Below the pieces are notes generated by a model. The model had not been told where the DNA came from, searched no databases, and worked only from the letters and a program-made list of their open reading frames with translations. A DNA stretch of 63,902 nt, the filler included, from Choristocarpus tenellus KU-1152 (Eukaryota; Protista; Phaeophyceae), in NCBI GenBank assembly GCA_964200185.2. It is 11 parts of 11 records of this genome, joined end to end, with 100 filler letters (N's around TTAATTAATTAA, not from the genome) between each part and the next. Parts side by side here need not be neighbours in the genome. Positions count along the whole stretch, not along the records: positions 1 to 9,494 come from CAXNAD020003632.1; 10 more parts are not named here. One strand, 5' to 3'. Made by a program: the position numbers and the translations under genes. This document shows, in pieces, positions 1 to 63,902 of the stretch; the first letter of the stretch is position 1, and every line of letters begins with the position of its first letter.

Positions 1-75
1 GCTTTACAACACCATGATTCCTCTTCCTTCGTAGTGTATGTATCATATACAATGCATTCGATTCAGGTTTCAACA
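1..75 (-). mobile_element. Terminus of a young LTR-like element (TGTTG end) inserted into the Gypsy RT
   Basis: The reverse complement of 14-75 matches 22897-22958 at 61/62 nt. It starts TGTTGAAAC on the minus strand, and RT homology (GFGLKILPALFPSYMRE) stops at this junction. Confidence 0.65.
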
Positions 76-3000
76 CCTCTCTCATGTAACTAGGGAATAG
101 TGCAGGTAGGATTTTCAACCCAAAGCCACACCTGTTATATTCCCAAAGTTGTCCATGAACGTCACGGAAGGCTGTCTTATGTTTGTCTACCTCTGCGATT
201 TCTAGTTGAAAGAATCCCGACGCTAGGTCTATGGCAGTTAAAATACCTAGAACCCTTAAGCTTATCAAAGATGCTGGTGATGTTCCTGAGACCTCCACTA
301 TCATTTCGCGAGAGATCATTAAGCATCCTATAGTCCGTGCACAACCTCAGGGTCCCATCTTTCTTACGTACTGCGACAACTGCTGCTGCCCACGCTGAGG
401 TGGAGGGTCTATTGATATCACGTTCCTGCAACTGCTTAACCTTGGCCTGAATCATCTGCGTTTCTTCGGGAGAGAAGCGCCTTTGTTTTGCTGCGTAGGG
501 TATACAGTTCTCGACTAATAGTGGTATGTGTAGTACTCCTCTAGAGCATGGGGGAACTCGTTTGAGATCTTCAGGGAATACCCCTAATTGTCCAAATCCC
601 TCTAACAATTCCACCAACTACTGTTTCTTCTTCCCTGGTGTCAGCTGTCCCATATTGGCATCGTTAAGGCTCACCGATTGATACCGGACCCCCTTGGCTT
701 CATCTGAAAGGATGTCTTCTTCCTCTGCTACCGGGCAGTCACCAGTCTCGTCTGCTTCTGGGGGATGCCTTGTCTGAGAACTAGTTGTGGCAAGCAGGAC
801 CTGTGCTCTTTGAGGGTCTTTGGGGGGTTTGGTTAGTGACTGAAAGAGTGCAACCACCCTCTCCCTATCCTGAGTATTCAGAGCAATCGCCTTTGCAACA
901 GGCAGCCCTGCCTGGACACTACTGGACTTACTGCACGTATTTACCAGCTTGCAATAAATGGGATTCCCTAGGTTCCACCATTGTACACCTCTGGCAACTC
1001 TGACAGCATTTCCTAATTCCAGGTTATACTCTGATAAGGGCTCAATCACCACCAACTGTCTGGATTGTGGTTGTGCCCCCCTAACGAATCCTTTGCAGAC
1101 TTTGCTGACAAACCCTTCTACATGTTCTACTTCTGAGAAACGCAATTCCCATTGCAGGGTCCCATCGTCCTCCCACGCTACTTCTACCGGAAGGGGTACT
1201 AGTCCTGGACTCTTCAGTCATGGGGTCAGAGGATCCTTGTCTTGGGTAAGATCTATTGTTGCGATACCTGCCTCTGGATCCGCATCTGAGGTGCCTGCTT
1301 CTGGGTCTACATAAAAAAACTTGCATGTTCCTTCTCTGGTTGCGTATGTTCACCAGTTGGAGAACTAGTGCATCTTGAGAATCTAGGGAGTGCGTCAGGG
1401 GGGGGTTCTCTACATCCAGCTGACCTGGGGTTATCAGGAGGTAGTCTGTGGTACTTGGATGGTCGGGTTGTGGGTGTCATTGATGCTTGCCACTTTCCCA
1501 GGGCTGACAGGGTGCATTGTTATCACTAGATCTGGGTGTCACAGCTCGGACAAAAGGTATCCATGGTGAGTTTGGAGCTGGTCGAAAGCCTTCCCCCTCT
1601 CTAAATGACAGTATGCTCTTGTGCTGCCTACAGAATGCTGCTCCTAGAACCATCCCGTAAGGTAAGCCTTCCGCTACTCTGAATGTCACATTGCGGACTC
1701 TATCCTCTGGGGGAAACAATATTGGCAGTATGCAGGACCCTAGTACCTGCATGGGTGAAATACTGCATCCTTTCGGATTTGCACGTGTGACGTACTTTTA
1801 CCTGCTTGATTAAGATGCGGTAGGTCGGTGCTACCCCCCCAGAGAGTAGTACTGCGCCAAAAAGCAGATGAAATGTAGTTCCAACCTCCTGCACCTGTGT
1901 CAAGGAGTATCTGTACAGGCATTCTCGAGCGGACTTTGCGAGGGTTCCACAGCAGCACAGATAGCCATACTTGACTAGTTCGTTGGGCAGTTGACATAGT
2001 GGATATTGTCGTGGTGGATGTGGGGATCATGCTTCCTATGGCTACAGTGGCTAAGTTCCCTGGAGTTGAAGACTCCAGGGCGCACCTTCAGGGTAACTCA
2101 GGTGCTTTAGAATGGGTCGGGGCTACTTGTAAATAGTGGCGGAAACTCAAAGTCCTGCATCGTGGCAAGGTAATGCAAATGGGAGTTTGTCAAGGCTACC
2201 ATCGTACGCGACTCATTCTTTGGGGTAGTACTTTGCTTGTCTTGGGAAAGATATGCGAAGTAACTCTTAGGTACTATGGAGTCGTCGTGGGTATACCTCC
2301 ACCTGCGGCTGATAAACTTGAAGCAGTCGCGACCGAAAGTGTGGTGGAAGCAAACTCGATTTTCCTCAAGCCACTCGACAACCTCATCTTGGAAAGCAGA
2401 TGGTAAAGGTAAATCCTTGCCCGAATGGTGTCGACCTGCATCGCTTGCTCTGTCTGTGGCTAAAGAAGACGTGGATCAGGGCACAGACTGGGTGGCGGGT
2501 GTTGCAGGTCGAACAGGTGCGGATGCATTGCTCTTAGAAACGAAAGAGGTCCCATGCTTCCCAAGAACAGAAGCAGATTGGTTTGTCAACGCAGCACAGA
2601 CAGTGGGCAGGGGTTTTGGGACAAAACAGGTTGGAGAATCGGTGCGAGGGCCGCCAGCACACTGTTGACCACCTCTTGGTGTGGTGGTGGACTCTGACTT
2701 GGCACCTCTCGTGGCAAGGATGTCCTGCTATGTTGGGGCAGTCCTAGTTCCTGTCTGTCTATCGGGGTTTCAACTGGGGCAGACAAAGGGTGGGGCATGC
2801 TTGCAAACAGAGCACGAGCATTAGCCATGCTACCTAAAGCAGTTGGTGTCTTATCTTTGTATGACGCAGATTTTGTAGCATTTTGATTGGTTGGGATAAA
2901 TGCGTCCTGGTCGCTACGATTGGACAATTCTTCAAATAGATCGCCAAAGATCCGTTCTACTTTAAATCCCCGCTGTACCATTTCATCTCCTAAAGGATTA

Positions 3001-4584
3001 TTCTGGGAAATTGCCAGTGGGCGAATTTGACTCCGAATCTCCTTTCGAAATGAAAATGCCATCGACTGTACTCCAATCTGATCTAGAACATTGGAAGAAC
3101 ACTAGGACTAGCTCGTTCGCATAGATCAACGAGTTGGTCTTCAGCTATATGCCTCCAAAAACAAGTTGACTCGCAAACATGAGGCATCCGCGAATCTACG
3201 GTGTACGCTCGATAATGTAAGACAAGACGGTTGGCTGCAGCTTTCCAAGATTCCCCTCTCTCGGTCCTCACCAGGATATGAACCCACTCAGTCGCTGTTA
3301 TGTCTTCCTGAGGAACCCTACGGAGTTGTCCGGTGACGCTCAGGACTTCCACTGTAGATGAGTCACTTAGGAGATCACTGTGGGACCTAAGAGAGTCAGA
3401 CAGTAGTTGCTCAAGAAGCTCAATGCAGAAAGGGGTAAGGGCATCACTACGTGGACGTGATGTATTACAATAGTGGGCATGATCTTTGGGTAAGGCCCAC
3501 GATCCTCCTTGAACCCTCCCTAAAGCCTTGGTAAGATCACCAGCAAAAAAAACGGGATTGTCTGAAATGGTTGGGGCGAAGTTATCTGCAGGTACTCCAA
3601 GAAAGATGTGGGGCCATTGGCAGGGTCTCCGAGTTTCTTATGAATTCGTTCCATGGTTTTAACACAATCTTGATGATAACGCATGTCGAGGTTGCGAGAG
3701 GCTCTGTCTCACTGCTGCCTACCGGATTGTGACTCCTTTGACTCGACTCAGCTCGTGTACGCAAATCGTGAATTTCTCTTCGCAACTGTGCCTCAACCTC
3801 TCTGGACCGACGTACCGTACTCAGGCTATTCCTCCGAGATGGTCTGGGTGATAAAGACCTGTGTGAAGAATAATAATCACTGGTCCGACGGTGACGTCAT
3901 GGTGAACAGGTGTGGCCTCTGCGTTCTTCTGTGGTCCTCCATCCATTTCGACGAGAGCGCCTGTCCCGGGATCTCGACCTGGAGCGAGATCTGTCACGAG
4001 TGGAAGACCGAAAACGAATTTGCTCTCTGCGCCTGCCTCGATGTTCAGCAGCGTGGACACGGCTGCGACCAGAATTGCCTTGAGTTGTGGTACTGGGCTG
4101 AAATCTCTCGGAATCATCGATTCCTTGGAGAATCTGTAGGTCGGAGGCGACCTCAACTTCTCGCAAATACTGTAAGCTAGACGTGTCTGCAAACCTGAGA
4201 GATAAAGGGCAAGGTGGCCACCAAAAGAAAACAGGGATGTGTGAGTAAAGGAATGCAGAACAATTGACTACCTAGGCAACGTCTCGAACATGGTGATCCA
4301 AGACCACTCATTTTATTACCATAGGCGAATAATGTGGCAATCAGAGGCCATTCGTTTTACGGCTATAGAAGGGCGATTCTCTCAGAGCCACATAAGCCAC
4401 CACACCCATGAAGACGACAAGGCCAAGGAGGAAATCCCGTAGACGACGAATGAAGACCACAAACCCAACTGGAACAAAACAGAATCCAGGCGGACGTAGG
4501 AAGCTACAAGGAATCCTAAGTGTTGAGGTGAATACGGAGTATTCTCTCCTGTTTGGAGAGAGGCGGTAGGACCTCCATGTTACA
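76..4584 (-). mobile_element. Degenerate Ty3/Gypsy LTR retrotransposon (gag, protease, RT; 3' part lost)
   Basis: Aspartic protease motif ILLDTGAG at about 1900. RT motifs RPSTSAWAAAVVAVRKKDGTLRLCTDYRMLN and, after a frameshift, AIDLASGFFQLEI...KHKTAF. RT follows PR with no intervening integrase, the Gypsy order. Gag-like broken ORFs at about 2100-4190. Many stops and frameshifts. Confidence 0.9.
4333..4584 (-). repeat. Candidate 5' LTR of the Gypsy element
   Basis: About 250-bp segment upstream of gag bounded by TGTAAC...GCCACA on the minus strand. No second copy is available to confirm it. Confidence 0.35.
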
Positions 4585-5260
4585 GCTTGCCCCTCAGAAC
4601 TCACCTCCACGGGATATGCAACTCAAATCCAACGACCTTAAAACGACGCTACGCGGTCCACAGATGATGACCACATACGGTGTCAGTTGATGCTTAACTC
4701 AGTCAATGTCTCGCTTTTTGCGTTATCAAAAGAGGTAAGGATCAAGAACTGAGTGTGTGGTCATCCGCACGCAGCCTTTTATTAACATCATTCACCATTT
4801 TTCTACAGCCAAAGAGTTAAATGAAGTCTGCAAACTGCTATGTAGATACTTCAATCATAAATCTTTATTCTGCAACTTACAGGAATTGACATCTATTCTG
4901 TAAGATTATGTTAGCATTTCAAATCTTACTCTGCATCTTCTATCAATTCAAAGTCCCTCTTACATGAGTTCTTACATATGTATACTGTTCGCACATTTTG
5001 GCACGCAGTAAGAAATGCTCGCGCTATTCACCTGTAACACAGCTACCGATCCAGTGGTGGAGCCTATCATTCATAATGGTATAGACCTTCAGCAAGAGGA
5101 TGACATACATCCCCACTGACAACACACTATGGTCAGTCGAACCCTCACTGTTTGGGAAGAAAATGGAGGATGTTTAGTCAAAATTGCCAATTTATCTCTA
5201 ATAGGGGTCAAGCTTCCAGTGAATTTTGTAGTTGGTAATACCTCTCCTGTTTCAACCACA

Positions 5261-5472
5261 TGCAGAAACAACAAGAATTGCTCCATCCATTTGAGCAGCT
5301 CCAGTAATCATACTTTCAACACAGAGTCGGCGTGACTTGGACAATCTACCTGAGCATAATGTCTTTTCTCTGTTTCATATTTCAACATGTGCTGTAGAAA
5401 TAGTAATACCTCCTTCTCGAGTTCCATCAATTTTATCGTATTTAGTAGCCTGAGCTTGCCGCCTTTTTGTTA
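5261..5472 (-). pseudogene. tufA: Bacterial-type EF-Tu relic, second half of the split fragment
   Basis: Translates, with two frameshifts, as TKRRQAQATKYDKIDGTREGGITISTAHVE/YETEKRHYAQVDCPSHADSV..K/MITGAAQMDGAILVVSA, the EF-Tu switch I to G3 region. Confidence 0.93.
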
Positions 5473-7397
5473 TAGTGTATCAGTAGCTTCGCCCTCTGGG
5501 GTTGTCCCATCATAACGTTTGATGTAGACATCGGATTAAGAAAATAAAAGCATATTCGTGATGCCCGTCACAATGCCCTCCAGAATACGGGCTTCGTTTT
5601 ATCACCATTTTGTTATTTTTTTCAAGAAAGAACGCTCATATTGGGGTTCGAACTCTGGGTTGTAGGTCACTAAGAGTGGCAACAGATACGCTATTACTTG
5701 ATTAAAGTATAGGGTTTAGACGGGAAAAACGCCTCCCTACCCTTTCTTCCTGTGTGTTCACGCACCCACTCTTTGACCTCGGTAAGGATGTCCTCATTGA
5801 CCCCCAGAACTAAACGCCCCTCGTAGTGCCCTTGCTCCGACACCTTGATGTGGCCCTTTCTTACTCACAGTTTCCGACCCGACCATTGCATATCCTGCTG
5901 CCATCTCGAGCGCTGTTTGATGGTCTTTCCCGTCGTTCATACACAGATGCATGATTCACAGTATTAGAGCCTTTACACTCACATTTCCTTCTTGAGCACC
6001 GGAAATGGGCATTGACCGTGTTTCCTGGGTAGGTGATATTTTATCAAGGCGCATAGGCGAGGGAGGACAGGCTTGAGCTGATCGAACATTTTGTCGATTT
6101 CTCGAATGAATGCAGGCGGGGAGAAAGACTTAATCAACTTTATACGTCCGACCCCTAAGTCCAGGAACAAAAGTGAATGTACGGCATCTTGCAAGAAGTG
6201 GGAGACACCAAACAATCGATATGCAAATAGTCTCAATCTCTCCTCCTCTTTTTTCCTGGCGTCTTAGTCAATGGCTACCTCCACCTGCTTCGTGTGACCT
6301 CTTCTAAGTAAAGGATTTGGTGGTATCGAAAAGTCTCCACAGTTGCCTTTACTACGATCACATTCTCCTCCGCCTTGCGAGCCCTTTCGATCATCATTTC
6401 GGGCTTTAGAGCCCTTGTATCCCAACCCTAAAGCCTTCTTTCTCGTTTCCTTAAGCCACTCTGGCTCACATAGCTTCCAAACAGCTAGGGCCTGCTGCAA
6501 CTGTCGACTGCCAAGATATTCTATACCCGGGTTTTCGCTTAGACGTTTCCTGAGTGCAATGGCGCGCAGTCGCACTGCTCTCCTCCCCAACCTTCCCTTC
6601 TGCCGGCCACTCTGGTTCTCCCTTCATCCGCCATGACCAGGCTTCCCCACAGACTTCATCACTGTACCACCTGGTGATGGACTTACCGCTCTCTTCCTGC
6701 TTTCCGGAAGCGGCAGAGACTGCAGAGTAGTGCTCTGACTTGGTTGAAGATTTAACCACGTTTGTGTGGTAATACTTCCAATGCATCTTCTCTCAGCGTC
6801 AGTGTCGCGGCCGCATGATCCCTTGCGCATTTGATCATGCTACTGTGCCACACTACTCGCACTTTCTCGTCACCTAACATCGCACTGAGTGTCACACGAT
6901 AATTGCTTTTCCGTCGCCTCTCGACAGAGAAGGTGCCGAGGGTAGACCCAGGGGGCAGAGTGGCCTCGGCGGCTCTCCTTGTCTCAGCGTCGTGGTTCAT
7001 GTTGCTGTGTGGGTCACGTGTGTGTGCGCTCATAGAAAGTCTGAAAAAGACGTAAAAAAGATGTCCGCAAACCTTCCTTTTCTTTTTGGTATCTCCACAC
7101 CAGCCAAAGTTCAGCAGGAACCTAACCCGGACCAGTGGTTTGCATGGAGTTCGGTCAACCACTTCATTTTGTCAGTTATAAAGTCTTCACCTTCAAACGT
7201 GCACTGGAGGTGTTCCCCTGTGTCTTTTCCATTAGTGGATCAGGACATAGCTTCCGTTCCCGACGTGTGAAACTTCATGGATACAAACGTTCAAAACCTC
7301 TTGTCATAACCTTCGTTTGGTATTATGTGGTTGTATAAATGTTGTAGCGTTCCGGTTAAACAAAGCAAGATTGACACAGAGGGCGAAGATACTGGTA
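5473..7397 (-). mobile_element. TIR-bounded element, copy A, carrying a degenerate ORF of unknown function
   Basis: Left end TAGTGTATCAGTAGCTTCGCCCTCTG and right end CAGAGGGCGAAGATACTGGTA are inverted repeats. Colinear with copy B. Broken minus-strand ORF from about 7310 to 5694. Confidence 0.8.
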
Positions 7398-8943
7398 TAG
7401 TGATGCCAATAGATACCAATAGCTTCGCCCTCTAGGGTGTCCCATCATAGCGTTTGATATAGACATCGAATTAAAAAAATAAAAGCATATTCGTGGTGCC
7501 CGTTACAAAGCACTCCAGAGTTCGGGCTTTGTTTTTTCGCCATTTGTTTTTCAAGAAAGATCGGTCATATTGGGGTTCGAACCCCAGTTTGTAGGTCACT
7601 AAGAGTGGCAACAGATACACTATTACTTGATTAAAGTATAGGTTTTAGATGGGAAAAAAAAATCCCTACCCTTTCTTCCTGTGTGTTCGTGCACCCACTC
7701 TTTGACCTCGGCCAGGTTGTCCTCGTCGATGCCCAGAACGAAACACCTCTCGTCATGCCCTTCCTCCAACACCTTGATGTGGCCCTTAGTTAGAAAGTCT
7801 TTCTCCCATTTACTCATAGTTTCCTACCTGACCATCGTATATCCTGCTGCCATCTCGAGCGTTGTTTTATGGTCTTTCCCATAATTCATACACAGGTACT
7901 GGATTCGCAGTGTTAGAGCCTTTACTATCACATTTCCTTGTTGAGCGCCGGAAATGGATTACCTTCTTTCGGCCTTCAGAGCCCTTGTATCCCAACCCTA
8001 ACAACTTCTTTCTCATTTCCTTCAGTCACTCTGGCTCACATAGCTTCCAAACAGCCAGGACCTGCTGCAACTGTGGACTACTAAGTTATTCTACACCCGG
8101 GTTTTCACTTAGGCGTTTTCCTCAGCGCAATGGGACGCAGTCGCACTGCTCTCCTCCCCAACCTTCCCTTCATCCGCCATGACCAGGCTTCCCCACAGAC
8201 TTCGACCCTGTATCACACCTCGTGATGGACTTTCCACTCTCTTCCTGCTTTCCCGAGGCGGCAGAGACTGCAGAGTAGTGCTCTGACTTGGTTGAAGATT
8301 TAACCACGTTTGTGTGGTAATGCTTCCAATGCATCTTCTCTCAGTATCAGTGTCGCAGCTGCGTGGTCCATTGCGCGCTACAGTATACACACTTTCTCGT
8401 CGCCTAACATCGCACCGAATGTCACACGATACTTGTTTTTTGGACGCCTCTCAACAGAGAAGGTGCTGAGGGTAGATCCAGGGGGCAGAGTGGCCTTGGC
8501 GGCTCTCCTTGTCTCACCGTCGTGGTTCATGTTGCTGTGCGGGTCACGCCAGTGTGTGCTCTCAAAAATTATCCCAAATGGTGCTAAAACGATGTCCGCA
8601 AATCTTGCTCTTTTTTTTATATTCCCAGAAGCACCCCACTAGGGCAGGGGCCTACCCCAGATCAGTTTTTTGCGGGGAATTCAGCAAACCACTTCAATTT
8701 TGTACCTTTTGAGGTTGTGACCATCAAAATTGCACCGGAGATGTTCCCCCGCGTCTTTGACATTCTTTGATCGGGGCATAGTTCCCATTTACTGGAAGTT
8801 AGTACATTCCGGCATACAAATCGTGAGCACCTCTTCGCATAGCCTTTCATTTGATATTTATGTTATATACTTCTTGTGGAAACACAGTGAAAAAAAGCAA
8901 GATTGCTCCATGACGCTAAGTTATTTATATCACTTTACTACCT
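7398..8943 (-). mobile_element. TIR-bounded element, copy B (internal deletion, decayed right TIR)
   Basis: Direct repeat of copy A lacking about A 6008-6393. Left end TAGTGATGCCAATAGATACCAATAGCTTCGCCCTCT; right end degenerate GCTAAGTTATTTATATCACT. Confidence 0.8.
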
Positions 8944-9049
8944 TAACATGGTTGTTATAAGAGATGTAATTGAAGTGTTACCATGATCCACGTCACCAAT
9001 AGTTCCAACATTACAGCGGGTTATTCTGTTCAAATGTTTCTCTTGGCAT
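8944..9049 (-). pseudogene. tufA: Bacterial-type EF-Tu relic, N-terminal half
   Basis: MPRETFEQNNP/CNVGTIGDVDHGNTSITSLITTML, a decayed form of [33 protein letters not shown] (P-loop), with one frameshift. Confidence 0.9.
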
Positions 9050-10041
9050 AATTTTGTCTCGATATAAATAATAAGGTGGAGGGGATGGGGTTGTGGTGGT
9101 GATGGATAAAGGTGACGACGGTACACGAGACAGGCAGTGGCGAAGAACAAGTATAGGTGGAGGGTTTAACCCAGCTCTAGGAATAGACCACAGACTTCGA
9201 TTTCGCACAACGGAGAAGGATGGACAGAGAACAGAATGGGCCCATATGAGGACGAGGTGGAGGTGATCAAGGTTGGGAATGGCGGCCCATGAGATAGGTA
9301 CGGGCAAGGGGGGAACATAAGCAGAGCACACCACTCCTCTTCGGGAATAGGTAAACACGTTTCGTCTCTGCAGGATTGTGAAGCCCGAACGAGCACACAG
9401 GGGGATGGGGCCAGAGAGGTGGTAGAGGCACATGACGATGGTAGCAGGGATAGGGACCCACCCCTACACGGCGACGAGGAGGAGGAGGCAGGAGNNNNNN
9501 NNNNNNNNNNNNNNNNNNNNNNNNNNNNNNNNNNNNNNTTAATTAATTAANNNNNNNNNNNNNNNNNNNNNNNNNNNNNNNNNNNNNNNNNNNNGGGGGG
9601 GGGGGGGGGGGGGGGGGGGGGTAAAAGAGAGGGAGGGGGGGAAGGAGGGAGGGAGGGAAAGAACAAGGTGTGTTTACCTTTCAAGGGGTACTGGTGGGGA
9701 GAGAGCTCCCATTCAGCCTTTACGATGAGGCAGAAGGACTGATACCATACTATTGTTGTAGATTCAGTTCAAAAAATAAATGAGATCATACCTTCTCCCG
9801 CTGCGTACTTTGACTGTTGTGGTCTCTATCTTAACCAATCCGATCGCGACGGCACGAAGAGCAGGAGGCTCAACCAATCACAGTACAGTACAGTCAGTAC
9901 AGCATTGCTGCTAACACCACCAATAGCAACCATTAAAAAAGAAGAAAGAGGATTCCCCATCACGGAATATTCCTCACCAGAACGCGCATATATCATTAGC
10001 ACCAAAACAGATGGGAAAAAAAAAGAAGTGTGCATTCTCAC

Positions 10042-12468
10042 CATTGTCGTCGTCGCCGTCGTCATCTTCCCCCCGCCCCCCCGGCCCCAACCAACGCCTC
10101 CCTCCTCCCACTCTATTCCGTCTTCATCGCTGTCAACATCGACCGGAGGGTCCCCTGCTGGTGTAGCTGCACCCTGTTGTGGCATAACGCCTTCCTCCAC
10201 ATCAACATTGCTGCCCCCAACATCTCTTTTCTCCCCCTCCCCCTCCAAATGAACCCTTGCAGCCTGCTGGTGAACCGGCGTGAACCCCGAGGCAAGTCCT
10301 GCATCAGCGGCAGCATCTTTGTCGGAGCCTCCTGTATATCTTCGTTCCTGGGACTTCAGCAACGCCTAGAGTTGCCAAGGGGTGGGGGGTGGGGGGGGAA
10401 AGGGGGCCGAGGATTTCGCCACGATTGGCGTTTGGGCTACACATGGACCCTACCGCAGAGGGGAGTAATTCGAGTGAGAACAGAATGTTCTTCCAACTAT
10501 TCTCGGGGCGATGACTAGCCCCCTTGCCCCCTACACTTTGTCCTTCCGCACAAAACCGGGTCCCACCGCGACCGTCCTCTTCTCGACGTGAACCCAACTC
10601 GAATGTCCAATACGTAAGAGCCAACCCTAACCCTTAACTACCTGTTTGCCGCATGTCATATATATATGTGGGTGGAGGCCCCACCCCCCTCTCGGATCGC
10701 ATGAATTGTGCGTCCTATTATAACGGAAAAAGAGAGTTAAGTCATACAAAACTAAACAAAAATCTGTAATATACAGCTGCTGCTCCCATTCCGAATTTTT
10801 ATATTGCACTTTGAAGTCAGCAAAAAATGAAAAAAAAATCAGCACGGTGCAGCACAGGGAAGCAAATCAACGCCTGCTTGCCTTGTGCTTCTTGAGTTGA
10901 GCTGCCAGGATCCGCTGTGCCGTCTTTCGAACTGACTCCTCAGTGCCCTCTCTCCTCAGTTTCCGACGGGCTGCTAATGTGCGACTTTTGAGGGCAGGGG
11001 CACCCCCATCAAACACAAACACCGGCCGGATGCGGTGGAATAAGAGCTTAACCTTCTCAAGGGCAAACAAAGGTGGAAGTGGAGGTGGACACAGGGAGGT
11101 GTGGAGGGAGAGCAAGAGGTTGGTTGACGATGTCGGTGTTGTGTTTCTGGCGCTGTACGAGGTGGATTAACCAATCCCAAGAATTCGATTTTGCTGGTGT
11201 TCCCTATTGATTGCTCTGTCACTGGCTTCACCAACATGTTCCCCTCCGATCTCCTGACCATCTTCGACTAAACAATTGTGGAAATAATTTCCCATCAGTT
11301 TTTACTTGACGTATCTTCCATGGATTCCTCCCAGATTCAGTAAGTCCCTAGACATGATAGTTCATCGACTAATGCGCAGCATACTGGACTAGTGTGCATC
11401 GAAAGTAAAGGAGGTAGCGTCCTCACTGGGGACTCAACAAGAGAAACAACAAGTGTGCTGATGTACTTGAAAAAGGAGGAACAAGGGTGAGCGATTAACA
11501 TGAGCTTGCTGGCGATCAGTCGAAGTCTTTCCTCTCTTAGGCAGGTAGACGGTACTGCAGCGATCTCTTCGTAGGGAATCAATGTCTCACCACGCGTCTG
11601 AGGGTGCCAATGATGTGTGCATTCTTTACCACCTTGCCATCATCGTCACGCATGGCCTTGATGAACTGGGTGAGCCAGATGCTGACATCCACCGCCAGCG
11701 TCTGTAGTACGAAAAGGGGGTATCGCAGTGTCAATTCTTAGCGCCAAGGACAGTGAACACATGACTAGCCACCTTCTTGTCTTTAGTATGACTCTCATTC
11801 CCAGGAGGTAAAAACAGCGATGTCAACAAATTAAAGGGTTGGGGCATGACCTCTGGGTTCTCAGGCGTAATGTTCACCCCGACCCGAATTTCCTTGCATC
11901 AGAGCGACGATAGCAATCCTGGGCTCCCAAACTTCGCATCCAATGATTGCATTGTCTAGTATCTCCAAGAGCCCTCGATCGCTCATTATTTTCTCCTCGG
12001 CAATATCCCTTGACTTCAAAGGCACTGCATTTTGATGCAACGATTTGATCGCTTCGTGGAAGGGAACAGAAGGCGTGAAGTGCTCCAGTTCCATGGAAAG
12101 GTAAGCGTGCTGTCTTCTTGTCCAGCACTGGTGGTATGATCTGCTACTAAGTGACTATTTCCATACTACCTTGACACCCCTCTCAGCCTCGACCTAGTCC
12201 CGCATGTATCTCTTCTAGAACATCTCTACATACCCTAACCCTACATCCTCAACCTAGAAATCCCGCATGTATATTTTCTAGAACATCTCTACATGTGGAA
12301 TCACCACTCAGAGGCTTCATGTCGAACTGTCACCAACTATGATTTGGAAATTAAAGTAACAGGTGTGTATTTTTGTCCTCCATATTTCTTTACCTTGCCC
12401 TCTAATGTTTCGATGCTGACACTCCGGCCAATGGGGCTCAGCAGTTGCCACAAGTTCTTGATACCCAT
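10042..12468 (-). CDS. XPG: XPG/RAD2 (ERCC5-like) structure-specific endonuclease, 5' exons
   Basis: Exons 12468-12394 ([25 protein letters not shown]), 11701-11591 ([37 protein letters not shown]), 11052-10882 ([30 protein letters not shown]...[10 protein letters not shown]) and about 10365-10042 (acidic spacer, [11 protein letters not shown]). XPG-N domain with in-phase splice sites; the gene runs off the contig. Confidence 0.92.
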
Positions 12469-13102
12469 CGCGAAGAGCTTACAACTATCCCCACTCCTCT
12501 AAAGGAATTGTTGGATTTTACGTTGTGTAGTTGAGGGTGGGGAGAGTGTGGTGACGGAAAACTTCAGCTAGATGGTGACAATAGTATAATTTGAAATCAA
12601 AACTTGTGTGTGTATAATATGTGACATGATAAAGATTTTAGTACGTACTACTTACTAATAGTGAAAGAGTTTACAATAATACTACATTAATATAGTAGCA
12701 ATAAAGTGGGATACTCATTAAAATCGGGAGAAAGATGTTTGTTTGCTAGCCCGATTTCTCTCTAAGGATGTCTTTACCAGTTTATTGAAATTTATTTGAA
12801 GGATTACCCCCTCTCACAACACCTCTCTACGTCTAGTTCACACAACCTGGGCGACATTTTGTGTGGCCTCCGGGAACGGCCCTGGAAGAAGGGCGACTGC
12901 CCTAACACCGGTGAAGATAAGAGTTATTGGACAAGGGGAATTGTTTTCGCCCTTGCAAATAGGGGCGAAGAAGGGATTGCCGTTTTAGTCCACTATTGAA
13001 CTGTTGTTCGCGCAAGACATCCATACTCTGCCCGCTCGGGGCCGTCGGTACTTCTTCCTTCAGCTCCGCTGAAAGCTGTTGTACTCCGTGGTCTTGGTGA
13101 AG

Positions 13103-14914
13103 ATGAACCCGGTGGTGACGCATGCCGACATCGCTGCCACTACCAGCGTCACCCGAAGGAGGACAACGGAGGGTCCCACCCCCAAACCCCGAGTGGACTG
13201 GGACGATGTAGAGGCTGCAGCGAAGCGCGAGGCTCTTATGCTACTGCAATGGCGAAGGATGAGACAAGTGAGTGGTGGGGGTGTTGTTTGTTTTATGTTG
13301 GAAAGGGAAATGGGAGACTGTCCAACTCCTGTAGCAGTGATCATCCAAGCCCTCGGTCAATCGATCTCCACCAACAGTGTTTCATGGCTTGCATAAGGCC
13401 AACTGGGCGATCTATGCGTTAATAGTGTTGGTCAAACCTTGGGTATCACTCTCTTGAGCCAATTGATATCACTCAACTTACAAATATTTCGAAGTAGTAC
13501 ACTGGATTATTTTGGAGGGATAGGGGCCTCGACGGTTATTTGAGCGTTGCGCATGTTTCAGCGCTTTCGTCGATGTGACTGGAAGTACAAACCCACAAAG
13601 GATACTAGCACCCCTCCAAAGTTCTTGTGAGGGCTGTTCTCCGCCTCAAAACTCCTGTGGGCACTGTTTTCTTGTGGGTGTATCCAGTTGTACTATAATT
13701 GGCCAGAAACTCTTTAGGTCAATACCACCACCCTCGTGCTGCAATTTTTCATCACTAAGAGTTTCCTCGGTGACTCATTGCGTGGTAATGGCAGGAGAAG
13801 GTTCATTCAATGATTCAATCTTGGGGGGGGGTTGAGGGAGACTCCAGGAAGACCAAGGGAAACTCGACCGAGAGAGTGGACAAGGAAGCCCCTGCTGTGC
13901 ACATACATCAACATTGGCTTCAACCGCCGGATCCAAAGCGAGAGACGGGTGATGGCAAGCATAAGAAACAGCCGAAAGGGGATGCTGAGGATGAGGACGT
14001 AGCCAAGCAAGGGGAACTGAATAGTGGGGCGATTGTAGGAGGTGATGAGGGGGAAGGGACAGTAAAGCAAGGAGCAGGAGAGCAAGGGGCGGAGAGTGCT
14101 GTGAGAGTTTCATATTTTGATGCTATGGAAAATCTGACGGAGGTAGGTAAATTGTGGTTGTAGGGAAGTGGGAGGGTGGGTGGGTTGGGGAAACTAGGAG
14201 TGTTTTTGTTGTCTCTGCTCCAGCCTTCATATGGTATTTGGTGGATTATGTTGGAGAGTTTCATCTTATTTTTCCTTAGCTCATGAGATAGGGTTCTACA
14301 TTATACACCCTTTGGTCGTCTGGGGAGGCTTTAGTCTGGCTTTGGGGAGCGCTTGTGGTGACTAAGAAGATCCAGATTCCTGATTTGCTTTACCATCTGT
14401 TCAAGTGCTTTGTACATATAGATGTATATCTATAGATCTGGGTAACTATATGTACAGTATGTTGAAGCAATTTTTTCAAGAGTCTAGTATTTTAGAGAGC
14501 AAGAGGAAGAGTAACATTTTCTGCTCTCACTGACTGCTCTTGTAATAGATGTTTGGGAAATATCACACTTGTTACCATTGTCCCTAGCGATAATCCTGTG
14601 TCATTGTCCTGCTAGTTGGCTTTTTAGATAGTAACACTTCGTTATTTAAATAATACCACTGCTAGTGTAGGTTAATTTTTTTTGGAGTGTTTAGTGCGCG
14701 AGACCATGGTTGAGAAGGGTGATGGGGATTTTGACCAACTGCCACAAATTAGCCCCTGGAGTCAGACTTATCTCACTTTATACTATTTATTACGTGTGTA
14801 CAGGAAGTTTATTGATGTTCTTCATTACTTGAAGCGGGATGATACACTGGCACGAAAATAAATGCAAAAACCACCCGAGTCTTCCACCAAAAGGGGCGTG
14901 TATCTTAATATTTT

Positions 14915-14952
<38 letters not shown>

Positions 14953-15731
14953 TTTTTTTTTCTACGGCTGGGTCGATGCTGATTCCCCTCCCCCCCATCC
15001 CGACCCACACCCGCTTCAACTTACGTGTCACTCCTCTTTGTAGCAGAATGCTGTTCCTAGGGGGAATGATGCGACTGTTGGGGTCACCCCAGTCCCTTCG
15101 TTTTCAACTGTTACACAGTCGTATCAAATGCCGCCCATGTCATCCACGGAGCAACCAAAGGAATATCGGCAGGAAAAGCGGGAGCTTTTATCGCCACCGC
15201 ACAGCCGTCAGCCTCCCAAGAAGAGGGCAAAAAGAGAACGGTTGTTACAGGAGAAGGACCGGCTGGTGGTAGGGAAGGACCAGCCATGGGCATTGGCTGC
15301 ACCACCTGATGGATCAACCGTGCCCTTATTCGGGACAGAGAGGGGATCAGAACAAGGAGATCAAGTTGCAGGTGAGGATTGAGGGGGAGGGGGTGAGGAG
15401 GTGAAATGGACAGTGCCTTCTTGGAGACAGATCATGCTCAGGGCTTGCTTTGCGTTCACCCGTCTTAGGTTTTGGGAGGCTTAGAGCGGAGGAAGGCGTG
15501 AAGGATGGGTGTCAAGAAAAGAGTAGTAGCACGAACAAGAAGGTGACTGGGTGTGGTTGGGTGGCAGGTGGAGGGGGGGATTTGGGGGAAGGGGCTAGGG
15601 ACAGTGGTGAGGTGGAGAAGGAACAAGGGGGAGGGGGGAACACAATTGTGGGGGAAGGGGCAGAAAAGGCGATGATGACGGCGATGGCAGCAGTGGGGCT
15701 AGCCATGGATGAGGGGAGCATGCTCCTTAAG
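13103..15731 (+). CDS. Hypothetical low-complexity protein, multi-exon, divergent from XPG
   Basis: Coding-like segments ending in donors: 13103-13267 (GTGAGT), about 13790-14141 (GTAGGT), about 15043-15371 (GTGAGG) and about 15470-15731 (GTGAGA). No recognisable domain. Confidence 0.45.
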
Positions 15732-16732
15732 GTGAGAGTGACTGACTTTTGATGCCGGAGATGGACATGACATGTGCCTAAGGTTTGTAGTTAGTAGGAC
15801 AGCAAATGCATTTTGAGTTTAACTGTGTTGTATGTTTTTTACTGATTGTTTAAATGAGGGTGCTAAAAAAGAATCGCCAAGAGCTTTCTTGCAAAGTTGC
15901 GCTGTACAGCTGACCGCAACCTGCACCTATCTATTTTGCTGCATCTGATGCAACTTCTGGGCCTGCTCTTTCATCTTTAAGCTGTGCATCTCGCCCACAA
16001 GATATTTTTGTGTTGATTGTTGCCTTGGTATTGAAGTGTGTGTGGACTAGTTCCTGAAGAAGCAGGTATTGCTATCTATATTCTTACCTACTGGAACTAC
16101 TCTCTCTCTCCCCCCTCCCCCCCCCCCTTAATCCCAAGCGCCTGGTACAAAAAAAAGGAATGATAGGGTCTTACTACTGTTGTTGGGTCTGGCAGGTGCC
16201 TCAATTGTAGAAGGGAGTACAGTCCTTCATTTTTGTTCTAGCATCAATTGAGGTATTGTACCTTCATCTCGGTGGGCAAGTAAGCATGAAGAAATTTATA
16301 ATAGTGACAAAAAAAAAAAATGCTTGAGTAAATTTGGTGTACGAGTTTGACAATTTAAGGTATTCCCAACGAAATAAAATGGAAAGGAACCGATGTAGAG
16401 ACCTATTTAGAGACCAATTTAGAGACCTATGTCAAAGCTTTTAAGACACACACACAAGAAGCACACAGGTCATGGTCCACTGGCCGTGAAGCTAGCCCAA
16501 CAACGAAGTGTTTGCTCTTGCAGGCTAGAAACGGATTGTGTTGGGGGACTCCCCAAGTAGATACTGTTTTTGTGTCATGTATAGGATTTTTTTGGTAACA
16601 AGGAACTTGCTCTGGTGTGTCTGGTGTTGTTGATAATAGGTTTGTACTAATAGTGGTAGGGGCGTGTTGTAACTTTTTTTTTGGGGGGGGAGGGGGTTAT
16701 GGACGCGAGGAAGGATTTGCAAGTCATTGGAC

Positions 16733-16918
16733 ATAATTATGGTACATAATTTTATATTTTTATTGGAAGTAATATTTATGGTACATAATTTTATATTTTT
16801 ATTAGAAGTAATAATTATGGTATATAATTTTATATTTTTATTAGAAGTAATAATTAGTATATTATTTTTTCTTTTTATTGGAAATAATTGTGGTATATAA
16901 TTTCAAAATTTATTGGAA
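16733..16918. repeat. AT-rich minisatellite, about 39-bp unit, 4-5 copies
   Basis: Repeated ATAATTATGGTACATAATTTTATATTTTTATTAGAAGTA-like unit. Confidence 0.85.
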
Positions 16919-17817
16919 TCAGGTATTGTTCTTGGTGTAGAAGCAATTTGTGGATATTGGCTTCACCGATCGATTTTATTTCACATTCCAATTTCCGACA
17001 AGTCCTGCCTCGTGTCCGTAACTCACAAACATAGAAGTATGACCCCATGTAGCTAAGACATGGCCTAAATAGTCATGTTCCTTACTGGTAGTGCAACAGA
17101 GTTTCTTTTGTTTAGTTCTGATAAAATAAATATATATATATAGACCAGTATATGAGGAACTGAAATGTTTTTAATAGCTTGATGTGATAGAGGGAGTGTT
17201 GAATATACTGTAAGTGGTAGCTCACTAGGGGGGGGGTTGAAACGGCAATTGTTTAGGCACTTCTTAACAATAGGAAAGGAAAAACTTTGAATCAAGTTCA
17301 GTAATATTTTTACAATTAAAATATATTCCAACACTTGCAAGAATTCCCCCCCCCCCTTTTTTTAGTGTCCCTTTGAAGAACATTTTTCTCAATACTCGGA
17401 AAATTTGTTTTTTGATGGAGGATGTAAGTGTGGAGCATGCCATTCGCATCGACATTTTTTTTGCCCTTGAACATAGTTCGAACTGTGTAGTTTATCCTGA
17501 TTTATAACTGAACAATTCGTCCTCAACTAGATTTTTGCTTGGTAATCGCATTGTTCCAAAGACTCTGTGAAAGTAGTCCTTATTGATACTATCATTAGCA
17601 GCACAGGAGTTAATTGGGATGCAAAAGTGGACCTAATATAGGTGCCCGGCTTCTTAATCCCCCCAGCACACCGCCGCCCCCCCCCCCCCCCCACCCCCCC
17701 CCCCCCCCCCCCCCCCCNNNNNNNNNNNNNNNNNNNNNNNNNNNNNNNNNNNNNNNNNNNNTTAATTAATTAANNNNNNNNNNNNNNNNNNNNNNNNNNN
17801 NNNNNNNNNNNNNNNNN

Positions 17818-17863
17818 GTGGACAAACAGGGCAAAACTCGTACCCTCTAAGATACTTTCACTC
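17818..17863 (+). mobile_element. MITE family 1, right end (contig edge)
   Basis: GGACAAACAGGGCAAAACTCGTACCCTCTAAGATACTTTCACTC, as at the end of the 24298-24556 copy. Confidence 0.85.
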
Positions 17864-17879
17864 TATATGACACAGTTTT

Positions 17880-19900
17880 CATGTATATTTTATTGTTATG
17901 CCCTCTTACATTTTGCAGATGTGTCAGGGAAAAAATAACCAAACCTATTCACATGTCCCAATACCCCCGAAAAAGTAACAGTTGTCATAAATGTGAGAAA
18001 CATTAATCTATTCACTATTTTACTACCAGATAAGCTACACCGTTCCCTTCCTGTGCCTCTAACCTAGCTTAGTCCTATACTCCCGGGTGAGGGGCTAGGG
18101 GAGTATCCTGCGAATCTAACAAGCCCCACCTTGCCCATCTCCCTAGTGTCTCCAGCTTAAAATGCAAGACCTATCTGGATACAGCTACCTGCGTTGTGAT
18201 AGAAACCATCTGTTGTAGACAGGATTTGACAACCCCCTTCCTGCTATAACCTCCTGTCACTCTCCCCCCTATCGCGTGTGTAGGCAGTTCATCCAGAAAA
18301 CGTTCCGTTTGCTTGCCAAGGCGCCCAAAACTTTCCATCGTGAAGGTGTTGAGGTTACAAATACGAGGGTCAAAAGAGTCCCCATAGTGGGTGTGCTTTC
18401 GTGCCTCAGCTGCAGCAGCAGCTACACCATTGCCGCGTGATGAGTGGGGAAGGTGGGAGGTTGCCTGCACTTCTGCAAACATAACATCTGGCAGGAGGCC
18501 TTTGTCCCAGTAGGGGGCTCATCGGGCATGCACAAGTGCCCCTGCATGGAAGACCAGATCCATGTAAGAGTTCCTGTCCACAGTGAAGGGGCTACCGTCC
18601 TCCATAGTGCAAGGGATGCCCATTCCTCTGCATAGTTGACTGAGACGTTTCACCATAGGGATATGTTGTCGGACCTGGCCTCCTGCCCTGGGACAGGTAC
18701 GGGCTTGTCTGGTGTCAACATTTTTCCTCCTGCACCCAGACACTGTACGCCTGTTAGGAAGGACCTCCTCCCTCCCAAACCCTAGGGATCTATCTTCTGT
18801 CGGTGAGTTTGAACTTTGGGGGGGGGATCTGGCATGTCGGCTCCGCTGGTTGTGTTGAGGTCCATGCATTACCCCTTGTCCACACTGTCTCTGGTGGCGT
18901 GCTAGGGCTAGGGAGGAACTTCCCTTCCCCTGTTCCACTTCAGTTGGTAAGCTAGCTAATTGTGTCCGAAAGGAGTCAACACGAATCCTGTTCAGGACGC
19001 GAGTGATCTCATGTTGGGCCCTCCTTGTGATCCTGAGGTCATGGGCTGCCAGAATGTGGACCTCCGGGACAGGTGTGGGAGATGTTCCCACCCAGTTTAC
19101 CCAGTCTTGGCCAATGGTTTCTGCTAGGTCTTCTTGGAGGACACCTGTAGAGAGGAGGGTGTGGACGGACGATCCCAAGGCCCGTACTCTGGGGCTCGCA
19201 CAAACGACTTGCGAGAAGGACTGACCCTTTTTGCCTTGCTAGGAGGGTGGGGAGAGCGGCCACTAGTGATCCTATGAATGTTGCGTGTTGTTGGTGCTTC
19301 ATAGAGGAGAGGCTCAACCCCCTCCTCTTGTGGGGATCTGTCTCTGCGCTTGTTAGCGGGTCTCTAGGTGGAGAGACCCATTGTTGCACCCCCTCTCAAG
19401 ACTATCTGTCGCCTCTGTCGAGTCTGCTACCTCCATGGCCTTCTCTAGTGTCCATAACGAGGTGTTGTCTGCTTGCTCCATGGTGGAGTGTGCCAGTTGA
19501 GGGGGAGTGACCTTCGCCAGATAGCCTAGGCGGGAGGAGAGGGATCAGGAGTTGAGGAGCCAGGCCACCTGTTTGTCCTCCATCTCGCTGAGGTGTGTGG
19601 ACAAGGTTCGTGATCTAGAGCTCTCGATCACCTCAGTCATATGGGCTTGGATAAATCCATTTGTTCCCACAGGAGCCCCCAATCTAACAAATCCATTTGG
19701 GGTTCTTGGCTAGGTTGATTCCCGCTGTAGAAAGAAGCTCCAGTTCTGAGGGCGTGGGTTGGTGGCCCTGGAGAGGTGTGGCAAACGTCTTGTCCATATT
19801 CAGGGCAATGCCTACTCATGAAGATCAGTTTTTAATTGCTCGAAAGCAGAGCAATAGTGTTGGGGCCGGTCTCCCTTCCCGAAATGGATGTGTCATCCAG
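17880..19900 (-). mobile_element. 5'-truncated CRE-like non-LTR retrotransposon (RT C-terminus, Zn knuckle, restriction-like endonuclease)
   Basis: GFVRLGAPVGT (late RT domain) at about 19680; decayed Zn motif GCRRKNVDTRQARTCPRAGGQVRQH; RLE region MDLV...DV...AEARKHTHY...FTMESFGRLG. The 3' end is shared with 54770-55135. Confidence 0.8.
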
Positions 19901-19909
19901 ATAGCTTCA

Positions 19910-20053
19910 GGACGAAACCCCCTGAATTTCCATGTAGCAATTTTTGAGTGATTTGGTTGCATGTGTCAGATGGATAATGCAAGTGCACCTTTCCTGATCA
20001 GGGTCCAAATGGACACCCTACGGTAGACCCCCCCTCCCCAGATACTTTGAGCC
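19910..20053 (-). mobile_element. MITE family 2 copy (partial)
   Basis: Ends CCCCAGATACTTTGAGCC; its internal sequence is the reverse complement of that in 20247-20426 and 63700-63810. Confidence 0.7.
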
Positions 20054-20246
20054 AATGCTGCAGAAGAGGTAGTGGCCATAGCTGATGCAACACCTTACAA
20101 GGACTCGTCCTTGCATGGAAAGCGTGTGTTCCTGGCAAGAGGTCTTGAATCAATTGTTATGATGCATTCACGGCAGAGCAACTCTGATGGTGCAGACCAG
20201 CTGTGATGTCTCATTATTGTTGCGTGAGTTAAAACATAGTTTTACT

Positions 20247-20426
20247 GACCCAAAGTATCTGAAGGGGGGGGGGGAATCTACGCGAGGGTGTCCTTTTGGG
20301 TCAAAATCAGGAAAAGTGTAATTACATTATCCATCCGACGTCCGCAACCAAATCACCCAAAAATCGTGACATGAAAAAATTGACCCCAAATGGACAGCCA
20401 CCACCCCCCGCCAGATACGCTGAGCC
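20247..20426 (+). mobile_element. MITE family 2 copy
   Basis: TIRs GACCCAAAGTATCTG...CAGATACGCTGAGCC; internal homology to 63700-63810. Confidence 0.7.
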
Positions 20427-22405
20427 GCCGTTCAACCTAAGGTTCCCCCAAGTAAACCACATCAACCGAACGTAATGAGAACATTGTGGCCATCTCACCT
20501 TCTTGCATCAACTGAACCAAAATCTCCAAGAAGGAAAATGTTTCCAGATATCTACCCTGAAATTGGAATTCAGCAAACTGTACTGGAATTGGTAGCAACT
20601 CCAACTTCGGATATTTCTGTACAATTCTATTCAGTATGACTTCACCGATAAAATGATTGTGTGCTTTGCTAATCATTTTTGTCTTGCTTTCCACGAACCT
20701 GTCCTGTAATCACGAAAAATATTGTGCATCATAACATTCGCCAATCACATACACAAGCAAGCTTAATTATATTATTCTCCTTAAAGATGTTCATATTGTG
20801 TTTGTTTACGAGCTCGTTTAAAATACTTTATTTCATACTGTTACACTTCAAATAACAATGATAGGAGAGGGAGGTTTTGCCCCTACTTCCTAGTCCCGAA
20901 TCATGCTCATTTACCATCCCTGTGTCCTGCCATGAACATGCCAACATACCTGTAAAATATATCACCATTGCTCTTCTCCGACCAGAAACTGCAAGAAAGT
21001 GGTAAAAAGGTAATTTCACCAAATAGGAAAAGCAATTCAAACTCAACACAACAGCCAAAACACGTATCTCTCACTTACTCTGACTCCTTCATTGCCCCTT
21101 GTGGCAAAGGGGAGAGTACCATGATACGTGTAGATACAGGAGTACGATAGGCAGAAAACTTTGGTGATGATGAGATATAGTTTGCACTGCACTGATGAAA
21201 CCCCTTGATTATTGATTCAACTAGTTGGTGATAATAGAATAACTCCTAAAATGAAGTCTCCTCTATGACATGGTTGATCCATTACCATTCGAATACATGA
21301 AATAGATTTTATGAAGAAGACACTCTGCCTACACCAACCACAGCCACTCTTCTATCAATATGTTGAAACTCGACTATGAAAAATTACATACCGGGTAAGA
21401 CAAAACCAACTGCCAGACAAACAAGAAGTCTAACTGAAAGGGCACCCAGAAAAATACCCTAATTGTTCCAATCTTCATGTCGCACACAAGCGCGAGATCT
21501 CACTCCCCTCAGGTCAAAATTGGTTTCCATCACACAGTAATGGGACGTTCAATAAGCCTCTTTCGCCAAGTCCAGCCTTGCCCACCAGATAATCGTCTTC
21601 ACCGTACGGTCTTCGTCAATAATTTATAGAGCTACCTTTTGCAGTTGCAGACAAGTCATGTCATAGGTATGCCTTCGTTGCTCCCTTACTTCTGAACCCC
21701 CTTGCCACCAAACTCTAACCCTAACCCTAAACACCTACTAACCATCACAAAATCGCTTCCTCATCCGGAAATTTCCCCTCGTGCCAAGACTAACAACTTA
21801 GTCCATGAAGGTGTTAGCGTTAGACTCTACACGGATCAAAATATTCCCTTGTAGTGGTTTGCACTCTTGTTATGGTCTTGTTGCCTCGTACACAATTCGA
21901 TTTTTTTCATTCTTTCAGAAATGGATCGAACTTGAAACTGCTCTACTTACCACCATTAGGCTGGTATCAATGAGTGGGTCTCCATTCTCTAAAGTTGGGC
22001 TCGACTCCAATAGCTGCATTCTGTGACCTCAAAAGATAGACCATCCTGCCTATGCTGCTCAAAAAAATTCCCACAAACAAATTTGCATTGACCAGCTGCT
22101 GCATATCAACAAGGAGGTACACAGTGCTCCAGTAGGTCTGCAGTTTTTGAGGTAGAAGTTAGATTTGGATACAGCACCGGAACTAAGGTTAACACTGATC
22201 CAAGAGCACAAGCCTACAAATTCAGACAAGCAGAAGTCATGTGTATGGATGGGAGTAGTGAACAAACAACCCCTGGGCTGAATCTCTCATACAGATAAAG
22301 GTGTAAAAGGCCCAGCAGCACCTACCTGCCTTGTTTAAGCTAGTTAATAAACAGAGTTGGTCCTACAGTGCCCAATATGGGTCTACTCTGCTACTTCAAC
22401 CGCAC

Positions 22406-22837
22406 CTGAATATAACCCTGTGTAGGAATGTTCATTTTTTTCTCGAATTCTCCAGTCCCTGCCGATATGTAGACAATATCTACAACAGATTCAAAGAATT
22501 TCGGGGCCAGCTCCTTGACTTCTTCCACCACATTCAGGTCGTCTGAGGCTACATGTATGCCTAGAACTTCTGCAGGCAATGGAGTCCGTCTTCCGCTGCA
22601 TTCTGCAGGAAGATTGCCCGCATGACTATAAACAGATTTATTGAGATACGCAAATGCCTCTTCCAGGTACACCTTGGTCTCAATCAGTTTCGCTTCACGA
22701 ATTAGCTTGTCCCCACGTCTGATGTGCAAACCAATGAATGGACCTTGGCGTACGCCAGTAGGCAAGGTGTCCACAAGCATCTGTATATCATCTATTACCC
22801 AAGGTTGAAAATTGTTCCAGATGTGATGAACCAAAGC
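22406..22837 (-). CDS. Exon of an alpha-1,6-fucosyltransferase-like (GT23, FUT8/NodZ family) gene
   Basis: 432-nt phase-0 exon (CAG|GCT...CAG|GTGCGG) encoding PFIGLHIRRGDKLIREAK (GDP-fucose-binding motif I) and IHVASDD (motif II). Confidence 0.8.
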
Positions 22838-22896
22838 CTGGACACAAAGAACGGAGCAATAAGGGGTAAGTTCGGCACTGTATACTTAGTGGTAGT

Positions 22897-22958
22897 TGTT
22901 GAAACCTGAATCGAATGCATTGTATATGATACATAGACTACGAAGGAAGAGGAATCAT
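22897..22958 (+). mobile_element. Terminus of the same young LTR-like element as 1-75, intronic, at a contig edge
   Basis: 61/62 identity to the reverse complement of 14-75; starts TGTTGAAAC. Confidence 0.65.
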
Positions 22959-23058
22959 NNNNNNNNNNNNNNNNNNNNNNNNNNNNNNNNNNNNNNNNNN
23001 NNTTAATTAATTAANNNNNNNNNNNNNNNNNNNNNNNNNNNNNNNNNNNNNNNNNNNN

Positions 23059-23238
23059 CCATCGTGTTTGTTAGGAAGTGTCAATATCCATGTTCTGGAC
23101 ACACCTTTTCATAATATATACATTTTACCTACTCTGAAACATTTTGGAGTAGGAAATGTCACTAAAAAACCCATGGGAAGCTAAGCCCCAAAATGGACAA
23201 ACAGGGCAAAACTCGTACCCTCTAAGATACTTTCACTC
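23059..23238 (+). mobile_element. MITE family 1, partial (contig edge)
   Basis: Colinear with about 24378-24556; ends TACCCTCTAAGATACTTTCACTC. Confidence 0.85.
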
Positions 23239-24297
23239 CTGGTGCAATCTGTGATGTCTTACGTACTATGCCTCCTCACTACTTTTGACTGAACTATCTA
23301 CCCCCATACAACACTTCTTCCATTTCTGCTTGTCACGGCCATTCTTTCCCTGCTTCTTGTACCTCTGCATCTCCCTTCCCATTATCTGTTGCCCTCCAGG
23401 ATGTGGCATACCCTTCTTGGGGAATTTCTGAATAGTTGTGATGAGTGCTTGGATAGTTCGATGGCAAAGACAAAAGGTCAACACCAGGTGGGGCAAGCTG
23501 TCTAGGTCATGGTAGTGCTGCTGTAATGGGGGTTGGTGTGCGAGTTTAGTCCAATATAGAGCATATCAATATCATACGGTGTGTTTGGTCTATGACAAGT
23601 GTGTCCTAACATCAATTATCTTTGGATGGTATGACACGTAGTTGTCCCATACCTTCCTCCCTTGACACGCATACCTGTTTGGCCTGCACATATTTCAGGG
23701 GCACCTTCAGTATCCCACTAGATGCAGTGTGAGGGGGGCGCATGATGTGAGACTAGTTGGGGCCTCCCTTCAGTTCCGATCCCCAATTAGTGCGGATGAG
23801 AGAAGACTTGGCAAGTACAGTTCCAGGGAGTCGACATTGCTGAAGATGGCAGAGTCAAAACATGTTACAAGGGATTATGGCACAGTGGTGGAACCGGTAC
23901 GTTCAGTCTGGCAAGGTGCACGCATCTTGCTAGGGTGTTGTGCACTTAACAGCAACAGCACAAAGAACAATCCCCATCTTTCACAATGTACACGTTCATA
24001 GATACCACTCAGTAGTAGTTAGTGAACAAAGCACTGTAAATTACACACAAATAACAGTGTTATGGACTAGGTGGCCGCAGAAGAATATGCAATTTAGAAT
24101 CTTGGTTCTATGTTGCAAACCATAAGAATGGAAAGATGCCTCTCCGGTGCTGATTATCACAATACACATTTTCTATCTTCAACAGAAATCGAACCACATT
24201 ATGTAGGTATACAGGTTCAATAGATAGAGGATGGCTGCAATATGCGCTAATTTTTAGGTGTTCTGAAATCACTATCTTTGCTGGTGGACTATGTAAA

Positions 24298-24556
24298 GAG
24301 CCAAAGTATCTTGGAGGGTAGACCCGCGTCCGTTTGGCGACCAAAATACAATGTTGAAATTTTTATGCAATTTTGGCTATCGTGTTTGTTAGGAAGCGTC
24401 AATATCCTTGTTCCAGACACACCTTTTCATAAAATTAACATTTTACCTACGTCGAAACATTTCGGAGTAGGTAAATTGTCATAAAGAACCTGTGGGAAGA
24501 CACGCCCCAAATGGACAAACAGGGCAAAATTCCTACCCTCTGAGATACTTTCACTC
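24298..24556 (+). mobile_element. MITE family 1, complete 259-bp copy with 4-bp TSD TAAA (Sola-like termini)
   Basis: TAAA|GAGCCAAAGTATCTTGGAGGGTA...TACCCTCTGAGATACTTTCACTC|TAAA. Confidence 0.9.
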
Positions 24557-27018
24557 TAAATAAATAATTAAGTACTCTAGAACTTGATATATGATGTAAT
24601 AGTACAAAGTACACCTGAGGAAGCATCCAATGTACATAGTATTGAATACTCTGGAGTAGCTCTTATTTCAGGGTGGTTAAGGACAGTGAACTTTATCCTG
24701 ACAGCGATATCTAAAGCATGTTCAGAATTGTGAATGACTCATGTCTAGTACTCGGTAAAATTCTACTGAAGTATCTTGGAAGAGTAGACCAACAAAAACG
24801 AAGAAGTAACCTAGGACAGGGGTTGTGGCCCTGATCCTATCCCCAGCATTATGCGCCCTCTTTTCTTTTTTGAAACAACTTTCGATTTTCGCAGGGCATC
24901 TAGGTCTCTACTTCAATACAGAGTCAAAGCAAACAAGAGGTGCCCAGGCTTTGGCCGTTTTTCATTTTAAGGTAGTTTTCAATCTGTTGCAATTCGCACA
25001 CATTCCTAAGGATTAAATGCTAATTTCGACTTTGAGAGCGTTTATTTCTCTATTGTTTGACACGCTTCGACAGAATTCAGAAAATTTACTACATGTATTT
25101 GTAAATTACCCCGATTTTGGATGTATTTGTCAGCATCGTTAATATGCAACTCTGGCTCCCTCTCACTTCCTTTGACTCACACTGTGTCAATGCCCAAATC
25201 TTGATCTACCTCCTAGCACATTTGATGTATAGACCAAATCTAGAGCGGTCAAATCTTCAAGTGTGAGAGAGCAGAGGACTCCTCTGAATCAAGGACCTCC
25301 AGTAATATATAGGTGCATGTATTCCATGTCGTCAGGAAATGTTGATTCAACAATTTTTGATAGCTTTGATGGTTGATATGAAAAATGCTCTCCTTTGCAC
25401 CTAGTCTGTTCATATTGCTTCAGTCCTGATTGGAAAAGACTAAATTGAAAGAACCAAAAGTCATCACTATGTGCCTCGACACTGTACACGTTACGTCTCA
25501 ACCAAAAAGATCTACCCTCTCTTCCTCCTCTTCAAATGCACACAGTTAGGTGAACAGGAGGGACATGGGAAAACTCGTGAGGATGAAGCCCAGAACAGGC
25601 CACAGGTGCATAGATACGGCATGTCTAGCCCTTGGGTTCCTGTCACATGATCAACAGAGGATGTGACAGTGGCAATATAGGTTGCCGAACACTGTCAAGT
25701 TGAAGTGTGCCCATCCATCAATGACACACATCCTCGTATTTGGTGTGTAACTGACAATCCCACTCCCTGAGACTTGGTCCACTTTATGATCCCCCCATGG
25801 CTTGGTGACTGAAAAACATTTTTTTTAACATTCAACAACAGGGGACACGATTTCGATGGTGGAAGTGGTTGAGCGATTTGATGGCCAACACAGTGGTTCA
25901 GAGGGGCACTACAGGCCAAGGGTGCAATGTGACTCCCCACGTGCCAATGGTGTTACAGGGGAGGAGGGAGGCGGTCGGGGAAAGTAGTGAAGAAAAATTC
26001 AAGCCCAACTGCATTTCTATCACTACGACGTCGCTTGTACATGAAGATGGTCAGGGGAATGAGAGCTTCGTGGAGACGCACTGCGGTGGAGTGGCTAATG
26101 CCCAAAGAAATGGAATTGGGGAGGGTTGGAGGTCAGAGCATTTATGCCCAAGGAGTCAGGAAGAACTAGATGCATACCCAACGAGTCAAGAAGTGCTAGA
26201 GGTGGAGAGATTGATTGGGGTGCGGACGGCCAAACATCAGCAGGAGCATGAAAATTGCAGCAAGATGGTATGAGGGCATAATGGGGCCAAGGGGTTGTTC
26301 TGAAGGCTAACTGATTTTGTATCAGATATCGAGAGGATGAAGGGTTGAAGTGATAGAGAGTAGATTTTGATGCAAAGCACCTCTTAGTCCTATGCTGATG
26401 TAGCAAAGTTCTTTCCATCATTCGTCACAATTTCGCATCTATTTGTGGGAGTATATACTTGCATAGAAGAAAGCAAACTTTTGGACTTTCTCATCGTGTG
26501 CGTGTGCGTTGGTGGTGTGTGGTTGGGTCATCCAAAGTGTGTTGCCTTGTAGAGTCCTATTTTGAGCTTTTCGAAATCTACATTTGCCTGCTGATGAGAG
26601 TGCCAGAAAAAATGCATGATAATGCGAGTTCTCATCCGTGGCGTGCAGGTGCAGTTGACATGTTACCCATCACTCACTCATTGATGCAGATATGACTCAG
26701 ATCTTGTTGTTTTATTTGGTGGGCCCTATGCAACAACAGATACTTGAGTTCAGAAGGCGTAAGAAGCTTAACAAGGTGGTGATTAGCTTCCTCATTCGCT
26801 GCAGCAGAGTAGGAGGGGAGTCTGCTTCAACCAAGATGATGACTGTTATGCGAAAGTGGAAAGATGTGGTTGAGATGGATAGGGTGAATGGCAGGGAGAT
26901 GGATAGAGAGACGGACAAAATGAATGGCAGGGAGATGGATAGGGAGATGAATAGGGAGACGGATGGGGTGAATGGCAGGGAGATGGAATTTTTAGGCTCG
27001 GCATTCTCAATGCTACAC

Positions 27019-27400
27019 ACCTCTCCCTCAGTATCAGGAACTGCCGAGTTGGATGCATCAATTGCTTCACCACCTCACTTCCGTTCCTCACTCAAGAGGA
27101 TGAACCAGGCAAACTCAGCCTTCTGGAGGCCGCTGTGTCAACCCCCTCCCTCAGGATCAGGAACTGCCGAGTTGGATGCATCAATGGCTTCACCACCTCA
27201 CCTCCGTTCCTCTTTCCAGAGGATGAACCAGGTAGACTCAGCCTTCTGGAGGTCGCTGTGTCAACCCCCTCCCTCAGGATCAGCAACCACCCAGTCGGAT
27301 GTATCAATTGCTTCACCACCTCAACTCCGTTCCTCTCTCCGTTCCTATCTCCAGAGAACAAGCCAGGCGAACTTAGTCTCCCAGAGGCCACTGCGTAAAT
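27019..27400 (+). repeat. Three tandem 123-bp (41-codon) repeats inside ORF 26692-27498
   Basis: Homologous TCAG(G/C)AAC positions at 27034, 27157 and 27280; the unit reads PPSGSGTAELDASMASPPHLRSSFQRMNQVDSAFWRSLCQP. Confidence 0.85.
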
Positions 27401-29590
27401 CTGAGCTCTTGGGGATGGCCCAGCCAGACTATGGCTACTCCATGTCCCGGTTCTGTTCTTCACTTCACAGAGCAGACCAGGGTTCCTGTGAGTTATAGAT
27501 GCCTCCCTGTCATTTTTCCCCCTTGGGGACAGAGAAATCAGATATATCTCCCCAGACATCACCGTATGGATCCAGCTACCTCCCAGAAAGGACTGAGACG
27601 GATTCCAAGAGCAACCTGTCATCAGGCTATTCTCCTCTTTGAGTCCCGGTGGGCCAACCAATCATCCCTCTGGAGAAGAGGCAGCTCCCCTGCCTCCTGA
27701 CCAATGACCTTTGGTGTTGATGAAGCCAGTGTTTCTCCAAAGGGGAAGAAGGAAGAAGTGGTTGTACTCCACAATGCCAATGGCAGGAGTCTTCCCTTAG
27801 GGTGGAGGAGAGGCGAAGGGTGTCAGGTAGAGGTAGGGGTAATCATGCTGTTGTTAGAAAAGGGTCTCGATGAGTTCAAATTTGATCATGTTATTATGAA
27901 TACACTGTCATGATGGTGATGTGCAGTGCCTGGTAGGTCCTAAGCGTGCTTCACGTATATTGGGTACTGACAGTTCATAGCTGCTCTTGGTTGTACCCGA
28001 GCAGAGGAGTTATTGGGAGGGTAGTAAACCAAGCAGGATCTGAATTGACCTCTCTTGCTCTTGGTTCCAATCCGGTGTTATTTGGTAGACCACTGTTTCT
28101 AGGAGTATACTGGAATTTTGTAAAATGAAAAAAGTGATGGTAACATTGTGTGATAGACTCTATTGCAAAGTCAGGTTGATAGGCAAAAGGATGGGTGAGA
28201 GATGAAAAAGGTATCATTCGTCACTCAGCCATTCTTTACTTGTGGATGGTTGACACTTGTTGGAAGGTGAAATACTTGTCATAAGTCAAGAAACAAGCAG
28301 GATCACGTTTTTTGCGGGTCTATTGTGCGTTCTTCTCAGAAGCAGTGTGAGTGAGACTTTACTAACGTTTGCCTGTTCCAAGTATTTTTTGCTCTCCACC
28401 TGTGCACATGTGTTGTGCAGGGGGGCGTTTGTGGTAGTGGGAGTATTTTGGTGTGAGTTTTGTTACTTCTTTTTCGGTTGTGGGCTTTGTGGTTGTGCCT
28501 TGTGCCTTGTGAGGGGGATTATTTTGTCATGGTGCTGCTGTCTTCGCCTTCCTCCCACTTAAGATGAGGCATTGGGGCCATAGAGGAGACCTTTAGCCAT
28601 GGCATGCAGTTTCAGAGTGAGTTTACAGTGTGTGATTCTGGAACTGGCCAACCTCGACTGTTAAACAGGATAGAATTTCGTTTCCTCAACCGCACTTGTG
28701 GTGGAGACAGTGCTTTGAAGTACATAATCATGATGTATACACACATGCTGCAACAGTGACAAACACCGATCAACAATAGTAGTAGAACTGACTCAAACAA
28801 GCTCGCTTGTGTTTAAAAGCATTTTTTTTACCTCGAGTTTTTTGAGCCAATTTCATCATAAGAAGGCTGATATCCAGACGTACGTATATTGTCCCCCATC
28901 TGAAAAAAAAAAAAAAATGAACTAAGAGACGAGGAATGTAATATTCATTCTTTTTCTCTCTCTGAAATGAATTGTCAGTTGAGATACTAGTTCGACCTCC
29001 TCTTCTTTCTTTGGGTAACATAGAGGGTCATCTCCCTGAGGATTGAAATTTGTAGAACCAGCAACTGGTATGGAGGGAAATTATCCAGGCCTTTGACCAG
29101 GGTGAGCACATCAACATGATTACCGTCCCATAGAAACATTTGGCAGCCCTGGACTGATCCATGCCCCAGGCCTTTCTCAAAAATCTCCAATGTCTCTGGA
29201 CCAGTCCTGTAATAAGTATTGGTCCTTGTCCGACCTTGTTGAGATCTCTGATGACCCCTGCACCGTCTATGTTGAAAAATATTGTACTGAGTACCAGACC
29301 ATGCCGTGGTCCTGCCCTGTTGAAGTATTTAACGGCTCTGACGTGGACCTGTTGAAAACATTGGTACAGGACCAACCCACAGACCGGATCGTGAAAGTGC
29401 TTTGAGGACCAGGTCTGGATCTATCAGAAAATAATGGAACAGCCAGGTCCATGGATTGATTGGATCATTTGTATCCCCTCAACCGGGTGCAAGGCCTTCT
29501 TCTTCTTGGGGATCACACATCACATTCCCCAAAACAACTCAAAACGGCCTATAAAAAGAATGTTGCACACTATGTACTCATGAACAAATA

Positions 29591-29657
29591 GAGTGAAACT
29601 ATCTTAGAGGGTACGAAATTTTCCCTGTTTGTCCATTTGTGGGGCTTGGCTTCCCAT
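29591..29657 (-). mobile_element. MITE family 1 end (contig edge)
   Basis: GAGTGAAACTATCTTAGAGGGTACGAAATTTTCCCTGTTTGTCCAT matches the start of the 37177 copy. Confidence 0.85.
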
Positions 29658-32600
29658 NNNNNNNNNNNNNNNNNNNNNNNNNNNNNNNNNNNNNNNNNNN
29701 NTTAATTAATTAANNNNNNNNNNNNNNNNNNNNNNNNNNNNNNNNNNNNNNNNNNNNTTTTGTCATACGTTTTTTTATTATTCTCTCTTTTTTTTTTGAG
29801 CCCCCCCCCCCCCCCCCCCCTAACATATCGTTCCAAGTATACATTTATATACTCAACATACTACAATTATCATTTACGCACATTTCACAAGGGCCAATAA
29901 AACAACAGGTCTGTCCCTCGCAACACCTGTTCTTAAAAAAATAAAAATACACATCATTCCTAACATACTTAAAAAATAAATATATATATATATATATTAT
30001 TATATTTTCACTTTATTCTACCGCTAAAAACGAAATTAAAAAATCACCTCTCTATCCCAAAGACACTGAAACTATCTATGTATCTAGACACATTCCCGTC
30101 CTAACCAAGAGCTCTGACTCTTGAATCGCTCATGTATGTATATACTGCATAAGCACTAAAAAAAAAATCCGCACCTCCGATGATACACTTATATCATCAC
30201 GGAGGCGTTTCTTCCTCGCAGCAGATGTCGATCAGGGTTTCAAGTGCACAGTCAGCTGCTGGATGATGCACCCCTTTAGAGTGCCTTCGGTGACCATGAG
30301 TGAGGCGTCGGAGCCAAAACAACCTCGAGTTCTCAGTTATTATCAGTTATTATCACCTCCCAGTGACGTTTAGGCGAGAATGCAAACCCAAACCCACAGC
30401 ACTTTTTTTTTCCTGAATGCACATTGATGACCACAGCCTAAATCAGGAGAGAAGTACATATTTTCCAGATCTCTTGAAAATGAAATGGGGCACCATGCTC
30501 TTGATTCCAAAATGCTCCTTTCTTCTAGTTCAAAGGCACCACTGATGTAAAACCGTGAGGTAAAACAGTGATGTAAAACAGTGATGTAAGATATGTAAGA
30601 TATTTGACCAGGTGATAGATAGCAAGAGATGGCGACTCTTCCAGCCGCGTTTTGAAACCGTAAATGACCTTTTGCAAAAGAACACGCCCCAAATCTATTG
30701 CAATGTCGTGTTCCATCCATTCAGATCCTCGGGGGCACCCAGGAGACAGGCAAGTCCACACCCCTCTTCTCACTATGCTTTCCTCCCCCCCCCCCCNNNN
30801 NNNNNCCTTTCCTCGCCTCCCGCGCCACCCGCGAGACCGGCCGGCCACCCCCCCTCTTCCCACCCCGCTCCCCCCCCCCCCCCCCCCCCCAACAAAAAAA
30901 ACAAAATGCTGTTCACACCACAGACTGATGTGTGTTGGAGCACTACTGGGCTGAGCACCACCGCTACCATACTGCTCCACCTGTTGCCTGCAGCCTGAGT
31001 TGCTTCAATGTTCAGCAAGTTTCCTCACAAGGGCCAGCCTGTCCAACACAAAGTGTCTGTTCACTGAGCCACTTTAGCGTTCATAGGGAAAGGGGGTGGG
31101 GGGATGTCAGGGACAAGTCCCATATGAGACACCACGAACAGTCAATATGAGAAGGCCTCCGTTTGCCATTGAGGCAGCTAAAGGGAGCAGTCAATGCCCC
31201 CCCCCCCACAAGATCCGTATCTGAACGAACAGGATAGCGCTGAAGGTTACCTAATGTTACAAATTTACTTCAGACTGAAGATTCGTTCCGTTCTGACTCA
31301 TCACAACGTGTCTCCTGTTGTCATCATCGAGGTGTTCCTTGACATCTGTTCCGTTGTGATTTAACTCAATGCAGACTGAGAAAAAGGTGGACGTGGGAGA
31401 GACACCATTGCTGACTCCTGCTCACTACGCTTGGTCCTGTCAATTTTCATTGCACACACCCCCTTCGCAGAGAGAACCTGCAAACCCTGATAATAGAATG
31501 ATGAACTTCAGAGAAAATTTCAAACGAAAAGACAGTATCACCTAAAAAAAAAAGAAGCGGATGGGTGATATCTGACTATTTCACCATGTACCAGACAATC
31601 GCCCTCAAAAGAGATGGACTGACAATTAGTGGGCTCCTGTTCCGCTGACATAAATCAATATACTTGGTGTTGTAGAAAATACTTCAAGTATGATGTAGTG
31701 TTAGGGCGGAGGCAAGAGATCGAAAAAAAAGTTTATACATCTCTACGCAATTTCTTCTTCTACGAACAGATAGATACTAACCGTAACAAAAAAATGTCAC
31801 ATACTAGCGTGTTTGCGCAAAATGAAATACACCATCTAAAAAGTCTTACACATCATTGTATGTCAACATGGTAGTTCTAATACTATATATGATGGGGTGA
31901 TACACAAGACCTCTTCTATAGTGAATTTTATTTCACGCAAATGTCCTAGTATCAAAATAATAAGATTGTCCAGTTTTCCAAAACTTGTCACGAAGTACTC
32001 GTAAATTTACACAAAAAGTTAAAATAAATTGGAGACCGTAACCAAATAGATAGGGGCGTCTTCTTGGGGTTAAGTTCTAAGCATCTCTATTTTGGGTCAG
32101 CTGTCAACGAAACGTTTTCCTCGCATGAATTTCGAGGGTTCGAACCCCGTTTGCGGCAGACCTTTTTTTATCCGTAGAAATCTGGTTTTCATGATTCAAA
32201 ATATTTGTAGCAAGCACTACGGATGAACCACCTTGTGTATGTATGGGATTAGTTATACCGTTACAAACAAACATAACAAAAGTGTAACATTTTGCCAAGG
32301 CCAAGTTTCTTAGCCAGTGAACTGCCAAAAAAAAAACCTTCTTCTGAAGAAATAGTAAGAGAAGGTAATGACAAAAATACTCCAGAAAACAAAAACATAC
32401 ACTACGATCTCTATCACGTTACTCTGAGGGATCCCAAACCCCTAGTGTAAAGGCACCAACCAAGAAGAGAAAGAAGGAATAATACACATAATTTACAGAA
32501 TAAAAAAAAAAGAGAGCAAAAAAATGAAGAAAAGAACAAGAGTACGATAAGAGTCGACGCAGCTCACAGGGGGAAGCCACAACCCATACACTACTCACTA

Positions 32601-33433
32601 CCATACAACACCTGAGACAGAACACCAACGATGTCACCGATACTGCTGAGGTCCTACAGGCCTTTCTTCCTCCTTGTACTATCTTTTTCCCTTCTTCACC
32701 CGCTACAAAATTATTTTTTCCTTCTATATAACTCTCTGTATTCATCAACCATTGCGCATTGCCTTCTTCTTCTACCTTTCAATCGCACACCTTCTTGGGA
32801 CCCCTCAAAACATAAAACAATATAAGAAACAATAACATTACATAAAGTAATAACAGAAAAAATAAAACTCAAGGTCAAACCCGATCCATCCATCCATCCA
32901 TACATCCATCCAAATACCACCAAACACACACCACAACAAAAAAAAACCAAAAACGATTTAACAACATCAAACAAAATTGTAAACAACTTGCACTGGACAG
33001 GAAACGCTTTATACCCCCTGCTGGTCGATGCTTCCAACCCACACAATGCCCTTTCACAACAAATAACAAAAAATATTCAGAACAAGCACTGAGATCCTTC
33101 CACACTGTTCCCCAAGAACTGCTGCTAATGAGTGCAACTAACTACCTCTCCATTCAATGAAGTAAGTACCTCCTTCAGCAAGGAGAAACCAGCATCCCAG
33201 TCAGAATTGGTTGGATTGTAGCGAAAAAAGAAAGGTAGTCGAACTAATACCATTACCACACAGCAGTCCAAAATTACTGTTGTAACTCATAAAAAAAAAG
33301 AAGATTCAGAGGGGATGAATCTCCCGGAGTGGACTTCAAACGCCTTTTAAACTAGAGACTAAAAAAAACAAGGCATCTGACCTGCTTTGTACGGGTTTAC
33401 ATCAACCTCCCAACAACTCTGTTGAAGTCCTTC

Positions 33434-33694
33434 AAAGCCATAATAACGATAATACATGTTAATACATCAACCATTGGATAATAATCTCCTAGTTAAAGCC
33501 ATTGTAACGATTCTACATGTTAATACATCAACCATTGGATAATAATCTCCTAGGTAAAACCATAATAACGATACTACATGTTAATACATCAACCATTGGA
33601 CAACAATCTCCTAGTCAAAGCCATAATAACGATACTACATGTTAATACATCAACCATTGGATAATAATCTCCTAGTCAAAACCATAATAACGAT
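33434..33694. repeat. 61-bp minisatellite, about 4.3 copies
   Basis: Units start at 33434, 33495, 33556, 33617 and 33678 (AAAGCCATAATAACGATACTACATGTTAATACATCAACCATTGGATAATAATCTCCTAGT). Confidence 0.92.
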
Positions 33695-34734
33695 CAAGCC
33701 TTAAAAGTCAAGATTTTTAAAAAAATACCACAGAGCATTATGTGAAAGGAGAGGAGAAATAAAGGCTACACAGGTGAACATATATACAGGTCATCGTCAC
33801 CTCAAGGACTGCACCATAAAAGCTCTTTAACGGCACCTCTACTTTGATGCCCTACTAGTATGGATTCCAGATTTTAATTATTATTACTATTACTATTATT
33901 ATTGGTACTATAATTATTATTTTTATTTTTTGGGGTACTACAGTACTTCTCCATTCTTACCTCAACACTTCAGGGTTACGGCTAATGAAGAACTATACAA
34001 TATATAGATATACAAAAAAAGTCATAGGTTTTTAGTGTTAATCTCAACACCATTCAGAACAGTAAAATATAAAAATCAATAGGGTATTCCTATTAATTCA
34101 CTTTATTTTATTTTGAAATCTCAACGCACGTTCCGTGTAACATAATGCTCCATCGGAGAATCCAGTGTCTCCTAGAGGAACTCCTTTGAAGCATGCGACA
34201 CGATCTCTTTTTTGTTGTTTTTTATTTTTGAAAATAAATATATATATATATATATATATATATTGACAGTTCCCCAATTACCGAAAAAGTTGTTGAGGAC
34301 GAGTCACTACATCAAAACCAAAACAAAAAAAAACAATGATTTTGAAATGGAAATGGACACTTTCCCCACTACTAGTAGAATGAGGTTGACAGTCGTCACC
34401 TCACTCATTTTTATTTTATTTTAAAGTATGCGACAAAAGAAAAAAGCATTTGGTCATTGAAAAAAAAAAAAACGAAATTAAGAATTTCCTACTCTTACAA
34501 AAAACAAAATCACACTTCATCCGCTACTATCTCAAGGTACATAATAATTATTTTTTCTACACAAAAGAACAAAACAAAACAAAACAAAACAAGGAATCGA
34601 GCGCATTTCGCACCTCTCCCACGGTGGGGAAAAAGCGAACAATTTCTCGATCAGTAAGAAAAAGAAAAAGAAACACCATTGCGTCGTCGTATCGCACTTG
34701 TCCAAAGTACATTCATTTTGAAAAAATAAATAAA

Positions 34735-34770
<36 letters not shown>

Positions 34771-34916
34771 ACACGCGCGCCCATCTCTGCTCACCCTCCA
34801 TCAAAAAAAAAAATCTACCCACAAAAAATTCTAACAGAAGCATCCAAACCTATCGACCGTATCCCAAAACCCCCTTTCAAAACTGCCATTCTCTTCCTCT
34901 GCCGTCCACTCCTCAC

Positions 34917-35033
34917 CTGCATTGACTGTATCTCCTGTGAAAGAGCCGCTAGGTCGTGCTCCACCAGAACCAGCTGTCGATGATAACTCTCCAGAAGGAG
35001 TTCCACAACCGAGTGGCGATCAGGATCAATTTC
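34917..35033 (-). CDS. Exon of an MRS2/CorA-like magnesium transporter
   Basis: 117-nt exon (TAG|GAA...CAG|GTGAGG) encoding EIDPDRHSVVELLLESYHRQLVLVEHDLAALSQEIQSMQ, matching the MRS2 ELLLE(S/A)Y stalk helix. Confidence 0.6.
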
Positions 35034-35329
35034 CTACACGCCCGTTACCATCGAAAACCATTCAAACCATTGTATACAGATCAGATCGTACACGTTATTA
35101 TACAAAAAAAAAAGTCATTTGTTTGAAAAATACGGGAGGGACAAGGCAGGCAGGAACAAATATAAAATGAGTATGATGATAGAAATATTCATCCGTACAT
35201 AGGGGGGNNNNNNNNNNNNNNNNNNNNNNNNNNNNNNNNNNNNNNNNNNNNTTAATTAATTAANNNNNNNNNNNNNNNNNNNNNNNNNNNNNNNNNNNNN
35301 NNNNNNNCCCCTCCCAGATACTTTGGGTC

Positions 35330-38300
35330 TTTGCCGTATGACAAAGTATGCCAAAAAGGTATGGCGGTGCACAGAATGACATAATTGAAGGCACACTCCT
35401 CCAATCCATTGTCCTCGATTGCCCAACAAATCAAGCACAATCTCATATCCCCTGTAGAGAAAGAGGCACAAACAATTATTTGTGCATCTGGGGATATATG
35501 TAGAGCTACACCACATGAAACGTTCGGTATCCTTTCCACCAAAAACCCATCCTATACCATAGTTCGCCGTACGACAAAACACACCAATTGTAGTCTATAC
35601 ATACGCGAATATTTTTGGGGGTGACACCCACCAAACCTTTTGTCAACCGTGTTCCAAAAAATCCGACCAGAACATGTACTTCTGCCATACGACAAACTAC
35701 CTCAATTCACGTCGTCCTAAGTGCTTTATAGGATGTATCCAAAATATTTAGATGTGGCCCACGTGTGCCCGCATACGCGATGCACATCTTTTCAGGATGG
35801 TCTAACCAAGGCGGTTTCAGCCCTCGCTGTATCCAACTCCCCCTTGTCGACGTGTTGAACGTTAGATGCCCCCCGACACGGCCCTAGTCCGTCGAACACA
35901 TCACGACCATATATTGTGCACCCCCCTTGTCCGAACAACATGGCAGCACTACCAATGTTCGCATCGTCAACATTGAACTCAAGTGTGAAAGGGAAACAAA
36001 CCCACCAACTCATATTATAACCTCACTTAAATCCCACCCAGGAAATGGGGACTCAAGAGACTGTCCAAGACCAGTGCCGCTTGTTCATGGAAGAAATCCA
36101 AAATGGACCAGATCATGGACGTCTTCCTCTCCATGTTTATCAACCACGATGGTCTACAAGACGTGGAAGGAGGCGGCCGCACACTTGAAACGACCTTATT
36201 TCTTGGTTATTGGACGGGAAAAACACGTTTGTTGGCGAGCACGTTGCGAGTTGTGCTGGCTTGGGAAGAGCGCAAGTCCACCCCTGATCTCCAGGTCAAG
36301 ATATTCCTAAAATGTGTCAAGAAAGATCTTAGCACCAAGCACACCCGCCAGGTATACAACTCCATCCTCTTCGGCATCGCTCCTGATGTTGAAATACTAG
36401 ATGACGGGGTGACATCAACATTTCAACCCCTTCTGTCCGTCACAGCAAGAAAATACGACATCAAGGTCAAAACACTGAGGTCGTCCGCGAAGAAACGCAC
36501 GGAATTCATACAAGATATGCAGCGACATACCCGCCCCTCTGTACAGTGCCTGCGAAGGACGCTGGAGGATCGTCTTCCGTATCCGACACTCACGCCCTTC
36601 CAAGCTCTCCACAAGGCACCACCCAGAGGTAAGGAAGTTCCTACTCACCAACCATCAACGATGTGATACACACAACTTCACCCCCGGGCAAACACGTCCC
36701 CTGCACATTCTCCAATAGTTTAATCATTAAAGGATGCTCGTATGATCCCTTGTTTCGAGGTGCACAAGTGACGCCCGTTCCACATGTTCCATCGTTACCT
36801 CAGACAAAATGGCAGACCAAGGGTATTCGACGTGGGAAGGGACAGCTCCTCACGACAGTTTGATGTGCAACATCCTGATACACAAGTAGTTCTTGGCATC
36901 ACGTTATGGGAGAGCAATAGCACTGCCATGCCCCACAATCCGAACACATCTCATGATTCCACTTGGACCTGCATACGAACAAGAGAGTCTGCCGCCCAGA
37001 TGCACTGTGTCAACAGCACGCTCAGAGGTACTCTAACGAGCAACTCGTATTGTTAAAAGCGTTGCGCATATCCCCCGTTCACACTATGGATGAATCATTA
37101 TTCCATCTTCATCCTCGACCAACGAAACTTCAACATATCACTACATATACATGTTGTAACCAACGTGACAACAGGAGAGTGAAAGTATCTTAGAGGGTAC
37201 GATTTTTGCCCTGTTTGTCCATATGGGACTTGGCTTTCCACAGGTGATTTATGACTTTTTCCTACTCCGATATGTTTCGGAGTAAGTAAAATTTGCACGT
37301 GATGAAAAGGTGTGTACGGAACAAGGATATTGACACTTCCTCAAAAACATGATAGTCAAAATTACATCAAAATCGGAACATTCGAATTTGACCCCGAAAT
37401 GGACGTGGCTCTACCCTCTAAGATACTTTGGCTCAGGACACAGATTAGGACAGATGAGGATGTCTATGCGAACTTCAGGGAGAGATTCGAGTTGGAGGGG
37501 ACGTCAGGACCAATACCCTGTCTGTCGACATGCGTGAAGTGGAGACCGTTCTACATTACAAAGGCCACGCCAAGGTGTGTGCGGAAGTAGTCTTTCGATT
37601 TTTGGGACGCACGCTACGGTGAAATTTGAATACGTCTATGGTTCCTAACCGCCACAGGCTACCCAGTCACATACCGCATCATCCGTCTCCACGCACACAG
37701 GGCGTGCTAACCCACCGTCTCCCTCCCTCCATTCTTCCACACGATATAGATCATGCGTTTGTATTCACCACACGACCACCGATCTTCAGGTTCAGCGCCT
37801 AAGAGAGAACTGGAAGAAAGTACATGCGAGTACAATCATTGGCGATGATAGACAACGGGCTTGCACATGCACATGCGCATTCTGCGACAAAGGCAAATGA
37901 TGCGGCTCTCAAAACGTAGGGGCCGCACTCGAACGTGCTGCTGATATGATGGCCTTCTTGCTGTACGTTTCTGTGCGAAACCATACCCACAACGTGGCTA
38001 ATGTGTGTCAGCACGACGGGCTGGAACAAACACCAAATAATCAACCCACTGTGGAAAAACACAGTTCATACCCGCTCTCAAACCGTTTCACCCTGTCCTC
38101 TACACATGTGGCAGTTACGCCCGAACTTCACTACTGACATGTGATCCGATATTCAGACCTCTGCACTGACACCAAAAACCACTCTTGGACTAATCGAAAC
38201 GAAGCAGATGCAAGAGGACCGTGCTGAACCCCCTCAGCGAACCGTCATCTGGTGGTTCCTTGGGCAGTTACAAAGGTTTTTGTGTCCACGGTACGTGTGA

Positions 38301-39103
38301 CAAGTTTGACTGGAAATCTCATCCGATCTGGAAATGCCCTTGTATGTTGGACTCACACAGCACCCGTGTCACATGTAACGAGTTCATCCACGCATACACG
38401 CCGGTGGTGGAGGCAGTCCTGCAACGGAAGACTTCCCTGGAGATCAAGGTATGCCTTATGCAAACGTACAACCAACAATTTGGTTTGGATGTTACACCTG
38501 TCCGGTTCCACCCTCACGCCAAGTCCAGGACAGATACAGCAACTAACCCTACCAGTCAACGCATATTCCCCTGTCAACATCCTGACCACCCACCTATGCT
38601 GCAATTAATCCCAATCTCCTTGTACACTGCTGCCAAGGCGCTGTCCTCTCGACTTGGCATCGCCGCCCCCAGCAGAGCCACCAAAGATGACATTATCCAG
38701 ATGGTCAAGGCAAACTTTGTAGAGCTGAGGGCGGATAATCTCATGACCGACGATTTTATCCTCGCAAAGTGCATGGTAGGAGAGTCTGCGCCCGACTTCA
38801 GGAGGAACAGAACCGAGGAGAACGACGACGAAGACGCCACAGGGTCTATGAACATGCACAACTGGAGGCGAAAGATGAGCGAGAGTCTCCTTTGGGCGAA
38901 AGTATAGTGTTCATTGAATGGGTCACGACGTATTCGTCCAACAACGGGCAGATACTCCCACCCGCATCATCGAACATTTGCGACTATACCACAACAAAGC
39001 CTGGATAACTACGACTTATCAGTAGCTGTAACGCTCGAAACGCGACTACTTGGCCCCTTCAATGCAGGTGCTGTTCCCACGGACAGAGGGATTCCCTACA
39101 CTC
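35330..39103 (+). pseudogene. Long degenerate intronless ORF system, probably a decayed DNA-transposon (Sola-like?) protein
   Basis: Plus-strand ORF pieces 36103-36666, 36963-37176 continuing at 37439-37590 (split by a MITE), and 38221-38907. Cys-rich motifs PCLSTCVKWRPFYITKA and YKGFCVHGTCDK; no catalytic DDE is visible before the contig end. Confidence 0.4.
37177..37434 (-). mobile_element. MITE family 1, complete 258-bp copy with 4-bp TSD AGGA
   Basis: AGGA|GAGTGAAAGTATCTTAGAGGGTA...TACCCTCTAAGATACTTTGGCTC|AGGA. Confidence 0.9.
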
Positions 39104-39203
39104 NNNNNNNNNNNNNNNNNNNNNNNNNNNNNNNNNNNNNNNNNNNNTTAATTAATTAANNNNNNNNNNNNNNNNNNNNNNNNNNNNNNNNNNNNNNNNN
39201 NNN

Positions 39204-42200
39204 GCCCCTCTTTCCTTTCCCTCTGGGGACCGGGAAGGGTAATGATTGACCCCCAAGGCGTTCATCGGTACCCCCCCCCCCCTGCGGTCACCGCCCTTTC
39301 CATTTCCATTTTCCGGTGCGCCATTCTTGTGCCCTTCTCCCCCTCCCTCCCCCCCAACTCCAGCTGATACTCCATTTACCTTGCCATTCCCCTGCACCAC
39401 GGGAGGTCGAGGAGGGGGGTCTCCAACCGGAGCTGCGCTGGACACCTGCTCCACAGAACCTTGCCCCCCAGACTCAGACCTGTTCGGAGAGCTCTTGGCC
39501 TTACTGGCAACGGAAGCTGCAGCCCCCATGAGAGTTCCATCTAAATTGCGCTGGTAGTTCTTGTCAAGGCCTAGGGTTAGTGGGGAGGAAAGGGACAAAG
39601 GGAAGGTCGTATTGTGGACGCACACATTGTCTTCAAGGAAGAGAGGATGGAGTGTGTATACCAGGCTTAATATTATTATTAATAATATTTGACACGACCA
39701 TAGCACAAAAAGGTTTCAGCATATGGGTGAGGTTGGCGGATTTGTGTTGTTCTTCCCTGTGGGTAAATTTTTGGGAGAGATCAGATTACACTCCCTAATG
39801 GCAGAATCGACACGTATTATTGCATCTGATCAAGCATGCCCTCATCGGGGGAACACCAGGCCACACACCTACCCTCGAATTCTGAAGCAGGCATCTTGGT
39901 CTTGAGCAGTTTAATGATGTCTTCGCTTTTCCCTCTATTCTTCTGCGAAGCGCTTTGGCCCACTAGGTGCAGAGGAAGCTTTCCTTTGTTGTCAATCAGC
40001 ATCGGGTCTGCACCCCACTCCAGCAACTGACGGACCTGAAAAATAACCAGAACAACACCCATTACACATTGCAACCAGCTACCTATCTTCATTCACAGCT
40101 GCCAAGGTCCATACCGTACTGTACTGGACACCCACAGAGTTTTGGAGCGTTAGTTGTAACATAAAAAGCACCAATACTCCCTGCAATGAAAAGGCCTACA
40201 CAGCTAACAGTTGTGAGTGCAAATGATCACATACCATAGAAGAACAAGGTATGTTTCGGTGAATCTGTCTTGCTGCCGTGAACCACTCTACCCTCCAAAC
40301 CCTTCTTGTGCCCATGCAATGTGTGTGAGTTTAAATCTCAAACACACACACACGCCTGGTACAGAGAGCCAGTTTGGACCCCTTGTCCACGATTCACTAC
40401 TTTCTTCATAATCCTTGCACAAAAAAAATCATCAAAGTCGTCCAATTATTGCCGCAATAAAATCTCCTACTCCACAACTCTGCTCTTATCACATTTATTA
40501 TTATTATTTAAGAGGGCGGGTATCACAGGTACAGCAATACAGTGTTCTGAATTGGACCTAGCCGTGGTACTCACAGATTGTAGGTGGGACTTTAAGCACG
40601 CATAGTGGAGAGGTGTTCGCATGATGTGATCCACAGAAACAACACTGGCATTCTTAAGGATGAGGAACCTTGCCACATCCATTTTATTGTAGTGAGATGC
40701 CTGCAGCAAGCCATCACGACACACGGAAGCAGTGAAGTAGAAAACAGCTGACGAGGTCACACAGCATCGGCAGTTTCATCAGTTTCATCAGTTACGATGA
40801 ACACGACTACAAAACAAATCCAACGGTTTCTCCAAATATTATTTGTGGAAAATGCGTCACTGCTGTAAACATGACTTCGAATTAGTCGTACCTCATTTCA
40901 AGGTGCCAAGACAACAACAGGATCACCTCCGCAAAGATGAACAGAGGGGTACACATTGGTCTCACTAGCACAACCTAGCACTTACTAGGATACACTTTCA
41001 CCACATTTACACCTCCGAGACCATTCTTCTGAGGTGACTGATGTGCTTCAGCACACTTACTAGTCTCTTAACTCAGCAACACTCACTGGCTTAGAAAAGC
41101 ACTTAATCCAATTGCGATGTAATGCCAAGTCCTCAGTAGACAATTCACACCATGGGGCTAGTCCCATGCACTAGGAACTCTAAATAGTAAATACTGCAAT
41201 GTGGTTACTTCTGTGATGAACCATCTTTTGACATCAACTGGAAGAGCAAGGTGTCAGAGCAACACAACCTGTTCCTGCTCTCTTTCACAACTCCTAATAA
41301 ACAAACTGAGGTGCTCTTGACCACTGCCAGACAACTCACCAGGTGGAGAGGAGTCATAAGTTTTCCGTTTACTGGGTCTATTCGAGCCCCTGCTTCTACA
41401 AGGGCTTTAGCGAGGTCCAAGAAGCCCTTCTTTGCTGCATAGTGTAGGGGGGTACCATCCTGTTCATCACACTCATCAAGCGGTACCTGTATGTTGTGAT
41501 ATTGTTGATTAAGTGAAATCATATTCATGAAAATAGAGCCGGCACAAATCCACAAAAGAAAAACTTCATTCATGCCATATTTATATATTCCCTCAACATT
41601 ACACAACCTCCATGGAATACCAGTATACTAGCTCCTAAAACATGAGGAAATGAGAAGGTATCATATTTGTAGATCCCCAATACCATAGGTTCATCCATAT
41701 CCACTGCTGTCGTATCACAGACATCAAGAGGATTTTTCACTGGAAGAAATAGTAATAGTAAAAAAATGTACCGCACTGTAGGCACATCATCCTATGTCTA
41801 CACAGTTCCGACAGGAAGGATAAAAAAAAATCTAAAGTATTTAGCCTTGAGCTATTGTGAGAGTTGATGGAAAAATGATGATGGCCAAGCAAAAATAATC
41901 GACCTACACACAAATGTAGAGACGTCCTTTACACTGTGTTACCCTCAATTTGAATGTTGAAGAGGAAGAGCATCCTGCAAGACAAGACTCTACAAGGGAG
42001 GCGCACCCGATGTGGAAGAAGAAGCTTCACAATCTCTGTGTGACCACCCCATGTTGCCCAATGCAGAGCGCTTGCATGTTGATGATTAAATGAGTCGGGC
42101 CTGATGAGATATCAAGTGCAATATGTTGAGTCTATCATGTTATCGACTATCTAGGTCAGGTGCTTAGCAAGGACAGAAAGGTGGCGTAAGCTATGGTGTT

Positions 42201-43329
42201 CCGGGGAAGCTCACTGTCAAGAATACATACAGAAAAGTTCATAAACAATACTAGACTTCATTCACCTGGCCCCCTCTTCCAGTAGTCGCCTGACAATCTC
42301 GACATGACCCCCCCAGCAAGCCCACATGAGCGGGCTGCAATCCTCCCTGTCTGGTTTGTTGACATCCCCGCCTTTTGCAATGAAGTCCTGGACCTATTTC
42401 GCATCACGATAAGTGAGATTACACAGGTAGGGAATGGGACCTCAAAGGAAGCAACATCAGCTTTGGCAATGACCAGGACCAGATTGTAATGGACTATGCC
42501 AAATATTACACATTGCAAGAAAATTTTCCAACGCCACAAACGCTTCTTACTTGATGAGAACCCAAGAACACAAGCTCTGCCAAAACTGCACAAATCAGAA
42601 CAACATAGCAATTGGAGTGGTTACGCCAGAGGCCAGCAGACACCCAATTCAGCAATCCTGAGAATCTTCTCCACGATTGCCTCAATCGCATGTCGAGGTT
42701 ATCATATACTACAGTCAGTTGCCCAACAATGAAATGTGTTGTGTGCTGAAGGTGGACGAACAGCGAACCGACGTGTGTGATGTCGAAAAGCGATACTCTT
42801 CGGGAAGCCTGCTGTTGATGCCATCGAGGCCCCCGTCATTTGTCCAAGCCCATCTTTTCAATATCCTATAGCACATTTCGCATCACTATCAGCTGTAAGC
42901 ACATAACCATTGCCAATACTGTTCACCAAACCAGTAGACAAATCCACGTGCAGCTCCACTCCATCGCAAAAAAATGACTACCGATCAACAAAGGTCGAAA
43001 ATGGACCAGAGAAGCACAATAGCATGCTACCACATAGGGAGTTCGTTCAATCTCAACATCGGACAATCTCCACAACGTATTATTATTTCACTCAAACATA
43101 GCTATTCCTGTTGTGTTGGTGTCGTCGTTTACACAAGGAACACGAAGGACCATAACGAAACATATAGCACAACGGGTGTTTACCATAACCATAGCAAGTT
43201 TCGAGGCCATCGCAAGCAAAGAGCACCAAAGGCTTCACAAGAGCCATGATGTAACAACGGGTAAACCGTAGGTCAAAGGGATCAGTCTTACCTTCTGCAA
43301 TTTTCCTGCTCTGGCCGCAGCGTGCACCC
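39204..43329 (-). CDS. Ankyrin-repeat protein with a G/P-rich C-terminal region (partial)
   Basis: In-phase exons 43329-43292 (VHAAARAGKLQK), 42393-42266 (DVNKPDREDCSPLMWACWGGHVEIVRRLLEEGA), 42100-42007 (SALHWATWGGHTEIVKLLL), 41486-41340 (GTPLHYAAKKGFLDLAKALVEAGA), 40700-40575 (RTPLHYACLKSH), 40035-39873 (LLEWGADPMLIDNKGKLPLHL) and 39570 to the contig edge. Confidence 0.92.
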
Positions 43330-46300
43330 CTGTCACGATATACGAAGCCATCACCCTCGTAAGCCCGCCAGCCTCCCCACCTGATCCCTCGGATACTAAG
43401 GGGAGGCGGGTACAAAATGCATTGGTGAAATGATACCGTCCGTTGGTCTCTTACACTTAAAAGTTTGATAACCCGTCTCAAGAACACCCCACTGCTCACT
43501 ACACTCTCCTCCCCTGCACCAACTTCCAAGAAGAAAAAAATGCGACAACTCAATTTACAATTTTTGTGAAACATGAAGTTGTGGAAGTTGTGAAAAGTGA
43601 ATAGTGGTAGAACTTACGTAATTAAGGCATCCATTGACCTTACCATATTTGAAGTCTCAGGGGTAAAGTGTCTGAGATCAGGGACTCGTCCACACCGACT
43701 TTTACGACTTATCTGCTCCATCTCTCAGGGGAAGATTCATCTTGTGCTGAGGATTGAAGGGATGTCATTGTAGCAAGGATGCTGCTCGCGAGGAGGTCAA
43801 AACAAATGAGTTCTCTCTACCAACTAGGGATTCTAGTGCTAACAGTGTGTGCACACGTGTGCACGGGATACCCTTCTGAGTCGCAACTTCATGGGGCACG
43901 ATGGGTTGCTTCAGCAAAGATGGAACGGATTGCGTTCACCCCTTGTCTGACGAGACCTTGGTGCGACCATGCACCTGCTTGTTCTCCACGTTGCTGGGAT
44001 GGACGAACTAAAGGTAAAAGTAGATGCCGTTCGTGGGGAGCTATGTCTGGTATAGTGGTGTTGACCTTATTGCCACTGCAAATGTGATCTATACATGGTG
44101 TTCAGTGACGCCTCGCCATACCAAAACCACTGCCCAACTTATGCTCCTGATTCAGGATCTGTGTACACGGTAGGAGTTGGGCAGCCGCGTCGAGTGGGGG
44201 GAACAGCATCATCAATGATAGCAGGTTCTCGCCGGAACTTGCCCTTGACAATGTTCGATCGATCATTGCGAGCCTTGACGTTTTCGGTAAGTGTTTCGAA
44301 ACTCCCCCCGCAAAGAGAGTTGGGAAATCGAGTCCTCGCGGGCTTGCCAGGAAGATCGTGAGCTTGGAAGGTCGTGGAAGGAAAATGGATTTAGAAGGAC
44401 ATTGTTGTTGACACCTTGAGCTGTCGCAGTTGGATGATCGCCAATACGCTTGTTACGTCCACGGCTATATGTTAACGAGTTTAGCAGACAGGATTAGTTT
44501 AGTTTTGTAAAGATTCTTTCGGCTATCCTGTAATCGGATACCCATGTTGATTTATCAAGCGCCCGTGTGCAGATCAGTATTCTAATGCATTTATTGCCAG
44601 GTAGCAGCTACTGGGGAGTAAGCTGTGCATTCTGATGCTTTAGGCCTACTCAGCGGGCCTCATCCTCATCTACTGACATGATAGTATAGTGCACATATCT
44701 ACACTTTTGCTAATGGACGGGACATATTTGATAGTCCAATGGCAGTGCAACTATTATTTTGGAAGAAGGGATCATACTGTCTGAGCAATAGGTGTCAGAA
44801 TTTAGTCAGGTGTGGTGATCTGTATGCCTCACGAGTTCTGTAACCATCTTTTTTTATGTTTCTAGAGTAATGCCGTTGTCAACTAATTATCAGACCTAAA
44901 ATCAACTTTAATGATTCCATTCATCTGTAAACGCTGTAAACATTTATACTGTCAATATCATGATTCACTGCCCTACCTAAGTGACTGTAAGGAGTCCAAT
45001 TTTGCCTCATTTTACATGTCCTCACACCATGGAGCCTTCAAGGGTTCGCGCTCTCTAATCGCTACAGCTGCTGAAGCTATCAAGTTGTAGTCGGAAAATT
45101 TAGAAAGATAGCGATGTGCTGCTCTAGTCCACTATTACTTTCCAAGTTAGGAGTAACCTTCACAATGTGCATCCTGCCATGTGGATGTTACTACATCAGA
45201 AGTACTCAAAGAAGGTTATTGCAGTTGCTTCATTGACCACTAAATTCTGTATTTTTCCCCTTTATCACTGGACTACAGAGGATGGCAGGGAAAAGTTTGA
45301 AGAGCCCAGGGAGGAAACTATGGGACTCAGTGGTGGGTATTGTCAACCCACAATACCTCCTTCTGTATATTGCCTTCCAGGTGAGGAGGATCAGAGTTAT
45401 CAAAGTAGCGTCATACAAGTACACTACTGATGGACAATCAATTGCCGGTTGGATGGCAAACAACTTTGCAAGAGTGTGTTGCCCCCCTTTTTATCACAAG
45501 TCATGTGTAAAGTGCTCAGCCTCTGGGTCCATTGACTTCCTCTGTTCAGATGCCGCCTTTGTGATAAATACAGCCCTACCTACTCGCGCACGCTTGAACC
45601 ATGTTTCATTGCCCCTGACTCATCTGCGGTTGCTTTGTGTGTCCCTGATAACATGCACATGGCAGGGTCCATTCAAATAATATATTTTTTCACCGTGAAT
45701 GGAGAACACGGCCTCCATTTGTGTCTAAATTTCAGCCTCAGTTGAAGGACTGTCTAAAGACCTTCACCTTTTCTACTAAGATGTAGCACCTAGAGTGATC
45801 TTGCAGTATGTTGGACCAGTAGTAGTAATGGTGGTCTATCAATTTCCAGTTAGAGAGAAGTCAAGAATTATCCGTGTCAGCTTCAGTACCGATACGAACA
45901 ATGTACTCGCCAGAAAGTGTAGTGCTTTCATGAGCAGTCTTGCTACTTACGACCCCCCCCAATAAATGCAGGGATGCAGAACAATGCTGTGCATGCCATG
46001 ATTATGAGATGGATTAATGATGTTTGGTACAATGGGATACGCAGCTCTCTTTACCTTCCTCTGCTGTGACCTTGTCTCTCTCGCCGTGCTCACCAGATTT
46101 TGTATGCACGAGCATTACGCCTTTTGTATCAAGTTCAAGTGCAGGTGTGGCGCCTGGTGAGGAAGCATGACCCACCACCATACAGTGAGTCAGTGCTGGG
46201 ATTCCTGGAACCTCGACTTCATTTGCTGAGTCGGGTAAGACTGTTACCTCTTTCTTGGTGTTACTCTTGCACGTTATTTTTGCGTTTTCTGCCTCCCCCC

Positions 46301-46559
46301 CCCCCCCCCCCCCCCCCCCGCCGCCCACCCTTCGCNNNNNNNNNNCCCCTTCTCCCCCCCGCCGCCTCTCCCCTCTTTTTTGGTTTTTTTCTTTCCCCTT
46401 TTTTTTGTGTTTTTTTCCCCCCCCCCCCCCCCCCCTCCCCCCAGAAGTTCTGTTTTGCAGAAGATGCAGTGTTGAACGAACATTTGGAGTACTGCCTGGT
46501 AGCTCAGTAGGTGGAAAACAAGTCACTTTTTAGAGTGTTTCATTGACAGCCCTTCCGTC

Positions 46560-47280
46560 AACTCGGTGTAAGAGGTTTGCTGTGCCTCCCTCCATTGCAA
46601 TGTTTGCAGGTGCTAGCAGTGGTGTACTTGATAAATGGGGCAGTGGGTATCATGATTGCCAGTGGCTGGAAAATTGAGCCACAGCTTGCCAAGGTGAGTT
46701 TGCACAGGTTACAAACGTGTCTTTTGGTCACCTCAGTGATTTGTGATGACTGGTGAGGCTGAGGTTATATTGATTTTTTGTGTTTTGATTTGAAGTGTGT
46801 AGGTATCCCAAGGACTACTTAGTAGTAGATACTAAGAGTACGCTTGTTGTGTGTGATAAAAGTGATGTGATCTGTGATCTTCCCTTTTCTTGTGTGCCTG
46901 TCAGTACTTGTTTGGGGAGGAATAGAACTGTCCTGTCTGAAAATGATATTGCACCGCTTCCCTGTATTGATGGCAACTTTCAACTTGCTCTCAAGGTCAT
47001 ATCGGATGTCATCTACTGCTGGTATGCAGGTAGCTTTATTGATCACGCGAAGCGCTTCTTCCTCCCTATGTGGTGAGAGTGTCCCTTCATACACACCAAT
47101 ATGTCGCCAAGTTGTGTAACGTATGTATTGTAGTGAATCTGGAAATGTACTGTGTGAAGTTGAGTATTCAGCCTGGGTGCATGCTGTAGTCATGGTTTGG
47201 GCTGATAAGAACACCTGTCATGTACTGTGGGAGGGTACTGAAACTGCGCTTGAAGCATTTGCTGTTGTTGATTTATTACT
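46560..47280 (-). mobile_element. Highly decayed Copia-like gag/protease/pre-integrase relic
   Basis: Residual similarity only: EALRVINKATCIPAV, SLGYLH (for HxRLGH) and CNLCK. Confidence 0.3.
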
Positions 47281-47402
47281 ATGGGGTCAAAGTATCAGGG
47301 GANNNNNNNNNNNNNNNNNNNNNNNNNNNNNNNNNNNNNNNNNNNNTTAATTAATTAANNNNNNNNNNNNNNNNNNNNNNNNNNNNNNNNNNNNNNNNNN
47401 NN

Positions 47403-47697
47403 TACTGAAGCTGTTTCCATGAGGAATCCATTTATCACGGCCTTGTACACTAGTTTGTCTTGTGTAAGAAGCTCTTTGAGTCAAGCGTTATGTACCTTTT
47501 TTTTTCGTATATAGTCACTCCAAACTTGTTTGGCACCAAGATGATGAAGCTATACCTTGGAGGATTGTAGTCATTGAAGTCCAAGTCCCGTACTGAAGCT
47601 GTTTCCATGAGGAATCCATTTATCACGGCCTTGTACACTAGTTTGTCTTGTGTAAGAAGCTCTTTGAGTCAAGCGTTATGTACCTTTTTTTTTCGTA
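47403..47697. repeat. Near-exact direct repeat of about 107 bp with 188-bp period at a contig edge
   Basis: TACTGAAGCTGTTTCCATGAGG...TTTTCGTAT at 47403 and 47591. Confidence 0.9.
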
Positions 47698-48127
47698 TTA
47701 GTGCGCTCTTGATGTGGTATTGGTTGTCTCAAACAAGCATCTGCACGCTCCCAGAGTATTCTTGATTACTATATCTTGCTCGAAGATTGGCAACTATTTT
47801 TACATTTTTTTTTTTCTAGAATCGAAATCGAAATTATTATTTTTATTATTCTAGTCTTTTTTTTTTCTTGGCCCTGCCCGTCCTAACCCTTTCAGAGAGA
47901 TAGAGAGATAGAGAGATAGAGAGATAGAGAGATAGAGAGATAGAGAGATAGATCACTCTGGTTTAGAACATTCCCGAATACGACTGTCTCCATTCCCCAC
48001 TTATGCTTTGTTCAAACAAAGATATCTATCTCTACAGCTAATTACATATTTTCACATCCCTAATCAAGAGTAAATCTGCCTTACAGTTTTAGAGATATCC
48101 CTAATTACAATGACGGATATCTCTCAG

Positions 48128-63902: not shown

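Follow-up and report, generated by a model that had tools for sequence, protein, structure and literature searches.

The genome assembly of the early-branching brown alga Choristocarpus tenellus contains a decayed 5' part of a bacterial tuf gene, which in our estimate stems, with a probability of about 75%, from AT-rich Rickettsiaceae DNA, nearest to 'Candidatus Megaira', that entered the nuclear genome of this alga or of an ancestor. The evidence supports reading this relic as the molecular fossil that a past infection left behind; other hosts are known to carry fossils of this kind. The relic lies on contig C3632 (CAXNAD020003632.1), the first 9,494 positions of the window, i.e. the whole stretch of 63,902 nucleotides that was analysed, joined from 11 parts of the genome.

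By translation, five EF-Tu pieces are read on the minus strand (Table 1), and the stretches 9049-8944 and 5472-5261 together correspond to residues 1-108 of bacterial EF-Tu, as the earlier note had read them. The EF-Tu HMM TIGR00485 matches 5258-5476 (E 1.7e-10, 46 bits), 5317-5391 and 8932-9030, and Pfam PF00009 (GTP_EFTU) matches each piece weakly. The TIGR00485 scores lie far under the full-length cut-off of 522 bits and are to be read at the level of homology only, because residues 1-108 alone remain: a tblastn search with a full EF-Tu query gave no EF-Tu-like match below 5261, so only these residues survive. A PDB sequence search with a 30-aa piece returned weak EF-Tu matches that are uninformative on origin. 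The pseudogenisation proposed in the note is evident from the mutated motifs and the broken frame. With three frameshifts, a 3-codon deletion, the P-loop lysine lost and a truncation at residue 108, the relic is a dead pseudogene, from which an intact G1 P-loop, an intact switch II and an open frame are all absent. The ATG stands at the bacterial start, again as first described. Of the 16 bases that end with this ATG, 12 agree with a Rickettsiales tuf leader. This AT-rich leader stops where host repeat D starts (about 9062-9078); with 8946-9494 as the query, the repeat D copies have ends that cluster at positions 117-133.

Table 1. Features of the tuf relic, the elements that split it and the flanking repeats (positions in the window)
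Feature	Position	Strand	Description
Host repeat B	76..3268		copies 86-92% identical; ORFs without Pfam domain
Host repeat C	3267..5260		adjoins truncated 3' end of relic
Relic piece 5	5261..5311	-	residues 92-108, MITGAAQMDGAILVVSA, same as consensus; gene cut at 5261
Relic piece 4	5311..5379	-	translation YETEKRHYAQVDCPSHADSVLKV; residues 70-89, YETEKRHYAQVDCPSHADSV; switch II DCPGH changed to DCPSH; ends in indel cluster (frameshift 3)
Relic piece 3	5381..5470	-	residues 37-69, variable region and GITISTAHVE, TKRRQAQATKYDKIDGTREGGITISTAHVE; in-frame 3-codon deletion in APEE segment, then +1 insertion (frameshift 2)
TA target-site duplication of outer element X	5471..5472 (left copy), 8944-8945 (right copy)		
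Outer TIR element X, left and main part	5473..7397	+	stops at TA within its own right TIR
TA duplication of element Y	7396-7397 and 8936-8937		
Inner element Y	7398..8935	+	shorter copy of same family, nested in right TIR of X
Element X, last six bases	8938..8943	+	CTACCT (family consensus CCACCT), parted from X by Y
Relic piece 2	8944..9015	-	residues 13-36, G1/P-loop, CNVGTIGDVDHGNTSITSLITTML; P-loop GDVDHGNT for GHVDHGKT (His to Asp, Lys to Asn)
Relic piece 1	9017..9049	-	start codon and residues 1-11, MPRETFEQNNP; ends in 2-nt deletion in His-12 codon (frameshift 1)
tuf 5' leader remnant	9050..9067	-	degenerate Shine-Dalgarno, CGAG for GGAG; aligned to tuf leaders of reference sequences L155 and L158
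Host repeat D	9068..9494		bounds relic on 5' side; 136 first-look candidates, copies 81-89% identical

The TA-targeted insertion that had been recognised between the two EF-Tu stretches is confirmed and can be refined to two nested copies of one ~1.9-kb TIR element family with TA target duplications, an outer element X and an inner element Y, a structure that accounts for every base separating the two stretches. Excision of 5473-8945 rejoins them in frame (...ITTML/TKRRQ...), in agreement with what the note had claimed, and gives a length as in Rickettsiaceae EF-Tu. The TA inside the right TIR of X was the target used by Y, and the identity between Y and X varies by segment from 78 to 92%. The TIRs of this family are about 30 bp long (TAGTGGTACCAGTAGCTTCGCCCTCTGGGG), and the same termini with flanking TA are found in 8 other genomic copies. 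A first look at the host genome gave 1017 candidate copies, and full-length copies of the X family, 81-85% identical, are present on many contigs. Since the ORFs of at least 80 aa of the element contain no Pfam domain, and hence no DDE/D transposase, the element was not filed as Tc1/mariner; it is either a non-autonomous derivative or a member of another superfamily.

The relic is flanked by unclassified high-copy repeats. Used as a query, the whole of 1-5260 gave 2219 first-look candidates in the host genome; the part of repeat C at 3267-4651 has matches of 82-91% on many contigs, and a diverged tail (4833-5039) comes after it in the same order on other contigs. No Pfam domain was found in the 20 ORFs (at least 80 aa) of flanks and insert, and the neighbouring Gypsy element of the earlier note could not be recovered, neither a Gypsy nor any other Pfam domain being present in the ORFs of at least 80 aa of the C3632 part. 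As a separate observation, searches of the window for tRNAs and for Rfam families were negative. Given that host TEs are nested in the relic and that high-copy repeats lie on both sides, the relic is in nuclear DNA, with which it is physically continuous at the level of the assembly; the nested host TEs, their TA duplications and the repeats bear out the entry into the nuclear genome and the later TE invasion that had been suggested. A contig that is an assembly chimera or contamination, with bacterial reads joined to algal repeats, might be expected in a fragmented assembly of 27,310 contigs, but would yield neither a TE insertion with exact TA duplications, the removal of which restores the frame, nor multiple inactivating lesions, and the assembly contains neither an intact bacterial tuf nor VirB4; we judge this explanation very improbable. 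Throughout the 164-Mb assembly, an intact bacterial tuf is absent, the sole intact tuf being the plastid copy, and VirB4 was not found, so the relic does not belong to the contig of a living symbiont. The search for further bacterial relics, recommended earlier, had a divided outcome: it yielded one more tuf fragment, on contig C319, and none for VirB4 or for rpsJ, a Rickettsiaceae-type rpsJ query finding no bacterial-type gene beyond the plastid copy.

To place the relic, its sequence was compared with bacterial and plastid EF-Tu. The best protein identities (74-76%) are to Rickettsiales-order genomes and Rickettsiaceae MAGs, compared to 66% for the host plastid protein, and the nearest tuf sequence, P0185, comes from NCBI assembly GCA_024449895.1. 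Placement was done by exhaustive likelihood on a fixed EF-Tu reference tree, including six brown-algal plastid rows and composed without eukaryotic mitochondrial EF-Tu N-termini, of which the rows were picked mainly for their resemblance to L155 or the relic, with thin sampling outside Rickettsiales. On this tree, 97% of the likelihood weight of the C3632 relic, the signal of which alone amounts to roughly 100 decayed residues in a highly conserved protein, falls in the clade of L155, L158, a Rickettsiaceae MAG and Ca. Megaira venefica. This exhaustive placement replaced free 'quick' ML trees because these were unstable, with the relic beside L155/L158 in two runs and near the root with LG+G4. 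The placements support a grouping of the relic sequence with an intracellular bacterial lineage that includes 'Ca. Megaira' and not with the host plastid, and the Rickettsiales-like donor of the note is retained on the strength of this weight and of the second fragment, which falls on the same branch. One of the motifs on which that note had relied was dropped as a signature because it is found across many phyla: AQATxYDxID occurs, among the matches listed in GTDB genomes, also in Clostridia, Verrucomicrobiota, Gemmatimonadota and others.

The second relic, the decayed ~140-bp fragment on C319, corresponds to residues 196-244 of EF-Tu. Placed independently, it goes to the same terminal branch as the first (P0185). 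Both relics combined, in a placement that presumes one donor, have a likelihood weight of 0.997 in the Megaira-group clade; 19 combined placements are unrejected at 0.05, all of them Rickettsiales-order sample rows or an unclassified alphaproteobacterial MAG, and Hyphomicrobiaceae, plastid and Bacillota are not among them. The C319 relic probably comes from the same donor as the C3632 relic and possibly from the same gene.

The plastid is an obvious alternative source, as plastid tufA is AT-rich and intronless, has 79% DNA identity to the relic over 149 bases and encodes the R3 and E4 that are also seen at the relic N-terminus; in C. tenellus this gene is intact on the 120,357-bp contig C1 and 100% identical to the C. 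tenellus protein. In one AU test, where a lone unanchored row represented the plastid, the pairing was left unrejected (p-AU 0.57): the constrained tree of relic plus plastid had an lnL 3.3 above that of the free-search tree, the quick search having missed this better-scoring tree. Nevertheless, the relic as an old NUPT is extremely improbable. On the fixed tree, brown-algal plastid tufA placements of the first relic are disfavoured by a dlnL of over 18 (18.5-24.7), the outcome for plastid tufA of the tree check that had been called for, with p-AU values of 0.001-0.008 save one terminal branch (0.056), and for both relics the best plastid placement has a dlnL of 35. Moreover, among the sites that distinguish L155 from the plastid, the relic shares the state of L155 at 13 and that of the plastid at 3, and Rickettsiales tuf DNA matches the relic as well as plastid tufA does or better, the variable region included.

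Another AT-rich alphaproteobacterium (e.g. Holosporales or SAR11-like) could possibly have been the donor, or the DNA could have been carried in by a vector, for instance an integrated giant virus. Hyphomicrobiaceae is not rejected for the first relic alone (p-AU 0.15), many metagenomic EF-Tu sequences are as identical to the relic (74-76%) as its best Rickettsiales matches, and the sparse reference rows outside Rickettsiales leave room for such a donor. Yet this explanation has to contend with the weights in the Megaira-group clade, of which the named members are all Rickettsiaceae or Rickettsiales, and with the result for 401 evenly sampled alphaproteobacterial genomes, among which six small ones (1.0-1.7 Mb) alone match the variable piece at a strict E <= 5e-4; it is therefore regarded as unlikely.

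The alga has a nuclear gene of its own for mitochondrial EF-Tu, and a dead intronless copy of that gene, made by retroposition or duplication, would also look alphaproteobacterial, since mitochondrial EF-Tu is itself of that type. The assembly lacks those exons of the host gene that encode the N-terminus, which leaves the first relic with no direct counterpart, and eukaryotic mitochondrial EF-Tu is absent from the reference tree. What makes this origin quite improbable is, first, the base composition, with a GC content of 37% in the relic versus 48% in the surrounding TEs (45-48% in neighbouring DNA) and 51-53% in the host mitochondrial EF-Tu exons. Furthermore, the bacterial-type start is preceded by a Shine-Dalgarno-like leader that matches Rickettsiales tuf and not by a presequence, and the relic is nested inside Rickettsiaceae rather than basal to them. 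The second relic does overlap known host exons and is identical to these at 21 of 42 residues, against up to 32 of 47 for Rickettsiaceae sequences, which it follows at Q, I, S and I where host mitochondrial EF-Tu differs.

A transfer from Rickettsiaceae could have proceeded as follows. The donor would have been intracellular, and DNA from a lysed endosymbiont, including the tuf leader and the 5' part of tuf, may have been joined into a chromosome break. In the alga, the transferred tuf would never have been functional, or would soon have lost its function. The relic itself shows frameshifts, the 3-codon deletion and changes of catalytic residues that are otherwise invariant, and host repeats have taken the place of its 3' part and of the region upstream. 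One TA-targeting TIR element from the high-copy host family went into the TA that separates codons 36 and 37, and a second copy of the family later went into the terminal repeat of the first. The overall order of events would be transfer, decay and TE insertions. A doubtful extension of this history is that both tuf fragments are all that can still be seen of a larger piece from a Megaira-like genome, which entered the lineage of brown algae early, possibly before Discosporangiales and other brown algae split. If true, orthologous relics in other species could date an ancient symbiosis between Rickettsiaceae and brown algae that has no living partner in C. tenellus.

Several known systems resemble this relic in part. 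Dunning Hotopp and colleagues are said to have described, in 2007, nuclear Wolbachia transfers in arthropods and nematodes. Like these, the relic would consist of Rickettsiales endosymbiont DNA in host chromosomes, mostly non-functional, decaying and colonised by host repeats, but donor family and host kingdom are different, and Wolbachia inserts are often large, recent and near-identical to living donors, whereas the sequence nearest to the relic has about 75% protein identity. NUPTs and NUMTs likewise arise by non-homologous insertion of AT-rich prokaryote-type DNA followed by neutral decay; unlike in NUPTs, a source in the host plastid is disfavoured here by the placement, and brown-algal mitochondrial genomes are not known to carry tufA. 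Bacteria of the Megaira group, to which the closest named relatives of the relic belong, are known with brown algae, yet as living bacteria with separate genomes, in contrast to a nuclear fossil in an assembly that holds no bacterial genome. A further such system is Volvox, an alga that has Rickettsiaceae-derived DNA in its nucleus and is now without the bacterium (PMC4324946), which was read in 2015 as endosymbiotic gene transfer during a past infection (PMC4324946). That insert in a green alga comprises about 9 kb with four gene-like sequences (PMC4324946), compared to about 340 bp of tuf and a ~140-bp fragment in an early-branching brown alga, where the relic is more decayed and broken by nested TEs. 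Papers describing rickettsial DNA in the nucleus of a brown alga were not found in the literature searched.

Because the tuf fragment is short, dead and without function, its direct biological consequence is small. It does call for caution in annotation, as tuf fragments of bacterial appearance in the assembly of an alga may be neither contamination nor plastid DNA. Nuclear relics of intracellular bacteria are a record of past symbioses to which living material gives no access. Megaira-group Rickettsiaceae are common partners of algae, of which the history with brown algae is almost undocumented, and a relic of known age from a brown alga that branched early would show this association to be old.

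In nuclear repeat DNA of the early-branching brown alga Choristocarpus tenellus, our sequence comparisons support the presence of a decayed Rickettsiaceae-type tuf gene, preserved only in its 5' part, and its later splitting by two nested TA-targeting host transposons. The fragment (relic 1) lies on CAXNAD020003632.1, one whole contig of the 164-Mb, 27,310-contig assembly, where translation recovers residues 1-108 of a bacterial-type EF-Tu in five minus-strand pieces. The earlier note had seen two EF-Tu pieces on this strand, and besides the translation both the TIGR00485 EF-Tu profile (E 1.7e-10 for the first match in the table) and Pfam GTP_EFTU, which matches each piece weakly, bear this out. 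A complete EF-Tu query gave no tblastn match below 5261, and the relic is therefore taken to be truncated there. Scored relative to close EF-Tu sequences, the relic has lost 2 nt at codon 12 and, in frame, three codons of the APEE segment; a +1 insertion follows VE and an indel cluster precedes MITG. Substitutions change His to Asp and Lys to Asn in the P-loop (which reads GDVDHGNT) and Gly to Ser in DCPGH. Read from its sequence, relic 1 is a pseudogene. Its GC content is 37%, compared with 48% in the adjacent transposable elements and 51-53% in the host mitochondrial EF-Tu exons.

Features on CAXNAD020003632.1 and related EF-Tu sequences elsewhere in the assembly
Feature	Position	Strand	Basis or remark
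EF-Tu relic 1 pieces	9049-9017; 9015-8944; 5470-5381; 5379-5311; 5311-5261	minus	translation
TIGR00485 matches	5258-5476; 8932-9030		profile search
TA, left target-site copy of element X	5471-5472
Element X (outer)	from 5473 to TA 7396-7397		ends here at TA in own right TIR
Element Y (inner)	7398-8935		inserted at TA 7396-7397
Duplicated TA of element Y	8936-8937
Element X, final six bases	8938-8943
Second TA of element X	8944-8945
High-copy repeats	76-3268; 3267-4651		repeat copies in host genome; diverged tail to about 5039
High-copy repeat (D)	about 9068-9494		repeat copies in host genome
140-aa ORF	9011-9433	minus	repeat D into relic 1
EF-Tu relic 2, residues 196-244	C319:17502-17642 (L020:1501-1641)	minus	profile search
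Host nuclear mitochondrial EF-Tu, two exons, residues 152-251	C13994, L026:2-112 and 1523-1777	minus

The 16 bases that end in the ATG of relic 1 match the tuf leader of L158, a bacterial locus from the Rickettsiales-order genome sample, at 12 positions, and hold a Shine-Dalgarno remnant (GGAG to CGAG relative to L158); this leader match argues for transfer of bacterial DNA and against a copy of a host mRNA. On the same side of the relic, the 140-aa ORF extends in frame across the boundary between repeat D and the relic, taking in the relic's start codon and first 12 codons. As no Pfam family matches it and a dispersed repeat makes up its upstream part, this shared frame looks accidental.

At the DNA level, relic 1 is 74-82% identical to Rickettsiales sequences among 301 genomes of the order containing Deianiraea, several of these matches extending through the variable region, and the host plastid gene reaches 79% over the conserved part only. 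At the protein level, identity is 74-76% to L158, to the related bacterial locus L155 and to a mostly metagenomic sequence set, close to Ca. Megaira venefica and with Rickettsiaceae MAGs among its members, versus 66% to the host plastid tufA product. Of the sites that separate L155 from the plastid protein, the relic agrees with L155 at 13 (among them PHCN, KTS, QAQ, KYD, IDG, ITIS and ETxK) and with the plastid at 3. The AQATxYD motif, previously read as an alphaproteobacterial/Rickettsiales feature, is not diagnostic: the matches listed in an exact scan for AQATxYDxID include Clostridia, Verrucomicrobiota, Gemmatimonadota, Patescibacteria and others besides Rickettsia and Deianiraea.

Free quick maximum-likelihood searches were unstable, two placing relic 1 with L155/L158 beside the Rickettsia clade and one under LG+G4 placing it near the root, and an AU test with one unanchored plastid row did not reject a grouping of relic and plastid. 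For these reasons we used placement on a fixed reference tree of 41 rows, built without the relic, evaluating all 79 attachment points. Its rows comprise six brown-algal plastid sequences, 23 from genome samples (20 Rickettsiales-order and three class-wide alphaproteobacterial), and named Rickettsiaceae, Megaira, Hyphomicrobiaceae and others. With reference rows partly picked by similarity to the relic and none of them mitochondrial EF-Tu N-termini, and with a relic whose shortness and decay limit the origin signal, 97% of the likelihood weight fell in the clade of L155, L158, P0143 (a Rickettsiaceae MAG protein), P0146 (a Megaira protein), P0185, P0208 and P0221. A plastid origin fits less well, every plastid branch costing 18.5-24.7 log-likelihood units with p-AU 0.001-0.008, except for one terminal branch at 0.056; Hyphomicrobiaceae are not rejected (dlnL 8.5, p-AU 0.15).

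The profile search also turned up a second decayed EF-Tu fragment (relic 2) of 47 residues, which is continuous across an intron position of the host mitochondrial EF-Tu gene. It is identical at 32/47 residues to P0185, a row not selected by similarity to relic 2, at 28-31/47 to other Megaira-group rows, at 23/47 to host plastid tufA and at 21/42 to the host mitochondrial exons. On its own, relic 2 likewise goes best on the P0185 branch (weight 0.33; clade weight 0.745). Both relics combined give a clade weight of 0.997, with the best plastid placement at dlnL 35; the 19 placements unrejected at 0.05 all lie among Rickettsiales-order rows or an unclassified alphaproteobacterial MAG, and include no Hyphomicrobiaceae, plastid or Bacillota branch. 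P0185, the nearest relative of the two relics, is encoded on a 13,447-bp bacterial contig of the large NCBI assembly GCA_024449895.1, which may be a eukaryotic genome project carrying a Megaira-like symbiont. On that contig the S10 operon comes directly after tuf, an arrangement described for Rickettsia.

The sole intact tuf in the assembly lies beside rps7 on C1 (120,357 bp), a contig of the plastid genome on which the gene order rps7-tufA-rps10 is that of the red lineage. The tufA product matches a deposited Choristocarpus tenellus protein at 100% identity, which identifies the host, and the next relatives are brown-algal plastid tufA. Exons for residues 1-150 of the host mitochondrial EF-Tu were found nowhere in the assembly, so either the assembly of this gene is incomplete or its 5' exons are very small. 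Apart from the plastid rpsJ copy, searches of the assembly for bacterial-type rpsJ, for VirB4 and for a further intact bacterial tuf found nothing, and no living symbiont genome accounts for the relic.

By repeat analysis, the insert between the EF-Tu halves contains a sequence in two direct copies and an inverted repeat of 21 nt. A first look at the host genome gave 1017 candidates for the 1920-bp unit 5478-7397; copies of full length, at 81-85% identity, lie on many contigs (e.g. L188-L198). Eight other copies set the family ends 5-6 bases (nominally six) beyond this unit, with termini TAGTGGTACCAGTAGC... and ...CTACTGGTACCAC(N)T, each flanked by TA. Sequence of this approximately 1.92-kb TIR family, with its TA target duplications, spans 5473-8943, and no Pfam domain, of a transposase or otherwise, was identified in the element. 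The nesting of Y in X explains all bases separating the EF-Tu halves; the TA-targeted insertion recognized earlier was right, and is here refined to two nested ones. Once 5473-8945 is excised, as in the earlier note, ...ITTML runs on into TKRRQ... in frame, and the length is that of the nearest bacterial sequences. Three further high-copy host repeat families, with 2219 and 136 first-look candidates for two queries, occur on the contig, which is nearly all repeats. A neighbouring Gypsy element was not confirmed, the flanking repeats on this contig holding no ORF with a Pfam domain.

Together, the placement, the nested host elements and the repeat flanks support the interpretation first put forward, in which bacterial DNA would have entered the nuclear genome and then decayed and been invaded by transposable elements. 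No paper that connects rickettsial relics with Choristocarpus or with the nuclei of brown algae came up in a literature search. A direct precedent is the rickettsial gene-like DNA of the Volvox carteri nucleus (PMC4324946). Endosymbiont DNA in the nucleus is an already known type of event, of which the Choristocarpus tenellus relic would be a new case.

Follow-up and report, generated by a model that had tools for sequence, protein, structure and literature searches.

A nested pair of what are very probably internally deleted Sagan-type Tc1/mariner transposon copies in the brown alga Choristocarpus tenellus

We analysed a stretch of 63,902 nucleotides (the window) from the 164-Mb assembly of Choristocarpus tenellus KU-1152 (GCA_964200185.2), in which positions 5473-8943 hold two diverged copies, A and B, bounded by terminal inverted repeats (TIRs), with TA at both flanks of the pair. 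A and B are in all likelihood old, inactive, non-autonomous copies, reduced by internal deletion, of a Sagan-type Tc1/mariner transposon. By homology to a named Sagan element, the family is placed in the Sagan clade (TcMar-Sagan); and the unrecognised open reading frame (ORF), on sequence comparison, encodes the transposase of the family itself, but only its N-terminal part, which precedes the catalytic domain. The original prediction had offered the pair as a candidate for an undescribed class of element; this kind of element has already been described, as Sagan in Mariner-Tc1 (PMC12477816), and there is neither a new element class nor a cargo gene.

The outer TA flanking the pair, which had been pointed out before, lies at 5471-5472, directly outside the terminus to the left of A, and at 8944-8945 to the right. 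The left TIR of copy A (5473-5498, plus strand) is 26 nt long and, compared with the 27-nt family consensus, has lost one G and carries one C>T change; the predicted TIR length of about 26 bp holds for the left end of A, and the TIR is 27 bp family-wide. Comparison with intact copies places the right TIR of A at 7372-7397 (minus strand), where it is broken after an internal TA (7396-7397, the target of B); the inverted ends of A pair over 21 nt (5478-5498 against 7377-7397) at 90% complementarity. Read on the minus strand, copy A contains a 5′ non-coding region (7001-7371) upstream of a start codon inferred by alignment with the homologous protein P0002; the broken remains of the transposase gene's N-terminal part (5731-7000), which begin at the Met of MNHD... 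and reach the deletion junction at ...HTGRKG, as traced by ORF pieces, tblastn and the P0002 alignment; and a non-coding 3′ end downstream of the internal-deletion junction (5473-5730), delimited by setting the short form against long copies. Both the ORF pieces and the consensus agree with the broken minus-strand reading frame reported earlier. Copy B (7398-8935, minus strand), whose right TIR has many mutations, belongs to a subfamily that is shorter by a further internal deletion: in the A/B alignment A's 6009-6396 is missing from B, with the junction near 7957-7967, and the same junction is found in another copy (L013, contig C15081). The two copies are colinear, as had been noticed, with 86-92% identity in ungapped blocks and 78-83% overall by gapped BLAST, and B shares 81-89% identity with the family consensus. 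A GGTTCGAAC-like motif occurs at 5643-5651 and 7581-7589, despite which ARAGORN found no tRNA; and the ORFs flanking the pair in the window had no Pfam match at E<=0.01.

The pair had been taken for a tandem arrangement. A and B are nested: B is inserted into the TA inside A's right TIR, since B is directly followed by a second TA and the last six bases of A. Intact family copies have a right end reading ...CTGGTACCACnT, followed by TA, and of the nine bases specified in the expected TA-CCACnT-TA, eight are present directly after B: the TA at 8936-8937, which is the partner of 7396-7397 duplicated by the insertion of B; A's final six bases, CTACCT (8938-8943, minus strand; CCACnT in the family), cut off from A by B; and the right-hand TA of A. 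The TA duplicated by B is single in intact family copies, and the nested insertion serves as an internal "empty-site" demonstration of TA duplication. A preference for self-insertion at the TA of the TIR was considered and rejected: among 70 ends the window alone shows such a case, and 60 of 70 other ends pass straight into their own terminal bases (TACCAC, one mismatch allowed).

The family is abundant, with at least several hundred copies in the 164-Mb genome. Its 27-bp TIR consists of two variable bases and a perfect 25-nt core, GTGGTACCAGTAGCTTCGCCCTCTG; collecting genomic copies with this core, a check that had been proposed, gave 648 matches (up to three mismatches) versus 0 for the reversed control, far more than chance would give. 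The 1.9-kb unit gave more than 1000 first-look candidates, and 58 scored matches of about 82% identity, many spanning positions 1-1925 of the unit. The termini read TAGTGG... and ...CCACnT, with T or A, not C, as the first base. A TA target-site duplication fits the family at large: of 69 distinct ends, 50 have TA immediately outside, conservation among the ends stops exactly at this TA, and the two positions further out are random. A search for subterminal repeats beyond the TIR found none. Every family copy we examined is broken, including copies with perfect TIRs, which were sought as young intact elements and are equally decayed (86-92% identity to the consensus), and the whole family is probably inactive at present. 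Two perfect TIRs lying 13.7 kb apart on contig C164 were rejected as the ends of a longer element, only one of them belonging to the family. The majority consensus of the decayed copies, built for coordinates only, changes frame at about 1300-1400, which may reflect an intron, in a frame first described as intronless, or an error of the consensus.

What the ORF encodes can be read from rarer, longer copies, in which a coding element of the same family becomes visible. In L054/L061, L056 and L052 the ORF runs unbroken past consensus position 1701 into ...NMTAENFRQYINDTVMPKV...; in L057 the motifs QDESI, FDWSSCH and PKYH.ELN.IE follow one another and hold the putative catalytic first D, second D and E, respectively; and in L063, L066 and L068 the E region is joined to the same 3′ end as that of the short form. 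Comparing the short form with L054, L056, L066 and L068 defines the deletion junction, which reads ...GGAGGC and then, across the breakpoint, (G/T)TTTTTCCC. Pfam DDE_3 matched three long copies (E 1.8e-5, 1.5e-3 and 7.8e-3) and an NCBIfam IS630 model gave E 1.4e-5, all below the curated cut-offs and all in the E-motif region only (profile positions about 105-143 for the three DDE_3 matches); HTH_32 on L056 reached E 0.22. The catalytic pieces are rare, with 17 and 30 genome matches, whereas the short form gave more than 1000 candidates; their longest frames lie on contigs C12330, C22292, C2685, C5004, C16506 and C1512. The long form has a probable GT...AG intron after the first D. Because the long copies L054 and L056 carry the same ORF in frame into the DDE region, the ORF is in all likelihood part of a transposase; and the window copies have no DDE motif, an absence that was correctly noted at first, since the 1.9-kb form lost that region by internal deletion.

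These copies bear directly on the proposal that the ORF is novel, non-transposase cargo, carried either by a new class of mobile element or by a Tc1/mariner-mobilised element, in the manner of Fanzor-bearing elements. We now give this proposal next to no probability: the lack of a DDE motif set inside the 1.9-kb unit and of any meaningful Pfam match among nine ORF pieces of the short form spoke for it, but in the long copies a DDE gene has this ORF as its upstream part, in the same frame, the ORF's N-terminus matches the start of an Ectocarpus Sagan-1 transposase-type protein, and no piece matched a TnpB, Fanzor or RuvC family in Pfam and NCBIfam scans. Of the Tc1/mariner-mobilised version, the superfamily and the TA duplication stand, and the cargo, being part of the transposase, does not.

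Homologues extend the same picture. Protein comparison gave 52-58% identity between the family and Ectocarpus proteins, and 3224 proteins were matched at E<=1e-3 among 1.84 billion representatives; the homologues include proteins of 948-1089 aa with the same motif order, and in intact ones the D-to-E spacing is about 146-176 aa. The open piece of 64 aa in copy B (7623-7817, minus strand), which includes a GHIKVLEEGHDERCFVLGIDEDNLAEVKEWVHEHTGRKG stretch and ends at the deletion junction, matches residues 107-154 of the Ectocarpus protein P0011 (BLASTP, E 1e-10, 38% identity), and P0011 runs on past the matched stretch into its D-D-E region. Residues 115-154 of P0011 also match window positions 5858-5739 (tblastn, E 2.7e-5), and the protein is colinear with L054, L057 and window positions 7955-7668 (E 6.8e-11), the last of these ending at the deletion point. 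The N-terminus of P0002 matches window positions 6752-7162 on the minus strand (E 3e-4) and the ORF of another copy, L014 (E 8e-8). Profile and single-sequence searches against solved structures gave no transposase match. An AF2 model of P0011 (pLDDT 78), which is an Ectocarpus homologue and not a Choristocarpus protein, found Mos1, Sleeping Beauty and Metnase as its best PDB matches (probability 0.99-1.0), with alignments of 310-325 columns to full-length Mos1 and a predicted helical region over residues 61-177.

The N-terminal domain, common to Ectocarpus Sagan-1_Ec32, P0002 and the Choristocarpus family, is predicted to fold as alpha-beta-beta-beta-alpha and belongs to no Pfam family. The AF2 model of P0002 has a pLDDT of 55 overall and 70-80 on the strands; a VIA-align search with this low-pLDDT model gave a best Z of 7.0, within the chance range, with LptE, ribosome hibernation factors and several dsRBDs (Z 4.5-5.5) among the matches, and no AP2 domain. 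Leads for the domain in the ESM Atlas were all under 0.9. The missing Pfam family and chance-level fold matches would suit a Pack-type element, in which this domain of roughly 100 aa is a captured host gene fragment and not an original part of the transposase, and brown-algal DNA transposons are reported to capture genes (PMC12477816). Such an origin seems to us very improbable: the same domain opens both the Sagan-1_Ec32 gene and P0002, so that any capture predates the split of the two lineages and the domain is now part of a transposase gene. The piece holding the domain in L014 also stays open for 283 aa and takes in the basic and helical region; a second, later open piece, in L054 and L056, reaches the catalytic region across the deletion point, with a frame change between the two pieces.

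Taking the ORF as the family's own transposase, we propose that an autonomous form would be about 3.9 kb long and encode a transposase of roughly 1000 aa, both values being estimates, since the long form was assembled from overlapping decayed copies. The protein would open with a small N-terminal domain, followed by a basic GRPKGR stretch with a predicted helical, HTH-like DNA-binding region and then by a DDE domain with the unusually long D-to-E spacing seen in the intact homologues. The 1.9-kb form very probably arose by a single internal deletion, which starts immediately after ...HTGRKGGEA, stops a little beyond the transposase gene and has breakpoints with 3 nt (GGC) in common. It took out the whole catalytic domain and spared the two 27-bp TIRs, the 5′ region and the gene segment that precedes the catalytic domain. 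The short form would then have spread to hundreds of TA sites by cut-and-paste, probably with transposase supplied in trans by full-length copies; B, from a subfamily with a second internal deletion, landed in the TA within A's right TIR.

The part that was kept invites another account of the spread, in which the short form multiplied by encoding a truncated, DNA-binding-only regulator of transposition (cf. the KP repressors of P elements). The deletion removed only the catalytic part and kept the start codon, N-terminal domain and helical region, and this single type of deletion greatly outnumbers others; all examined copies, however, are broken, even the majority consensus changes frame, and deletion derivatives are commonly numerous without any encoded function, so that we regard this account as improbable. 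There is a slim chance that the short form, having kept the conserved alpha-beta-beta-beta-alpha domain of Sagan-type transposases together with the helical region, once made a DNA-binding-only fragment that regulated transposition or competed for the family TIRs.

The closest known element is Sagan-1_Ec32 (Sagan-1_Esi in Repbase; DNA/TcMar-Sagan), a Mariner-Tc1 element of 4178 bp with CAGTG termini, TA duplication, a spliced gene and 17 listed copies, whose printed consensus begins cagtggta... (PMC12477816 supplement). In a by-eye translation of that consensus, the first 72 residues of P0002 equal the start of its coding region in 71 of 72 positions. The Choristocarpus family resembles it in TA duplication, short TIRs, termini starting (C/T)AGTGGTA, an autonomous size of about 4 kb (estimated for our family), splicing of the transposase gene (with a probable GT...AG intron in ours) and homology at both the N-terminus and the catalytic region. 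It is nevertheless a separate family, with N-termini that share only 26-36% protein identity and E regions that share 52-63%, TIRs of 27 bp versus the 15 bp reported for Sagan-1_Ec32, a far higher copy number, and window copies that are all internally deleted and decayed. Classic Tc1/mariner elements (Mos1, Sleeping Beauty, Tc1) likewise move by cut-and-paste into TA, have CAGTG-like termini and encode, as is predicted for our family, an HTH region ahead of an RNase-H-like DDE/D domain, and the modelled homologue matches Mos1, Sleeping Beauty and Metnase best; but the family's transposase would be about three times longer, has an extra N-terminal domain and no significant sequence match to solved proteins, and its homologues have a D-to-E spacing of about 146-176 aa versus 34.

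To our knowledge, the literature says little on Sagan-type transposases; their very long D-to-E spacing and N-terminal domain of no assigned family may be of minor interest to transposon specialists. For the rest, a seeming lead to a new class of mobile element falls away; the pair is ordinary repeat DNA of little import beyond annotation, for which we provide a clean description of an abundant family, with its ends, TA duplication, deletion junction and subfamilies. Like other Tc1/mariner deletion derivatives and MITEs, such as TcMar-N1_Ec32, a non-autonomous element that relies on TcMar-2_Ec32 (PMC12477816), the 1.9-kb form shares its ends with a rarer coding element, has lost the catalytic region and has a copy number well above that of its parent; unlike a MITE, it is much larger and retains the gene segment that precedes the catalytic domain. 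The genome also has relatives of MITE size, about 250 bp long (for example, L036).

The copies A and B on contig C3632 (of a 164-Mb, 27,310-contig eukaryotic assembly) represent an ordinary repeat, a Sagan-type Tc1/mariner transposon whose two copies here are decayed, non-autonomous, and nested. As the original prediction held, the segments A (5473-7397) and B (7398-8943) are diverged, colinear copies with inverted ends and a broken minus-strand frame: they share 86-92% identity in ungapped blocks (78-83% by gapped BLAST, with 6009-6396 of A missing from B), the inverted ends of A are 21 nt long and 90% complementary, and the long minus-strand frame of each is interrupted by stops and frameshifts. 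They were described as a tandem pair, but the layout is nested. The right terminal inverted repeat (TIR) of A breaks off at ...CTGGTA (7397), and in intact copies CCACnT continues the same TIR sequence, with TA next outward. The right end of B is degenerate (...TATCACTT) and ends at 8935; immediately past it, 8936-8945 reads TA, CTACCT, TA, which is the duplicated target TA, the six missing bases of A (with one transition), and the flanking TA of A. B was thus inserted into a TA within the TIR of A, and this insertion doubles as an empty-site test, with TA duplicated on insertion. Since the window is the sole case of such nesting among 70 ends, the TA of the TIR is not an insertion hotspot. 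The internal deletion junction of B recurs in L013, a locus on contig C15081, so B is a member of a subfamily. Compared with the family TIR, the left TIR of B (7398-7433) has 10 bp duplicated internally (GATGCCAATA / GATACCAATA).

The 1.9-kb unit gave more than 1000 first-look candidates in the genome; 58 scored matches have about 82% identity, and many span exactly positions 1-1925. Aligned ends give a family TIR of 27 bp, with a perfect 25-nt core and two variable terminal bases; allowing up to three mismatches, the core occurs 648 times in the genome (versus 0 for the reversed control). TA immediately flanks the terminus at 50 of 69 distinct ends, and the two bases farther out are random.

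A Pfam scan of the ORF pieces of this short form found no family. Among loci retrieved via the TIR, the internal sequence varies in some: L046 and L051 extend beyond consensus position 1700, and L032 and L063 carry a segment encoding PKYHCEL.PIE between the two arms of the element. In L054/L061 and L056, one open piece spans the short-form deletion point (...EVKEWV.EH.GRK.G.AN.T..NFRQYINDTVMP...), and L057 contains, in order, QDESI, a probable intron, KKGDGQGIMISG, FDWSSCH, KLKGM..ERGLL, and PKYH.ELN.IE. The probable GT...AG intron (L057:449-706, ~257 bp; ...TCGAG/GTACAC ... TGACTGCAG/TTAACG) lies just past the putative first catalytic D, and agrees with the "spliced gene" entry for Sagan-1_Ec32, a published Ectocarpus Mariner-Tc1 element. 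The PKYH.ELN.IE region connects to the short form's own 3′ end in L063, L066, and L068. Since the deletion point is crossed in frame and the 3′ end is common, the short form corresponds to the long form, as pieced together from overlapping decayed copies, with about 1.9 kb removed; its junction reads ...GGAGGC/TTTTTTCCC, with GGC common to both breakpoints. The E-motif region matched Pfam DDE_3 in three copies (E 1.8e-5, 1.5e-3, and 7.8e-3; profile positions ~105-143) and NCBIfam IS630 (E 1.4e-5), all below curated cut-offs. Pieces of the catalytic region are rare (17 and 30 matches), and further deletion types are represented by L066-type copies and, in L036, by a copy of MITE size (~250 bp). 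Coordinates rest on a consensus of short-form copies of a non-viral DNA transposon; this majority consensus changes frame at ~1300-1400 (ORF sense; roughly window 6050-6150), which may reflect either a short intron or an error in the consensus.

When the E-region piece was used in a word-based search, proteins of Ectocarpus sp. CCAP 1310/34 matched it with 52-58% identity. The frame was proposed to be a cargo gene or to mark a new element class; instead, it runs into a probable DDE region in the long copies, and its pieces align to Ectocarpus proteins. The Ectocarpus homologue P0011 (603 aa) gives colinear alignments with both L054 and L057, and matches the window at 7955-7668 (E 6.8e-11) and 5858-5739 (E 2.7e-5), both matches ending at residue 154, the deletion point; BLASTP of the open piece at 7623-7817 against P0011 gave E 1e-10. 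Residues 1-50 of P0011 are a reverse-transcriptase-like stretch (GLRQGCNLAPLLFN) that opens the Ectocarpus gene model, which is probably a chimeric prediction spanning two repeats. Of 1.84 billion representatives searched with a profile, 3224 proteins matched at E<=1e-3, among them P0016, P0162, and P0030 (948-1089 aa), whose motif order is that of the long form. In P0011 and these three, the second D and the E, assigned by motif and alignment only, are 146-176 aa apart, in contrast to 34 in classic Tc1/mariner, and the insert between them has a conserved KG.KQ.LWERGLW motif.

The N-terminus of a second Ectocarpus homologue, P0002, matches that of the family (E 8e-8) and the window's own piece (E 3e-4). 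According to our by-eye translation of the sequence printed in the Ectocarpus transposon survey (PMC12477816), the coding start of Sagan-1_Ec32 agrees with the first 72 residues of P0002 at 71 positions. The printed consensus starts with cagtggta... (PMC12477816), and the window family with TAGTGGTA. The survey reports 17 Mariner-Tc1 families, the majority of copies being non-autonomous (PMC12477816); TcMar-Sagan is a standing class in RepeatMasker.

Sequence searches against solved structures gave no match. The AF2 model of P0011 (40 homologues; mean pLDDT 78) has as best PDB matches Mos1 transposase (4u7b, 3hos, 5hoo; probability 0.96-0.99), the Sleeping Beauty catalytic domain (5cr4; probability 1.0, target TM 0.57-0.59), and Metnase (3k9j). 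Such fold matches without a sequence match indicate, as far as a modelled Ectocarpus homologue can stand for it, that the window's Sagan-type family is a distant relative of Tc1/mariner. The AF2 model of P0002 has an overall pLDDT of 55 (70-80 in the strands); its predicted N-terminal domain (residues 5-94) is a helix, three strands, and a long helix, with best structural matches at Z 7.0 and several dsRBDs at Z 4.5-5.5, all in the chance range.

Identity to the family consensus is 88.9% for A, 81-89% for B, and 85-92% for other copies. None of 74 loci, which cover part of the long copies, has an intact frame, and the family looks extinct in this genome.

A separate MITE of ~225-265 bp, with a TIR of ~23 bp (AGT[C/G]AAAGTATCTTAGAGGGTAC...), is inserted at different points in several element copies (L052:1283-1505, L015:1241-1500, and L014:1095-1356), and is also found near many other loci. 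Decayed remnants at window 177-2030 (minus strand) resemble Ty3/gypsy-type pol by eye, with an RT-like RKKDGTLRLCTDYRMLN in the ORF at 177-617 and a protease-like ILLDTGAGG in that at 1740-2030; Pfam gave no match for these ORFs at E<=0.01. The sequence on the right-hand side of A and B (window 9011-9433) has a frame rich in proline and serine in common with another locus (L073:739-1329), and probably belongs to yet another repeat family.
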